A stretch of DNA of 63,869 bases, filler included, from Acidimicrobiia bacterium (GCA_046759765.1; 5 parts of 5 records of this genome joined end to end with filler, not necessarily neighbours in it); one strand, 5' to 3'. Positions 1 through 63,869 are shown, numbered from the whole stretch's first letter. Numbers and translations are program-made. The notes: a model not told the origin generated them from the letters alone.

Positions 1-814
1 GAGCTCTACGAGGAGCACGGCCTGGCAACTGTTGAACCAGAGAATCTGGGAGCTCGGCATACGTCTCGATCACGATGTTGAAGAGACCGAACGTGGCGAT
101 CACCCCGATAAGGCCCCCCAAGAAGTGTTTTCGCCCGCCCAGGATGATGGCGATCCAAACCGTGAAGGTCAGTCCCGCGGTCAGCATCTGCGGGACGAGA
201 AACCGACTGGCCGAGGCGAACAATGCTCCGACGAGTCCCATCGCCGCGCTCGTGATCGTGAAGAAGATCACCTTCTGCCGGAATGTTGGCTTCCCGAGAC
301 TCTGCGACAGGGGCTCGTTGTCCTGGATGCTGAAGAGCAGTCTTCCGTATGGCTGGGAATTGAGCTTCCACGCGTAGAGCAGCAGTGCCAGCGCAACGAC
401 GGCGAGCACAAGCATGAAGGCAAACCGTGTGTCCCTGCCGAAGTCGAAGGGGTGAGGAATCGTGCCGAATCCCCTCACCCCTCTCGTCCACTGCTTCTCG
501 GTTATGACCAACGTATGGACGACAACCGCGAAGGCGAGGGTTGCTACCAATACCGACTCGGCGTCGAGGTTGAGAATGATGCGGCCGACGATGAGGCCGA
601 GTAATCCCACCAGCAGGGTCGCGATGGCCAACGCCACCAGCCAAGGTACCTCGTAGGTGACCGTCATGACCCCGAAGGAATACATACCCACACCCGCGAA
701 GCCGACCACACCGAAGTTGACGATTCCTGCCTTCCCGAACTGGAGGTGGGTGAGCGTCGCCAACGCCACGAAGACCGACATCGTGGATAGGCCGGTGATG
801 AGAAATGCGCTCAC
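1..814 (-). CDS. Branched-chain amino acid-type ABC transporter permease (LivM-like), 3' end truncated by window edge
   Basis: Manual translation (not in ORF track): GTG at 814 overlapping the livH-like stop; ...HLQFGKAGIVNFGVVGFAGVGMY...YGRLLFSIQDNEPLSQSLGK...WIAIILGG, typical LivM motifs. Confidence 0.85.
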   Translation of the reverse strand, partial: MSAFLITGLSTMSVFVALATLTHLQFGKAGIVNFGVVGFAGVGMYSFGVMTVTYEVPWLVALAIATLLVGLLGLIVGRIILNLDAESVLVATLAFAVVVHTLVITEKQWTRGVRGFGTIPHPFDFGRDTRFAFMLVLAVVALALLLYAWKLNSQPYGRLLFSIQDNEPLSQSLGKPTFRQKVIFFTITSAAMGLVGALFASASRFLVPQMLTAGLTFTVWIAIILGGRKHFLGGLIGVIATFGLFNIVIETYAELPDSLVQQLPGRAPRRA

Positions 815-1686
815 GCCCTCGCCCCAAACACGCTGCCCCGCATTCCTCTGACCTTCAGGACGAGTATGAAGAGCACTAGGAGCAGAACTTGTGAGTAGAG
901 GGTTACCGGCAATGTCAATACGGCCGCTGCCGTCACGATGCCGGCACCTATGCCCGCGACCATTGCTCCTCGCACACTGCCGATGCCGCCGATGATGGTG
1001 ATCATGATGATGATCAGTATCAGGTTCCACCCGAGCAGGTAGTTGACGAAGGAAAAGACCCCGAAGAAGATCCCGGCTAGTCCACCCGCCACCCCGGCGA
1101 AGAACCAGATGAGCACCGACACCCTGGTCGGGTTGATCCCGCTCACGAGGGCGAGGTTCTCATTGCTGGCCAGAGCTCGCATCCGCTCGCCGTAATCCGT
1201 TTTGTAGATGAAGCGGTAGAGGGCTATGGCAATAACAGCCACCAGGACCAAGGCTGTCAGCTGTGCGCTGGTTATGCCGATGCCGAAGACTCTGAAAAAG
1301 GAGGTATCCGAGAAGTCGAAGACCTTGTTTGTGACACCGAACACCACTCGAGCGGCGTGGCGGATGAAGAAGGACACGCCTACGGACATAACGATCAGCT
1401 CGATTCGCCCGACCCCTCTTCTGATCGCCGGCTGAAACACGACCAAGAAGGTGAGAACGCTGAGGAGCCCGGCCATGATCGCGGCCGGGGCGATCGCGAC
1501 GTAGAAGTTGAGGCCCAGCGTCGTATTGAAGAAGATCGCGAAATAGGCACCCATGGTCAGGTTTTCCGCATAAGCCACGTTGATGAAGCCGTTGAGGTAG
1601 TAGATCAACGTGAACCCCATGGCAGCAAGGACGAGCGGTGCCGCCTCGAACAGTCCGATGACCAGAGCGTCTAGGACCGTGTCCAT
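811..1686 (-). CDS. Branched-chain amino acid-type ABC transporter permease (LivH-like)
   Basis: LAAMGFTLIYYLNGFINVAYAE, YGERMRALASNENLALVSGINP, IIGGIGSVRGA motifs; multi-TM. Confidence 0.9.
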   Translation of the reverse strand: MDTVLDALVIGLFEAAPLVLAAMGFTLIYYLNGFINVAYAENLTMGAYFAIFFNTTLGLNFYVAIAPAAIMAGLLSVLTFLVVFQPAIRRGVGRIELIVMSVGVSFFIRHAARVVFGVTNKVFDFSDTSFFRVFGIGITSAQLTALVLVAVIAIALYRFIYKTDYGERMRALASNENLALVSGINPTRVSVLIWFFAGVAGGLAGIFFGVFSFVNYLLGWNLILIIIMITIIGGIGSVRGAMVAGIGAGIVTAAAVLTLPVTLYSQVLLLVLFILVLKVRGMRGSVFGARA

Positions 1687-1735
1687 TGGGCTCCCGCTGG
1701 CTTCTCAACGACTCGGGGCGCCGACCACCCGGGCA

Positions 1736-2626
1736 TCAAAGGACTTTCTCCACCTCGTCCACGAGCGCCTGCGGGCCTGCAGCTCTTATGAAGTAGTAGG
1801 GCCTCTCGGCGAATCGATGTACGAACTCTGCCCGCTTCAACCGCAGCTCGGCGTTGTCGATGAGAGGCATCGGGAGTCCCGGCGCCAACAGCTCGTTGAG
1901 CAAAAAGTAGTTCTGCAGTCCATGGAAGGTCTGGAACTGGCGCTCGAAGGGGATCATCTCCGCCACCGAGGTCTCGAAGTTGCCGTCGATGGCGGGAACG
2001 ATGACGAGGTCGACATCCGCGGGCTCGTTGTACTCGCCGTAGGTTGGCATGTCGCCGAAGAAAATCTCGACCCCTCTTTCCGGGCTCGCTTTGTCCGCCC
2101 GCTCGGTGCCTTTCGCCCGCTTCTTCAGAAACACCGACTTGGAGCCCATCACGGCCCAACCGCGCTCATCAGTGACGGTTGTCTCGGTCGAGACCAGCAG
2201 GGCACCCCTGCGACAGGACTCGATCTGCGCCATGCTCTTGCCGTGGTTCGACTCCCCGCCGAGGAACATGAGCGTTTGGTCGCCAAAGCGAACCGCGGAG
2301 GAATGAAACGGATGCAGGCCCGTTGCTTCCATCCTCAGCGCCAGGATGGCAACTACTACCTTCTGTAGCTCCCCCTGAAACCAATCGCCTTGCAAGGTCA
2401 TTACGCCGTCCGAGTACTCGATGCTCTTAGCAGACGCGTCCCGATCCCAGACAATGTCGGGAGAGGGCAGCATTACATCGTTTCGGATCTCCACTGCCGC
2501 CAACCGATAGTCGAGGAAGGTCGTGTCGGCGAGAGCGGACTCCACGGGCTCGCTGCCGTGAACGTCCACGCGGATACGCCCTTCTCCGGCGGACATCTCT
2601 TGGGACAGTTGCAACATCGCGGTCAC
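1736..2626 (-). CDS. HPr-kinase-related P-loop protein of unknown function
   Basis: FHSSAVRFGDQTLMFLGGESNHGKS resembles the HPrK/PEPCK-type H-x-S-A-V...G-x-S-x-x-GKS P-loop; GTG start overlaps gntR stop (GTGA). Confidence 0.6.
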   Translation of the reverse strand: MTAMLQLSQEMSAGEGRIRVDVHGSEPVESALADTTFLDYRLAAVEIRNDVMLPSPDIVWDRDASAKSIEYSDGVMTLQGDWFQGELQKVVVAILALRMEATGLHPFHSSAVRFGDQTLMFLGGESNHGKSMAQIESCRRGALLVSTETTVTDERGWAVMGSKSVFLKKRAKGTERADKASPERGVEIFFGDMPTYGEYNEPADVDLVIVPAIDGNFETSVAEMIPFERQFQTFHGLQNYFLLNELLAPGLPMPLIDNAELRLKRAEFVHRFAERPYYFIRAAGPQALVDEVEKVL

Positions 2627-3321
2627 GCGACGGCGTCGCCGGCGGCTTGCTCCGCCGCTCGGGCAAGCCGACCCTTGATCTCCGCTGCTTCCTTGGTGTG
2701 TTGGCGCATTGCCGAAGAGGCAGCCTCCGGATCCCGCGCTCGGAGGGCGTCGAGAATCACCGTGTGGCGCTCGGCCAACCACGTCAGATCGACGCCCGGC
2801 GCCGTTGTTGTGAGATACGTCTGGCTAAACGGTTCGAGCAGCTTCCAGGTCCGCTCGAGCGTGGCATTTCCGGCGGCGTCGATGATCATGGCGTGGAACT
2901 CGGCGTTCTTGTGCGCCTGTGCCAAAGCATCACCGCTCGCCGCCAGGTCGAGCATCTCCTCGAGTAGCCGCGCGAGCTTGGCGAGACACTTGTCCGTGAT
3001 CTTGGGTGCCGCTTGCTCGGCGGCGAAAGCTTCCAGAACGCCTCGTACTTGCACTGCTTCTACGAGCTCGTCCCCGCTCGGCTTGCGCACCCAGGCGCCG
3101 CGATGGGGGCGCATCTCGACCAGACCAAGACTGGATAGCGACCGCAAAGCTTCACGCACCGGCGCCTGACTGATCCCGAACTCCCGGGCAACCCGGGTCT
3201 CGACTATGCGAGACCCGGGTTCCAGGTCACCTTCCACGATGCGTTCGAGCAGGCGATCTTTCACCTGCTCGCTGAGCACGCTCCGCTCTACGAGCGGCTC
3301 AGATGTGGAGCTTGTGGTCAT
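2623..3321 (-). CDS. GntR (FadR/FCD subfamily) transcriptional regulator
   Basis: wHTH LEPGSRIVETRVAREFGISQAPVREAL plus FCD domain (NAEFH...H..ILDALRARD...MRQH). Confidence 0.95.
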   Translation of the reverse strand: MTTSSTSEPLVERSVLSEQVKDRLLERIVEGDLEPGSRIVETRVAREFGISQAPVREALRSLSSLGLVEMRPHRGAWVRKPSGDELVEAVQVRGVLEAFAAEQAAPKITDKCLAKLARLLEEMLDLAASGDALAQAHKNAEFHAMIIDAAGNATLERTWKLLEPFSQTYLTTTAPGVDLTWLAERHTVILDALRARDPEAASSAMRQHTKEAAEIKGRLARAAEQAAGDAVA

Positions 3322-5099
3322 CCCTCAAAGAGATCCGATTGATCGCCTGCAGCCTGCGCGGCCAGGATCTGAACTGTCCCGTCTGATCCGTTCACGCGGA
3401 TCTGGTCACCGCTCTTGATCTCCGCGGTCGCGACCGACGTACCGATCACGGCAGGAATCCCGAACTCCCGGGAGAGCACCGCCGGATGCGACACTGTCCC
3501 GCCGGCATCGGTCACAAGACCGGTGATCTTCGTGAAGAGGACGACCCAGGCAGGGTTCGTCATCTGGCATACGAGGATGTCACCTTTCTCCACCTGGTCG
3601 AACTCATCGATCGTCAAAACCACCTTGGCCGTGCCTTCAACAACCCCCGGGGAGGCCGCGATGCCGGTGATCTCACCCTCAGCCTCGGGCTGCTCCATCT
3701 CGAGCTTCTCCGGGAATCCCCAGAGGCCGAGGTACGGAAACTCGAGGTGGAGCTTGGTCGCCGTCCCGATCCAATCCCGCGGACGGATCGCGTAGGACTT
3801 CTCCCGCTCGGCTTTCCGCTCGGAGATGATGCTCCTCGCATCGAAGCCCTCCGGATCTCCCATGAAGACTCTCAGCTCGTTGTACTTGAGGAACACCACG
3901 TCTTCCGGATCGTCGAGCGCACCGAGCTCCACCAACTTCCGTCCGATGCTGATGAGAACTAGGCGCAGGTGCGCGTTCGTTCCCTGATCGATGTAGAAGT
4001 GGTGGTCGGGCGTAAGCGGGGCCATTTTCAGGTTGATCGCGTTAGCCGCCTCCATCTTCCCGCGTGCATCGCCCTCGAGGCCCTCCAGAAGCTCGTCACT
4101 CGCAGCCTTAATGTCTTGGGCTAGGTGGGACACCGTGGCGGGATAGTCGTAATCCGTCTCCAAGTAGCCCTTGACGAGCTCCAGCACCGGGGCCGCCTTC
4201 TCGAAGTTGGTCGGAAAGGCAAACTCGTGGCTCCACACCGCGTGCCAGCCGAACTCGCGCTGGTACGGCGTCACCCGTTCCGATAGGAACCTTTGGCCCC
4301 GCTCCGACTCTTGTAGTGCCTCGAGCACGGCCGTTCCCGTCTCGGCGTCGAAGATCTTCGACAGCTCGGCGTCGCCTTTGACCTCCTCCTTCATTTTCCA
4401 TAGAGCCTCGATCGAATCCCAGTTGCGGTCCTCAGCTGAGTTCTGGAGGCGTCCCAGGAGCCCTTCGTCGGCCTCGCCTCGCGTCTCTTCCATAACCGCT
4501 CTCAAAGCAAGCGTGGAGGAAAGCTGGGCGAAGTTGAGCATCCAGTGGATCTTCCAATGACGATCGTGGACATCCATCGCGTCCTCGAGAATCGTGGCCC
4601 ACTCCATCAGATCGATTTCTTCCCACCGATCGATCTTGTCTTCCAGGTAGTCGAAGTTCCTGCGCATCTCGGGCACGAGACGGTCTCGCCACCAGTCAGC
4701 GAAGTGCTCTCCGTAGGTTGGCAGCACCGCATTGAGGTAGGTGCCGATTTTCTCGGCATATTGAGGATCGTCCAGGGGCACCCGAGCCGAATAGCGGTTG
4801 GCGTACTCCATGCCGTCCACCTGAAACGCCGGATCGGCCGGCACGGCCGCCGTATAGAGGTAGCCGTTGACGTTCTTGGCCAACCAATCAGACGCAAACG
4901 GCGTACCAAAGCGTCGGAACATATGGTCGCACGTCAGCCACCAGCCGCCGATGTCGAAATACATCGGGGATAGGGGCTGCGGGCAGTGCAGGTCGTCGTA
5001 GACCCAGAACAGGTCCTTCTCAGCATCAGAGTCCCACTCCACGGGAAAGCTCTCGTCACCGAGAAACTGCTTGATGATTGCATTGCTGTCATCAGTCAC
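3318..5099 (-). CDS. PEP-utilising enzyme with C-terminal swivelling phospho-His domain, no ATP-grasp domain
   Basis: C-terminal GIAASPGVVEG...GDILVCQMTNPAW...GGTVSHPAVLSREFGIPAVIG; long helical N-terminal region; SD AAGGAGG 9 nt before GTG 5099. Confidence 0.85.
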   Translation of the reverse strand: MTDDSNAIIKQFLGDESFPVEWDSDAEKDLFWVYDDLHCPQPLSPMYFDIGGWWLTCDHMFRRFGTPFASDWLAKNVNGYLYTAAVPADPAFQVDGMEYANRYSARVPLDDPQYAEKIGTYLNAVLPTYGEHFADWWRDRLVPEMRRNFDYLEDKIDRWEEIDLMEWATILEDAMDVHDRHWKIHWMLNFAQLSSTLALRAVMEETRGEADEGLLGRLQNSAEDRNWDSIEALWKMKEEVKGDAELSKIFDAETGTAVLEALQESERGQRFLSERVTPYQREFGWHAVWSHEFAFPTNFEKAAPVLELVKGYLETDYDYPATVSHLAQDIKAASDELLEGLEGDARGKMEAANAINLKMAPLTPDHHFYIDQGTNAHLRLVLISIGRKLVELGALDDPEDVVFLKYNELRVFMGDPEGFDARSIISERKAEREKSYAIRPRDWIGTATKLHLEFPYLGLWGFPEKLEMEQPEAEGEITGIAASPGVVEGTAKVVLTIDEFDQVEKGDILVCQMTNPAWVVLFTKITGLVTDAGGTVSHPAVLSREFGIPAVIGTSVATAEIKSGDQIRVNGSDGTVQILAAQAAGDQSDLFEG

Positions 5100-5275
5100 A
5101 GATTCCATCCTCCTTCTCTGATCTGACTTCCGTCCGGCTGCCACCGCGCGGAGTCGGGCTGGTACTACGGGGGAAAGAGGTCATATGGGGTGGCGCGCGG
5201 CACGGAGAGTGGTGTGCGTCGCAGCGTCGCCGAGGGACATTTTTCCAAGCCACTCCTCGCCAACGACCGTCATAG

Positions 5276-5294
5276 ATCGTCGATAATCGATGAT
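5276..5294. promoter_or_regulatory. Palindromic operator candidate ATCGTCGAT-A-ATCGATGAT
   Basis: Near-perfect inverted repeat upstream of the PEP-utiliser/gntR operon; 15-nt TCGATAATCGATGAT recurs at 6652-6666. Confidence 0.6.
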
Positions 5295-5426
5295 AAGAGG
5301 CTGCTCCCGCTGCCGTCAATCCGGACTGCCGCGGCACTTCCAAACCGCCAAAACGCATTGCTTGTCCGCTCTTACGTGGGAGCCACCAGAGGAGCAGGTC
5401 CTATCCAGCTGGATGGGTGGCGACCC

Positions 5427-6515
5427 TCAGAGGGCCAGCATGCTTTCTGCCACTGCCTTGCCGACCTCTGCGGTCGTGCTCGTGCCTCCGATATCCCTCG
5501 TTCTCACCTCTCCGGCGGCAAGGGTGTTGGCCACCGACTGCTCTATTGCGACCGCGGCGCCCTCTTCTCCCAGGTGCGCAAGCATCAATCGCGTCGCTTC
5601 GATCGCGGCGACGGGGTTCACGCGCCCCTGGCCGGCGTATTTGGGCGCCGAGCCATGAATGGGCTCGAACATCGATGGATAAATCCGCTCCGGGTTGAGG
5701 TTGGCGCCGGCGGCGAACCCCATGCCGCCCTGCAGCATCGCCCCTAGATCGGTGATGATGTCCCCGAAGAGGTTGGAAGCCACGATCACGTCGAAGTAGT
5801 CCGGGTTCTTGACGAACCACATCGTCAGTGCGTCGACCAACGCCGTGTCCGTTTCGATGTCGGGATAGTCGGCCGCCACCTGATCGAAGACTGCGTCCCA
5901 GAACACCATCGAGTAGTTGAGAGCGTTGGACTTGGTGCAGTTCGTGACCCGCCCGGCCGCCTCGTCCGCGCGAAGCTCAGCGCGGCTCCTTGCCTGTTCG
6001 AACGCAAAGCGGATGACCCGTTCGCTTCCCTTTTGCGTGAAAACGCCGGTCTGCAGTGCAAATGCATCGGGCTTCCCCGTCTTGAAGATTCCGCCCAGGT
6101 TCGAATACTCGCCCTCCGTGTTCTCCCGTACGACCAGGATGTCGAGCGTGTCCGGGTTGGCCGTCCTCACTGGCGTGGGCACGCCCGGATAGAGCTTTAT
6201 GGGCCGGACGTTGGCGTACTGGTCGAATCCTTTCCGGATCCGGAGCAGCATCTGCAGTGAAATGTGGTCCGGCACCTTGGCGGCATCGCCGACACAGCCG
6301 AGGAAGATGGCGTCGTAGGGACGCAGCACCTCGAGCGCGTCGTCGGGCATCATCTCGCCCTCTCTGAGATACCGATCGCAGCCCCAGTCGAAAGAGTCGA
6401 ACTCGATCGCGAAGCCCAATTTGGCCGCGGCCGCGTCGGCGATTCGAACCGCCTCCTTGGCGACCTCGGGTCCTACCCCGTCGCCCGGGATCACCGCTAT
6501 CCGATACTCATCCAT
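5427..6515 (-). CDS. Tartrate/3-isopropylmalate-family beta-decarboxylating dehydrogenase
   Basis: IAVIPGDGVGPEV, VRENTEGEY, NLFGDIITDL, SMFEPIHGSAP; KSNA and FWD segments are tartrate-DH-like. Confidence 0.9.
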   Translation of the reverse strand: MDEYRIAVIPGDGVGPEVAKEAVRIADAAAAKLGFAIEFDSFDWGCDRYLREGEMMPDDALEVLRPYDAIFLGCVGDAAKVPDHISLQMLLRIRKGFDQYANVRPIKLYPGVPTPVRTANPDTLDILVVRENTEGEYSNLGGIFKTGKPDAFALQTGVFTQKGSERVIRFAFEQARSRAELRADEAAGRVTNCTKSNALNYSMVFWDAVFDQVAADYPDIETDTALVDALTMWFVKNPDYFDVIVASNLFGDIITDLGAMLQGGMGFAAGANLNPERIYPSMFEPIHGSAPKYAGQGRVNPVAAIEATRLMLAHLGEEGAAVAIEQSVANTLAAGEVRTRDIGGTSTTAEVGKAVAESMLAL

Positions 6516-6650
6516 GGTCCCTTATCATCGCCCCCAACCAACCCTATCCGCGGGCACGCGATCGATCGCCGCTTCGACATGAATCACGTCAAACCCCTTA
6601 TGCACCAAGCATTTTGACCACGCGGACGAGGGCTGATTATTCTGCCCGCT

Positions 6651-6666
6651 ATCGATAATCGATGAT
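6651..6666. promoter_or_regulatory. Palindromic operator candidate ATCGAT-A-ATCGAT(GAT)
   Basis: Perfect palindrome in the divergent intergenic region upstream of the cupin-transketolase operon; matches the site at 5276-5294. Confidence 0.6.
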
Positions 6667-6706
6667 TCCTGTGGCCACTCCCCCAACGCCGTCTGTGAGG
6701 TGAGCC

Positions 6707-7069
6707 GTGCTCAAGGCCGTTTCTCGAGACCAAGCTGAGCTCTACGAGCTTCCGGGACGCGACTGGTATCACTACAGCGGCCCAGAAGTCACCGGCGCCA
6801 AACACCTCACCGTCGGGTTCTCGGTGTTCCCCGAGGGCTCTGCTCCCGAGGGCCATGTCCATCCGTCGCAGGAGGAAACCATCTATATAGTTGCGGGCCA
6901 CGGCGAGCTGATCACACCGGAGGGCACTGTGGAGCTCGAGCCGGGAACTACTGTCTTTATCCCGATTGGACTTCACCACGCAACCGTGTCCCACGGGCCG
7001 GGAGACCTGGAAATGGTCACTGCCTTCGCTCCTCCCGTGGTGCCGGGATCGTACGAAGACAACGACTAA
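6707..7069 (+). CDS. Cupin domain protein
   Basis: GHVHPSQEETIYIVAGHG...PGTTVFIPIGLHH cupin metal motifs. Confidence 0.9.
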   Translation: MLKAVSRDQAELYELPGRDWYHYSGPEVTGAKHLTVGFSVFPEGSAPEGHVHPSQEETIYIVAGHGELITPEGTVELEPGTTVFIPIGLHHATVSHGPGDLEMVTAFAPPVVPGSYEDND

Positions 7070-7079
7070 GGAGGAAGCC

Positions 7080-7964
7080 ATAGCAGTCGACGTGTCGGAA
7101 CGCCCCGATCTGGCCGAACTCGAGGAGCTGGCGCGGCAGGCCCGAGTGGCGATCGTGAAAGCCATCACCCACGCCGAAGGCGGCCACCTCGGCGGCCCTT
7201 TCTCGGCTACCGACATGCTCACCGCTCTGTACTGGCGAGTTTTGAACATCCGGCCGGAGGAGCCGCTCTGGCCGGAGCGAGATCGCTTCATCCTCTCCAA
7301 GGGCCATAGCTCGATCGGTCTCTACGCGGTGATGGCTCTCCGCGGCTACTTGCCTACCGAGGAGCTCTACACCTTCGATGCCATCGACTCCCGCCTGCAA
7401 GGGCATCCGGACATGACGGTGCTGCCCGGCATCGACATGTCGTCCGGCTCTCTTGGTCTCGGCTTTGCCGGTGGGGTGGGCATAGCCCTCGGAGCCAAGG
7501 CGATCGGAGCGGATTTCAAAACGTACGTGATGGTCGGCGACGGAGAGTGCAATGAGGGAATCGTGTGGGAAGGTGCCCACGTCGCCAGTCGGTACGGCTT
7601 GGACAATCTGATCGTCGTGCTCGACCACAACAAGCTGCAGCAGTTCGGCTGGCGGGGGGAGACCGTCGAGGTGAGGATCCCTCCTTACGTCGGCACGCAG
7701 CTCGCCGACCGCTGGAAGGCTTTCGGCTGGCAAGTCGTCGAAGCGGACGGGCACGACATGAGCAGCTTCCTCGAGGCCGTTGAATCGGTGCAGGACGCGG
7801 AAGGACCTGCAGCCGTCGTTGGCCACACCGTCAAGGGAAAGGGCGTGTCGTACATGGAGAACGCCTTCCAGTGGCACAGCAGGGTCCCGACCGACGAGGA
7901 GTTCGACCTGGCTATGACCGAGCTCGGCGAGCTGCCGGCCAAAGGCGGAGACGAGGCCGAATGA
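7080..7964 (+). CDS. Transketolase, N-terminal (ThDP-binding) subunit of a split enzyme; start uncertain (ATA 7080 or GTG 7092)
   Basis: GGHLGG, RDRFILSKGH, LQGHPD, SSGSLG, GDGECNEG..WE, HTVKGKG. Confidence 0.92.
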   Translation: MAVDVSERPDLAELEELARQARVAIVKAITHAEGGHLGGPFSATDMLTALYWRVLNIRPEEPLWPERDRFILSKGHSSIGLYAVMALRGYLPTEELYTFDAIDSRLQGHPDMTVLPGIDMSSGSLGLGFAGGVGIALGAKAIGADFKTYVMVGDGECNEGIVWEGAHVASRYGLDNLIVVLDHNKLQQFGWRGETVEVRIPPYVGTQLADRWKAFGWQVVEADGHDMSSFLEAVESVQDAEGPAAVVGHTVKGKGVSYMENAFQWHSRVPTDEEFDLAMTELGELPAKGGDEAE

Positions 7965-8911
7965 CAGTCGAGATGAGCCAAGCGCTGCGGGTCACCTTCG
8001 GCGAGACCGTTGCCGAGCTGGCCAACAGCGATCCGAGGATCGTGGTGGTCGACGGCGACCTCGGCAGCTCGACACGGGCAGATATCTTCGAGGAGGCCCA
8101 CCCCGACCGCTTCTACCAGATGGGAGTGGCCGAGCAGAACATGCTCGGGGTGGCCGCCGGAATGGCCACACTCGGGCTGATTCCGTTTGTCAGCACATTC
8201 GCTTGCTTCGCGGTTGCGAGAGCGCTCGACCCGATCCGAGTGCTGATCGCTCAGCCCAACCTGCCCGTCAAGATCATGGGCGGCTATGCCGGACTGCTGG
8301 CCGGCATGACCGGCAAGACCCATCTGATGTTCGACGACGTTTCGATCATGCGGGCTATGCCCCACATGACCGTCGTTGCGCCTGCCGATGATGTCGAGGC
8401 TCGCCAGGCGCTGGGAAGCATCGTGGACGATGAAGGTCCGACGTACATGCGGCTCACCCGGCAAGAAGCCCCTCGCCTTTTCGATCAGAATTATCAGTTC
8501 GACCTCGGCGACGCCGTCGTGCTGCGCGAAGGAGACGATGTAACCTTGATCTCCAGTGGAGTCCAGTCGGTAAGAGTCGCCGAGGCGGCCGAGATCCTCG
8601 CCGCGGAAGGCGTGGACGCCTATGTGCTTCACGTGCCGACGATCAAGCCCATGGACATAGAGGCCGTGGTCGCGGCCGCCGAGCGGACAGGGTTCGTCGT
8701 CACGGTCGAAGAGCACACCATCATCGGGGGTCTGGGAGGGGCGGTCGCCGAAGTCCTCGCCGAGCACTCGCCCACTCGGATGAGAAGGCACGGCATCATG
8801 GATATCTACGGCGAGTCCGGACCGGACGATGCCCTCCTCGAGAAGTACCGGCTGTCCTCGAGCCAAGTAGCGACGGTGGTACGCAAGCACCTCGACGAGC
8901 GGGCCGGATAA
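7961..8911 (+). CDS. Transketolase, C-terminal subunit of a split enzyme
   Basis: GVAEQNM, GKTH, TVEEHTIIGGLGGAVAE; ATGA overlap with N-subunit. Confidence 0.92.
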   Translation: MTVEMSQALRVTFGETVAELANSDPRIVVVDGDLGSSTRADIFEEAHPDRFYQMGVAEQNMLGVAAGMATLGLIPFVSTFACFAVARALDPIRVLIAQPNLPVKIMGGYAGLLAGMTGKTHLMFDDVSIMRAMPHMTVVAPADDVEARQALGSIVDDEGPTYMRLTRQEAPRLFDQNYQFDLGDAVVLREGDDVTLISSGVQSVRVAEAAEILAAEGVDAYVLHVPTIKPMDIEAVVAAAERTGFVVTVEEHTIIGGLGGAVAEVLAEHSPTRMRRHGIMDIYGESGPDDALLEKYRLSSSQVATVVRKHLDERAG

Positions 8912-8969
8912 GCGTGCGAACCCGGCGAAGCGGCGGTCGCGCCCCCGTCATGGAGCCCGGGTACAGCCC

Positions 8970-9755
8970 ATGAGCCAGTTGGATATCTACAGCCTGGACG
9001 GCCTCGTGGCGGTGGTGCCAGGCGGTAGTGGGGGGATCGGATCGTATCTTTCGCCCGCTTTGGCCCGCGCCGGCGCCCATGTCGCGGTGGTCGGACGATC
9101 CGCCGAACGTGCACAAGCAGTTGCCAATGCCATTGAGAGCGACAGGGGCAAGGCGCTGGCGGTGTCCGCGGACGTAACGGATCGAGCGGAGGCCGACCGA
9201 GCGGTGGCGGAGGCCCACGAATACTTCGGTCGGATCGACATCATCGTCAATTGCGTCGGTGGCGGGGCCGGGAAGGTGCTCTTTCCTGCGCACGAGTATC
9301 CGGACGACGCCTGGAAGTGGATCTTCGATTTGAACTTGACGAGCGCTCTCCTGCCGACACAGGCCGCGGTCCGCGCCATGATCGAGGGCGGACGGGGCGG
9401 ACGTGTCCTGAACATCTCGTCGGTTCGCGGACAGCTTGGGATCGACGCCGGCTACTCGGCTTACGTGGCAGCCAAGGGAGCGATCGACGCGTTGACCCGG
9501 CAAGAGGCAACGGAATGGGCCCGGTACGGCATAACCGCCAACGCAATCGCGCCCACCTTCGTCGATACGCCACAGGTGGCAATGCTCCTCGATGATCCCG
9601 ACTTCAAGGCCAGCATCGTGAACCGAATTCCGCTCCGGAGGGTCGGCACTCCAGATGATCTCATCGGGGCGGTCCTTTTCTTCTGCTCGCCGGCCTCGTC
9701 GTTCGTAACGGGACAGATCCTCACGATCGACGGAGGCCTTACGGCAACACAGTGA
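8970..9755 (+). CDS. SDR oxidoreductase (gluconate 5-DH/KduD-like)
   Basis: PGGSGGIG, NISS, YVAAK catalytic motif, NAIAPTF, VTGQILTIDGG. Confidence 0.9.
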   Translation: MSQLDIYSLDGLVAVVPGGSGGIGSYLSPALARAGAHVAVVGRSAERAQAVANAIESDRGKALAVSADVTDRAEADRAVAEAHEYFGRIDIIVNCVGGGAGKVLFPAHEYPDDAWKWIFDLNLTSALLPTQAAVRAMIEGGRGGRVLNISSVRGQLGIDAGYSAYVAAKGAIDALTRQEATEWARYGITANAIAPTFVDTPQVAMLLDDPDFKASIVNRIPLRRVGTPDDLIGAVLFFCSPASSFVTGQILTIDGGLTATQ

Positions 9756-9771
9756 TCGGAGGGAGTCCGGC

Positions 9772-10623
9772 GTGGAACAGGTGACCGACAACGTTTACAC
9801 GAACACCAAGCTGCGGGGCTGCAACCCGAGCTACGTCACGACCGCGGACGGCGTGGTCGTGATCGACACCCCGCAGCTCCCGACCAAGGCCGTCGAGATG
9901 CGAGCCGAGGCTGAGCAGCGCGCCCCTATCCGCTACCTGATCAACACCGAGCACCACGTCGACCACATCTTCGGCAACTATTTCTTCAGGGGTGCCGGCA
10001 CGGTCGTTTCCCACCAGGGCGTCTACGACAACTTCATGGTGCCCACCCCTGAGCTCAACCCCTACGCCTATGCGAAAGAAGCCATCCCCACCGACGACCC
10101 CGACGGCGAGGCGATCTTCCCCGACGAGGAGACCTACTTCAAAGATCCCAACAAGGCCTCGATCGTCTTCACCGGCGACCTCCGGCTCGAAGTCGGCGAC
10201 CACATCTTCGAGCTGCTCCACACGCCCGGGCACACGCCGGGACAGCTAGCGGTCTACGTTCCCTCCGAGAGGGTCGTGTTCACGGGCGACACGATCTTCT
10301 CCGAGTGCCAGACATGGCTTATGACCTCGGATGTCGATCAGTGGCTCGAGGCGCTCGAGCGTATCCGGACCCTCGACATCTCCTACATCGTGCCCGGACA
10401 CGGCCCGGTGACCGATAAGGCCTATCTAAATACCCAGCGGACGAACCTGATGGAGTGGGAGGCGGCCGTCGCAGCCGCGATTGCAAAAGGCTGGACCCGC
10501 GAAGAGACCATTGAGCGCGTCCACTTTCGCGATCGCTACCCGGTCGACATCGGCCAGGCCTACATGATGGACCACATCCAGACGAACAACGCCGCCGCGC
10601 TGTACGACAAGCTGTCCGTGTAG
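9772..10623 (+). CDS. MBL-fold metallo-hydrolase
   Basis: NTEHHVDHIFGN, PGHTPG, FTGD, VPGHG. Confidence 0.9.
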   Translation: MEQVTDNVYTNTKLRGCNPSYVTTADGVVVIDTPQLPTKAVEMRAEAEQRAPIRYLINTEHHVDHIFGNYFFRGAGTVVSHQGVYDNFMVPTPELNPYAYAKEAIPTDDPDGEAIFPDEETYFKDPNKASIVFTGDLRLEVGDHIFELLHTPGHTPGQLAVYVPSERVVFTGDTIFSECQTWLMTSDVDQWLEALERIRTLDISYIVPGHGPVTDKAYLNTQRTNLMEWEAAVAAAIAKGWTREETIERVHFRDRYPVDIGQAYMMDHIQTNNAAALYDKLSV

Positions 10624-10632
10624 CGGAGAGCT

Positions 10633-11802
10633 TCAACCCGATATACGACCCGACACATAGCGCATCAGCCCGCCCGCCACTGCCAGCGCCAGCGCCATCG
10701 AACCCCAGGCGACCTCGAAGGAAATCCCCTCCGCCAGCAGGCCGAACAGGGGTGGTCCGACGGCGGCGCCCACGAACCGGCCGGTTTGCGTGATGGCGGT
10801 GGACGCCGCCGGCGCCAAGGGGTTCGCGCGCACGACTGCGAACGTGAACAGACCGGCCCATCCCAAGCCGAACGCGAAGGCGACAAGGGAGCCAACGACC
10901 ACCAGGGGCGGTACCCCGATCCCGACTACAACGAGCCCCACCGCCCCGAGGACGAGGAAACCGGCGACGGTGGGCAGTCCTCCCGCGGCTCGACGGTCGA
11001 TCTGCCAGCCCGCGACCAGCCGCATTGACATCCCGAGCAGGCTGCCCACGGCCAGCAGAATCCCCGCCGAGGCCTCGGAGAATCCAACGTCCACCGAGTA
11101 CAGGACGAGGAATGTGACAAAGGCGGTGCCGATCATGCCGAGCGCAGCCGCCACCGCGAGTAGGACGAGTAGCGACATGGGGGTCGTGAGGCGGCCGCTG
11201 GTCGCCGGCCCGTCCGTAGGCGCCTCGCTCAGCTCATACCGGGTCGGGTGAAGGGGGATCAACAGGACTGTTAGAACGGCCAGAGCCGCAGTGATCACAT
11301 ACACCCATCGCCAGCCCAGAGGCAGCGCTACTGCCGGCAGGGCGATCCCACTGAGCGCAAGGGCGGCCGGGACCGCGGCGTGCCTGAATCCGTAGGCGAG
11401 CCCTTGGCGACCCATGAGGGTGCAGCGAGCCAGCGCGAGGTTGGTGGCGGGCTGTCCGAGCGCCAAGGCAACCCCGCCGATCACTGAGATCAGAGCGAGC
11501 GTTAACACGGAGTCGGCCAGGAGGGCCGTGAATGCCAGAGTCAGGGCGGCCCCGGACATCGACAGCCGCATGCTCCGGGCCCAGCTGACGTTCTCGGCCA
11601 CCCGTCCCATCACCGGTGAGGCCAGTGCCGACACCGAAAAGAAGACTCCAACCACTATTCCCACCCCAACGATGGCTATATCGACATCGTCCGCCATCCG
11701 TACCGCCAATACACCCGGTAGGAATCCAGGGAGCAGCCCGACGCTGACCGTCAGCACGGAAACGGACACGACCCGCCATGGGAGCGCGGCGGCGCCGGTC
11801 AT
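10633..11802 (-). CDS. MFS transporter
   Basis: About 12 hydrophobic segments, SPVMGRVAENVS motif-A-like loop; start set at MTGAAAL. Confidence 0.8.
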   Translation of the reverse strand: MTGAAALPWRVVSVSVLTVSVGLLPGFLPGVLAVRMADDVDIAIVGVGIVVGVFFSVSALASPVMGRVAENVSWARSMRLSMSGAALTLAFTALLADSVLTLALISVIGGVALALGQPATNLALARCTLMGRQGLAYGFRHAAVPAALALSGIALPAVALPLGWRWVYVITAALAVLTVLLIPLHPTRYELSEAPTDGPATSGRLTTPMSLLVLLAVAAALGMIGTAFVTFLVLYSVDVGFSEASAGILLAVGSLLGMSMRLVAGWQIDRRAAGGLPTVAGFLVLGAVGLVVVGIGVPPLVVVGSLVAFAFGLGWAGLFTFAVVRANPLAPAASTAITQTGRFVGAAVGPPLFGLLAEGISFEVAWGSMALALAVAGGLMRYVSGRISG

Positions 11803-11819
11803 CGCCCCCGGGGTCGCCG

Positions 11820-12863
11820 TCACGGCTGGATGATGACCTTGAGCGCCCCGTCTCGCCGCTCGTTGAAAGTGGCCAGCGCCTCGGGGAAGTCGCTGAGCGG
11901 AAAGTGGTGGGTTATCAGCTCCGCGGCCCGAATCCGTCCGTCCACGACGAGAGGAATGACGTGGACCATCTCCCCTGCCGACGCCCGAACGCCGACGAGC
12001 TCGTACTCGTAGAGGACGAGGTTTTGTAGCGACAGCGTCACTTCGGCGACCGGGATCCCTACCGAAGCGATCCTGCCCCCTTTGCGAAGCACCTCCAGGC
12101 TCCACTGATAGGTCTGCGGGACGCCGGCGCACTCGAGGACTATGTCGGCACCGCGATCGTCGGTGGCTTTGCGGATCGTCGCGACGGGGTCGTCCTTGGT
12201 GTAGTCGACGACCTCACTTCCCATTTCCTTCGCCTTGGCGAGGCGGGATCCGCGTCCGACGACTATGACTCCGCCGGCCCCGCGGGCACGGGCGGCGTCG
12301 GCGGCCAGGAGCCCGACGGGACCGGGACCGAACACGACCACGGTGTCCCCCGGCCGGTTCCCGCCCCGGTTGGCGGTGTGCAGGGCAATCGATGCCGGGT
12401 CGAGCACCGCCCCTACGTCGAACGAGAGATCATCAGGCAGGGGAAATACGCTCTTGGCCCCGTGCACTACGTACTCGGCGAACGCACCTTGGGTGGTGTG
12501 GCCGTACTGGCGATGTAGGCCCGGCTTGCCGTAGTTCTCACAGAGGTTGTACCGGCCTTCGACACACTTCCGGCAATAGCCGCACGCATTGTGCGAGGTC
12601 CCGGCGACCCGATCTCCGATCTCCCAGCCGAGCAGCTCCGCACCGGGTCCCAGGGAGACGATCTCTCCCGCCCATTCGTGGCCCGGGATGAAGGGGAACG
12701 CAGGCGGCCAGAAACCCGGATAGTCGCCCGCCAACAGATGGGCGTCCGTTCCGCAGATCGTCACCGCTCTAACTCGGCACTTGACCTCGAAGGAGTCAGG
12801 TTCCGGATCAGCGACTTCGGTGACCGAGAAATCGTTCGGTTCGGTAACCACGAGGGCCTTCAT
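11820..12863 (-). CDS. Zn-dependent alcohol/polyol dehydrogenase (MDR family)
   Basis: ICGTD, GHEW, CGYCRKCVEGRYNLC, GPGPVG. Confidence 0.93.
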   Translation of the reverse strand: MKALVVTEPNDFSVTEVADPEPDSFEVKCRVRAVTICGTDAHLLAGDYPGFWPPAFPFIPGHEWAGEIVSLGPGAELLGWEIGDRVAGTSHNACGYCRKCVEGRYNLCENYGKPGLHRQYGHTTQGAFAEYVVHGAKSVFPLPDDLSFDVGAVLDPASIALHTANRGGNRPGDTVVVFGPGPVGLLAADAARARGAGGVIVVGRGSRLAKAKEMGSEVVDYTKDDPVATIRKATDDRGADIVLECAGVPQTYQWSLEVLRKGGRIASVGIPVAEVTLSLQNLVLYEYELVGVRASAGEMVHVIPLVVDGRIRAAELITHHFPLSDFPEALATFNERRDGALKVIIQP

Positions 12864-12879
12864 ATGCCTCTCCCCTGTC

Positions 12880-13232
12880 TCAAATCACTGCCAGCGGGTC
12901 CATCATCGACCCAGTCGCTCCGCGGATCTTGAGCGGTAGCGCGACGAAAAGAAACTCATACACCTTCTCGGCAGCGATCTCCTCCAGATAGGCGCTCTCG
13001 ATCAGATAGATCCCATTCTCGATCAAAAGGCGCGTGTGCACCGGCTGGGGGTTCGAGGGCTCCCCGCGATCTGGAGCCGGCTGCACCTCGTAGGTCTCTG
13101 TGTCCGTGCCCGTGATCACAACGCCTCGCTCGAGCAGCCACTCCGCCGCCGACAGATCCGGACCGGCGGTCTTGTACTTCGCCATCTCCTCCGCGTCGGG
13201 CCAGAACGCCAGGTACCCGGTCCGAATCAGCA
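12880..13232 (-). CDS. Cyclase/kynurenine formamidase family protein, 5' truncated at contig end
   Basis: GTDT...VHTRLLIENGIYLIE...FVALPLKIRGATGS. Confidence 0.85.
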
Positions 13233-13332
13233 NNNNNNNNNNNNNNNNNNNNNNNNNNNNNNNNNNNNNNNNNNNNTTAATTAATTAANNNNNNNNNNNN
13301 NNNNNNNNNNNNNNNNNNNNNNNNNNNNNNNN
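13233..13332. other. Artificial contig linker
   Basis: N44-TTAATTAATTAA-N44 (stops in all six frames). Confidence 0.99.
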
Positions 13333-13455
13333 GGCCTCGACCAGTTGCTTCGACAAGGTCTCGTCATTGGCGAATACCCCGGCCTGAAAGTTGCCGAGAG
13401 AAACGATGATCGCGCCGGTGAGCGTGGCAAGGTCGATCATCGCCTTCGGCTTTAT
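13333..13455 (-). other. Leucyl aminopeptidase (M17) fragment at contig end, probably chimeric
   Basis: [20 protein letters not shown]...AGVFAND matches the PepA IDxATLTGA motif. Confidence 0.6.
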
Positions 13456-13690
13456 CGCAGCGTTCAACACGCTCAATCTCGCCGAAGAGCTGGTCAACAC
13501 CCTGTTCATCGGGCTCGTAGCCACCATCGGCGTAACGCTGGCCGTTGCCTTCGGCGTCGGAGGCATCAAATCGGCCGAGGAGTGGTGGAAGAAGGTCCTT
13601 CCTGGCGCGATGAAGGACCGCGGCGCTGGCCGGCCTACAGATGTAGGCGGCAGCAGCCCACCGCCCGGCGGAGGAATGGACGACAGCTGA
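13436..13690 (+). CDS. C-terminal fragment of a TM-helix-repeat/MscS-associated (CmpX-like) membrane protein
   Basis: [36 protein letters not shown]; 5' part absent. Confidence 0.6.
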
Positions 13691-13721
13691 CACAACTGGC
13701 TTAGGGCTCTGGCGCTCCGCG

Positions 13722-14627
13722 TCAGAGCCCAAGTGCCACGTCAACCACCATCGCCGCAAACAGCACCGTCAGGTAGAGGGTGGACACTCGGAAGACGGTC
13801 ATGGAGCGTGAAGGCCGGCGATAGAGCCGGTACGCCTCTAGGAGAAACCAGGCGCCGAGGAGAACCGCCGCGGTCAGGTAGATGATGCCCAAGTCGGCGA
13901 TAGGGGCTAGCAAGATCGTGAGCACCACGAGCACCCCTGTGTAGGCGAGGATGCTGCGGATGGCGCGTTGCTCCCCTACCACGCTGGGCAGCATGGGGAC
14001 CTCGGCCCGTGAGTAGTCGTCTCGATAGCGAAGGGCCAAGGCCCAAAAGTGCGGAGGCGTCCAGAAGAACACAATGGCAAACATGAGCCAGGCGGCCAGG
14101 GTCACCGAGCCGGTGACCGCCGCCCACCCCACGAGAACGGGTGCGGCACCGGCCGCCCCGCCGATCACGATGTTCTGGGTCGTCGACCGCTTGAGAGCCA
14201 ACGTATAGACGAATACGTAAAAGAGCAGGGCCGTCGCGGCGATAGCGGCCGCCAGGGCGTTCACGGTCAGCAAAAGCCACACGAAGCCTCCCACCCCTAA
14301 AGCCACTCCGAACGTGAGAGCTCTCCGAGGCTCGACCCGGTGTGTCGGGAGCGGCCGCCGCGAAGTGCGCTGCATGATGCTGTCAATGTCACGATCGAGG
14401 TAGCTGTTGATCGTGTTGGCACCGGCGGCGGAGAGGATGCCGCCGATCAGTGTCGCCAGCACCAGCCAGGTGCCGGGCCATCCGTTCGCCGCGACCACCA
14501 TCGCAGGAACGGTGGTGATCAACAGCAGCTCGATGATCCTTGGCTTCGTGAGCGCCACGTAGGCGCCAATGCGCCCTCGGAGGGCGGCTTCAGCCCCAGC
14601 GGCGGCGGGATCGGTGGCCTTGTTCAT
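13722..14627 (-). CDS. ctaB: Heme O synthase (protoheme IX farnesyltransferase)
   Basis: [44 protein letters not shown]. Confidence 0.96.
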
Positions 14628-14661
14628 CGCGACCTGAAGGGTACTAAGGGGGGTGACGCCC

Positions 14662-14712
14662 GTTTCCTGTCAATCGGCGCGTCGGAAAGCGACGCGTACA
14701 TTGACGCGAAAC
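14662..14712. repeat. Structured intergenic palindromic repeat, copy 1
   Basis: GTTTCCTGTCAAT-CGG-CGCGTCG-GAAAG-CGACGCG-TAC-ATTGACGCGAAAC. Confidence 0.7.
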
Positions 14713-14743
14713 CTAAGGAAGCCGGGCCGGTACCCTCCGTCGA

Positions 14744-15550
14744 ATGCGCCGCTTGCTCTCACTAGTCGTTGTCCTAGCCGCCTGCTCCCCACAGGGCGAC
14801 CCCCCGCTGGCGATCGTGGCCAACAGCGACCTGGCCGTCGGTCCCCAGCGGATGCTTCTGGGGCTGAGAGCGGCTGCGGACGGGGCTCCGCTCGAAGAGC
14901 CCGAGCGCACCGTCACAGTCGAGCTGTTTGCGCCCAATGGTGAGCCCGTCGACACCGTCACCGCCGACTTTCTCTGGCTGGTCGAGGGCGTCCGGGGGGT
15001 CTACTCGACCTCCTACACGTTCCCGGAAGCCGGAATCTGGAACCTGCGTCTGATGCCCTCGGACCTGCCTGCCACCGAAATGACTCCCTTCAACGTATTT
15101 CCAGACGCACTAACGCCAGATGCCGGAGACCCGGCACCACTCTCCGAGACGCTTACGGCGGACGATGCGCCGCTCCAACTGCTCTCCAGTGATCCAAACC
15201 CTGATCCGGCCTTCTACGAGCTGTCAGTAGCAGAAGCGGTCTCCTCGGGCTCCCCTTCCGTTCTGGTGTTCGCCACGCCTGCCTTTTGCCAAACGGCAAC
15301 GTGCGGTCCGACTCTCGATTCCGTCAAGTCGGTGCGCGGGGAATACCCAGAAATTCACTTCGTGCACGTGGAGGTGTTCGATCTCTCCCGAACGCCGGAG
15401 CTGGTCCCGATTCCGGCTGTCATCGACGACTGGCGGCTGCCTTCCGAGCCGTGGGTATTCATCGTGGACGCCGCCGGCGTAGTGGCCGCTCGGTTCGAAG
15501 GTGTGGTGACGGCCTCCGAGATCCGGGCTGCTCTCGATCGGCTGCGATAA
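14744..15550 (+). CDS. Thioredoxin-like lipoprotein
   Basis: Lipobox LAAC; FATPAFCQTATCGP and WRLPSEPWVF motifs. Confidence 0.75.
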   Translation: MRRLLSLVVVLAACSPQGDPPLAIVANSDLAVGPQRMLLGLRAAADGAPLEEPERTVTVELFAPNGEPVDTVTADFLWLVEGVRGVYSTSYTFPEAGIWNLRLMPSDLPATEMTPFNVFPDALTPDAGDPAPLSETLTADDAPLQLLSSDPNPDPAFYELSVAEAVSSGSPSVLVFATPAFCQTATCGPTLDSVKSVRGEYPEIHFVHVEVFDLSRTPELVPIPAVIDDWRLPSEPWVFIVDAAGVVAARFEGVVTASEIRAALDRLR

Positions 15551-15620
15551 CCAAGCGGACCCGCTTACTGGCGCTACTGCCGGGCTTCGAAGTTTAAAGG
15601 CCCCTTCTTACAATGCGCGG

Positions 15621-16676
15621 GTGCTCAGGTGGCTCCGACCGAGGCGTGCGCGACTGGGAAGGTTCGCACCCCTGGCCTTGCTCCTTTTCGTCCTCGGTGC
15701 CTGCGCGGAGGATCTCCCGATGGACAGCCTCGATCCCGCCGGACCCATCGCCCGCCGCATTGACAGCCTCTTCTGGCTGACCTTCTGGGTGGCAGTGGCC
15801 ATCTTCTTCGTCGTCGAGGGAGCCATCCTCGTCGCCGCGATCTTCTTCCGCGATCGTCCCAAGCGGGAGGAGCCCAAGCAAACCCACGGCAACCCCAAAC
15901 TCGAGGTCGCCTGGACCGTTGTGCCGATTCTGATCCTCGCGGCCCTCGCAGTTCCCACCGTCAAGACAGTGTTCGATCTCACCGACACGTCCGGCTCCGA
16001 GATGACCATCGAGGTGATCGGACATCAGTGGTGGTTCGAGTATGTCTATCGCGCCGAAGGCATCACCACCGCCAACGTGTTGGTGATTCCGGAGGACACA
16101 CAGGTAGCGCTCGCCCTTACCTCCGACGACGTCATCCATAACTTCTGGGTTCCGCGGCTCAACGGCAAGCGTTATGCCGTGCCCGGTCAGGTCACCACTC
16201 TGCTGCTCCAGGCCGACGATCCCGGCGAATACTGGGGCCAGTGTGGAGAGTTCTGCGGGCTCAGCCACTCGCTGATGCGAGCCCGAGTCCAGGTACTCAC
16301 GGCGGCGGCATTCGATCAATGGGTGGCGGATCAGCAGCTACCTGCGGCCGAGCCGGCCGCCGACAGTTTGGCCGCGCATGGTCTGGAGCTATTCCAGACG
16401 GGGCTCTTCACAGCCGACGACGGCGTGTCCTATGCCTGCACGCAGTGCCACGTAATTGCGGGAGTCAACGACCAGACCGCGCAGGCAGCACCAAACCTCA
16501 CCCACTTTGCCAGCCGCAACGTCTTCGCAGGTGCCAGCCTCGACCGGACCGCCGAGAACGTGGCTCGCTGGCTGAGCAATCCACCGGCAATAAAGCCGGG
16601 ATCGTATATGCCTAACCTCAACCTCAGTCAGGAGGAAATCACCTCGCTCGTCGCTTACCTGGAGACGTTGAATTGA
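15621..16676 (+). CDS. coxB: Cytochrome c oxidase subunit II with fused cytochrome c (caa3 type)
   Basis: Lipobox LGAC, GHQWWFEY, DVIHNFWVP, CGEFCGLSHSLM (CuA), CTQCH...MP heme c. Confidence 0.96.
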   Translation: MLRWLRPRRARLGRFAPLALLLFVLGACAEDLPMDSLDPAGPIARRIDSLFWLTFWVAVAIFFVVEGAILVAAIFFRDRPKREEPKQTHGNPKLEVAWTVVPILILAALAVPTVKTVFDLTDTSGSEMTIEVIGHQWWFEYVYRAEGITTANVLVIPEDTQVALALTSDDVIHNFWVPRLNGKRYAVPGQVTTLLLQADDPGEYWGQCGEFCGLSHSLMRARVQVLTAAAFDQWVADQQLPAAEPAADSLAAHGLELFQTGLFTADDGVSYACTQCHVIAGVNDQTAQAAPNLTHFASRNVFAGASLDRTAENVARWLSNPPAIKPGSYMPNLNLSQEEITSLVAYLETLN

Positions 16677-18712
16677 CGACGACGGCAGCCAACCCCACGA
16701 TCTTCCGGAGACCACGGCCGAAGAAGGGCTTCTGGAGCTGGATCACGACCGTCGATCACAAGCGGATCGGCAAGCTCTACGGCTACACCGCCTTCGTCTT
16801 CTTCATACTGGGTGGGCTCGAGGCCCTGCTCATCCGAGTGCAGCTCTCCCAGGCCGAATCGACCGTCATCACCGCCGCTGAGTACAACGCGCTCTTCACC
16901 ATGCATGGGACGACGATGGTGTTCCTCGTCGTCATGCCGCTGTCAGCGGCCTTCTTCAACTTCCTCATCCCGCTGATGATCGGCGCGAGAGACGTGGCGT
17001 TCCCGCGGCTGAACGCGCTGAGCTACTGGATCTTCCTGGCCGGTGGCATCTTCCTGTACAGCTCGTTCTTCCTCGCGTCCGCCATCGGTCCCATCGGCGG
17101 CAATCTGGCCGAGCCGACCTCGACGCTCGGCACGGCTCCCAGCGGCGGCTGGTTCGGATACGCCAATCAAACCAGCGCCACCTACTCGTCCGGCACGGTC
17201 ATCGACTACTGGGCGCTCGGGCTGCAGATCCTCGGGCTTGCCTCCCTGATCGCCTCGGTCAACTTCATCACGACCATCTTCAATCTCCGGGCCAAAGGCA
17301 TGCGGCTGCTGAGGATGCCGGTCTTCGTGTGGATGTCGCTGGTCGTCAACTTCTTGCTTCTCTTCGCCTTGCCGATCATTGCGGTCGCCCTCTTCATGCT
17401 CATTTTCGATCGCCAGTTCGGAACTCTCTTCTTCGACCCGACTGCCGGGGGCGAACCCATCCTTTGGCAGCATCTCTTCTGGCTGTTCGGACACCCCGAG
17501 GTCTACATCCTGATCCTGCCGGCCATGGGCATTGTGTCCGAAGTCCTGCCGGTGTACTCCCGGAAGCCGCTCTTCGGATACGCGGCGGTGGTCTTCGCGG
17601 GAGTGGCTATCGCCTTCCTCGGCTTCGGTGTTTGGTCGCACCACATGTTCGCCTCGGCGATACCCCCAGTCGCGCAGGCCGCGTTCGGTATCTCGACCAT
17701 GGCCATCGCAGTGCCGACGGGGATAAAGATCTTCAACTGGCTCGCAACGATGTGGGGAGGCCGTATCAGATTCAAGACCCCGATGCTGTTCGCAGTGGGC
17801 TTTGTCGCCATGTTCGTGATCGGGGGCCTATCGGGAGTCACCCACGCGATCGTCCCCGCAGACTGGCAGCAGACCGACACCTACTACATCGTTGCCCACT
17901 TCCACTACGTGCTCTTCGGAGGGTCGATATTCGGGCTCTTCGCCGGGCTCTACTACTGGTTCCCGAAGATGTGGGGCCGGAACTACTCGGAGCGACTTGG
18001 TAAGGCGCATTTCTGGCTGATGTTCATCGGGTTCAACGTCACGTTCGCACCCATGCACTGGCTGGGCCTCCAAGGAATGGTGCGCAGGACGTGGACCTAT
18101 TCGGCGGACCTCGGGCTGGGGTTCTGGAATGCGATCGCCACGGTCGGGGCGTTTCTCATCGCACTCTCCGTGCTCATCTTCATGTACAACTGGGTGGTAT
18201 CGAAGCGGCGAGGACCGGCTACCTCGGCCGATCCCTGGGACGCCAGAACGCTCGAGTGGTCGATTCCGTCGCCGCCACCAGAGTTCAACTTCGCCCGAAT
18301 TCCCGTAGTTCATTCACTCGACGCCTTCTGGCACCAGAAGTACGACGAAGACGAGGAGGGCAGACCCGTTCGCAGACCCGATGCCGACGCGCTAATTGCT
18401 CGCCTCGAGGAAGAAGGACGCAACCCGCCTGAACCCATCCACCTGCCCGCGCCCTCGGTGTTCCCCATCATGACGGCAATCGGAGTCCCGCTCGTCTTCT
18501 ACGGGATCATCTATCACGAACAGGGATGGGGGAAGCTCCTCATCGTCCTCGGTGCCCTCCTCATGCTCGGATCGCTGCTCGCCTGGTCCATGGAGCCCCT
18601 GGAAGAGCCCGAAGAGGAGCACCTCGAAACCCACGAAGCCGAACCTGAGCAGCACGACGAGAAGGCCTCCGAGCTGGTGGAGGCCACCGACGACTCACGA
18701 GAGGAGACGTAG
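16673..18712 (+). CDS. ctaD: Cytochrome c oxidase subunit I (A1 type)
   Basis: TVDHKRIG, FTMHG, WLFGHPEVY, WSHHM, VAHFHY. Confidence 0.97.
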   Translation: MTTTAANPTIFRRPRPKKGFWSWITTVDHKRIGKLYGYTAFVFFILGGLEALLIRVQLSQAESTVITAAEYNALFTMHGTTMVFLVVMPLSAAFFNFLIPLMIGARDVAFPRLNALSYWIFLAGGIFLYSSFFLASAIGPIGGNLAEPTSTLGTAPSGGWFGYANQTSATYSSGTVIDYWALGLQILGLASLIASVNFITTIFNLRAKGMRLLRMPVFVWMSLVVNFLLLFALPIIAVALFMLIFDRQFGTLFFDPTAGGEPILWQHLFWLFGHPEVYILILPAMGIVSEVLPVYSRKPLFGYAAVVFAGVAIAFLGFGVWSHHMFASAIPPVAQAAFGISTMAIAVPTGIKIFNWLATMWGGRIRFKTPMLFAVGFVAMFVIGGLSGVTHAIVPADWQQTDTYYIVAHFHYVLFGGSIFGLFAGLYYWFPKMWGRNYSERLGKAHFWLMFIGFNVTFAPMHWLGLQGMVRRTWTYSADLGLGFWNAIATVGAFLIALSVLIFMYNWVVSKRRGPATSADPWDARTLEWSIPSPPPEFNFARIPVVHSLDAFWHQKYDEDEEGRPVRRPDADALIARLEEEGRNPPEPIHLPAPSVFPIMTAIGVPLVFYGIIYHEQGWGKLLIVLGALLMLGSLLAWSMEPLEEPEEEHLETHEAEPEQHDEKASELVEATDDSREET

Positions 18713-19308
18713 TGACCGAACTCGTCTCCCATCTCGACGAACACGAGAGCACGGGGATTGACAACCGGAAGTTCGCCATGTGGGCGTTTCTCTCCTCTGA
18801 GTTCCTGCTGTTCGGAGCCCTGATCACCAACTACCTGCTCTTCAAGGGAATCGAGTTCGAAGCCAGGCCTATACCCAGCGAGCTGTACGACATTCCCTTC
18901 ACCTCGGTCAGCTCGTTCGTTCTGCTGATGAGCTCACTGACGATGGTGCTTGCCCACGACTCGTTGGAGCGCAGCGACCAGGCCGGCGCTCGCACGTGGC
19001 TCCTCGCTACCGCCGGCTTGGGGATGGTGTTCATCTCCGGCCAGGTCTTCGAGTTCACCGAGTTCGTTCAGCAGGGCATGAAGATGACCACCAACCCGGC
19101 GGCCTCCAGCTTCTACCTACTCACAGGCTTTCACGGAACGCATGTCCTGATCGGGATCATCATGCTGCTGTCGCTCTTCTTCATCTCCCGTCGACAGGGT
19201 GGTCTCTCCACCGAGCGAGGCATGAACGTGGAACTCGTTGGTCTCTACTGGCACTTTGTCGACATCGTCTGGATCGTGATCTTCACCGTCGTCTACCTGA
19301 TCCCCTAG
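18712..19308 (+). CDS. ctaE: Cytochrome c oxidase subunit III
   Basis: WAFLSSE, TGFHGTHV, LYWHFVDIVW. Confidence 0.95.
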   Translation: MTELVSHLDEHESTGIDNRKFAMWAFLSSEFLLFGALITNYLLFKGIEFEARPIPSELYDIPFTSVSSFVLLMSSLTMVLAHDSLERSDQAGARTWLLATAGLGMVFISGQVFEFTEFVQQGMKMTTNPAASSFYLLTGFHGTHVLIGIIMLLSLFFISRRQGGLSTERGMNVELVGLYWHFVDIVWIVIFTVVYLIP

Positions 19309-19316
19309 GAGAACAC

Positions 19317-19640
19317 GTGGAAGCTCCCGCCGAGACCCAACCGCCGGCACCGCCCCATCCGACCCCGGCGCTCTACGTCAAGATCTTCGTCGCCCTGTTC
19401 ATCATCACGGCGATCGAAGTCGCCCTCTCCTATTCCTTCGACCTATTCGGTGAGTTCACGACCCTGATGCTGCTCGTCGCCTCGGCGCTGAAGTTTGCCC
19501 TTGTTGTCGGCTTCTACATGCACCTGCGGTACGAGAACCGCCTCCTTTCGCGTTTCTTTGCCGGCGGGTTCGTGCTGGCGATCTCCGTGTATGCCGTAGC
19601 GTTGGCGGCGCTCGGAGCGGCGATTTTCTTCTTCACCTAG
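19317..19640 (+). CDS. Cytochrome c oxidase subunit IV (caa3)
   Basis: YVKIFVALFIITAIEV...KFALVVGFYMHLRYE; SD AGGAG before GTG. Confidence 0.85.
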   Translation: MEAPAETQPPAPPHPTPALYVKIFVALFIITAIEVALSYSFDLFGEFTTLMLLVASALKFALVVGFYMHLRYENRLLSRFFAGGFVLAISVYAVALAALGAAIFFFT

Positions 19641-19642
19641 CC

Positions 19643-20488
19643 ATGCGATCCGCGCTGGCCCAGACCGTGCCTGCCGCCCTCGACTTGGGCTGGCACCCTC
19701 ACTTGGATGTATGGGTAGTGGTGGCCGCCCTCGGGGTGGGCTACTGGTACGCCGTGAAAAGGATTGGGCCAAGGCTCGTCCCGGCCTCCGAGCCGATCGT
19801 CACGAGATGGCAGCTCATCTCGTGGTATGCAGGGGTAGCGCTGCTGTGGATCGTATCGGACTGGCCGTTCCACGACATCGCTGAGCGATCGCTGTTCATC
19901 TTCCACATGAGCGAGCATCTGGTTATAGCTCTCGTCGTTCCTCCGTTGCTTCTGCTCGGGACTCCCCGCTGGCTGGGAAATTTGCTGCTCGGTGAGGGAC
20001 GACGACTTCGCGTCATCAAGGCCCTTTCCAGACCTCTCTTTGCCTTTTTCCTCTTTCAAACGGTGCTGGTGACAGTTCACATACCGCTCGTCGTCGAGGC
20101 GATGGTCACGTCCGCCTTGTGGCATCTCATTACGCATGTGGCGTTGTTCAGCGCCGCGGTCATCACCTGGATGCCGGTCCTGAGTCCGGTGCCGGAGATC
20201 CCCCGGCTACGCCCGTTCGTTGCCATCGGGTATCTATTCGCTCACTCCCTCGTCCCCACGGTTCCAGCTTCCTTCCTCACCTTCACAACATCCCCGATTT
20301 ACGAGATTTACACCGCCGCGCCCCGCCTCTGGGGAATCGACGTGGTCACCGACCAAGCGACCGCAGGACTGATCATGAAGCTGGGCGGCGGCCTGGTGTT
20401 GTGGACCGCCATCGCGCTCTTGTGGTTTCGCTGGTACCGGCGGGAACGCGAGTGGGACGATTTGGAGCGCCAGCTCCGAACCAGTTGA
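19643..20488 (+). CDS. ctaG: Cytochrome c oxidase assembly factor (Caa3_CtaG family)
   Basis: FHMSEHL...PPLLLLG, DQATAGLIMK. Confidence 0.88.
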   Translation: MRSALAQTVPAALDLGWHPHLDVWVVVAALGVGYWYAVKRIGPRLVPASEPIVTRWQLISWYAGVALLWIVSDWPFHDIAERSLFIFHMSEHLVIALVVPPLLLLGTPRWLGNLLLGEGRRLRVIKALSRPLFAFFLFQTVLVTVHIPLVVEAMVTSALWHLITHVALFSAAVITWMPVLSPVPEIPRLRPFVAIGYLFAHSLVPTVPASFLTFTTSPIYEIYTAAPRLWGIDVVTDQATAGLIMKLGGGLVLWTAIALLWFRWYRREREWDDLERQLRTS

Positions 20489-20796
20489 AGGACATCAGGG
20501 TCTTAGCCGTCGCCGGTCTTCTCGCCGTCGCCAGCTGCTCGGCCTCGACATCCGACGTAACCGGTCGTGTCCTGGAGGTCGAAGGTGACCTCGAGAACGT
20601 AACCGGATTCATTCTGGTAACCGACGACGGCGACCGGCTCGACTTCGTCACTCCTCTCGAGGCCGACCGGATCGACTTTCCTCTTATTCACTTACGCGAC
20701 CATGTGCTCTCGGCCGAGCCGGTAGTTGTCATCTACGAAACCAGAGGGGGGGTCCTGTTTGTGATCCGCGTCGACGACGCACCGCCGGGCCGATGA
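20485..20796 (+). CDS. Small lipoprotein, unknown function
   Basis: TTG overlapping ctaG stop; lipobox VASC; HLRDH motif. Confidence 0.65.
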   Translation: MKDIRVLAVAGLLAVASCSASTSDVTGRVLEVEGDLENVTGFILVTDDGDRLDFVTPLEADRIDFPLIHLRDHVLSAEPVVVIYETRGGVLFVIRVDDAPPGR

Positions 20797-21968
20797 GGAC
20801 CGTGACCGACCCGGAACGCCGGGCCCGCCTCGCGGTCCGCCACCATCTCGCGGGCGGCTCAGATTCAGTAGAGGTCATCAGCAATGACGTGGTCGGGTTT
20901 CACTCGTCGGATCCGGCCACGGTCTTTCTCTCCGCCTGGGCACGAATTGACGGATTCGAGCCGCGCGACCTCGAGGAGGCGCTTTACGAGAAGCGGGTAC
21001 TGGTGCGGATGCTCGGAATGCGGAGAACTCTTTTCGTGATTCCCGTTGGCCTCGCACCGGTCGTGAACGCCGCCTGCACAGCCGCCTACCGGCAATCGGA
21101 GCGGCAGCGCCTCATCGGTCTGCTCGAGGACCAGGGAATAACCGAGGAAGGGGAAGAGTGGCTCGACAAAGTAGAGAACGAAACGATGGCGGCGCTGGTA
21201 GAACGCGGTGAAGCGACCGCGGCCGAGCTGACCGACGATGTCCTCGAACTCGGTTTGAAGATCTCCTTTGGGGAGGGAAAGCGCTGGGCGGGAACGGTCG
21301 GTGTCTCCACCCGGATACTCTTCCTCCTGGCCACGCAAGGCATGATTGTGCGCGGCCGTCCCCGCGGTAAGTGGCTCTCTAGCCAGTACCGCTGGGCAGC
21401 TACGGTGACTTGGCTCGGACGGGAGATCGCACCGGAGGATCCTGTCCAGGCGAAAGCCGAGGTCGCGCAACGCTGGCTGCGGGCTTTCGGTCCGGGCACC
21501 TTGACGGACCTCAAGTGGTGGACCGGATGGACGGTCCGCGACACGAGGTGGGCTCTGCAGGAGATCGGTGCGGTTGAGGTGGAGCTGACGGACGGGACTG
21601 GTTTTGTTCTCGCCGATGATGTCGAAGCGCCCCAAGAAGAGGTCGAACCGTGGGTTGCCCTGCTCCCCTCTCTCGATCCGACGGTGATGGGATGGAAGGA
21701 GCGGGACTGGTACTTCGGAGGACATCAGGCCGCTCTTTTCGACCGGAACGGGAACGCTGGCCCCACCGTGTGGGCGGATGGGAAGGTCGTGGGTGGATGG
21801 GGACAGCGAAGTGATGGCGAGCCTGTCGTCAATCTGCTCGAGGATGTGGGTTCCGAGAGCGCGGCACGGATCCAGGCCGAGGTTGGCCGGCTGTCGGAGT
21901 GGCTCGGAGAATTGATCATCACGCCCCGCTTCCGCACTTCCCTCGAGAAGGAGATCCGCTCCAGCTAG
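20793..21968 (+). CDS. AlkZ-family (HTH_42) winged-helix DNA glycosylase
   Basis: FHSSDPATVFLSAWAR, MLGMRRTLF, FGPGTLTDLKWWTG, LLPSLDP, FDRNGNAGP. Confidence 0.88.
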   Translation: MRTVTDPERRARLAVRHHLAGGSDSVEVISNDVVGFHSSDPATVFLSAWARIDGFEPRDLEEALYEKRVLVRMLGMRRTLFVIPVGLAPVVNAACTAAYRQSERQRLIGLLEDQGITEEGEEWLDKVENETMAALVERGEATAAELTDDVLELGLKISFGEGKRWAGTVGVSTRILFLLATQGMIVRGRPRGKWLSSQYRWAATVTWLGREIAPEDPVQAKAEVAQRWLRAFGPGTLTDLKWWTGWTVRDTRWALQEIGAVEVELTDGTGFVLADDVEAPQEEVEPWVALLPSLDPTVMGWKERDWYFGGHQAALFDRNGNAGPTVWADGKVVGGWGQRSDGEPVVNLLEDVGSESAARIQAEVGRLSEWLGELIITPRFRTSLEKEIRSS

Positions 21969-22020
21969 GCCGCTGGTTGACGTCGGCGGCTACGGTTCCA
22001 GCAGCCAGAGAAAGAGGCGC

Positions 22021-22404
22021 ATGTCCCAAGATCTGGATCACACGATTGTCTATGTCCAGGATCTGGGCGAGACCATCGCGTTCTACACCGACGTTATGGG
22101 ATTCGATTACGACGGGCGGCTTGGGAGCTTCGAGGTGGTTCGGGTGAACGAGCACCTGACTCTGGATCTAGAGCAGAGAGACGAAGTCTCATCCATGCAC
22201 TATGCCTTCGTGTTCGACCGGCAGGCCTTCGCGGATGCCTTCACTCGGTTGCAGGACACAGGGATGCCCTACGGGGACGGACCCGGCCGGTGGGACAATA
22301 TGCAAGGGCCCGGCCCCTCGACGGGGGCCCAGGGAGTAACTCAGTCTGTCTACTTCAAGGATCCGAGCGGCCATCTCGTCGAGATGATCACCTACGACCA
22401 GTAG
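22021..22404 (+). CDS. VOC/glyoxalase family protein
   Basis: LDHTIV...FY, HYAF, YFKDPSGHLVE. Confidence 0.9.
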   Translation: MSQDLDHTIVYVQDLGETIAFYTDVMGFDYDGRLGSFEVVRVNEHLTLDLEQRDEVSSMHYAFVFDRQAFADAFTRLQDTGMPYGDGPGRWDNMQGPGPSTGAQGVTQSVYFKDPSGHLVEMITYDQ

Positions 22405-23601
22405 CTAGATCAGGCGAACAACCTCTCGGGACTCGATGTCGCTGCCCTCGGAAGTGCCGTGCTCCTCGGTTCCCACGAACGTGGCGAGGATCGCGACGAT
22501 GACGATGAAGATGACGATCACGCCGCTGAAGGCCGCGTAGACGTCGCCTCGGCGTAGGCGGGTACCCGGCCGGATCCTCAGCAGGCCGGCGAAGCCCAGA
22601 ATCGAAAGCGCAACAAGTGAGGCGACCGCCGGTGCGAACTGAGGCCACTCCAGAAGTACCCGCGAGAGTGAGTAGACCAGAACCCCGATCGTTGCCAGGA
22701 TGAGGAGCGGACCTCCGTACGCGACCGACATGCGACGGCGGATCTTCGCCGGCGTCTCCGCCTCCTCTCCTCGCAGGCCGGCTGGCATGCCGATGACATG
22801 AGGAGTGACAGCCGACAGTGTCCCAAGGGCCGCTCCACCGAGGAGAATCAAGCCGAGCGTCGGCAGAAGTTGGAGCATCGTTCTGGCCACGGTGGCGTCC
22901 GCGACCGTGATCTCCGTTGTCTCCCCGAAGCCTCCGAGAAGAATCGCGGCGGCCGCCGCTCCCAATATGAGACCGGTGATCGCTCCCATCATGAACGCGG
23001 CCCATGCGCGCGTCGAGAGTTTCGCTGCCGGGTTCGAGTACGTGGGCAGGTTGCGCGCCAGTACGGCGGTGAGACCTCCAAAGACGATCGATATCGCCGC
23101 CACGGCAGACAGCACCGCGGTGGTACTAACGAGGAAAGCGGGCGCCGGGTCGGCGTCCTGCGTAGCGGTGGCCGCGCCGATGAGCCAGGGCGACGCCAAC
23201 AGCAGCCCCAGCAGGCCGAGGACAAGGCCCACAACTGCACCGAGGGCGGCGGGAGATTTGATCCGTTCAGATAGGGCCGGAACCTCGACCGGTTCCTCTG
23301 GTTCTTCTAGGACTTCGATTACGACCGGAGGGGAAGGTTCCGTCACCGCAGCAGGCGCGGCGGCCTCTACAGGTTCCGCGACGGGCTCCTCTACTGGAGG
23401 CGCGGGCTCGGGGGCGGGAGCCTCGGCCGGCGCCGCGGGTGGCGCTTCGACCGTCGCGGTGGCGACCGCACCACCCGCCCAGGCTTGCAAAACATCATCC
23501 ACGCTCACCCCGTCCGCGGACGAGCGCGCCTGGGCCGACCGCATGACAATCTCCTCGGGAGCACCCAGGTTTTCAGCGGCGGCAGCGAGTAGCTCGCTCA
23601 T
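22405..23601 (-). CDS. Multi-pass membrane protein with N-terminal helical domain and Pro/Ala-rich linker
   Basis: 398-aa ORF, 7-8 hydrophobic segments after a PA-rich linker. Confidence 0.7.
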   Translation of the reverse strand: MSELLAAAAENLGAPEEIVMRSAQARSSADGVSVDDVLQAWAGGAVATATVEAPPAAPAEAPAPEPAPPVEEPVAEPVEAAAPAAVTEPSPPVVIEVLEEPEEPVEVPALSERIKSPAALGAVVGLVLGLLGLLLASPWLIGAATATQDADPAPAFLVSTTAVLSAVAAISIVFGGLTAVLARNLPTYSNPAAKLSTRAWAAFMMGAITGLILGAAAAAILLGGFGETTEITVADATVARTMLQLLPTLGLILLGGAALGTLSAVTPHVIGMPAGLRGEEAETPAKIRRRMSVAYGGPLLILATIGVLVYSLSRVLLEWPQFAPAVASLVALSILGFAGLLRIRPGTRLRRGDVYAAFSGVIVIFIVIVAILATFVGTEEHGTSEGSDIESREVVRLI

Positions 23602-23613
23602 CGGGCGCGAATC

Positions 23614-23841
23614 CTAGAGGCCGCCATCTTCGCTCCGAAGTGGCTGCTCCTCGTCGTCTTCCTCTCCCAGCTTCGCTGGGGGAGGTGCCGAGCGAAGCGA
23701 GGCGGAGGGGGTGCCTTTTTCCTCGGACCGGGCCCGGGACCGCCGCTCCGCCCACCGAAGTCCCAGCACCGCCAAGATCGCCGGAACGGCGAAGATAAGC
23801 AGCTCGTCCCAGCCGCCTTGGTGAGCGAGAAGCCAGGTCAT
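23614..23841 (-). CDS. Small membrane protein (AHQGGWDE motif)
   Basis: MTWLLAHQGGWDELLIFAVPAILAVLGL; ATGA overlap with the upstream gene. Confidence 0.7.
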   Translation of the reverse strand: MTWLLAHQGGWDELLIFAVPAILAVLGLRWAERRSRARSEEKGTPSASLRSAPPPAKLGEEDDEEQPLRSEDGGL

Positions 23842-25184
23842 CCGGCCGCCAAGATCGCCAGCCCCAACGAGGTGAGCAACACCATCAGCCCCAGCATGGC
23901 ATATTGGGTGCGTACCGCAGTCCGCGCTGGAAAGTCCGCGAGAGCGCGGTCGTGGGCGAGCACGACCCCGGCCACGTGTCCACCGACAATCGCTGCTACT
24001 TGGAGAAGCCACACCGCATTGGGGCTGATGAGGCCAAACTCGATGCGGTAGTCCGCCGTGCCGAAGAGGTCCCAGCCCTGCCCGAAGGGGTCACTGGCGA
24101 CCGCGATCAGGATCTGTCCTTCGAAGATAACCAGCGTGAAGTAGTGAGCGAACGCATAGGCGAAGGCGATGGGCACCAGCGAATGGGCGAAGCGCCTCGC
24201 CACGACCCTCGCCTGGCTGGCAGGGTCGGCAGAGAGATAGGAAGCAAGCGCCGAGGCGGCCCAGTAGGCCCCAGCGATGACCGCGACGGATGCCACCAAG
24301 GCAAACGTGCCGAACCAGACGTTGGAAGCGAGGCTGCCGAACGTCTCACGCCATAGTGGCGTGGCCGACAGACCGTCGTAAGTGACCGTGCCGATCATTG
24401 CGACCACGAAGAGCGTTGCACCTCTCCACGCCGGCAGTACCGGCAGGGCTCGCAGCCAGCCTCGCCAGATCACCTGCCCCTCTGAGAGCCCGAATGGGGC
24501 GATCGAGCTGAGGTAGCGGTTGTAAGAGGTAAAGGCGTCGGCGGCTCGCAGCCCTGGCGTAGGGCCGACCCACGCCATAGCTGCACCCAAATACGCGGTA
24601 TATACGAGGGCGGCGATGGCCAGAGCTAAGGGAAGGCTTGACTGGGGATAGACGAGCTCCAGCCAGGTGAAAGCGATGAAGGCGACTACCGCCGGCAGGA
24701 CGCCAACGCGGCTGCCGATGTCGCGGTCGTCCCGTTCGGTGAGCGTTACGTTTCCGAGGGTCCTCCACGGATTAACGGCCGCCCACAGATTCCCGAAAGC
24801 GACACTCAGGAAGGGGATCACCAGCCAGAAGTAGACCCAGACCAGAACCGGGGCGATGTTGCGCGATCCGGCCGGGGTGCCGAATAGACCTGCCGCGATC
24901 ACGAGGACAAGACCGATCACGCCGAAGGCCTGAAGCAATCCAAACACGGGCTTGGCCCACGACCAGCCCAGGACTGTGCGCCGTGGGCCATCTTGTAGGC
25001 GAGGCTCCACCCAGAGAACTGCCAGAAGGACAAATGTAAATACGAGTACAAGCGCCGCCCCCACGATGAAGTAGCTGAGCGGAACCGGGAGGTCGGACCT
25101 TCCTCCGATGCCGTGTGCCTGCGCCGGAGACGCAGAGAGAAACAACAGAAGGCCGGAGGCGGCCAAGACTGCAGCGGTTCTCAC
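23838..25184 (-). CDS. Polytopic membrane protein ('fenitrothion hydrolase' FedB-like family)
   Basis: Signal AQA|HGIGGRSDLPVP, WAAVNPWR, SLVPIAFAYAFAHY, SDPFGQGWDLFGT, GHVAGVVLAHDRAL. Confidence 0.75.
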   Translation of the reverse strand: MRTAAVLAASGLLLFLSASPAQAHGIGGRSDLPVPLSYFIVGAALVLVFTFVLLAVLWVEPRLQDGPRRTVLGWSWAKPVFGLLQAFGVIGLVLVIAAGLFGTPAGSRNIAPVLVWVYFWLVIPFLSVAFGNLWAAVNPWRTLGNVTLTERDDRDIGSRVGVLPAVVAFIAFTWLELVYPQSSLPLALAIAALVYTAYLGAAMAWVGPTPGLRAADAFTSYNRYLSSIAPFGLSEGQVIWRGWLRALPVLPAWRGATLFVVAMIGTVTYDGLSATPLWRETFGSLASNVWFGTFALVASVAVIAGAYWAASALASYLSADPASQARVVARRFAHSLVPIAFAYAFAHYFTLVIFEGQILIAVASDPFGQGWDLFGTADYRIEFGLISPNAVWLLQVAAIVGGHVAGVVLAHDRALADFPARTAVRTQYAMLGLMVLLTSLGLAILAAG

Positions 25185-25636
25185 TGCACCACGATCTCGA
25201 CCAGCAAGAGGTGGCTTCCCTCTAACTCCACCTCAAATATGCCTGGAATGTTGGCAACGAAGGACAGCGTGGCCTCCGCGCCGGCTTCGATGTCGAAGAA
25301 GAGGTCATAACCGTGAACGTGGACCTTGTCGGCCACGTCGGAGGTCACCACGAGAATCACGGTGTTTCCGAGCGGGACGTCAACGCGGCCCCCATCTTCT
25401 ACCTCCCCTCCAGCTACTACGAGCACGATCTCAGTGGTTGTGGGCGCGGTGGTGGCAGTCGTAGGAGCGGTGGTCGGCGAGGTGGAGGGAGGGGCAGTAG
25501 TCGGGGGCGGCGTCGTCACTGGAGCGGTGTCATCCACCGGCGCGGAGGTTGTGGCCGGTGTGTTGGTCGTCGTGGTGGTTACGTTGCCAGAGCAGGCGGC
25601 CAGGACCAGGAGCAGGAGAATCACGGCAGGACGCAC
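25181..25636 (-). CDS. Lipoprotein with Thr/Pro linker and cupredoxin-like domain
   Basis: Lipobox LAAC; VTSDVADKVHVHGYD...PGIFEVELEGSH. Confidence 0.75.
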   Translation of the reverse strand: MRPAVILLLLVLAACSGNVTTTTTNTPATTSAPVDDTAPVTTPPPTTAPPSTSPTTAPTTATTAPTTTEIVLVVAGGEVEDGGRVDVPLGNTVILVVTSDVADKVHVHGYDLFFDIEAGAEATLSFVANIPGIFEVELEGSHLLLVEIVVQ

Positions 25637-25664
25637 GAGCCCGACAGTCTACGTAGAGCCCGGG

Positions 25665-26458
25665 TCAACCCGATCTCAAGCGCGAATAGTCGAGAAACCC
25701 GGTGGGGCCGATGTTGAGCGCCTCCGAGAAGGGAGACTCGCCGCGACTCGTTACCCCGTCGCGATAGAAAACCCAGGCCGGTTCCCACCACAGTGGGATC
25801 GTTACGACGTCAGAGGCCCATAGATCCTGGATCTCGAGGTATAGCTCGGAGCGCCTCGTCTGATCGAGCTCGGACGCGGCCGCGCCAACGAGGTCGAGAA
25901 GCTCCGGATGGCTCAGACCCTCGGTCGGCTTGCCGGTATCGGGATCCGAAATGTTGGTACCGAGGCCGCCGAAGGCTGTGAAGGGTTCAACGAAAGGATT
26001 CGGATCGAAGTAATCCACGCTCCAGCCCAGCAGAGCAATCTCGTGGAAGGTCCCGGCCAACAGCTGGGGGATGTAGGTGTCCCACTCGGTGGTACGGGTC
26101 TCTACCTGTATCAGACCCGTGGCCTCCCATTGGTCGGAAATGGCAGCTACGGGGGCAATGGCGGTGTCTCCGTAGCGGTCCGAGGGATGGGAGATCTCCA
26201 CCTCGAGCGGCGCGGCTCCGCTGTAACCAGCTTCAGTCAGGAGCTGGACTGCGGTCTGCGGGTCGCCGGCCGCAGCAAAGGGAGTGGAGGCACCGAGAAA
26301 GCCGGGTGGGATCGGCGAGCGAAGCATCTGTCCGGTGTTGCCGAGCACCGTCAACAAGGCTTCGCGGTCCACCGCGGCCGCCAAGGCCTGGCGAACTGCC
26401 AAGGAATCGGTCGGGGCAATCGTGTGGTTGATCACCAGAACCCTTATTGGTCCTGCCC
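25665..26458 (-). CDS. ABC transporter substrate-binding protein (family 5), 5' truncated
   Basis: VRQALAAAVDRE, LLGWSVDYFDP, RSELYLEIQ...IPLW. Confidence 0.85.
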
Positions 26459-26558
26459 NNNNNNNNNNNNNNNNNNNNNNNNNNNNNNNNNNNNNNNNNN
26501 NNTTAATTAATTAANNNNNNNNNNNNNNNNNNNNNNNNNNNNNNNNNNNNNNNNNNNN
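26459..26558. other. Artificial contig linker
   Basis: N44-TTAATTAATTAA-N44. Confidence 0.99.
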
Positions 26559-26817
26559 TGCGCACGAGTTCGGATTCACCACGGTCGATTTGGCGGGGCC
26601 GAGCCGGCGACAGCCGCTGGTGCTGGCCCGGCAGATCGCTATGTACCTGTGTCGCGAGCAGACCGACCTATCCCTGCCGAAGATCGGTGCTTTATTCGGA
26701 GGACGTGACCACACGACCGTCATTCACGCGATCGACAAGATCAAAGGCCTGATGAGAACAGATCGCAGCACGTTCGAGCGAGTCACGGCCTTATCGCAGC
26801 GGCTGAGGACAACATGA
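26559..26817 (+). CDS. dnaA: Chromosomal replication initiator DnaA, C-terminal domain IV only (5' truncated)
   Basis: [32 protein letters not shown]. Confidence 0.95.
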
Positions 26818-26997
26818 GCGTTCTCCACAGCGTGGACCGATCACAGATCTGGGCCGTGGAAGACCAGCCTCCTATCCCCACCCACGGCTGTCGCCAAATC
26901 CGTCTAGGCACCTGGTCTTTCGCGAATTCAGTCCACAATCCACAACCTCTACTACCACTACTACCGTCAATAATTCAGAGCATTAGAAGGGGACGCC
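26818..26997. promoter_or_regulatory. Replication origin oriC (DnaA boxes plus DnaA-trios)
   Basis: dnaA-dnaN intergenic; TTCTCCACA (26821), tandem CAGTCCACA/ATCCACA (26929-26944), CTACTACCACTACTAC (26949-26964). Confidence 0.8.
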
Positions 26998-28083
26998 GTG
27001 CGGCTTAGAGCAGAACGAGACGATCTTGCTGACGCCTTTGGGAGAGCAACCAGAGCTGTGGGGGTGAAGTCGGCTCTGCCCATCCTCCAGGGTGTTCTTT
27101 GTGAGGCAAGTGGTCAGTCATTGCGCGTGACGGGCACCGATCTCGAAATGACCGCGCGCATCAGTGCAGCCGTTGAGGTTCTGGAGGAAGGAGCGGCAGT
27201 CATCCCCGCCCGGCTTGCTACAGAGGCAATTCGGAAGCTTCCGGCGGGTGCGGTGACGATCTCGTCCGCAGATGGGGAGGTCGAGATCGTAGGCAAGGGC
27301 CCGCGGTTCAGCTTTCGGGAGATGACCGTCGCTGACTTTCCCCAGCTAGGTGAACCTGACTTCTCCGGAGCTATCGACGTGGCTGGGGACGAGATAGCGC
27401 AGGCCTTTGCGCAGGTCGTGGTCGGCGCTTCTGCTGATGCGGCGAGACCCGTACTGACTGGCGTTCTGATCGAACCTAAGGAGGACGGCGTGCGAATGGT
27501 GGCCACTGATTCGTACCGTTTGGCGGTCCGGGACGTCGCGGGGATATCGGTCGAGCGATCCGGGTTGGTTCCCGCCCGGGGACTGCGCGAGGTCGCCAGG
27601 ACCGTGGGGTCGGAGAAAGTACAGATTGGTCTGTCCGAGAGGGAAGCGAGCTTCGGCTCGGAGCTGGGATCATTGAACCTTCGTCTCATCGAAGGCGATT
27701 TCCCGAACTATCGGCAGCTGCTTCCTGAGATCTACCCGAACAAGCTCACGGTGGACAGGGAGTTGTTGCTGGAAGCCGTGGGCCGCGCCTCTCTTGTCGC
27801 GGAGGAGCACATACCTATACGGATGGAGCTCGCGGTCGGCGGCGTCGAGCTGTCGGTGTCACGGCACGATGTTGGCGGCGAAGTAGAGCATGTGGAAGGG
27901 AGCTACGAGGGCAAAGAGGAAGAGGTCACGATCGCTTTCAACCCGAGGTATCTCGCTGACGGCGTTGGCGTCGCGGAAGGTTCCCAAGTCGAGATTGACG
28001 TGATCGACGGACTCAAGCCCGCTGTCATTCGCGGCGCGGGGCACGAGGACTTTCTCTACCTTCTCATGCCAGTGCGCCTCTGA
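26998..28083 (+). CDS. dnaN: DNA polymerase III beta clamp
   Basis: LPILQGV, GTDLE, RPVLTGV, ATDSYRLA, LIEGDFPNY, YLLMPVR. Confidence 0.97.
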   Translation: MRLRAERDDLADAFGRATRAVGVKSALPILQGVLCEASGQSLRVTGTDLEMTARISAAVEVLEEGAAVIPARLATEAIRKLPAGAVTISSADGEVEIVGKGPRFSFREMTVADFPQLGEPDFSGAIDVAGDEIAQAFAQVVVGASADAARPVLTGVLIEPKEDGVRMVATDSYRLAVRDVAGISVERSGLVPARGLREVARTVGSEKVQIGLSEREASFGSELGSLNLRLIEGDFPNYRQLLPEIYPNKLTVDRELLLEAVGRASLVAEEHIPIRMELAVGGVELSVSRHDVGGEVEHVEGSYEGKEEEVTIAFNPRYLADGVGVAEGSQVEIDVIDGLKPAVIRGAGHEDFLYLLMPVRL

Positions 28084-29178
28084 ATGAAGCTTGGCTTCAT
28101 AGAGCTGACCGACTTCCGCTCCTACCGGGACTGCCGGATCGAACCGGAAGAGGGGACCAACGTCCTCGTGGGGCTAAATGCAGCAGGCAAGACGAATTTC
28201 CTCGAGGCGGTGTGGTACCTCAGCAGGGGCCGGTCCTTCCGCCGGGTCGCCGACGAGGTTCTGATCAACGACCAAGCGTCAGAGTTCGTGGTTCGGGCGC
28301 GTGTTGATCGATCCTCAGGTAGCTCGGTCCTGGCGGTCATGACACCGCGTAGCGGCCGGCGGCGCCTGGAAGTGAACGGAAAGGTAGTTAGAGGTGCCGG
28401 TGAGTTGACGGGTCACCTCCACGCAGTGCTCTTCTTTCCCGACGACCTGGACGTGGTCAAACGTGGGCCGGCCGGCCGCCGCGAGTTCATAGATGAGGCC
28501 GCGGCGCAGCTGTGGCCGGCAGCAGCCGGCGATCAGTCGGACTACCAACGTGCTCTCCGGCAGAGAAACGCCCTGGTCAAACGTCTCGGCCGGGATGCCC
28601 ACAACGCCAGTCTCGATGTGTGGGACGGCCGGCTGTCACAGGCAGGTGGCAGGGTGATGGCTAGACGAGCCGAAGCCATTGGGATGTTGTTGGGATCAGT
28701 TTCGGGGATTTACGCGCGGTTGGCGGGAGGCGAAGCGTCCGTGACTTCGCAGTACCGCTCTACTTGGAACGAGCGACCGACCAACACGGACAGCGACCAG
28801 CTGGCCGAGTCGCTCTCCGAAGCTCTTCTCCGGGCCCGTGAGATCGACAGAGAGCGAAGGGTGACCACGGTGGGTCCGCATCGGGACGACGCCGGGTGGC
28901 TGCTGAACCAGCGAGAGACGCGTACCCATCTGAGCCAGGGTGAGCAGCGGACGCTCGCGCTGGCGCTTCGGCTGGCGACGCGGGAAGCAATCCTGCATCA
29001 GACCGGTGAGCCTCCGGTGATGCTTCTTGACGACGTGTTCTCCGAGTTGGATCTCAGCAGGGCGAAGGCGCTCGCGGACGTGCTCCCCGAGGGTCAGGCC
29101 TTCATCACAACGACGCGATTGGAGGAGGTTCCGTTTCCTGGGAGGACCTGGACCGTCCAAGAGGGGACCATCCGGTGA
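28084..29178 (+). CDS. recF: DNA replication/repair protein RecF
   Basis: GLNAAGKTN, VGPHRDD, SQGEQR, LLDDVFSELD. Confidence 0.96.
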   Translation: MKLGFIELTDFRSYRDCRIEPEEGTNVLVGLNAAGKTNFLEAVWYLSRGRSFRRVADEVLINDQASEFVVRARVDRSSGSSVLAVMTPRSGRRRLEVNGKVVRGAGELTGHLHAVLFFPDDLDVVKRGPAGRREFIDEAAAQLWPAAAGDQSDYQRALRQRNALVKRLGRDAHNASLDVWDGRLSQAGGRVMARRAEAIGMLLGSVSGIYARLAGGEASVTSQYRSTWNERPTNTDSDQLAESLSEALLRAREIDRERRVTTVGPHRDDAGWLLNQRETRTHLSQGEQRTLALALRLATREAILHQTGEPPVMLLDDVFSELDLSRAKALADVLPEGQAFITTTRLEEVPFPGRTWTVQEGTIR

Positions 29179-29492
29179 GGGACTGGGAAGACGATCCGCG
29201 GAGGGATCTCATACGCCTGGAGGAGGCCCTCAGGGTGACTTTCGCCAAGCTGGGGCTGGGGCCGGTGGAGCTGATGGTAAGGCTCAATGAAGAGTGGGAC
29301 GACGTCGCTGGGGAACCCTGGATAGGCATCTCGCGGCCCGTAGTCCTCAGAGGGGGGGAACTGTTGGTGGAGGCAGATCTGCCGTCTGCCGTTCGTGTTC
29401 TCTCCTACGACACAGGCGAACTCCTTAGGCGTCTCGACAGTCGCTTTGGGCCCGGGTCTGTGAGCCAGATCAGAGTGGTGGCCAAACGGTAA
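29175..29492 (+). CDS. dciA: DUF721/DciA family protein
   Basis: W..VAG...SRPV.LRGGELLV; conserved recF-gyrB position in Actinobacteria. Confidence 0.75.
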   Translation: MRDWEDDPRRDLIRLEEALRVTFAKLGLGPVELMVRLNEEWDDVAGEPWIGISRPVVLRGGELLVEADLPSAVRVLSYDTGELLRRLDSRFGPGSVSQIRVVAKR

Positions 29493-29542
29493 CGGAGGGG
29501 CCGTTTTGTGCCGCTGAAGTGGGGTTTTGTTGTGAAAGGAGC

Positions 29543-29571
29543 TTGGGAAAGGGGCTGTTTTCGGCTATACT
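29543..29571 (+). promoter_or_regulatory. Sigma-A-type promoter candidate for gyrB
   Basis: TTGGGA-N17-TATACT. Confidence 0.5.
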
Positions 29572-29642
29572 TACAAGAGTGTAAGGCCTTGGGGTTGCCC
29601 GGCCCCAGCAGCGCCATCGGGGCAGCCCTCCGTCCCTCGTAA

Positions 29643-33997
<4,355 letters not shown>

Positions 33998-34091
33998 GCC
34001 CTGCCGGCGGAACGCGACCGCGCCCACTGCCGTTAGTACGAAAGCCGATGGTGGGACATTTCCTGTGAGAGGGTTAGCATCCGAAAGCGTC

Positions 34092-34703
34092 ATGGCTGGT
34101 GTTCGTCGCGTCCGGCGGATCGTCCGGAAAATCGACCCTTGGACAGTTCTCAAGGTGTCGTTTGTTCTCTACGCCGTGGTGGCGCTCGCCATGGTGCTGG
34201 GAGTAGTGATCCTGTGGGCGGTCGCCAACAACGTTGGTATCCCGCAAGGGCTCGATGACGTTGCCGTCCGCCTCACCCTGGTTGATGAGGGAGACACCAT
34301 ATTTGGTGACACAGACCGGTGGTTCCTGATCGCCGTCTTCCTCGGGGTGGTGTGGACGGTTCTGATGACAGGCCTGACCACGCTCGCCGCCGTCATGTAC
34401 AACCTGGTCTCGGACATCGTGGGTGGCGTCGAGGTCGTGGTTCTCGAAGAGACATACAACGTCCCTCAGGCGCCGGTTCGGTCACCGCAGCAGTGGCAAC
34501 GGACCGCTACCGCCCCCGCCGTCAACCAGGACATCGTCGAGCTACCTACAGCAGAGACCGAGCCTGTTCGAGCAACAGATGCTGAGTCACCCACGCCCGA
34601 TACCGACACCGAGGCAGATCAGTCTTCGGATGAGTACGACGCCACGGTAAGTCCCGAGCCGACTGCCACCTCAACTAAGGCGGCCGGAGCTTCAAAAGCG
34701 TAG
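34092..34703 (+). CDS. DUF3566 membrane protein
   Basis: RKIDPWTVLKVS...YNLVSDIVGGVEV; usual position after gyrA. Confidence 0.85.
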   Translation: MAGVRRVRRIVRKIDPWTVLKVSFVLYAVVALAMVLGVVILWAVANNVGIPQGLDDVAVRLTLVDEGDTIFGDTDRWFLIAVFLGVVWTVLMTGLTTLAAVMYNLVSDIVGGVEVVVLEETYNVPQAPVRSPQQWQRTATAPAVNQDIVELPTAETEPVRATDAESPTPDTDTEADQSSDEYDATVSPEPTATSTKAAGASKA

Positions 34704-35341
34704 CCGGGGACCGAGCGATAGGCGCCTCTCCCTGCTGCGACCGTCGCCGCAGCCAGCGCGATGGCCGCCAAGAATCCTCGGTCGTCTGCAACCCCGAGAA
34801 CTCGTTGGGGTGATCCGTCCTGAGCTCTCCAGACAAGTACCCCGGCCCATTGGTCGTGAGTTGGCGCTTCCCAAACCCGATCCAGCCCGGAGGGCAACGA
34901 AGCCCCCTGGGGTGGGCGACCGTATAGCGTGCCGACCGGAGAGGGAAATCGGAGCTGCTCACCACGTCGAAGTGGCGCGCCTGAAACCGTGTAGGCCAGT
35001 CTCACTTTCCGATCGGTGCGAGCGAGCTCCAGCGCGGCCAAAGAACCGGCGATTCCGCTGACAATGTTGGCTCCCACAATCTGGTTGGGTTGGCTCGGTT
35101 TTCCATCGGCCTCTCGGGTGGTGACCACCCAGCGCGGAATGAGTTTCTCATCGGGTGGGAGCGCCCCGTCGGTTGCCAGTACATCCCAGCTTGCTAGGTC
35201 GGAGGGCGAGACCGCCCGATACTCGTGAGGCGTCTGGCCGGAGTCAGAGACGATCCCTATCTCGGAGACATCGGGATCTGCGGCCAGGACCCTGGCGGCC
35301 CGCACCGCCACGCTCGAGAAGCACCACAGGACGACTTTCAT
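34619..35341 (-). CDS. Hypothetical protein (degenerate Rossmann-like N-terminus)
   Basis: 240-aa ORF MKVVLWCFSSVAVRAARVL; FPSPVG motif. Confidence 0.6.
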   Translation of the reverse strand: MKVVLWCFSSVAVRAARVLAADPDVSEIGIVSDSGQTPHEYRAVSPSDLASWDVLATDGALPPDEKLIPRWVVTTREADGKPSQPNQIVGANIVSGIAGSLAALELARTDRKVRLAYTVSGAPLRRGEQLRFPSPVGTLYGRPPQGASLPSGLDRVWEAPTHDQWAGVLVWRAQDGSPQRVLGVADDRGFLAAIALAAATVAAGRGAYRSVPGYAFEAPAALVEVAVGSGLTVASYSSED

Positions 35342-35463
35342 TCGGCAGTCGGATCGATAGGGTGCCATTTCCCGGACAAGGCACCCCTTCCGTGTCGCAT
35401 CCGCAGCAGCAGTATCAGCATCGCCACTACTACGAGCCGAGTTGCGGTTCTCCGGACCGTCAT
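35338..35463 (-). CDS. Small single-TM protein (41 aa)
   Basis: MTVRRTATRLVVVAMLILLLRMRHGRGALSGKWHPIDPTAE; stop overlaps next ATG; TACACT -10 upstream. Confidence 0.5.
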   Translation of the reverse strand: MTVRRTATRLVVVAMLILLLRMRHGRGALSGKWHPIDPTAE

Positions 35464-35513
35464 CGGTGTGAGGAGTGTATCGGGCCGCTAACGTGTGAAG
35501 CGGCCCTCTAATG

Positions 35514-35625
35514 GGCGCCGACGGGGTCCCGTAAGGGCGCGAAAGCGAAGCCGGTTAGAACCCGGCGCTGTCCCGCAACTGTGAAGCCCCTCTTCGGGGA
35601 CGAGCCAGGTCGCCTGCCCCGGCGG
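35514..35625 (+). ncRNA. Cobalamin riboswitch
   Basis: GCGAAGCCGGTTAGAACCCGGCGCTGTCCCGCAACTGT...GAGCCAGGTCGCCTGCC B12-box, directly upstream of btuFCD-like genes. Confidence 0.88.
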
Positions 35626-35703
35626 TCACATACGTGTCCTCGGACGAAGGGCAGTTTGTGCTTCGCACGAACCCCCTTCATCCCCGGCGACGGAGGATGA
35701 TGC

Positions 35704-36606
35704 ATGCGGAAGGTTCTCCTTCTCACCTATCTGGCCGTGCTTTGCGCAGCCTGTGCCACAGCGGACATCGATGGCCCCGAGGGGTTCTCGACGACGATCG
35801 TTGGAACTGATGGCCGGGAGGTCAGCCTCGAAGCGGCGCCGGCGAGGATCGTGTCTCTTTCAGCTACGCACACAGAGATCCTCTACGCCGTTGGTGCTGC
35901 TGATCAGATCGCAGGAACTGATCTGACCAGTGACTTCCCACCCGAGGCGCAAACGACGCCAAAAGTAGACGCCCTCAACTTCAACGTGGAGGAAGTTGCA
36001 GTCCTTGACCCCGACCTCGTGATCCTCGCTTTCGACTTCCAAGGGGAGGTCGAGGCGCTGGAGCGAATCGGGATTCCGGCGCTTGTTCTCGCTCCGGCGG
36101 TCACGATCGAGGGAATGTATGAGCAGATAACAGTTCTGGGTATAGCCACCGGCCGGGCGGCAGCCGCGGCCGAGCTGATAGCGGACATGACCATGAGGAT
36201 GGAGGCCGCGGTACAGGGGTTTGCCCCGGGGGGTCAAATAACCGTCTACCACGAGGTGGACGCGACTCTCTTTAGTCCTAATTCGGCCACCTTCTTGGGG
36301 GATCTCTACTCACGATTTGGCTTGGTGAACATCGCGGATGAGGTTCCGGACGAGTTCGGATCGGGATACGTTCAACTTTCACCCGAATACATCTTGGCCA
36401 CCGACCCGGATGTGATCTTCCTCGGTGATGCTGACTTCGGCGAGACAGTTGAAACAGTCGCGGCACGGCCGGGCTGGAGCACGTTGTCGGCCGTGGCAAC
36501 AGACCGCGTTTATGGACTGGACGGGGACGTCGTCGGGAGGTGGGGACCGCGCACCGTCGAGTTGGCTGAATCGGTGCGAGCCGCGCTGGACGAGGCGACC
36601 GGTTAG
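35704..36606 (+). CDS. btuF: Cobalamin ABC transporter substrate-binding lipoprotein
   Basis: Lipobox, RIVSLSATHTEILYAVGA, NVEEV..LDPDLV, RWGPR; riboswitch context. Confidence 0.85.
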   Translation: MRKVLLLTYLAVLCAACATADIDGPEGFSTTIVGTDGREVSLEAAPARIVSLSATHTEILYAVGAADQIAGTDLTSDFPPEAQTTPKVDALNFNVEEVAVLDPDLVILAFDFQGEVEALERIGIPALVLAPAVTIEGMYEQITVLGIATGRAAAAAELIADMTMRMEAAVQGFAPGGQITVYHEVDATLFSPNSATFLGDLYSRFGLVNIADEVPDEFGSGYVQLSPEYILATDPDVIFLGDADFGETVETVAARPGWSTLSAVATDRVYGLDGDVVGRWGPRTVELAESVRAALDEATG

Positions 36607-37638
36607 ATGGATCTATCGCCGCAGGCGGCCCGTCGGAGACTCCGCGTCGGGATCTTGGGTGGCATCGTTTTCCTGCTGGTGGTTGGTTGGATGGGAGTGT
36701 CGCTGGGGCCGGCGCCGATTCCTATCGGCTCCGTTCTCACCGAGATTGTCGACCGGCTCCCAATCATTGCCTTGGACTCCAATCTCAGTGACCGCGAGGC
36801 CGCCATCGTCTGGGAGCTTCGGGTGCCCCGGGTAGTTCTCGGCGCGCTGGTGGGCGCAATGCTGGCCGTAGCCGGAGGTTCGTACCAGGGCGTATTTCGA
36901 AACCCGTTGGCGGACCCGTTTCTACTCGGAGTGGCAGCCGGCGCAGGCCTGGGAGCAACTGTGGCGATAGTCGCCGGGAGTTCGGCGGGAGGCGGGCTGA
37001 TAACACCCATAGCGTTCGCCGGCGGCATCGCGGCGGTCGCATTGGCCTGGGTATTCAGCACCGGTTCCCGTGGGCGGACGGCCGTCACTCTCATCCTGGC
37101 TGGCGTAGCAGTGGCCGCCTTCTTCACAGCAGTCCAGACATTCCTCCAGGAGCGGTCCGGTGACCAAGCCCGGGAGGTGCTCTCATGGATTCTGGGAAGC
37201 CTGGCTGCGGCATCGTGGTCGGATGTCCTGCTCTTGGCTCCCTATGTAGTGATCGCGGGGAGCTTCCTTCTGGCCGCCCGCCGACCGCTCGATGTCATGA
37301 GCGTTGGAGATGAGGAGGCCGCCTCGCTGGGTGTTCGCCCGGATCGGACCCGAGCCCTGGTAGTCGGAGCGGCGACCCTCGGAACTGCCGCTGCGGTCTC
37401 CGTCAGCGGGCTGATCGGATTCGTGGGGATAGTCGTTCCCCATACAGTGCGACTGCTGGCAGGTACTAGCTACCGCGCGATACTCCCGTTGGCTCTTCTG
37501 GGAGGAGCCGGGTTCTTGATCCTGGCGGATCTGATCGCCCGGGTGGCGCTGTCGCCCGGAGAATTGCCCATCGGAGTCGTGACTGCCTTCGTCGGGGCGC
37601 CCTTCTTTGCCGTGGTTTTGAAGAGGAGTGCGCGATGA
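36607..37638 (+). CDS. btuC: Cobalamin ABC transporter permease (FecCD family)
   Basis: LRVPRV, FRNPLADPFLLGV, GDEEAASLGV, IGFVGIVVPH. Confidence 0.88.
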   Translation: MDLSPQAARRRLRVGILGGIVFLLVVGWMGVSLGPAPIPIGSVLTEIVDRLPIIALDSNLSDREAAIVWELRVPRVVLGALVGAMLAVAGGSYQGVFRNPLADPFLLGVAAGAGLGATVAIVAGSSAGGGLITPIAFAGGIAAVALAWVFSTGSRGRTAVTLILAGVAVAAFFTAVQTFLQERSGDQAREVLSWILGSLAAASWSDVLLLAPYVVIAGSFLLAARRPLDVMSVGDEEAASLGVRPDRTRALVVGAATLGTAAAVSVSGLIGFVGIVVPHTVRLLAGTSYRAILPLALLGGAGFLILADLIARVALSPGELPIGVVTAFVGAPFFAVVLKRSAR

Positions 37639-38405
37639 GCCTCCGATGCGAGGCCGTGAGAGCCAGCTACAACGGGCGTGAGGTGTTAGCGGGCGTCGAT
37701 CTGGCCGTCCAACCCGGTGAGTGGGTGGCTGTGGTTGGACCTAACGGTTCTGGTAAGAGCACGCTGCTCCGTCGGATCGCGGGGATCGTTGCCGGCCATG
37801 GGAGCGTCTCAGTGGAGGGTCAGGACCCGGGCTCGGTATCGAGGCGGGAGGCTGCGCGCCTTGTGGCGCTGGTGCCACAGAATCCGGTGGTTCCGGACGG
37901 GATCTCTGTCCTCGACTACGTGGGTCTGGGGCGGACGCCCCATGTTGGTTCCTGGTCGTTGCGGGCGCCTGAGGAGAGTCCCGCGGTCCGACGGGTGTTG
38001 AGGGAATTAGATCTGGGTGACCTTGCCCATCGCGCGCTGAGCACGCTGTCAGGAGGGGAGTTTCAACGTGCCGTGCTGGGGAGGGCGCTAGCTCAAGAGA
38101 CGGCCGTGCTGCTGCTCGACGAGCCCACCACCGCTCTCGATCTCGGTCATGCCCAGGAGGTCATGGAGCTGGTGGATGGCCGTTGCCGGCAGGACGGAAT
38201 CGCGGTCCTGTCTGCGATGCACGACCTGACACTGGCGGCCCAGTTCTGCGACCGGTTGATGTTGCTGGCGGATGGTGTCATCGCAGCCGAAGGCTCAGCT
38301 CGGGAAGTGATCACCAGGGAGCTGCTCGCGAGCTACTTCGAAGCCGAGGTGGTAATTCTCGATGGGCCCGGCGGCGAGCCTGTTGTGGTGCCGAGGAGCC
38401 GCTGA
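37635..38405 (+). CDS. btuD: Cobalamin ABC transporter ATPase
   Basis: GPNGSGKST, LSGGE, LLLDEPT, HDL. Confidence 0.88.
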   Translation: MSLRCEAVRASYNGREVLAGVDLAVQPGEWVAVVGPNGSGKSTLLRRIAGIVAGHGSVSVEGQDPGSVSRREAARLVALVPQNPVVPDGISVLDYVGLGRTPHVGSWSLRAPEESPAVRRVLRELDLGDLAHRALSTLSGGEFQRAVLGRALAQETAVLLLDEPTTALDLGHAQEVMELVDGRCRQDGIAVLSAMHDLTLAAQFCDRLMLLADGVIAAEGSAREVITRELLASYFEAEVVILDGPGGEPVVVPRSR

Positions 38406-38546
38406 CGCCTCTCCTCGGCACCACCAGTTCAGGCGATATGTCGCCCTTTGAAGGGCGTTCGGCCCGTGCACGAACGCGTTGCGTGATGCAACTCCCACTC
38501 CCTGGGACCCTCCGCGCGACTATACCACTCAGAGTGGTCGATGTGC

Positions 38547-38900
38547 TCAGCCGAAGGTGATGTCAGCGTTGACCACGGTCAGGATGGCAACGGCCACCAG
38601 TGCGATGTAGATGAGGGTGAGGATGCCGTAGAGAACAAAAAGCGTCTTTAGCTTCGACAGCGACTCGGTGGCGGCCTCTTGGTCTCCGAGGAGATGGGCC
38701 GGTTCGATTCTCGATGCGGCCTGCCACAGAAGCGCCCCGGCCCAGATGGGTATCCAAGCCACGATGATGCCGACGATGCTGAGAGCGGTCAGCGCACCCA
38801 CGGCGATGAGGGCCACCGCCAGAAACTTCATCCAGCCCTTAGCTTCGAAGAGAGGCCTCGTGATCGTCTTGACGGGATCGATTTCGATGGGGTGGGTCAT
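38547..38900 (-). CDS. DUF5362-like membrane protein
   Basis: KGWMKFL...SIVGIIVAWIPIWAGALLWQAA; SD AGGAG. Confidence 0.7.
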   Translation of the reverse strand: MTHPIEIDPVKTITRPLFEAKGWMKFLAVALIAVGALTALSIVGIIVAWIPIWAGALLWQAASRIEPAHLLGDQEAATESLSKLKTLFVLYGILTLIYIALVAVAILTVVNADITFG

Positions 38901-38974
38901 TTCACTCCTGTAGTCGAGAACCTGAGCACCGTACCCTGTTGATGGGTCGATCCGTTTGGTTTCAGCTGATGGCG

Positions 38975-39142
38975 CTAGTTGTGTTCCACGCTGTCGGCAA
39001 TGCGCGGCCAGAGCTGGTCTGAGAGGTCGGGCACTAGCTCCGAGAAGCCGGCCACGAGGGCGGCCGCAACGGCGCGGTCGGATTCGTAGAGCTCCGCCAG
39101 CTCTGCCTTCAGGTCCTGGAAACGCCGGTAGGCCCCGTCCGT
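38975..39142 (-). CDS. C-terminal fragment of an unidentified protein
   Basis: Open frame from contig end: TDGAYRRFQDLKAELAELYESD...VEHN*. Confidence 0.4.
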   Translation of the reverse strand, partial: TDGAYRRFQDLKAELAELYESDRAVAAALVAGFSELVPDLSDQLWPRIADSVEHN

Positions 39143-39242
39143 NNNNNNNNNNNNNNNNNNNNNNNNNNNNNNNNNNNNNNNNNNNNTTAATTAATTAANN
39201 NNNNNNNNNNNNNNNNNNNNNNNNNNNNNNNNNNNNNNNNNN
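39143..39242. other. Artificial contig linker
   Basis: N44-TTAATTAATTAA-N44. Confidence 0.99.
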
Positions 39243-40224
39243 CGTTCGTCCACACCAGCTCGGAGAGGAACATCGCGAGGACGGAGAAACCCACCACGGC
39301 CCACGAGACCAGGCCCGGCCGTGGCGCAGCCTGCCAAGCGACCACCAGAACAACCGCCAGGACCGCTAGTCCCATCAAGGCGTCGCCCTCACCGGACAGC
39401 CAGGCTTCGACGGCCTGGATAATCCCCTGCAGCGGCGGACCAACGGCTGGCACATCGGTCTCCAACGACAAACCGCCGGTCTGCAATCGAATCCACACCG
39501 CCCACAGCCCCGCTGCTCCAAACGGGACCAGCAGCACCGACCAAGCTCTGTGTCGACGCATGACCCAGAGACCAACGAACAGGCCAACCGCCACCAGAAT
39601 CATCACTTCTCGCGCCAGGACCGCCCCGGTCACCGCCACCGACGCCCACCCCAGCCGGCCCGACACCGCGGCCCACACACCGAGAACCCCGAGTGCCCAG
39701 GCGACGATTCCGGACCCGTCGATCATCAACTCGAAGAGCAGGCCGATGTTGAGCCCAAAGGCCAGCCCGAGCCACGGACTCCCTCCCAGGGCGATCGCCA
39801 GTCGGGCCGTGGCCCACGTGCCGACAACCAGGGCCAACAGGTTGATACCGATCATCGTCCAGGCCAGGGCGCGGTCGCTGACCAGGGCGGAGGGGGCCGC
39901 CAGCAGCGGGTACAGAACTCGCTGGGCGCGGTAAAGCGGAGGATCAAGCATGGCTGCGGTCTCGGCGTCGAGCAGGAAGGGGTCGTGGGCCTGAAGGAAG
40001 TAGAACTTGCCGTCGTGCCCGGCGTCCTCCACCAGCGGGACTTCGCCCAACGACGCCTGGTCGTAGGGAATGGGTGCCTGGGTGCTGAACCTGAGGAAGC
40101 CGGCTGGATTCCCGCCGTATACCTGCAGGCCGCGCCCTACCACGAGGCCACCGGCTCCTAGCGCCACCAGGGCTACGACCAGGGGCAGATAACGCGAACG
40201 AGCGGGATCCTCTCTCGTCACCAC
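39243..40224 (-). CDS. GT-C-like membrane glycosyltransferase, 3' truncated
   Basis: GHDGKFYFLQAHDPF...YRAQRVLYPLLA...LAREV; polytopic. Confidence 0.7.
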
Positions 40225-40307
40225 AGATCAATCGACAGACTCGTCGGTCCGGTTCACCGAAAACTCTTCCGTCTCAAGGCGGTAGCGCGGAGCGCCGATC
40301 AGTTGGG

Positions 40308-41042
40308 GTGACCAGCAGCGCTCGCGCCCGGGGTCAGATCGTCGAGGCACCGACTTTGGAAGCCAGCCTGGATGTGGTGTCCCGAGCGGTGCGTTATCAC
40401 GACTGGCTGGCGGGTGAGTTGGGACCGTACCTGCGGGCCCCCGTGCTGGAGATCGGCTCCGGTCTGGGAACGCTCGCTTTTGCTTTGGCCCGCTGGCAGA
40501 CACCCATCCTCGCCAGCGAACCCGACCCGGCCATGGCAGCCCGTCTCCAAGCCCGCTGCGAGATAAGCAACGAGGTAACTGCAGTCCCGGGGATCCTCCT
40601 CCCCGATGTCGGCTACCAGCCCGATCCGGCACCCCGGACTGTGGTCCTCTCCAACGTCCTAGAACATATAGAAAACGACACCGCCGCACTGGAAGCCATC
40701 GCGGCCAACCTGCCCACCGTCCAACACCTGGTGCTCGTGGTCCCCGCCCACCAATGGGCTTTCGCCCCCTTGGACCACCAGCTCGGCCACTACCGCCGCT
40801 ACGCCCGGGAACAGCTCGGAGAAGTGATCGAGAAGGCCGGGTGGCAACCCAGCCGGATCCGCTACTTCAACCCTCTGGGAGTTATCGCCTGGGCCGCCTC
40901 CGGGCACCTCTTCGGACGTAGCACCATCTCCGACTGGCAGACCTCGGTCGTCGAGCGCATCGTTCCCCTGCTGCGAGCGGCCGACCGCCTCGCCTCCGGA
41001 CGACTCGTCGGACAATCGCTTATCGCCATCAGCAGCCGCTGA
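40308..41042 (+). CDS. Class I SAM-dependent methyltransferase (start uncertain)
   Basis: VLEIGSGLG, NVLEHIEND, VPAHQWAF..LDHQLGHYRRY. Confidence 0.85.
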   Translation: MTSSARARGQIVEAPTLEASLDVVSRAVRYHDWLAGELGPYLRAPVLEIGSGLGTLAFALARWQTPILASEPDPAMAARLQARCEISNEVTAVPGILLPDVGYQPDPAPRTVVLSNVLEHIENDTAALEAIAANLPTVQHLVLVVPAHQWAFAPLDHQLGHYRRYAREQLGEVIEKAGWQPSRIRYFNPLGVIAWAASGHLFGRSTISDWQTSVVERIVPLLRAADRLASGRLVGQSLIAISSR

Positions 41043-41072
41043 CATCCACCTGCAAACACAGAGCCAGGAGCC

Positions 41073-43085
41073 CTAGCGGGCCGCCTCGCTCATTGCGCGT
41101 AGCTCGCGCTTGAGCTCCGAGATCTCGTCGCGCAGACGCGCCGCGTACTCGAACCGGAGCTCCTTGGCGGCCTCGTGCATCTCCTCCTCCAAGCTCTGGA
41201 TGAGGCGGGCGAGGTCCTCGTCCGGGAGATCGAGGGCCTTTCGCTCGACCACTTCTCGGCGCCGTCTCGCCGGCCCGGGCTCAGCCTGGGACTGGACCAG
41301 CTCCAGGATGTCCGACACTCGCTTGCGGATGGTCTGCGGATCTATGTCGTGCTCCTCGTTGAACTCGGACTGAAGGAGCCGCCGCCGGTTGGTCTCGGAT
41401 ATAGCCCTCTGCATCGATTCGGTCACATCGTCGGCGTACATGATCACCTGGCCGTCCACGTTCCGAGCTGCTCGTCCGATCGTCTGGATCAGACTGGTTT
41501 CCGAACGCAGAAAGCCTTCCTTGTCGGCGTCCAGGATGGAGACGAGCGAGACCTCCGGGAGATCGAGACCTTCACGAAGCAGGTTGATCCCCACCAGTAC
41601 ATCGAATTCGCCGAGGCGCAGCTCGCGGAGGATCTGAACGCGCTCCAGCGTGTCGATCTCCGAGTGGAGATAGCGGGCTCGGATACCCATCTCGAGCAGG
41701 TAGTCGGTGAGGTCTTCCGCCATCTTCTTCGTCAAGGTCGTGACCAGTACCCGCTGGTCCTGCTCCGCACGGACTGAGATCTCGTGCAGCAGGTCGTCAA
41801 TCTGTCCCTTGGTCGGACGGACGATCACCTCGGGATCGACCAGGCCGGTAGGCCGGATTATCTGCTCGACGACCTGCGACGACTCTGTAACCTCCCACTC
41901 CCCCGGAGTCGCCGACACGAATATCGCTTGACCCGTCCGCTCGAGCCACTCGTCGAAGCGAAGGGGTCGGTTGTCTCTTGCTGATGGCAACCGAAAGCCG
42001 TGCTCGACGAGAACGTCCTTGCGGCTCCGATCGCCTTCATACTGCCCGTGGATCTGCGGCACCGCCACGTGGCTCTCATCGACGACCGTGACGAAGTCGT
42101 CCGGGAAGTAGTCGAGCAGCGTGTAAGGAGGATCGCCGGGACTGCGTCCGTCTATGTGCATGGAGTAGTTCTCGATTCCGTTGCAGAAGCCAATCTCACG
42201 TAGCATCTCGAGGTCATAGCTGGTTCTCATCCGCAGCCGTTGGGCCTCGAGCAGCTTGCCCGACGACTCGAGCTGCCCCAGGCGCTCAGCGAGCTCGGTC
42301 TCAATGCCGTCTATTGCCCGCTTCATGCGTTCGGACGAGGCCACATAGTGAGAAGCCGGAAAGACCCAGGCCTCGGCAAGCTCCTCCAGCACCTCCCCTG
42401 TGACCGGATTGAGACGGAGCATGCGCTCGACTTCGTCGCCCCAATACTCGATGCGGACGATCGTTTCCTCGTAGGAAGGGAACACTTCCAGGGTGTCGCC
42501 TCTCACTCGGAACCGACCTCGGGCGAGGTTGACCTCGTTGCGGTCATACTGGATGTCGACCAGCCTGCGAATCGCAGACTGCAAAGGGAATTCCACTCCT
42601 TTGACGAGCCTGAGCACCCGCCCGGCGTACTCCTCCGGTGTTCCCAGCCCATAGATCGCCGATACGGACGCCACGATGATGACGTCGTCTCGCACGAGCA
42701 AGGCGGAGGTCGCCGAGTGGCGCAGCCGCTCGATCTCATCATTGATCGTGGCGTCCTTCTCGATGTAAGTGTCGGTCTGAGGGAGATATGCCTCCGGCTG
42801 GTAGTAGTCGTAGTAGCTCACGAAGTACTCGACCCGGTTCTCAGGGAAGAACTGGCGGAACTCGTTGGCCAGCTGAGCCGCCAAGGCTTTGTTTGGAGCC
42901 AACACGAGCGTCGGCCTCTGCACCTTCTCGATCGCCCACGCGATCGTCGCCGATTTTCCCGAGCCGGTGATTCCAAGGAGCGTCTGGAAGTGGTCGCCCC
43001 GCTCTATGCCTTCGGCCAGCCGGTCGATGGCGGCCGGCTGATCCCCGGCCGGGGCGAAATCGGACTCGATGGCGAACGAAGGCAC
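41073..43085 (-). CDS. uvrB: Excinuclease ABC subunit B
   Basis: [39 protein letters not shown]. Confidence 0.98.
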
Positions 43086-43094
43086 AGAGCCAGC

Positions 43095-43694
43095 TTACGA
43101 CGCAGGCGTGACGCCGCCGACCGCTCGGATGCGCGACAAAAGCTCGTCGGCCAGAGCCGGCAGTTCACTCAGAGGGCCGCTGTTGTCAAGAACGATGTCG
43201 GCCTCGGCGGCCCACGCCTCGGCTTCGGGCTGGGCGGCCATACGGGCGCGCGCGTCCTCTTCGCTCATACCCCTCGCCTTGAGTCTCGCTAAGCGCTCCC
43301 CCTCAGGAGCCGTCACCGCCACCTTGATCCAACCCTCCGAAAGCAGGCTGCCGGACACCGGCAGCTCCACCACGACGACTTCGGCCGAGGATTGGCCGGC
43401 GAGATCCTCGATTCGAGCGGCGATGTGGGGATGGGTCATCCCTTCCAGGTGACGGAGCTCCGAGCGGTCGGCAAAGACGATCGCAACCAGTGCCGAACGA
43501 TCGATATTTCCGTCTCGGACCACCTGCGGCCAACGCTCCGAGACTGCCTGGAATGCCTCTGCCTCAAGTACCTCATGACCGACGTGGTCCGCATCGATCA
43601 CTTCCACGCCCCGCTCCCGGAGAAAGCCCGAAAGAGCACTCTTTCCGGTGCCGATTCCCCCCATGAGGAGCACTCCGATGGTTCGCGAAATCAT
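43095..43694 (-). CDS. coaE: Dephospho-CoA kinase
   Basis: GGIGTGKS, IDADHVGH, LEGMTHP, ARMAAQ. Confidence 0.93.
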   Translation of the reverse strand: MISRTIGVLLMGGIGTGKSALSGFLRERGVEVIDADHVGHEVLEAEAFQAVSERWPQVVRDGNIDRSALVAIVFADRSELRHLEGMTHPHIAARIEDLAGQSSAEVVVVELPVSGSLLSEGWIKVAVTAPEGERLARLKARGMSEEDARARMAAQPEAEAWAAEADIVLDNSGPLSELPALADELLSRIRAVGGVTPAS

Positions 43695-43721
43695 TCCTTC
43701 GGGACTGTAGCCTGGCGCCAG

Positions 43722-45233
43722 ATGGCTTCCTCCAGGAACCCCTGGGAGTCCCGTTTCGACACGGTCTTCATTACCGTGCTGTGGGTCACTCTCGCTATGG
43801 CAGTGTTCTTCGAGAACTTCCGCGAGGGATGGACGCGCGAGACGGCGGTGGCGGCGGCGACGGCGACCACCTATGTGCTCGCCTCAACCGTGATTCCTGC
43901 GAAGGTTCTCCATCGTCCCGTCCTGAGCGAGGCCGTGCCCGTGGTGGGGACGGTCCTGGTCATGATCTCGGTTGCTCTCACCGGCATCACCGACTCGATG
44001 TACCTCCTGCTCTCTCTCACCCCGGTTTTATTCGCCGCCGCCTTCGGCGGTCTCCGTCTGGGCCTGGCAACCGCGGGCCTTTCCGCCGGGCTGCTAGTCG
44101 TCCTCACACTGGGAAGCGAACCCGAGGCGGTCCCTCTCGAGGACCTGCTCCTGTGGGGAGTTCTCTACCTCATGGTGGCAGCTGCCTTCAGCCGGGCGCG
44201 ACATGTCCTCGTGGAGCTCCGGCAACAGGCCGACCAGCTTGCGTCCCGGTCCGAAGATCTCGGTCGCCAGCTCGATCGCCTGCAGAAGTCGTACGACCTG
44301 TTGACTTCGTTGTCCAAGACGGCGGAGGGCAACGAGTTGAACCCGATGGCGGTGGGCGGCACGGCATTGGACACGATCAGCTCCCACTTCTCGTTCGAAG
44401 GAGCCATTGTCGCCTTAGCCGGAGGCGACGGACCGATCGTTGTAGCCAAGCAGGGATCCGACACCGGAGAGAACTTCCAGACGATGGTTCCTCTGACCGT
44501 CCAGGACCGCCAGGTGGGGTTCGTCGTCCTGTTCACGACCGATCCCGTACCGGCCGACGATCGCTTCGAGCTGGAGGAGTATCTGCGGCCGGTAGCGCTC
44601 TCCTTTGCGAACATCCTGCTGCTGCAGGACATTGCTAAAAGAGCTGTACGCGAGGAGCGCACTCGTCTGGCCCGGGAGCTTCACGACGAGATCGGTCCCT
44701 CGCTCGCCTCCCTGGGATTAGCTCTCGACCTGGCGCTTCTTCAGCATCCAACCGAGCCCGACTTGCAGTCGCATCTTCAGGAGCTTCGGGGATCCGTTGG
44801 AACTCTCGTGGATGAGGTTCGAACCACGGTCGCCGATCTCCGAGTAACCGAGCCGGTCAGCTTGACAGTGCTGTTGCAGCGGCTCACGACCTCTCTCGGG
44901 GTTGACGGCCCCGAGGTTGATGTACAACTCGACGAACGCAGGCCGCCGCGCCCTTCGCTGGCGGAAGACCTCAGCGGGATTGTCAATGAGGCATTCCGCA
45001 ACGCGGTTCTCCACTCCGGAGCAGACAAGATCACGGTTCACGGACAAGTCGACTTCGACCGAGGTGAGGTGACCGTTCACGACGACGGTCGTGGATTCAT
45101 CCGCAGCCGGGTGCCGGACGGCCATTTCGGTCTTATGGGAATGGAAGAGAGAGCAGAGCGTTTGGGCGGCAACCTGCACATCACCAGCACGAAGGCCGGC
45201 ACCGCCGTGTCGATCACATGGGGGCCCGATTGA
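43722..45233 (+). CDS. HisKA_3 sensor histidine kinase
   Basis: N-terminal TMs; EERTRLARELHD, EAFRNAVLHS, DDGRGF, FGLMGMEERA. Confidence 0.93.
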   Translation: MASSRNPWESRFDTVFITVLWVTLAMAVFFENFREGWTRETAVAAATATTYVLASTVIPAKVLHRPVLSEAVPVVGTVLVMISVALTGITDSMYLLLSLTPVLFAAAFGGLRLGLATAGLSAGLLVVLTLGSEPEAVPLEDLLLWGVLYLMVAAAFSRARHVLVELRQQADQLASRSEDLGRQLDRLQKSYDLLTSLSKTAEGNELNPMAVGGTALDTISSHFSFEGAIVALAGGDGPIVVAKQGSDTGENFQTMVPLTVQDRQVGFVVLFTTDPVPADDRFELEEYLRPVALSFANILLLQDIAKRAVREERTRLARELHDEIGPSLASLGLALDLALLQHPTEPDLQSHLQELRGSVGTLVDEVRTTVADLRVTEPVSLTVLLQRLTTSLGVDGPEVDVQLDERRPPRPSLAEDLSGIVNEAFRNAVLHSGADKITVHGQVDFDRGEVTVHDDGRGFIRSRVPDGHFGLMGMEERAERLGGNLHITSTKAGTAVSITWGPD

Positions 45234-45859
45234 TCCGCCTCGCCATCGCCGACGATCATCGCCTTTTCCTCGATGGTCTCGTCCAGGGCCTCGAAGTAGT
45301 GCCGGACCTGACAGTCACCGGGACCGCCGAGGACGGACAGGCACTGCTCGAGCTGCTGAGCGACACCGACGTTGACGTGCTGCTCGTCGATCTAGAGATG
45401 CCCGCTTTGGGAGGCTTGGAAGCGCTTCAGAAGCTGAACCATCCGCCACCGGCAATCGTCGTCACCATGCACGCATCGGAAGAACAGCAGGAGAAAGCTC
45501 GCCAGGCCGGAGCGAGAGGCTTCCTATCGAAGTCCACTCCGTTGGAGGACGTAGCTGCGGCAGTGCGTGCAGTCGCGGCCGGTGAGCCTCTGATCGAGGC
45601 CACCGAGCCGTCTGAGATCCTCGGGCAATACCGCGATCCTTCCCTCGACCCGGGAGCGGCTGCCCTCACGCCTCGGGAGCGAGAACTGCTATCCCTGCTG
45701 GCTCGCGGGATCAGCTCGACCGATGAGATCGCAGACCGGCTCTACATCTCACGGAAGACCGTCAAGAACCACCTGGCCTCGATCTACGAGAAGTTGGCGG
45801 TGTCAGACCGTACGCAGGCTGCGGTCGAGGCGATACGGCTGGGGCTAGTCACAAAATAA
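45230..45859 (+). CDS. NarL/LuxR-family response regulator
   Basis: IADDH, DLEMP, GFLSK, LTPRE...TVKNHLASIYEKL. Confidence 0.95.
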   Translation: MIRLAIADDHRLFLDGLVQGLEVVPDLTVTGTAEDGQALLELLSDTDVDVLLVDLEMPALGGLEALQKLNHPPPAIVVTMHASEEQQEKARQAGARGFLSKSTPLEDVAAAVRAVAAGEPLIEATEPSEILGQYRDPSLDPGAAALTPRERELLSLLARGISSTDEIADRLYISRKTVKNHLASIYEKLAVSDRTQAAVEAIRLGLVTK

Positions 45860-45867
45860 CAAGTATC

Positions 45868-45926
45868 AAATAGGGCTCCCGACCTATTTACCGCCACCCA
45901 CCCTGCAATAGCTTGATCTATTGCAG
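45868..45926. promoter_or_regulatory. Two inverted repeats upstream of the flp pilins
   Basis: AAATAGG-N8-CCTATTT (45868-45889) and CTGCAATAG-N6-CTATTGCAG (45903-45926). Confidence 0.55.
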
Positions 45927-45954
45927 CAACCCATCTTGCAAGGAGGGTAGGTAA

Positions 45955-46140
45955 ATGCTGTCACTGTGGAGCAAAGTGCAGGCGTGGCTCGCGCTGCACG
46001 AGGAAAAGGGCGCCAGCATGGTGGAGTACGCACTTCTAGTCGTGCTCATTGCCATTGTGGCCATTTTGGCCATTACGTTCGCTGGCAACCAGGTTTCCGA
46101 GACTTTCTCGGAGATCGGAAGCGAGCTGGCGACTCCGTAA
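45955..46140 (+). CDS. flp: Flp family type IVb/IVc pilin
   Basis: EEKG|ASMVEYALL prepilin motif and hydrophobic helix; SD AAGGAGG. Confidence 0.93.
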   Translation: MLSLWSKVQAWLALHEEKGASMVEYALLVVLIAIVAILAITFAGNQVSETFSEIGSELATP

Positions 46141-46164
46141 GGACCGCCACTGGTAGGCAGGACG

Positions 46165-46317
46165 TTGCTCAGATTCTTTAACCAAGACTCGGGCGCCAAC
46201 CTCATCGAGTACGGACTCCTGATTCTCCTGATCGCGATCGTGGCACTCGTGGCCGTCGCCTTCGCCGGAGAACAGAATTCCACACTCTGGAGTGAGGTGG
46301 CCAGCTCGCTGAACTAG
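46165..46317 (+). CDS. flp: Second Flp family pilin (50 aa, missing from ORF track)
   Basis: MLRFFNQDSG|ANLIEYGLLILLIAIVALVAVAFAGEQNSTLWSEVASSLN. Confidence 0.85.
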   Translation: MLRFFNQDSGANLIEYGLLILLIAIVALVAVAFAGEQNSTLWSEVASSLN

Positions 46318-46340
46318 CAGCGTCCGGATACCAAGCATTT

Positions 46341-46367
46341 AAGAGGCCCCGGCATCGGGGCCTCTTT
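46341..46367. terminator. Intrinsic, likely bidirectional terminator
   Basis: AAGAGGCCCCG-GCAT-CGGGGCCTCTTT between convergent flp and tad operons. Confidence 0.8.
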
Positions 46368-46368
46368 G

Positions 46369-47733
46369 CTATGGGCGCACGAACAGCACGAACTCGTCGT
46401 CCCGGAACGCCTCACTCCACCCTTGGGCGGGAAGGGCGGCGACCAGCCCGTCGGAGGTCCGCGCCAGCACCTCCTGTATCCCCCATTCATCGAGGACTGC
46501 TTCCCATCCGGGTCGTGCGTTGCGCACCGAGATGAACTCTTCGAAGAATTCCTCGCCGTATAGCTCGGCACGGTCATCGACATAGACCGACTCTCCTCGC
46601 CAGATGAGAAACCCCCCCGTGACGTCGTCATGGAAGATCCGCTCCGAGGTCAGATGCTCGGAGGCTGCTACTGGGAACCTCGTGTGGCTCAGCCCGGCAA
46701 ACGAGACTACAACCAGCGGAACTATCACCATCCCCGCCGCCAGAACCCAGTGCACTATCGCGCGCGGACGCCCTGGGTCGCGAGTTCTCCTCGCCGATGG
46801 CTCCGGCCAGGCCAGGAGTGCCCAGGGGAGGACGACGATCAGGGCCGGAAACAGCGCTCTGGCCGAGGTCAGCCCGAATAAGACGAACGGAACCGGTACC
46901 CAGAGATCTCTGAGGCTGAGACGGCCCCGGGCTGCCGCGACGAGAAGGCCGACGAGTAGCAGCACGTAGGGAAACTGACCCGGCCTGGTCACGTTGGGAG
47001 GCGCCCACTCCGTGATCAGCTCGAGGGCGCCACGGTTTTGAAAGAAATCCCACAGAGTCGACCAGATGGCAAGGCCATGCGCCGTCAGGCTGGCCGCCAG
47101 AGTGGCGGCGGCTAGGTCCCCCAGGCGTCGCCGATCACGGGTGCGAACGCCTTCCAGGGCAATCAACCCCAGGCCGAGGACAAAGGAGCCGTGTATGGCG
47201 GCCCAGAGCCATATGACCAGCGGGAGCGCCCACCGTGCCCTGAGGTCAAGCAGAACCACCAGCAGAGCCAGCAGCACATACGAGAGCAGCACGGGACGCG
47301 GCGAGAAGTACGAGAGTCCCAGCCAAAGTGCGACGAGAAGTCCGGCCGCCACCGCTACGTAGCGGTGGGTCCGGCGGTAGGAAGCGACGCCCACCAGAAC
47401 GAGCGTCAGCGACGCGGCAGCAATCACCAGCCAGGGTACGAAGTCCAGACCGAACCAACTCTCCAGGCGTCCGTAGACGAGCTCAGCCAGCCAGGACTGT
47501 GTCCGCCAATCGGCGCCCCCGAACGTGAAGGAGAAGGGATCTTGCCGTAGCACTTCTCCTCCCTGAAGCTGGAGCTCTCCGGCGCGGACGTGCCAGAGGA
47601 ACGAGTTGTCTCGGATCGGCCGGTGGGCCGCCACGACGATCCCGACCCACGGAACCAGCAGCAGCAGATGCAAGACGTTGAGTCGCTGCCAGGCGGGCGG
47701 CGCTCCGGAGGTCGCCTCCTTGGTGGCCGGCAC
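46369..47733 (-). CDS. Polytopic membrane protein, GT-C-like
   Basis: DNSFLWHVRAG...DPFSFT...QSWL, PRP, WAAIHGSF, ITEW, VDDRAELY. Confidence 0.65.
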   Translation of the reverse strand: MPATKEATSGAPPAWQRLNVLHLLLLVPWVGIVVAAHRPIRDNSFLWHVRAGELQLQGGEVLRQDPFSFTFGGADWRTQSWLAELVYGRLESWFGLDFVPWLVIAAASLTLVLVGVASYRRTHRYVAVAAGLLVALWLGLSYFSPRPVLLSYVLLALLVVLLDLRARWALPLVIWLWAAIHGSFVLGLGLIALEGVRTRDRRRLGDLAAATLAASLTAHGLAIWSTLWDFFQNRGALELITEWAPPNVTRPGQFPYVLLLVGLLVAAARGRLSLRDLWVPVPFVLFGLTSARALFPALIVVLPWALLAWPEPSARRTRDPGRPRAIVHWVLAAGMVIVPLVVVSFAGLSHTRFPVAASEHLTSERIFHDDVTGGFLIWRGESVYVDDRAELYGEEFFEEFISVRNARPGWEAVLDEWGIQEVLARTSDGLVAALPAQGWSEAFRDDEFVLFVRP

Positions 47734-47737
47734 CGGC

Positions 47738-48667
47738 CTAGAGGCCGACCAGGGTCTCGTAGATCTTGATGGCCGCCGGGCCCAACAGGACGATGAACAG
47801 CGCGGGGAAGATGCAGAACACCAACGGGAACACCATCTTCACCGGTGCCGCGAATGCCTTCTCCTGGGCGCGTTGGCGCCGCTTGACGCGCATCTCGTCG
47901 GCCTGGACACGAAGCACTCTCGCGATCGCTACACCGAAGGCTTCCGCTTGCATCATCGCCAACAGGAACGATCTCAGCTCGTCGAGATCCGTGCGATCCA
48001 TCAAGTGACGCATCGCCTCCCGGCGCGAAATACCGACTCTGGTCTCCTGCAGCATGCGGAAGAACTCCTCCGACAAGGGTCCGGGAACGGTTCCGACCAC
48101 CCTGGCCAAAGCGGCATCGAACCCGAGGCCCGCTTCGACGGAGATGACCAGCAGGTCGAGAATGTCGGGAAGCTGTCTGCGCATGGCTTCTCGGCGCTGG
48201 TCAATCCGCCGGTTCAGCACTACATCAGGTCCGAAGAACCCCAGTGCGACGGTTAGCCCAAAGAACAACACTCCTTTGAAGCTCAAGATGTTGATCTTCA
48301 GATCGAAAAAGGCCACGGCCACAAACCACACGATGAGAGCACCGATAGTCGTCAGGAATTTGACGACGGCCCACGCGTTGGCGTCGAGATTGCCCGGGCT
48401 GCCGGCATAGACAAGGCGTTTGTTGGTCCTCTGCCCCCAACCGACCGGTGTGAACCGGGCCAGGAACCCTCCGGTCCGCACGACTATCGGAGCGAAAAAC
48501 CGCTGCGCGACCGGAAGCCTCAGAGTCTCCTCACGGCTCGCATCGACGGCGAGACCTGCGGACTCCTGTTCCTTTCGCCTCGCCAGCAGCACCCCGTTGC
48601 CGAGGTAGAACGCCAGCGCGGCGGTGGCCACGCCTACTGCCAGAACGGGAAATAGCTTCGGATCCAT
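47738..48667 (-). CDS. tadC: Tad pilus platform protein TadC (T2SSF)
   Basis: LPDILDLLVISVEAGLGFDAAL, APVKMVFPLVFCIFP. Confidence 0.92.
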   Translation of the reverse strand: MDPKLFPVLAVGVATAALAFYLGNGVLLARRKEQESAGLAVDASREETLRLPVAQRFFAPIVVRTGGFLARFTPVGWGQRTNKRLVYAGSPGNLDANAWAVVKFLTTIGALIVWFVAVAFFDLKINILSFKGVLFFGLTVALGFFGPDVVLNRRIDQRREAMRRQLPDILDLLVISVEAGLGFDAALARVVGTVPGPLSEEFFRMLQETRVGISRREAMRHLMDRTDLDELRSFLLAMMQAEAFGVAIARVLRVQADEMRVKRRQRAQEKAFAAPVKMVFPLVFCIFPALFIVLLGPAAIKIYETLVGL

Positions 48668-50620
48668 TTAGACCTCGATGTCGACGATCTTGCTGAGCCA
48701 ATACCCGCCGATCAGCATCAGAGCCGCACCGACGCCGATCGCTACCCAGCCGGCCGTCGATGTGATCAGCGGCTGGAGGTAGCTCGGATTGGTGACAAAC
48801 AGAAAGGCAAACAGAGCGAAGGGCATGAGGCCCAGAACCAGAGCTGAGATGCGTCCCTCGGCCGTCAGAGCCTTGATCTCCCCGCGCAGGCGATTTCGCT
48901 GCCGCATCGTGTCGGCAACGATGTTGAGGACCTCGGCGAGGTTTCCGCCGACTTCCCGCTGGATCTCGATCGACATGACCGCCCAGCTGAAGTCCTCGGA
49001 CTGCATCCGCTCGGCGATACCGTCGAGCGAGTCGACTACTGGCCGCCCTAGGCGAGCTTCGGAGATGGCCCGGCCGAACTCTCGCGAAGTCGGCGACGGT
49101 GCTTCAGCCGCCACCGCCTCCACGGCCTGGAGGAGCGAGTAGCCGGCCCGCAGAGACGTGGAGATCAGGGTTAGCGTGTCCGGCAGCTGGTCCTCGAACT
49201 TGCGCTTCTCCCTGTGTCCGAAGTATCGAATCAGGGCGAAGGCGCTCATGACTGCGACTACGAACGCAATCACTGCCCACACGATGCTCTGCGTGAGGCC
49301 TCCGAGGACGATGCCGACCAACACGCTGATCCCGAGCGCGGCGGCGAGCGCCTCCCCGGGACGCAGGGCAATGTCGGCCTGCTCAAGGGCGGAATTGATG
49401 CCGCTGAGCAGTCCTCGGCTTCTCGCTACCTGCTCGGCTCGCTCGGTGAATACCTTGAGGAAGCCGAGGCGAGCGATTAGGCCCTTCTTGTCATCCGAGG
49501 CCTCGCCCCGGCCTCGACCATAGGCCTGGAGTCTCTGGCGAAACGAAGAGGCTGCGTCCTCGGTCTGCGGCCTGACGAGGATCATCACGAAGACTGCGGT
49601 CGCGATGACCACTGCGGCCGTGCCGACCAGTCGCAGCATGCTCATGTCTACCGGCGAGCTGGAAGAGATGGTGAAGGGCACGACTTCCGGGACGGTGACC
49701 TCGACCTGCCCGGGCGCAACGTAGTCGTCCGGAATGAAGCCGGGGACTTCTGTCACGTTCGTAGCGGACAGCGTTCCGTAGCTGACGCCCACGGTGAGGT
49801 CTCCGGCCGTAGTCTGGGTGGCCTCCCATCGAACCACGAGCGTGTTGTCGAGCTCCTGCTGAACTTGGCCGTAGAGCGCACTCAGCTCGGCAGGATCAGT
49901 GGTCGTGAGGAGGTCGTCTAGTGTCGTCACCAGCTCCGTGAGCGGAGCGAGGTTGAGCTCCTCGCTCTCGAGCGCGACCGCGAAGGTTCTGACCTCCTGG
50001 TCCAAAACGGCCTGTTTAGCCTCCTCGAGGGCGGCGACGCTATCGGTGTCGTTTCCGTCGGTGAGGAGAATCATGTTGCGCTGGAGGCGCTCCGCGTCAC
50101 CGGAGTACATAGCTGCGGAAAGCACGACGGCGTCGTAGAGGGCCGTACCGCCGCCCGCCTGGAGCTCATCGATGCGAGAAAGCAGCGTGGCCTGTGAGGT
50201 GGTGAACCCCGACCGGATCTCTACCAAATCATGGAAGGCCACCAGCGCGATGTAATCCTGATCGCGCTTCTGCGTGACGAAGCTGCGTGCAGCCGCCTTG
50301 GCTTCGTCGAGGGGTGGCCCGGCCATGCTGCCGGAGATGTCGATCGCGAGGACGATCCCTACCGGCAGAGTGGTTTCCGAGACCCGCTCAACCGTCCGGT
50401 CGGATACGGCGGTGCCATTCTCCGTCACCACGACTTGATCCAGCTCGACCGCGGTGACGTTTCGTACCTCTACCACAGCCTGCATGGACGGGTAGCGGAG
50501 GGTTATGAGATCGGTGATCTCGAGTTCGCCCTGCGCTTCCTGGGCGAGGGCGGGCAAGGCGCCCGCCGATAGCAGGGCTAGACATCCCGCAAGAACGCCT
50601 ACGGGTCGCGCTCGGTTCAT
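48668..50620 (-). CDS. tadB: VWA domain-TadB fusion
   Basis: MIDAS DISGS...TALYDA...LLTDG; C-terminal LPDTL...LRAGYSL...QREVGGNLAEVL. Confidence 0.9.
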   Translation of the reverse strand: MNRARPVGVLAGCLALLSAGALPALAQEAQGELEITDLITLRYPSMQAVVEVRNVTAVELDQVVVTENGTAVSDRTVERVSETTLPVGIVLAIDISGSMAGPPLDEAKAAARSFVTQKRDQDYIALVAFHDLVEIRSGFTTSQATLLSRIDELQAGGGTALYDAVVLSAAMYSGDAERLQRNMILLTDGNDTDSVAALEEAKQAVLDQEVRTFAVALESEELNLAPLTELVTTLDDLLTTTDPAELSALYGQVQQELDNTLVVRWEATQTTAGDLTVGVSYGTLSATNVTEVPGFIPDDYVAPGQVEVTVPEVVPFTISSSSPVDMSMLRLVGTAAVVIATAVFVMILVRPQTEDAASSFRQRLQAYGRGRGEASDDKKGLIARLGFLKVFTERAEQVARSRGLLSGINSALEQADIALRPGEALAAALGISVLVGIVLGGLTQSIVWAVIAFVVAVMSAFALIRYFGHREKRKFEDQLPDTLTLISTSLRAGYSLLQAVEAVAAEAPSPTSREFGRAISEARLGRPVVDSLDGIAERMQSEDFSWAVMSIEIQREVGGNLAEVLNIVADTMRQRNRLRGEIKALTAEGRISALVLGLMPFALFAFLFVTNPSYLQPLITSTAGWVAIGVGAALMLIGGYWLSKIVDIEV

Positions 50621-51687
50621 CGGGAAACGCCCGAGAACTGGTCGCCTCGCCTCGCGAATGGCTCCGGCTTGAACAGGTCGGTCGGAAGCTTGAAGCCCTG
50701 ATCGGCCAGCTTGCCGCTGAACGTCGGACGGATACCGGTCGCCTTCAGCCGACCCAGATACTGGCCGTCCTCGTCGACGCCCATCCCGAAGTCGAACAGG
50801 AACAGATCCTGAAGGGTGATGACGTCACCCTCCATGCCCTCGACCTCGGTCACGTGGGTGATGCGCCGCGTTCCGTCCCGGAGACGGGAAATATGGACCA
50901 GTAGATCCACAGCCGAGGCGATCTGCTCTCGAATCGCCCGGACAGGCAGATCGAATCCGGCCATCAGGACCATGGTCTCGACCCGCGCCAGTGTGTCTCT
51001 AGGCGAGTTGGAGTGGATCGTCGTCAGGGACCCGTCGTGGCCGGTGTTCATGGCCTGGAGCATGTCGAGTGCCTCACCGCCACGAGCCTCACCTACGACG
51101 ATACGGTCCGGCCTCATACGCAGCGCGTTACGGACCAAGTCCCTGATTGTGATCTCGCCTCGACCCTCCAGGTTGGGCGGTCTCGACTCGAGGCTGAGCA
51201 CGTGCTGCTGGTGCAGCTGCAACTCGGCGGCGTCCTCGATCGTGACGATACGCTCGTCTTCCGGCAGGTATCCGGAGAGCACGTTGAGGGTGGTGGTCTT
51301 ACCGGTTCCGGTACCGCCGCCCACGATGACGTTCAGTCGACCCCTCACGCACTGGCGGAGGAAGTCAGCGACCGGCTGGCTGATCGTGCCGAACTCGATG
51401 AGATCCTGCTCGGTGAATGGATCGACCGCGAATTTACGGATCGTGAGGAACGGCCCGCCGATGGCGAGTGGGTGCACGATCGCGTTTACGCGGGAACCGT
51501 CGGGAAGGCGGGCGTCGACCATGGGGGTCGACTCGTCGACTCGGCGTCCGACCTGACCCACGATCTTGTCGATTATTCGACGCAGGTGAGTCTCATCGAC
51601 AAAGCGAGCCTGTGCCAGCTCGATCTTCCCGAAGCGCTCGATGAAGACCTGATGCGGCCCGTTGACCATGACCTCCGTCACTTCCGG
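50617..51687 (-). CDS. cpaF: Tad pilus ATPase CpaF/TadA, 5' truncated
   Basis: GGTGTGKTT, IEDAAEL, LRMRPDRIVVGE, AMNTGHDGS. Confidence 0.95.
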   Translation of the reverse strand, partial: PEVTEVMVNGPHQVFIERFGKIELAQARFVDETHLRRIIDKIVGQVGRRVDESTPMVDARLPDGSRVNAIVHPLAIGGPFLTIRKFAVDPFTEQDLIEFGTISQPVADFLRQCVRGRLNVIVGGGTGTGKTTTLNVLSGYLPEDERIVTIEDAAELQLHQQHVLSLESRPPNLEGRGEITIRDLVRNALRMRPDRIVVGEARGGEALDMLQAMNTGHDGSLTTIHSNSPRDTLARVETMVLMAGFDLPVRAIREQIASAVDLLVHISRLRDGTRRITHVTEVEGMEGDVITLQDLFLFDFGMGVDEDGQYLGRLKATGIRPTFSGKLADQGFKLPTDLFKPEPFARRGDQFSGVSR

Positions 51688-51787
51688 NNNNNNNNNNNNN
51701 NNNNNNNNNNNNNNNNNNNNNNNNNNNNNNNTTAATTAATTAANNNNNNNNNNNNNNNNNNNNNNNNNNNNNNNNNNNNNNNNNNNN
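51688..51787. other. Artificial contig linker
   Basis: N44-TTAATTAATTAA-N44. Confidence 0.99.
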
Positions 51788-51966
51788 CACTCGGTCGGCT
51801 CGACCAGTGGGCCGAATCACATGCCGCGTTGGCTCTCCTTTGCTCGGGGCACGACCGAGCGTCGGCGTCGGCAGAGAAATTCCGAGATTTCTGGCTGGAG
51901 CGCAGGGCAGTGAATCTTGTGGAGACGTTCGATCGCCTCTACGAGAAGGCTCAGGCTTCGACCTGA
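51788..51966 (+). CDS. C-terminal fragment of an unidentified helical protein
   Basis: Open frame from contig start: LGRLDQWAESHAAL...FDRLYEKAQAST*. Confidence 0.4.
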
Positions 51967-51967
51967 C

Positions 51968-52393
51968 CTAGCCGAGCGGACTGGTGTAGCAGAGGGCTGT
52001 GCCCTCCAGCACAATCGTGCCGTCATCCCGGGTCACGTGCGTGGCCAGCTTGGTGATCGGCTTGTCCTCCCGCACTTCGACCACCTTGACCTTTCCGGTG
52101 ATGGTGTCGCCCGGACGAACCGGGGCCAGGAAGCTCCAGTCAACCTGTAGGAACACCGTCCCGGGCCCGGGGAGATCTTCCGCTACCACCCCGTTGAGGA
52201 TGGCAGTCGTAACGCCACCTTGCACGATTATCTCCCCGAACCGAGAGCTTTTGGCGGCCTCCACGTCATAGTGCAACGGGTTGCGATCGCCCGACATCTC
52301 GGTGAACAGCTCGATGTCGTGCTCCGTGACCTGCCGGGACCGCTCCGCAGTCTGGCCGACCCCGGGAGGCGATACTGCCCAGCCTTCGCCCAT
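51968..52393 (-). CDS. MaoC-family (R)-hydratase
   Basis: SGDRNPLHYD, LPGPGTVF, FLAPVRPGD. Confidence 0.92.
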   Translation of the reverse strand: MGEGWAVSPPGVGQTAERSRQVTEHDIELFTEMSGDRNPLHYDVEAAKSSRFGEIIVQGGVTTAILNGVVAEDLPGPGTVFLQVDWSFLAPVRPGDTITGKVKVVEVREDKPITKLATHVTRDDGTIVLEGTALCYTSPLG

Positions 52394-52497
52394 CGGAGTC
52401 CACCCTAGGTCGCGAATACTTTCCGTCGCCTACCCGACAAAAGGTCGTCCGCATCATTGAGACGCGGCCCAGATCGTCGATAATGTCATCGAACGCG

Positions 52498-53244
52498 ATG
52501 GCTCGCCATAGGAAACCTCCCAGCGTGATCAGGTCCGTCGGCTTGCGCGCCACGCTGGTCGGCGCCTTCGTGGTGGTAGTGGCCGGAGCCGGCAGCGCTT
52601 ACGAAGTCCAACCCGCCGACGTCGTCGAGTCACCGGCGCCACTGAACAACGCGGTGACGAGCCCTGATGTGCTGGCGGTCACGGCCGGGCTCGATCCCAC
52701 CCTGAAGAGGGCCTTCGATATCAGGTACGGGCTCATGTACGTGACGCCTCCGGTCTTCGGACCCTTCTTCCCCCAGTGGGCTCTCCTCGAGACGCCACAG
52801 CAGCTCGCCGGCGCGGTGCAGCCGATCAAGTTTCCCCCGGTACCAGCCGACACGGGTTCGGGTCGCAGAATCGTCTACGACAAGTCCGATCAACGGATAT
52901 GGATAATCAGTGAGACGGAGCGGGTTCTCGACTCCTACTTGGTCTCCGGGAAGCTGAGTGAGCCGCGACCGGGCACCTATCGGGTCTACTCCAAGTCGCC
53001 CAACGCCGTGGCCTTCTACCAAGGCATCACGATGAAATGGATGGTCCGATTTGCTTACGGCTCGGTCAATGGCATCTCGATCGGTTTCCACGACCTGCCG
53101 CTGTACGCCGACGGCACGCCAATGATGACCCACGAGCAATTCGGGACTCCGCTTTCGGGCGGCTGTGTCCGTCAACCGGACCACAAGGCCCGGTCCCTCT
53201 ATGCCTGGGCCGACATCGGCACGACGGTGGTGGTCCAGCCCTAG
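52498..53244 (+). CDS. L,D-transpeptidase (YkuD) family protein
   Basis: PGTYRVYSK, IGFHDLP...SGGCVR catalytic His/Cys; TTGAGA-N16-GATAAT upstream. Confidence 0.85.
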   Translation: MARHRKPPSVIRSVGLRATLVGAFVVVVAGAGSAYEVQPADVVESPAPLNNAVTSPDVLAVTAGLDPTLKRAFDIRYGLMYVTPPVFGPFFPQWALLETPQQLAGAVQPIKFPPVPADTGSGRRIVYDKSDQRIWIISETERVLDSYLVSGKLSEPRPGTYRVYSKSPNAVAFYQGITMKWMVRFAYGSVNGISIGFHDLPLYADGTPMMTHEQFGTPLSGGCVRQPDHKARSLYAWADIGTTVVVQP

Positions 53245-53252
53245 CCCGTCCC

Positions 53253-53303
53253 CGTTTCTGTCAATGTGAGCCGCGCTTTTCGCGGCTGAGATTGACAAGA
53301 ACG
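53253..53303. repeat. Structured intergenic palindromic repeat, copy 2
   Basis: CGTTTCTGTCAAT-GTG-AGCCGCG-CTTTT-CGCGGCT-GAG-ATTGACAAGAACG. Confidence 0.75.
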
Positions 53304-53307
53304 CCGT

Positions 53308-53739
53308 TCAGCCGGTCTGCACCTCGACCTTGATGAGTGGCGCACCCGACACCCAACGGTCGATGATGTGATCAACCTTGCTGATCGGGTTGTTCCAGCG
53401 CTCGATCATGATCCTCCGCAGTACCTTCTCGCGCTTCTGAGAATCGGTGATCTCCTCCGCCGTCGCCGGCAGATCGGCATTTACGCCTCGCTTCAGATGG
53501 AAAACGAAGTTGGGGTTAACCCGCAGGTTGGCGAGCCAGTCCCGCGTTCTTCCCGGCCGTCCAGTGATATACAGCTCACCGTCGAGGTTGTGAAACCCGA
53601 GCTCGACTCGGTGAGGCTTGCCGGTGCTTCTCCCGGTGGTGGTTATGTCGATAAGGCCGCCTGTCGCCAGGGCGGCGCTGATCCGATCCGTGGAGGTGTC
53701 TTGCATTGCGACGACAACAACCGCGGAGGAGGTCGACAT
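53308..53739 (-). CDS. Deazaflavin (F420)-dependent nitroreductase-family protein
   Basis: ITTTGRSTGKPH, DWLANLRVNP. Confidence 0.8.
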   Translation of the reverse strand: MSTSSAVVVVAMQDTSTDRISAALATGGLIDITTTGRSTGKPHRVELGFHNLDGELYITGRPGRTRDWLANLRVNPNFVFHLKRGVNADLPATAEEITDSQKREKVLRRIMIERWNNPISKVDHIIDRWVSGAPLIKVEVQTG

Positions 53740-53812
53740 ATTTCCGTCCCGCCTCGAGCAACGGTGGCCGCGGCTCCGGTTTGCGTAGAGGCCGCTTTGT
53801 ACAATCTCGGCA

Positions 53813-55051
53813 ATGAGCCGCGAAACCCCAGATGTCGTCATCGTCGGGGCCGGGATCATGGGCCTACAGATCGCCCATCAGATCACGCGCCGCTCCGACG
53901 ACCATCGAATCGTGATATTCGAGAAGGCGCCCAACGTCGGCGAAGGATCTACAGGCGCCTCCTGTGCCATCCTGCGGCAGCGCTACTCCTACGCCGACGC
54001 AATCAAGGTGGCGCGGGACGGCCACACTGCTTACAAGAATTGGGCTGACTACACCGGGATCACAGAGCCTCGGGCAGAGTTCCATCACACCGGCGTGTTG
54101 TGGATGATGGGGGAGGAACGACCGCAGGTCGAAGAGACTCACGCCCTGATGACGAGTCTCGGCATTGACACGTCGGTCCTCTCCTCCGACGAAGTCCACG
54201 AGCGATTTCCTACCCTCAGCACCTGCATCGAAACGGTGGACCTCACCTTCACTGAGGACCACACGTGCCGGGACGGAGACGTGTTTCTGTATGAGGAGGA
54301 GGGGGCCTATTTCGATCCCGTCTCGGCTTGCCAGGACTTGCTCGAGTCCGTCCGGGCAAGAGGAGTTGATGTCCGGTTTCAGAAACCAGTCACCCGGGTC
54401 CGCGCCGAGAGCGGCCGGGTCACCGGTGTCGAGCTCGCAGACGGCTCACTCGTTGATGCCGCCATGGTCGTGAACGCCGCCGGTCCCTGGGGGAGTCGCC
54501 TGGCCGAGTCGGCCGGTCTGGACCTGGGTTGGAAGCTGCGGCCCATCCGAGCCCAAGTCATTTATCGGGAGAGCCCGCCAGAGCTGATGCCCATACCGAC
54601 CGTGGCCGACAACTCCTCCGGCATCTACTTCCGACCTGAAAACCTCGGTCAGCAGATCATCATCGGGTCCATCCGAGAGGAAGACGAACAGGAAGAGGTC
54701 GATCCCGACCACTTCAACCAGGACATCGACAGGGCGTTCCGAGACACCAAGATCTACGGGCTACACCATCGGATTCCGGACTTCCCCTACACGGGATCCA
54801 TCGGGGGGATTTCTGGGCTCTACACGGTCAGTGACGATGTCTATCCGGTCATCGGCCCCACGGATATCGAGGGGTTCGTCATGGCCAACGGGTTCTCGGG
54901 CCACGGGTTCAAGGAGGGCCCCTCAGTGGGATCGATGATTGCCCAATGGCTGACGGGCACCAAGATCGACTACGACACCGACGCCGACCCCTCGTTCTTC
55001 TCTATCAATCGCGAACCGCACGGGCTGGAAGAGAAGTCGGTCCTGGCCTAG
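53813..55051 (+). CDS. FAD-dependent oxidoreductase (DAO/sarcosine oxidase beta-like)
   Basis: VIVGAGIMG, GSTGAS, VNAAGPW, NGFSGHGFK. Confidence 0.9.
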   Translation: MSRETPDVVIVGAGIMGLQIAHQITRRSDDHRIVIFEKAPNVGEGSTGASCAILRQRYSYADAIKVARDGHTAYKNWADYTGITEPRAEFHHTGVLWMMGEERPQVEETHALMTSLGIDTSVLSSDEVHERFPTLSTCIETVDLTFTEDHTCRDGDVFLYEEEGAYFDPVSACQDLLESVRARGVDVRFQKPVTRVRAESGRVTGVELADGSLVDAAMVVNAAGPWGSRLAESAGLDLGWKLRPIRAQVIYRESPPELMPIPTVADNSSGIYFRPENLGQQIIIGSIREEDEQEEVDPDHFNQDIDRAFRDTKIYGLHHRIPDFPYTGSIGGISGLYTVSDDVYPVIGPTDIEGFVMANGFSGHGFKEGPSVGSMIAQWLTGTKIDYDTDADPSFFSINREPHGLEEKSVLA

Positions 55052-55060
55052 ACCCCCCGC

Positions 55061-55109
55061 GTTCCTGTCAATCGCAGCCGCAGATAGTGCGGTTCAGATT
55101 GACAGAAAC
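55061..55109. repeat. Structured intergenic palindromic repeat, copy 3
   Basis: GTTCCTGTCAAT-CGC-AGCCGCA-GATAG-TGCGGTT-CAG-ATTGACAGAAAC. Confidence 0.75.
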
Positions 55110-55117
55110 CGAGCCCT

Positions 55118-55693
55118 CTAGAGCTCCTCGGGCTCTTCCTTGATCCAGTCCCCGGCCTGCTCGATCAGGAACATGCTGACCGAGTGACCTCGGTCGAGGA
55201 CCTCGCACAGCTCGGTCTTGCCGAGGTACACATCGCCGATGTTGAGGTCCACGCGGCCCACGAGAGAGAGACTGCGGTCGGAGGCGTCTGACACGGCCCC
55301 GAACGAGTCGATCATCGACACCTCGAGCGGCAGCGCCGGCCCGGCGATTCCCGCCAGGTCGGTGGCCAATATGAGCAGGTCAGGAGGCGAGGAAAGGGGT
55401 GGAAGACTCCAGTTGAAGTAAAGGGGGAGCGGGTATGGGTCCTCGTCTTCTGCGACATCGTCGCCAACCTCGCCGACCCGGTCCTCGAACCGCAGCAGAA
55501 CTCGGGGATCGACATCAAGGGCAAGATGCAGATCGAGAGGTCCGTCGCACGCTTCACCCGGATGCAAATCGACTTCCCACGACTGCCGGAGAGAGTACGA
55601 CTCGACGAAGTGTCGCTCGTCGTGGACGTGGAAACCGTGCTCCACAGTGTGCGACTTGAGATCGGTTACGAAGCCTGCAATGTCGACGGCCAA
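55118..55693 (-). CDS. Hypothetical protein
   Basis: Acidic 191-aa ORF; AVDIAGFVTDLKSH..EHGFHVHDERHF. Confidence 0.65.
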   Translation of the reverse strand: MAVDIAGFVTDLKSHTVEHGFHVHDERHFVESYSLRQSWEVDLHPGEACDGPLDLHLALDVDPRVLLRFEDRVGEVGDDVAEDEDPYPLPLYFNWSLPPLSSPPDLLILATDLAGIAGPALPLEVSMIDSFGAVSDASDRSLSLVGRVDLNIGDVYLGKTELCEVLDRGHSVSMFLIEQAGDWIKEEPEEL

Positions 55694-55750
55694 AGGAACC
55701 CCCTGACTGAGGACCACAGGGTGCCACACCCGGACGGCTAACACCAAGGG

Positions 55751-56554
55751 CTAAAACTCGGTGAGGGTGCAGCCCTCCTCTCCAGGCAGCAGCTGACGAG
55801 CCAGCACCCGGTAAGTCGTCCCATTGACGGCGAAGTACGTGAGCTCGTGTGATTCCATGAAGACGGCGAGCAGGCTCAGTCCTTGGGGCCCGTCAAACGA
55901 CATGCATCCAAACCCCTGGTGAATCTCGTCGAACTCATCGGGCGTCGTGTTTACGGGCCAGGCTTTCACAACATCGAATTCGGGCTGCTGCGGTCTCCCC
56001 TCGGTAGCTATCACTTGGACTCTGTCGGTCTGGTACGCGATAGAGCCGGAAACGGCCAGTTGGCTGAGCAAATCGATGAGAGCTGCAAGCTCTTGAACCT
56101 GCGGGTCTTCGAACTCGCCAATCCCGAGGGCGTAGACGGCAAAGACATGCTCTCCGTTCTCGTCTGCGAAAGTCACGACGGTGGTCGTCGCATCTGCCAC
56201 GAACGAGGCAGCAGAGTCGTCGAGTTTCCGGTCGATCTCCGGGAGTCCAGTGGCCACGACGGCTGCGAGGACTTGGTTCAATTCCTCGTCGGTAAGGGGA
56301 GTGGTCTGATAATTCGGTAGCAGCGGCCCGGGAAAGATCTCGATCTGCGGTCCGAGTGAGATCAGCTGTCTGTCACCCGCCAACACAAAGCTCGGTCCCT
56401 GAGCGAGTATGGACTCGACCGGAGCGAATCCACCTACGTGCTCGACTCGGAGGATCGCCTGGTCACCGTCGGACGCGACGTTGGGTAGGTCTTCTCCACA
56501 AGCGCCGACGAGGACGGCCAGTACGACCGCGACTGGCAGGACCTTCGAGAACAC
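55751..56554 (-). CDS. Hypothetical lipoprotein
   Basis: Lipobox VGAC; GGFAP, VADATTT, RQLLPGE. Confidence 0.7.
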   Translation of the reverse strand: MFSKVLPVAVVLAVLVGACGEDLPNVASDGDQAILRVEHVGGFAPVESILAQGPSFVLAGDRQLISLGPQIEIFPGPLLPNYQTTPLTDEELNQVLAAVVATGLPEIDRKLDDSAASFVADATTTVVTFADENGEHVFAVYALGIGEFEDPQVQELAALIDLLSQLAVSGSIAYQTDRVQVIATEGRPQQPEFDVVKAWPVNTTPDEFDEIHQGFGCMSFDGPQGLSLLAVFMESHELTYFAVNGTTYRVLARQLLPGEEGCTLTEF

Positions 56555-56569
56555 GCGCTTAGACGCTAC

Positions 56570-57100
56570 TTAGTGGGAGCCTGGTTCCCCGGGATCGAAG
56601 TTCTGCTCGCCCGCCTCGATCGGCACCTGTAGCCAGTTCTCCGGAGGCGGTAAGGGGCAGGAATACGCCTCGTCGTAGACGCACGACGGGTTGTAGGCAT
56701 AGTTGAAGTCGATTGTCACAGTCCCGTCCGGGTTAGGTTCGAGGTCCAGGTACCGACCTGCTCCATAGGTCTCTTTCCCTGAGGTCGAGTCCCGGAAGGG
56801 GAGGAACCAGCCGGGATGGCCAGTGTCGAAGAGTGTCAGCGTGGCTTGCTCTCCGTTTACTTCGAAGCTGACCTTGCCCACTCTTCGGTAAGTTCGGGTC
56901 GCGCCATCCGTCGTTCCAATGCTCAGCTCCGAGCCGTCGGCCTCCTCAACGTTCAGCTTGAACACCAGGTCGGGGTTGGGGGCGTAATAGTTGAGGCCAG
57001 CAAACGTGTGGCGCGCTTCGTGCGGGATCGGCGAGTGGTGGCTCTCCCGAAAGAACTCATCTTTGTGCTTGCGGAACTCGGTGAGCTGATCCATCGCCAT
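56570..57100 (-). CDS. DUF1684 family protein
   Basis: FRDSTSGKETYGAGRYL, DFNYAYNPSC...SCPLPP.EN. Confidence 0.9.
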   Translation of the reverse strand: MAMDQLTEFRKHKDEFFRESHHSPIPHEARHTFAGLNYYAPNPDLVFKLNVEEADGSELSIGTTDGATRTYRRVGKVSFEVNGEQATLTLFDTGHPGWFLPFRDSTSGKETYGAGRYLDLEPNPDGTVTIDFNYAYNPSCVYDEAYSCPLPPPENWLQVPIEAGEQNFDPGEPGSH

Positions 57101-57199
57101 GGATGAACACACCGCAGCTTCGTCAGATTCCCTCACGGCCAGGGTGGCCCTTTACGAGCCGGGCTCTTTGCCGCACAATCGGAGCGAGAGGAAGGAGTC

Positions 57200-57442
57200 A
57201 TGGAGAAGGACATCACGATCGACATTCATCTCACGGAGGACGACACCGAGACCACGGTCACGGCTCTGCTCGACATTCGTGGCGATCACTTCGAGGCTCG
57301 CGGGACGGCTCGTCGTAACCCAATCGACCCGCCCATGCCGGAGATCGGGGAGGAGCTGGCGATTGCCAGAGCTCTGGGTGTATTGCAGGCAGAAGTGATG
57401 GAGGCCGCTCAGGGAAAGATCGCCGAGTACCTGACGGGCTGA
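57200..57442 (+). CDS. DUF1876 (dsRBD-like fold) protein
   Basis: GTARRNPIDP..PEIGEELAIARAL; SD AAGGAG. Confidence 0.88.
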   Translation: MEKDITIDIHLTEDDTETTVTALLDIRGDHFEARGTARRNPIDPPMPEIGEELAIARALGVLQAEVMEAAQGKIAEYLTG

Positions 57443-57552
57443 CGCCACAGCGACGACCGGCAGGAACCGGGCTCCCTCCCTAGGAGTGTTCGATGATCGT
57501 GTCACAAGTCACGTGGCTGCAGGCTTTATTTAGTGAGGCACGCGGGGAGTAG

Positions 57553-58023
57553 ATGCAACCCGAAACCTCGCTGCAAGAGTCGTTCGAAGGCTTGGTCGCT
57601 GATGCCGAGTCGGGACTAAGGCAGGCATTGATGGCGCTCTTCGGACCCGACGACGGTCGAGAGGCAACAGCCCACGCGCTGCTGTATGGATGGGAGCACT
57701 GGGATCGGCTGCGGACCATGGACCACCCGGCCGGCTACCTATATCGGGTAGGTCAGACCTGGGGTCAGCGGCACCGGCGCCCGGTTCGCCAGTTGCCATC
57801 GGTGCCGACGGCGCACGAGGCTTGGGTGGAGCCGGGTTTGCCGATCGCACTCATGGGCTTACCACCCAAGCAGCGAGTGGCGGTGGTGCTCCGCCATGGG
57901 TCCGACTGGAGCTACGAGAGGATCGCCGAGTTCATGGGAACGTCAGTCGTGGCGGCGCGAAAGAACGTAGAGCGCGCATTGCAGGCGCTGAGGTCGGCAC
58001 TGGAGGTCGACAGTGAAGTCTGA
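57553..58023 (+). CDS. ECF RNA polymerase sigma factor
   Basis: W..L.....PAGYLYR (region 2); LPPKQRVAVVLRH...SYERIAEFMG (region 4); TGTCACA upstream. Confidence 0.85.
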   Translation: MQPETSLQESFEGLVADAESGLRQALMALFGPDDGREATAHALLYGWEHWDRLRTMDHPAGYLYRVGQTWGQRHRRPVRQLPSVPTAHEAWVEPGLPIALMGLPPKQRVAVVLRHGSDWSYERIAEFMGTSVVAARKNVERALQALRSALEVDSEV

Positions 58024-59780
58024 TATCGGCACGCAGGTCTCCCACTACGGTCGATATCTGGACGAGGTCGCACCTCCCGTGACGGTGCACGAGCTGCAGG
58101 ACCTAGCAGAGCCAGCAGCTTTCGAGTCTCGGCGCCCACCACGACGGCGAGGCTGGAAAATAGCGCTCGTCGCCGGCGCCGCGGTACTTCTAGCCGGGCT
58201 GGTCACGGTCCTGGCCTTTCAGCTGGCTGATGAGCAACCGCCGGTTGTTACCGAACCCCCACCGACCACCACCATAGAGCCAGGACCCGACGTTTCCGCG
58301 CTGATTGCTTCGGTTGAGGGAAGCTTGGTAGAGGTGCAGGCGGTCCAAGAGATCGCGGGTGATGAGGCCGGCTCCGTAACGGTGGGCTTCGTAGTCGATG
58401 ACGCAGGACACGTTTTGGTACCCACCTCGTCCTGGGACCCGTCCTCCGCACGCCTAAGGGTCGTAACGCGTGACGGCCTTAGTCGACCAGCGGTGATCCT
58501 CGCGCGTGATCAGGACGCCGGAGTTGCCCTATCGAGACAGAGCCCGCCGACTTGGAGCCCCTTAGCGTGAGCTCTTCCGCCCAGCTGGAGATCGGGGAGT
58601 CGGTCGTAGCCATCGGATATGACCTGACCGAGCAGGCCCCGACGTCGATCGGCGGCCCTCTCGTCGCCCTGGAAGCAGAGGTGATTGCCGTTGGTCGGAC
58701 CCTGCAGACTGGCGAGGCGGAGCCCGGAAGGCTGCTCGAGATCGACGCGGTCATCATCGGGGTCATCGTGGACTCGGCCGGAAAGGCGCTGGGAATCACC
58801 GTTGGGTGGTCTAGCGACACCAGCGTCGTTCTGTCGATGGACCGAGCGGCTCGGCTGCTGGACTTTGCCCAGGCTTCATCCGACGGTCTGGTCGAGATGC
58901 GACCGTATGAGTGTCGGTCCTTTGCCAATTGCCCAACGGACCTGCTCGAGATCGACAGAGTCATCTATGGCCCGCGCTGCTCGGGCGTAAAGCCCGAGCT
59001 GGTGGAGCAGCCGTACGCAGTTGGAGCACCCGGGCTCGGCTACAAGGAGGCCTGGACCATCCAGGGAGCCAGCCCTGCGGTGGTCGTTGCCCTAAGAGCA
59101 CCCTTTGGCAGCGGTTGCTCCTGGGGGGTCTCCGCATCGGGCTGGCAGGCAGCCTTCGCCTTTAGTCAATCTGATCCCCAGTTGGCCCTGGAGCGGGCAT
59201 GGGCGGAGTGCGAGGCGCTCGAGAACCCGGATCCAGATCAGGACTGCTCGCTGGGCCGCGCGGTGCGCTGTGACATGCCGGACGGAGCTACGGAGTGGGC
59301 GGGCCTGACGACGACACTATTGGGTTCACCTACTTTCCGGAGGAGGTAATTGAGATCAACGACCAGGTAGGCACCGGAGCCGGGCCGCCCTGGCGGGCAG
59401 ACCCATTGGCCACTGCGATCGAGTACTGGTCGGATAGGTCGTCAGAGTGCGTGGAGGATTTCGGCTCCGAGCATCGCTGCCGACTTGGATTGAAGCTGGT
59501 CTCAAGCGACGACGGGGTAGCAATAATCGAAGGGCTACTTCAGTTCTCCTGGTTCCACGATGAGGACTTCCCGGGGGAAATACGGGGCGAGCACTACGAG
59601 AGTCGTGCGCCTCGAACGGTAGTGGTACAGCTCATTCCGGGCGGTCCGAGCTGGTGGGTGGTGGAAGAGTGGTGGCTCCAGGAGGAAGAGACCGATGATG
59701 GGGTGGATGAGGCCGGTCGCCGCCAATCGGACCGCATCTGGCAGCAGTACCCGACCGTCGTCTTCGACAACGGCGTCTGA
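58013..59780 (+). pseudogene. Putative anti-sigma membrane protein with degenerate trypsin-like domain, split by two frameshifts (~58530, ~59270)
   Basis: Three overlapping ORFs in successive frames; homology-like continuity DQDAGVAL/IETEPADLEPL...IGESVVAIG. Confidence 0.55.
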
Positions 59781-59822
59781 GCAAGGCATCCAACTAGCCG
59801 CCGTGCTACAACCTCTCCTGCC

Positions 59823-60638
59823 ATGACCTCCGAGCAAGAAGAGTGGAACGAGCATTACCGCATCAGCGACCATCCCATCGTCCTGGAGATCGAACGTCGC
59901 GTTCACGGGACCGACTACGGGATCAACAGCTTCACCACTCGTGACCAGGCGGAGGAACTGGTCGAGAAACTTGGCTTGACACCGGAGAAACGGCTGCTCG
60001 ATCTTGGTTCCGGCTCCGGCTGGCCGGGCCTTTACCTCGCCAAACAGTCCGGGTGCGCGGTGGTTCTGTGCGACCTCCCGGTGACCGGGATGGATCGAGC
60101 TCGACGCCGGGCGCTAAGAGATGGCATAGCCGACCAGTGCCAGTTCGTAGTGGGCTCCGGCGACAAGCTTCCGTTCCGCTCGGGCACTTTCGACGCCGTC
60201 ACGCATGCCGACGTGCTCTGTTGACTGTCAGAAAAGCTCTCCGTGCTGAGAGCCTGCCGGCGGGTCCTCCGAGAAGGTGGACGGCTCGGATTCCAGGTCA
60301 TCCACGTCGCCGCCGGCCTCAGCGCGCGTGACTACCAGCTTGCGGTCGTCTCTGGCCCGGACCACGTAGGAGCGGAGGCCGGGTATCCCGAACTGCTCGA
60401 TTCAGCGGGCTTCGAAGTGGAAGAAGTAGCCGATGTGACCGATGAGTACCGACGGATCCTCGCCGCGCGGATGGAGCACAGCGAGCCTTTCTTAAACGAG
60501 CTCCGCTCCATCTACGGCACTGATGTCTTCAACGAGAGGTGGGCCGCGCGAGCCAAGGCCATCGAAGCAACACAGGCGGGCTTGCTGAAGCGTGCCTCGG
60601 TGTTTGCGACGCGGCCTGAAGATGAGGGCGCGATTTAG
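59823..60638 (+). CDS. Class I SAM-dependent methyltransferase, probable selenoprotein (UGA at 60222-60224 = Sec134)
   Basis: LLDLGSGSG motif I, FDAVTHADVLC-UGA-LSEKLSVLRACRRVLREGGRL in one frame; SECIS-like hairpin at 60225-60260. Confidence 0.8.
60225..60260 (+). promoter_or_regulatory. Bacterial SECIS-like element
   Basis: Upper stem GCTCTC/GAGAGC (60236-60253) with loop CGTGCT, 11 nt after UGA; lower stem CTG.CAG/CTG.CGG. Confidence 0.65.
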
Positions 60639-60649
60639 GAGTCGGCCGA

Positions 60650-61072
60650 CTAGCCGGCGGCCAGATTCGTGAGCAACTCAGCCGAGTTGTCTATGGCCAG
60701 GATGTTGCCGAACGGGTCGATAAACCATGCTGTCTTGACTTGGCCCTGCGTTGCTACGCCGTTCACTGTTTTGAGACCTATCTCTGGGATGTCGTACTCC
60801 TCGAACTTGACCCCCTTCCGCCGGAGTTGCTTGACCGTGCCCTCAACATCCTCGACGCCGAACGCGCAAACGGTGCCCGTCGAGCCTGCGGGCGTGGGCC
60901 GTTCGTAGACATATAGGTAGGTGCTGTGTCCGCATTTGTAGGCCATGCCCGGCTCCTCGTCGGCGAGCTGACCCAGCTCCTCAAATCCCAGCGTTTCGCC
61001 ATAGAACTCCCTGGCGCGTTTCAGATCGGTGACCACGAGCGTTGCGGTCGCCAACGCGTCCCGCAGGCTCAT
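60650..61072 (-). CDS. VOC/glyoxalase family protein
   Basis: VTDLKRAREFYGETLG, LRRKGVKFEEYD, AWFIDPFGNIL. Confidence 0.9.
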   Translation of the reverse strand: MSLRDALATATLVVTDLKRAREFYGETLGFEELGQLADEEPGMAYKCGHSTYLYVYERPTPAGSTGTVCAFGVEDVEGTVKQLRRKGVKFEEYDIPEIGLKTVNGVATQGQVKTAWFIDPFGNILAIDNSAELLTNLAAG

Positions 61073-63714
61073 CTTTCGCTCCTTCTCTTGGACTCGGGTA
61101 TCTCGTCGAGGACGTACGTGACGATCTCGTCCAGGCTCATGGCCTGTCCCTCGGCGAGCAGTGCTTCCGCCTGATTGAAGCCGAGAGCGTCGAGAGCATC
61201 ATCCAGGCCGGGTAGGTCGCGGCGAGGGACCTCGGCCAGGCCGGCCCCACTTGTCTCCCGCAACCGGTTGGCGGCGCCCAGAAGCCGAACCGCTCGCTCT
61301 TCCTGGCCATCCTGCAAAGCAAGAGTCGTGAACAGATCGACGTGGAAGAGGACTCCAGTGATATCTCCAACTTCAGCGAAGAGCTGTATCCCTTCCTCCA
61401 GGAGCGGGCGGGCCACCTCGGGTCGTCCGTCGCTGACCTCTACGTTGCCCAACATGTATGAGGCCCACGCGCTGTGGAACGGCTCATCGAGCTCCTGAAA
61501 GAGCTGCCGGCTCTCATCGAATAGCTTCCGCGCCTGGCTCCAGTTCCCGGCGATCCAGCGCGCGCCGGCCAATCCGTACACTGCCTTGGCGATCCCGACC
61601 TGGTCGCCCAGCTCCTGCGAGATGGCGAGACTCTCGCTGTAGAGCTGATCGGCTTTCTCCAAGTCGCCTTCGCTACCGAAGGCGTATGGGTAGCCCAGAT
61701 TGCAAAGAGCGTTGGCGATCTCCTCTTGGTCGCCTGTATTTCTCATCAGGTCGAGGCTCTGCTGGTACAGGTCCCTGGCCGATTCCATGTCCCCTTGCCA
61801 GTAAGCAAGGCCGCCGGCCGCCTCGAGCGCCTTGGCCCGATGACCCAGATCGCCGCCTGGCAACGCGAGTGTCTCACTCAGTCGTTCGGCTGCCTCATAG
61901 AGATGACCCCGGATCTGCCAAAAACGCCACAGAGCAAAGCCAAGCCTCAGGGCCACATCGGTCTCTTGCTGTGCGAGTGCCCAATCGATGGCGGCTCGAA
62001 GGTTGTCGTGCTCTAGCTCGAGCTGTTCGAGCCACCGGACCTGGCCGCGATACAGGAGGTGAGGCTCGGCGTTCTTCGCTAGCTCCAGGTAGGCGAAGGC
62101 GTGCCGACGACGGATCTCGTCGATCTCGCCGAATTCCTCGAGACGCTCCAGGGCGAATTCTCGGATGGTCTCCAACATCAACACTCGAGGCTCTTCGGCT
62201 GCCTCCAGTGCGCGAAGCAGACTCTGATCGATCAGCATCTCGAGGCCCTCGAGCACCTCGACTCCGAGCTCTTCGGAAGGACCACACACCTGCTCGGCCT
62301 GGGTCAGGGAAACGCCGGCCCGAAACACCGACAACCTGGCCAGGAGACGCTGGCCGGGTTCGGAGAGCAGGTCATAGCTCCAGGAGATCGTGTCGCGCAG
62401 AGTCTGCTGTCGTTCTGGCAGATCGCGTACTCCGCCTGACAGCAACTCCAGTCGGCTCTTCAACCGGGAGGCGATGGCCTCCGGACTCAACAGTCTCACC
62501 CTGACGGCGGCGAGCTCGATAGCCAGCGGGAGACCGTCGAGCTGAACCGTGATGGCGGCTACCGCGGGAGCGTTGCCGGCTGTTAATCGAAAGTCGGGCC
62601 GTGCAGCTGAAGCTCGTTCGACGAACAGAGCCACTGCGGCATAGTCCGCAAGCGACTCTGGTGGTTGAGGCCCGTCCAGATCGGGTACAGCCAGGGGAGG
62701 CACCGGTAGCTCCTGCTCCCCTGAAACGTGAAGGACGGCCCGGGATGTGACCAGGGTTTTCAGGCCGGGAACCGCCTGGAGCAGCTCAGACACTTGGGAG
62801 GCTGCGGGCAGGAGCTGTTCGAAGTTATCGAGTACCAGCAGCATCTGTTTGTCGGCCAGATATCTCTTCACGTGATCCAGTGGAGGACCGGACAGCTGGG
62901 TCAGCGCGAGGGAGGTTGCGATTGCGGAAGGAACCAGCTCGGGGTCGGCGATCGGTGCCAACGGAACGAAAAAGACCCCGTGTTTGAACTGTTGTGCTGC
63001 TTCGGCTGCTACCTGAATGGCCAGACGGGTCTTGCCCGTGCCACCGGGTCCTGTGAACGTGAGCAGGCGATTACGACCGAGTAGCTCCACTCCGTTAGCC
63101 AAGTCCCGGTCGCGGCCCAAGAAGCTCGTCAGCTGGACCGGCAGGTTGTTAGGAACGGCGTTCAACGACAAAAGCTCTGGGAACACCGAGGGGAGATCCG
63201 GATGGATCAGCTGATAAACGTGCTCAGCGCGACGCAGATCCTTAAGCCGGTGCTCTCCTAGGTCGGTGAAGTCGGCTCCCTCCGGAGGGTCTTCTTGTAC
63301 CAGGTCCCATGTCGCCTGCGACAACAACACCTGCCCGCCGTGGGCCACCGACATCAGCCGGGCTGCCCGGTTGAGTGGCGGTCCGAAGTAATCGGCGTCG
63401 CGCTCTTCGGCCTCGCCCGTGTGGACTGCGGTGCGGACTCTGACAGATGTTTCGCCCCACTGCTGTTGGGCTATAGCCAGTTGGAGGTCGATCGCCGCGC
63501 CTACGGCTGGCTTGGCGCCTTGAAACGCCGCCGCGAAAGCGTCGCCGGCAGTGGTGAACACGTAGCCCTCGTGATCTTCGATCACCTGCCGGAGGATTTG
63601 GTCGTGGCGTCCGAGCGCCACCTTCATTTCTTCCGGATGTTCTTCCCACAGACGCGTCGAACCCTCGACATCGGTAAAAAGAAACGTGACCGTCCCGGAC
63701 GGCAGCTCAGGCAT
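61069..63714 (-). CDS. Class III nucleotide cyclase-STAND NTPase-TPR protein
   Basis: FLFTDVEGST, GDAF, NRAARL; GPGGTGKT, LVLDNFE, LDGLPLAIELAA; C-terminal TPRs. Confidence 0.92.
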   Translation of the reverse strand: MPELPSGTVTFLFTDVEGSTRLWEEHPEEMKVALGRHDQILRQVIEDHEGYVFTTAGDAFAAAFQGAKPAVGAAIDLQLAIAQQQWGETSVRVRTAVHTGEAEERDADYFGPPLNRAARLMSVAHGGQVLLSQATWDLVQEDPPEGADFTDLGEHRLKDLRRAEHVYQLIHPDLPSVFPELLSLNAVPNNLPVQLTSFLGRDRDLANGVELLGRNRLLTFTGPGGTGKTRLAIQVAAEAAQQFKHGVFFVPLAPIADPELVPSAIATSLALTQLSGPPLDHVKRYLADKQMLLVLDNFEQLLPAASQVSELLQAVPGLKTLVTSRAVLHVSGEQELPVPPLAVPDLDGPQPPESLADYAAVALFVERASAARPDFRLTAGNAPAVAAITVQLDGLPLAIELAAVRVRLLSPEAIASRLKSRLELLSGGVRDLPERQQTLRDTISWSYDLLSEPGQRLLARLSVFRAGVSLTQAEQVCGPSEELGVEVLEGLEMLIDQSLLRALEAAEEPRVLMLETIREFALERLEEFGEIDEIRRRHAFAYLELAKNAEPHLLYRGQVRWLEQLELEHDNLRAAIDWALAQQETDVALRLGFALWRFWQIRGHLYEAAERLSETLALPGGDLGHRAKALEAAGGLAYWQGDMESARDLYQQSLDLMRNTGDQEEIANALCNLGYPYAFGSEGDLEKADQLYSESLAISQELGDQVGIAKAVYGLAGARWIAGNWSQARKLFDESRQLFQELDEPFHSAWASYMLGNVEVSDGRPEVARPLLEEGIQLFAEVGDITGVLFHVDLFTTLALQDGQEERAVRLLGAANRLRETSGAGLAEVPRRDLPGLDDALDALGFNQAEALLAEGQAMSLDEIVTYVLDEIPESKRRSER

Positions 63715-63830
63715 TCTGACCCATTGCGAAAAGGTACACGGCACCCGAGGGTGCCGCCTCTTGAGTCTGACGCCAAGCTTGTACTCTTCAAGCGCTGCTG
63801 GAACAAGAGGCGCATTACAGACCGGAATCG

Positions 63831-63869
63831 GGGCCCGTAGCTCAGTTGGTCAGAGCACCGGACTCATAA
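63831..63869 (+). tRNA. tRNA with CAT anticodon (probably Ile2), truncated at window end
   Basis: GGGCCCG-TA-GCTC-AGTTGGTCA-GAGC-A-CCGGA-CTCATAA; anticodon 63865-63867. Confidence 0.85.

Follow-up and report, generated by a model that had tools for sequence, protein, structure and literature searches.

Two open reading frames (ORFs) of an Acidimicrobiia bacterium (GCA_046759765.1), 59823–60224 and 60243–60638, share one frame and are separated at a TGT-TGA dicodon, as stated in a preliminary description made from the sequence alone and borne out by both the sequence and the ORF list. The locus, which lies in the 63,869-nucleotide stretch analysed here in full (hereafter the window), raises the question of whether the TGA ends a truncated methyltransferase or is decoded within a single intact gene. 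On comparative sequence evidence, we consider it very probable that the two ORFs together encode a single class I SAM methyltransferase with a mass of about 29 kDa, in which the UGA at 60222–60224 is decoded as selenocysteine (Sec).

A reading frame interrupted by one TGA

A single frame extends from the ATG at 59823 to the TAG that ends at 60638, and its sole interruption is the TGA at 60222–60224, directly after the TGT codon of Cys133. The open frame resumes at 60225 and runs to the TAG at 60636–60638; position 60243 is merely the first GTG 3' of the stop and not the start of the open frame. The 137 codons past the UGA contain neither a stop nor a frameshift, and the GC3 of this downstream half is 0.73, which is of the coding type. 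The read-through product comprises 271 residues and reads ...FDAVTHADVLCULSEKLSVLRACRRVLREGGRL... around the TGA. The Pfam domain Methyltransf_11 covers residues 59–155 across the TGA with E = 2.6e-18 (66.9 bits against a cut-off of 21.2), and Methyltransf_25 scores 59.9 bits against a cut-off of 27. The earlier claim that the methyltransferase fold continues beyond the stop holds, the domain spanning the TGA within a read-through protein of 271 residues. The features of the locus are listed in Table 1.

Table 1. Features of the methyltransferase locus in window coordinates
Feature	Position	Strand	Remarks
Predicted selenoprotein methyltransferase CDS, complete	59823..60638	+	271 codons including UGA = Sec134 (predicted), then TAG; Methyltransf_11; homologs of ~270 aa
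SAM-binding motif I LLDLGSGSG, residues 58–66	59994..60020	+	G62/G64/G66 invariant in 42 aligned sequences; strand 57–61 and next loop of the Rossmann-like model
TGT, Cys133, vicinal partner of the predicted Sec	60219..60221	+	Cys in 120/120 Cys-forms (best 120 of 575 matches) and in 72/72 Sec-forms (in the latter, column set by the search pattern)
In-frame TGA, probably read as Sec134	60222..60224	+	Aligned with an invariant Cys; TGA kept at 110 other loci; database protein P0122 ends there
11-nt spacer between UGA and hairpin, first base C (UGAC context)	60225..60235	+	Equal length in 109/109; no gaps in alignment A2
Putative SECIS-type hairpin: GCUCUC 60236–60241, CGUGCU 60242–60247, GAGAGC 60248–60253	60236..60253	+	Within codons K138–A144; comparative pairing and codon constraint

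Conservation of the TGA and of the downstream hairpin

The preliminary description had proposed examining whether homologs keep TGA or Cys at this codon, with the downstream half in frame. A scan of 185,579 species-representative genomes with the pattern FDA, 13 free bases, DVLC, TGA, L returned 112 loci, of which 110 are homologs; our own estimate of the number of chance matches, from 17 fixed bases, 6 two-fold positions and 1.2e12 positions searched, is about one. The other two, L032 and L033, overlap on one contig and were rejected as chance matches. Since the search motif is fixed by the pattern, the true number of such loci is at least 110, and the motif columns are invariant by construction. 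The 110 loci derive from about 107 assemblies, three of which contain two loci each, and the window's own genome is not among them. TGA is thus retained at 110 other loci, and in 106 of these at least 100 further codons follow it without a stop, three others reaching the end of the sequence and L009 being frameshifted. None of the 110 shares more than about 53% identity with the window protein across its central 201 residues, indicating that the TGA has outlived deep divergence. According to a hand count of genome labels, which may err for metagenome-assembled genomes (MAGs), about 82 loci belong to Actinomycetota, 12 to Gemmatimonadota, 4 to Chloroflexota, 3 to Acidobacteriota, 4 to Pseudomonadota and 1 to Eisenbacteria, with 4 unclassified. 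The Actinomycetota carriers are mostly Acidimicrobiia and also include Pseudonocardia, Frankiales, Streptosporangiaceae and Nocardiopsaceae. Two carriers are cultured, P. adelaidensis JCM 18302 (L082) and P. asaccharolytica DSM 44247 (L096).

Protein databases contain fragments of approximately 133–140 aa that end in ...DVLC, which indicates that gene callers do split the gene, routinely so as previously surmised. Both halves are listed as separate proteins (P0122 and P0123). P0122, which is 99% identical and comes from an independent source, and P0124 (76%) stop at the same ...DVLC codon, and hence the TGA is not an error peculiar to one assembly.

A protein search yielded 575 matches at E ≤ 0.001, the best 120 of which are about 270 aa long and 43–50% identical to the window protein. 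The residue aligned with the TGA is Cys in 41/41 aligned homologs and in all 120 full-length sequences (best 120 of 575), never Trp, His or Gly, and the surrounding D-V-L-C-C-L motif is invariant in these Cys-form homologs. Since TGY becomes TGA by a single change, the Cys/Sec pair alone cannot exclude a nonsense mutation. A tblastn search of the Cys-form P0002 against plasmids, sought as a DNA codon control, gave no match.

The nucleotides that follow the TGA can fold into a hairpin with a perfect 6-bp stem starting 11 nt past it, with an energy of −7.8 kcal/mol alone and −14.5 kcal/mol with its flanks (52-nt stretch). Folding of the single sequence gave z = −0.22 relative to dinucleotide shuffles, 73 of 200 of which folded at least as well. 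Because the lone hairpin is indistinguishable from shuffles, the evidence for it comes from comparison across genomes. Alignment A2 contains 109 sequences (the window and 108 loci; L009, L107, L032 and L033 were left out), spans the Cys codon to 45 nt past the UGA and is gap-free. Its columns 1–8 are set by the search pattern, so that their invariance is not evidence; column 7, the first base after the UGA, is nevertheless C in 109/109 though the pattern permitted C or T. The hairpin of 5–6 bp, its loop CGUGYU and the 11-nt spacing are kept in all 109 sequences. Among the 107 distinct rows, the six stem pairs are standard in 97.0% of cells, compared with 33–67% when the partners are slid by 1–3 columns. 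Pair 20–33 is U-A in 95 and U-G in 11 rows, and the outermost pair is unpaired in 18. Covariation, a check suggested for the hairpin at the outset, is found at pair 22–31, which is U-A in 98 rows, G-C in 9 and broken in none; this swap combines Ser UCC to Ala GCC with Arg AGA to CGR. The covariation score was reached by 0/500 shuffles, a result that reflects a single pair double-changed in nine sequences, possibly through one inherited event.

Synonymous sites in this segment are frozen. In the 72 full-length Sec-forms, Leu139 is encoded by CTC in 72/72, Ser140 by TCC in 68/68 and Val141 by GTG in 71/71, and Arg143 uses the otherwise rare AGA in 63/72. The ratio of observed to expected codon entropy is 0.15 for codons 138–143, whereas these genes give 0.91 across 55 conserved degenerate columns elsewhere. 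Residue 140 itself varies in the Cys-forms (A 79, S 15, P 13, E 4 and D 3 as the five commonest among the best 120 of 575). These comparative data indicate that the hairpin is under selection as RNA.

In the available portion of a 2026 review (PMC13188914), bacterial SECIS (bSECIS) elements are defined by a loop of 3–9 nt with a G within its first two positions, a stem of 4–16 bp, a UGA-to-loop distance of 16–37 nt and an MFE of −7.5 kcal/mol or lower. The window hairpin lies within all four bSECIS constraints, with a loop of 6 nt that starts C-G-U, a stem of 5–6 bp, a distance of 17 nt and −7.8 kcal/mol. Its loop carries G then U at positions 2–3 and does not match the optional N1-N2 pairing found in the most frequent bSECIS loop pattern. 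An Rfam scan of 59700–60700 at E up to 10 detected no SECIS family, the one chance match being flavi_FSE at 14.9 bits. The SECIS of the E. coli fdhF type is a coding-region hairpin with an 11-nt spacer and a G-U in a small apical loop. The window hairpin resembles it in its coding-region site, spacer, G-U loop and bSECIS constraints, but differs in its short stem of 5–6 bp, which comes without a conserved lower stem, bulged U or Rfam match, and its binding by SelB is a prediction.

The preliminary description had drawn an upper stem GCTCTC/GAGAGC with a GU loop, starting 11 nt past the UGA, above a lower stem. The upper part stands in 109/109 sequences, while the lower stem was rejected. The RNAalifold consensus consists of a 5-bp core stem and lacks the lower stem, and when the upper stem was fixed, the flanks barely beat shuffled flanks (mean z −0.54, window +0.47; z below −1.5 in 20/109). 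Being unconserved and barely above shuffles, the lower stem was dropped from the model.

Proposed decoding of the UGA in the host and in other carriers

The host is an uncultured member of the Acidimicrobiia, and the GyrB encoded in the window is closest, at 78% identity, to proteins labelled as MAGs of that class. The 64-kb window, in which an artificial linker connects two contigs, contains no tRNAs, and no selA, selB or selD was found among its 66 ORFs scanned against NCBIfam. The tRNAs detected in the flanks of 60 of the 112 loci likewise include no tRNA-Sec. Among the carriers, P. asaccharolytica DSM 44247 (L096) is recorded as having SelD and the Sec trait, along with 5 known selenoproteins (PMC5029168 Table S1). 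In the same source, two Ilumatobacter species have 10 and 15 known selenoproteins, and the accessible part of a 2026 preprint reports Sec machinery throughout Actinomarina, which it places in Actinomycetota.

The window gene might still be a relic in a true selenoprotein family, its host having lost the Sec machinery and the gene decaying or ending at the UGA. This would fit the failure to find such machinery in the 64-kb window and the patchiness of the Sec trait, Acidimicrobium ferrooxidans, for example, being scored Sec-negative (PMC5029168 Table S1). However, the uninterrupted 137 codons past the UGA, the perfect hairpin and a 99%-identical relative with the same arrangement make a relic unlikely. 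A pseudogene or an error, in which TGY was mutated or misread to TGA and a dead methyltransferase leaves only a 133-aa fragment, would require a single base change from TGT or TGC in a draft assembly joined from contigs, and damage is indeed visible at a few related loci, with a frameshift in L009 and later divergence in L052 and L091. Yet the same TGA recurs at 110 other loci of at most 53% protein identity, with an open frame in 106 of them; the downstream half retains a GC3 of 0.73 and conserved motifs, its first nucleotides are frozen into the hairpin, and the independent P0122 and P0124 stop at the same codon. We therefore regard this explanation as very improbable.

Codon reassignment, or leaky readthrough of a general kind, could also place Trp, Gly or Cys at the UGA. 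Reassignment of UGA to Trp is reported for the Actinomycetota family Eggerthellaceae in the portion of PMC13462651 available, and the leak-prone UGA-C context is present in 109/109 sequences. In the window, however, TGA is the commonest stop of ordinary ORFs (22/47), and a search for a second selenoprotein gene, as an in-frame TGA between coding-like stretches, gave only off-frame or gene-junction noise; the combination argues against reassignment. Moreover, the aligned residue is Cys and never Trp or Gly (best 120 of 575), and reassignment would not need a dedicated conserved hairpin at a fixed spacing; we assign little more than a marginal probability to such decoding. Finally, two functional polypeptides, a SAM-binding N-half and a C-half restarted at GTG 60243 that assemble post-translationally, would accord with a GTG 19 nt past the stop and with the listing of P0122 and P0123 as proteins, but are exceedingly improbable, as the break would fall inside the modelled Rossmann-like fold between β4 and the next helix, the restart would lose six conserved residues (L135–S140), and this GTG encodes Val141 of the conserved KLSVLR peptide within the hairpin loop. 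The pseudogene, read-error, reassignment and two-polypeptide explanations are each contradicted by the comparative sequence data.

Under the preferred reading, Sec insertion into a single methyltransferase, the hairpin 11 nt past the UGA would act as a bacterial SECIS and, by analogy with the known bacterial pathway, would recruit SelB, loaded with Sec-tRNASec, to a ribosome stalled at this codon. The presence of the gene in the cultured P. asaccharolytica DSM 44247 and P. adelaidensis JCM 18302 makes Sec insertion and activity directly testable.

Fold, family and the probable Cys-Sec pair

G62, G64 and G66 and the acidic residue D84 at the end of β2 are invariant in an alignment of 42 sequences. 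An AlphaFold (AF2) model built on alignment A1 reached a pLDDT of 92.1 and a pTM of 0.89, and Foldseek returned methyltransferase matches with E values down to 1e-19, including AtmM, RebM, TleD, SDMT, the plant and Plasmodium phosphoethanolamine N-methyltransferases (PMTs) and MitM at TM 0.70–0.78. The best matches of a sequence search in the PDB are MitM (1.9e-16) and AtPMT2 (1.8e-13). In the model, strand β4 comprises residues 123–129 and is followed by the loop D130–E137, with the next helix starting from K138. In class I methyltransferases, the loop after β4 (motif IV region) is turned towards the SAM methyl group. The Cys133–Sec134 pair of the model is located in this catalytic loop, right after strand β4. 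A phmmer alignment places C133-U134 opposite L-H of 'DTILHI' in AtPMT2 and I-H of 'ESIIHM' in MitM. The His after β4 is one that we take to be catalytic in PfPMT (His132), for which the PDB holds an H132A mutant entry (3ujc). The Cys-Sec dyad may serve as a substrate-binding or nucleophilic centre, and the acceptor may be a small soft sulfur, selenium or metalloid species.

PMT, MitM, RebM/AtmM, TleD and SDMT share with the window protein a common architecture with a C-terminal helical lid. They differ in that the identity is 15–27%, the position after β4 is occupied by His rather than by Cys-Sec, and Cys78 and Cys133 have no counterpart there. No selenoprotein or methyltransferase model of NCBIfam matched the read-through protein at its cut-off; the best match, NF045667 (DVU_1556 family methyltransferase), scored 66.2 bits against 155. 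Four Cys-form homologs scored 56–64 bits to NF045667 and hit no named NCBIfam family, and a search of the ESM Atlas with the natural Cys-form P0002 gave generic methyltransferase cluster names only.

The Cys-forms carry C78 and C145 in 120/120 sequences, and Cys at positions 28 and 30 in 75/120 and 74/120, respectively (best 120 of 575). The Sec-forms carry C133 in 72/72 (fixed by the pattern), C78 in 65/72 and C145 in only 41/72, and are without the N-terminal CxC. A midpoint-rooted FastTree phylogeny of the 72 Sec-forms and the best 120 Cys-forms requires two Sec/Cys switches, the Cys-forms falling into two clades of 77 and 43 members; its sampling is biased, as the Cys-forms are the best matches to the window protein and the Sec-forms are derived from the pattern, and some supports are low (0.44). 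The window gene lies in a Sec clade of 19 members with a support of 0.79, the other members being mostly labelled Acidimicrobiia MAGs. The Sec-form lineage that includes the window gene is deep and widespread, and its sister forms have Cys-Cys in place of Cys-Sec.

The closest parallels are other methyltransferases that contain Sec. The ArsM selenoprotein (NF008823/PRK11873; 'methyltransferase UbiE/COQ5 family' in PMC5029168 Table S3) is also a class I SAM methyltransferase with Sec and Cys homologs, and the several conserved Cys residues suggest a similar soft-metalloid ligand site. However, the window protein scores 39.9 bits against the NF008823 cut-off of 263. In the available account of ArsM, Sec belongs to a UxxG motif after RVLKxGGR, whereas the window Sec precedes the equivalent motif, 17 residues before the GG of an RVLKxGG-type sequence, as a Cys-Sec pair after β4. 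MduS (NF045649), methyltransferase/UXPK-star (NF047649), ArsM/AhpD (NF041537) and ArsM/DUF2284 (NF041536) are likewise selenoproteins with a methyltransferase domain, and their recent cataloguing drew on alignments of truncated gene models. The window protein again falls below their cut-offs (23.6 vs 380, 40.6 vs 460, 39.4 vs 510 and 34.2 vs 575 bits, respectively). As far as they are described in the sources available in part, MduS, UXPK-star and the ArsM fusions have CxxU or UxxG motifs and 2–3 Sec residues each, in contrast to the one Sec, CU dyad and lack of an extra domain in the window protein. Mammalian thioredoxin reductase has a vicinal Cys-Sec redox centre in its C-terminal GCUG. MbdU is presented as a 'CU' metal-binding selenoprotein in the accessible section of PMC13188914. 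By likeness to these two, the neighbouring Cys and Sec residues could be joined in a selenenylsulfide or act as a chelator of a thiophilic metal or metalloid, but fold and context are entirely different, the window dyad being placed in the catalytic loop of a methyltransferase.

The methyltransferase-type selenoproteins named in the part of the 2026 review that was available (PMC13188914) are arsenite methyltransferase (UxxG), MGMT, MduS (CxxU), methyltransferase/UXPK-star, ArsM/DUF2284 and ArsM/AhpD. None of the selenoproteins in a 2022 review, the GOS and Sargasso papers, the deep-Sep supplements and PMC5029168 Table S3 has this motif, and a search of the full-text literature, whose coverage excludes subscription-only papers, retrieved no description of the family. 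An 'MT' selenoprotein is on record from algal genomes. The low scores against the ArsM and MduS models, the different Sec position and the absence from these catalogues lead us to file the family as a probable new selenoprotein family and not as ArsM or MduS; the early suspicion of an undescribed family is consistent with the lack of an NCBIfam match at cut-off and of an entry in the catalogues searched. The window gene is thus probably a genuine selenoprotein of a new family.

Bacterial selenoproteins are mostly thiol oxidoreductases or molybdo-enzymes, and Sec in the catalytic loop of a methyltransferase would be unusual. The family is frequent among Acidimicrobiia and other bacteria of soils and sediments. 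Annotations systematically give it as two fragments or as one shortened 'methyltransferase domain-containing protein', so that pipelines, selenoproteome counts and metabolic reconstructions miss it. The near-invariant 18-nt hairpin, a putative compact actinobacterial SECIS, offers a simple search key. More speculatively, these proteins may constitute an uncatalogued, widespread selenoenzyme family, extending over at least 107 species-level genomes with labels that span five named phyla and one candidate phylum, whose vicinal Cys-Sec dyad takes a direct part in methyl-transfer chemistry; we put this forward tentatively, as a possibility with the odds against it. The acceptor bound by the dyad could then be a sulfide, persulfide, selenide or metalloid species; alternatively, the dyad could hold a short-lived Se-methyl or selenenylsulfide intermediate. 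If true, Sec would be linked to the ways in which aerobic Actinomycetota volatilise or detoxify reactive species of sulfur, selenium or arsenic.

The gene neighbourhood was surveyed within 7 kb in 75 sources with at least 3 kb of sequence (74 loci and the window). The window gene itself is flanked by an ECF sigma factor, unknown ORFs, a glyoxalase and a cyclase-NACHT-TPR protein, which give no functional clue; since the neighbours that recur elsewhere are absent here, the neighbourhood is a lead only, and one that may point towards sulfur, selenium or metalloid chemistry. As recurrent neighbours, a mixed cluster of ArsR-HTH-rhodanese regulators and other methyltransferases occurs at 17 loci and an MFS transporter at 14, the latter often being the adjacent upstream gene in the same orientation. 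An ABC ATPase carrying a TOBE domain recurs at 9 loci and an MBL-fold and rhodanese fusion at 8. At L012 and L039, MBL-rhodanese, MFS and methyltransferase genes lie on the same strand with an ArsR-type gene upstream on the opposite strand, and the order MBL-rhodanese, MFS, methyltransferase is repeated at L072. This arrangement presumably resembles sulfide and persulfide stress operons. ArsR-rhodanese, MBL-rhodanese and MFS neighbours, present at a minority of loci, hint at a role in the detoxification of sulfur, selenium or arsenic species.

Auxiliary cysteines in Sec- and Cys-forms

Sec-forms (n = 72, full-length) and Cys-forms (n = 120) of the methyltransferase were compared in a protein alignment for cysteines at window residues 28–32, 78, and 145. 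An additional N-terminal C-G-C motif is usual in the Cys-forms, with Cys at positions 28 and 30 in 75 and 74 of the 120, and this CxC is absent from all Sec-forms in the same alignment. Cys145 is present in every Cys-form, whereas only 41 of the 72 Sec-forms retain it. On this sequence comparison, Sec in the methyltransferase seems to be accompanied by fewer auxiliary cysteines.

Gene neighbourhoods in other loci

Genes for an ArsR-HTH-rhodanese regulator, an MBL-fold-rhodanese fusion, and an MFS transporter recur next to the Sec-methyltransferase (8–17 of 75 sources), in part as a same-strand array. In three loci matched by the DVLC-TGA pattern scan (L012, L039, and L072), they lie approximately 0.4–4.6 kb upstream of the methyltransferase. 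These neighbours are a hint of operons for stress by sulfide, persulfide, or metalloids. In a Longimicrobiales MAG, an array of 15 tRNA genes (L079:7599-9493), none of which is tRNA-Sec, is located no more than 2.5 kb from the gene for the Sec-methyltransferase. Relatives of the window's cyclase-NACHT-TPR protein occur near the methyltransferase gene in three other loci.

Variant, damaged, and duplicate copies

The 138-aa database fragment P0141, labelled Acidobacteriota, terminates in ...THADVI, one residue short of the other fragments; it may carry a stop/Sec codon at position 133, giving a Sec-Cys order, or else mark a contig end. In L009:10031-10060, one A is missing from the spacer, which breaks the frame while the hairpin sequence is retained; in L052 and L091, the divergence out of frame comes further on, downstream of the hairpin. 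All three disruptions could represent assembly errors or genuine decay. Two different Sec-form copies were found on separate contigs in each of three MAGs (L015/L029, L038/L058, and L010/L090), and these pairs are either paralogs or mixed bins. Two further pattern matches, L032 and L033, lie 2004 nt apart on one contig of a MAG labelled Rickettsia typhi and were rejected as homologs, being chance matches in repeated non-homologous sequence (...SFDANF*QDVFC-TGA-FAR...).

Contig junction and other ORFs in the window

The linker, with stop codons in each of the six frames, consists of two N runs flanking the literal TTAATTAATTAA; the window is thus two contigs, artificially joined. The linker junction cuts a solute-binding protein gene on one side and adjoins a dnaA remnant on the other, after which the gene order is dnaN, recF, gyrB, and gyrA. 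The 136-aa ORF could be what is left of a gene, or it could be miscalled.

Features of the window other than the methyltransferase gene
Feature	Position	Strand	Description
136-aa ORF	13285-13695	-	~45 residues match C-terminal part of leucyl aminopeptidase models (~500 aa); no other part matched
Solute-binding protein gene	25665-26435	-	OppA/DppA models matched in C-terminal part only
Linker	26459-26558		
dnaA remnant	26590-26817		last ~75 codons only
Adenylate/guanylate cyclase-NACHT-TPR protein	61069-63744	-	891 aa; directly downstream of methyltransferase, convergent
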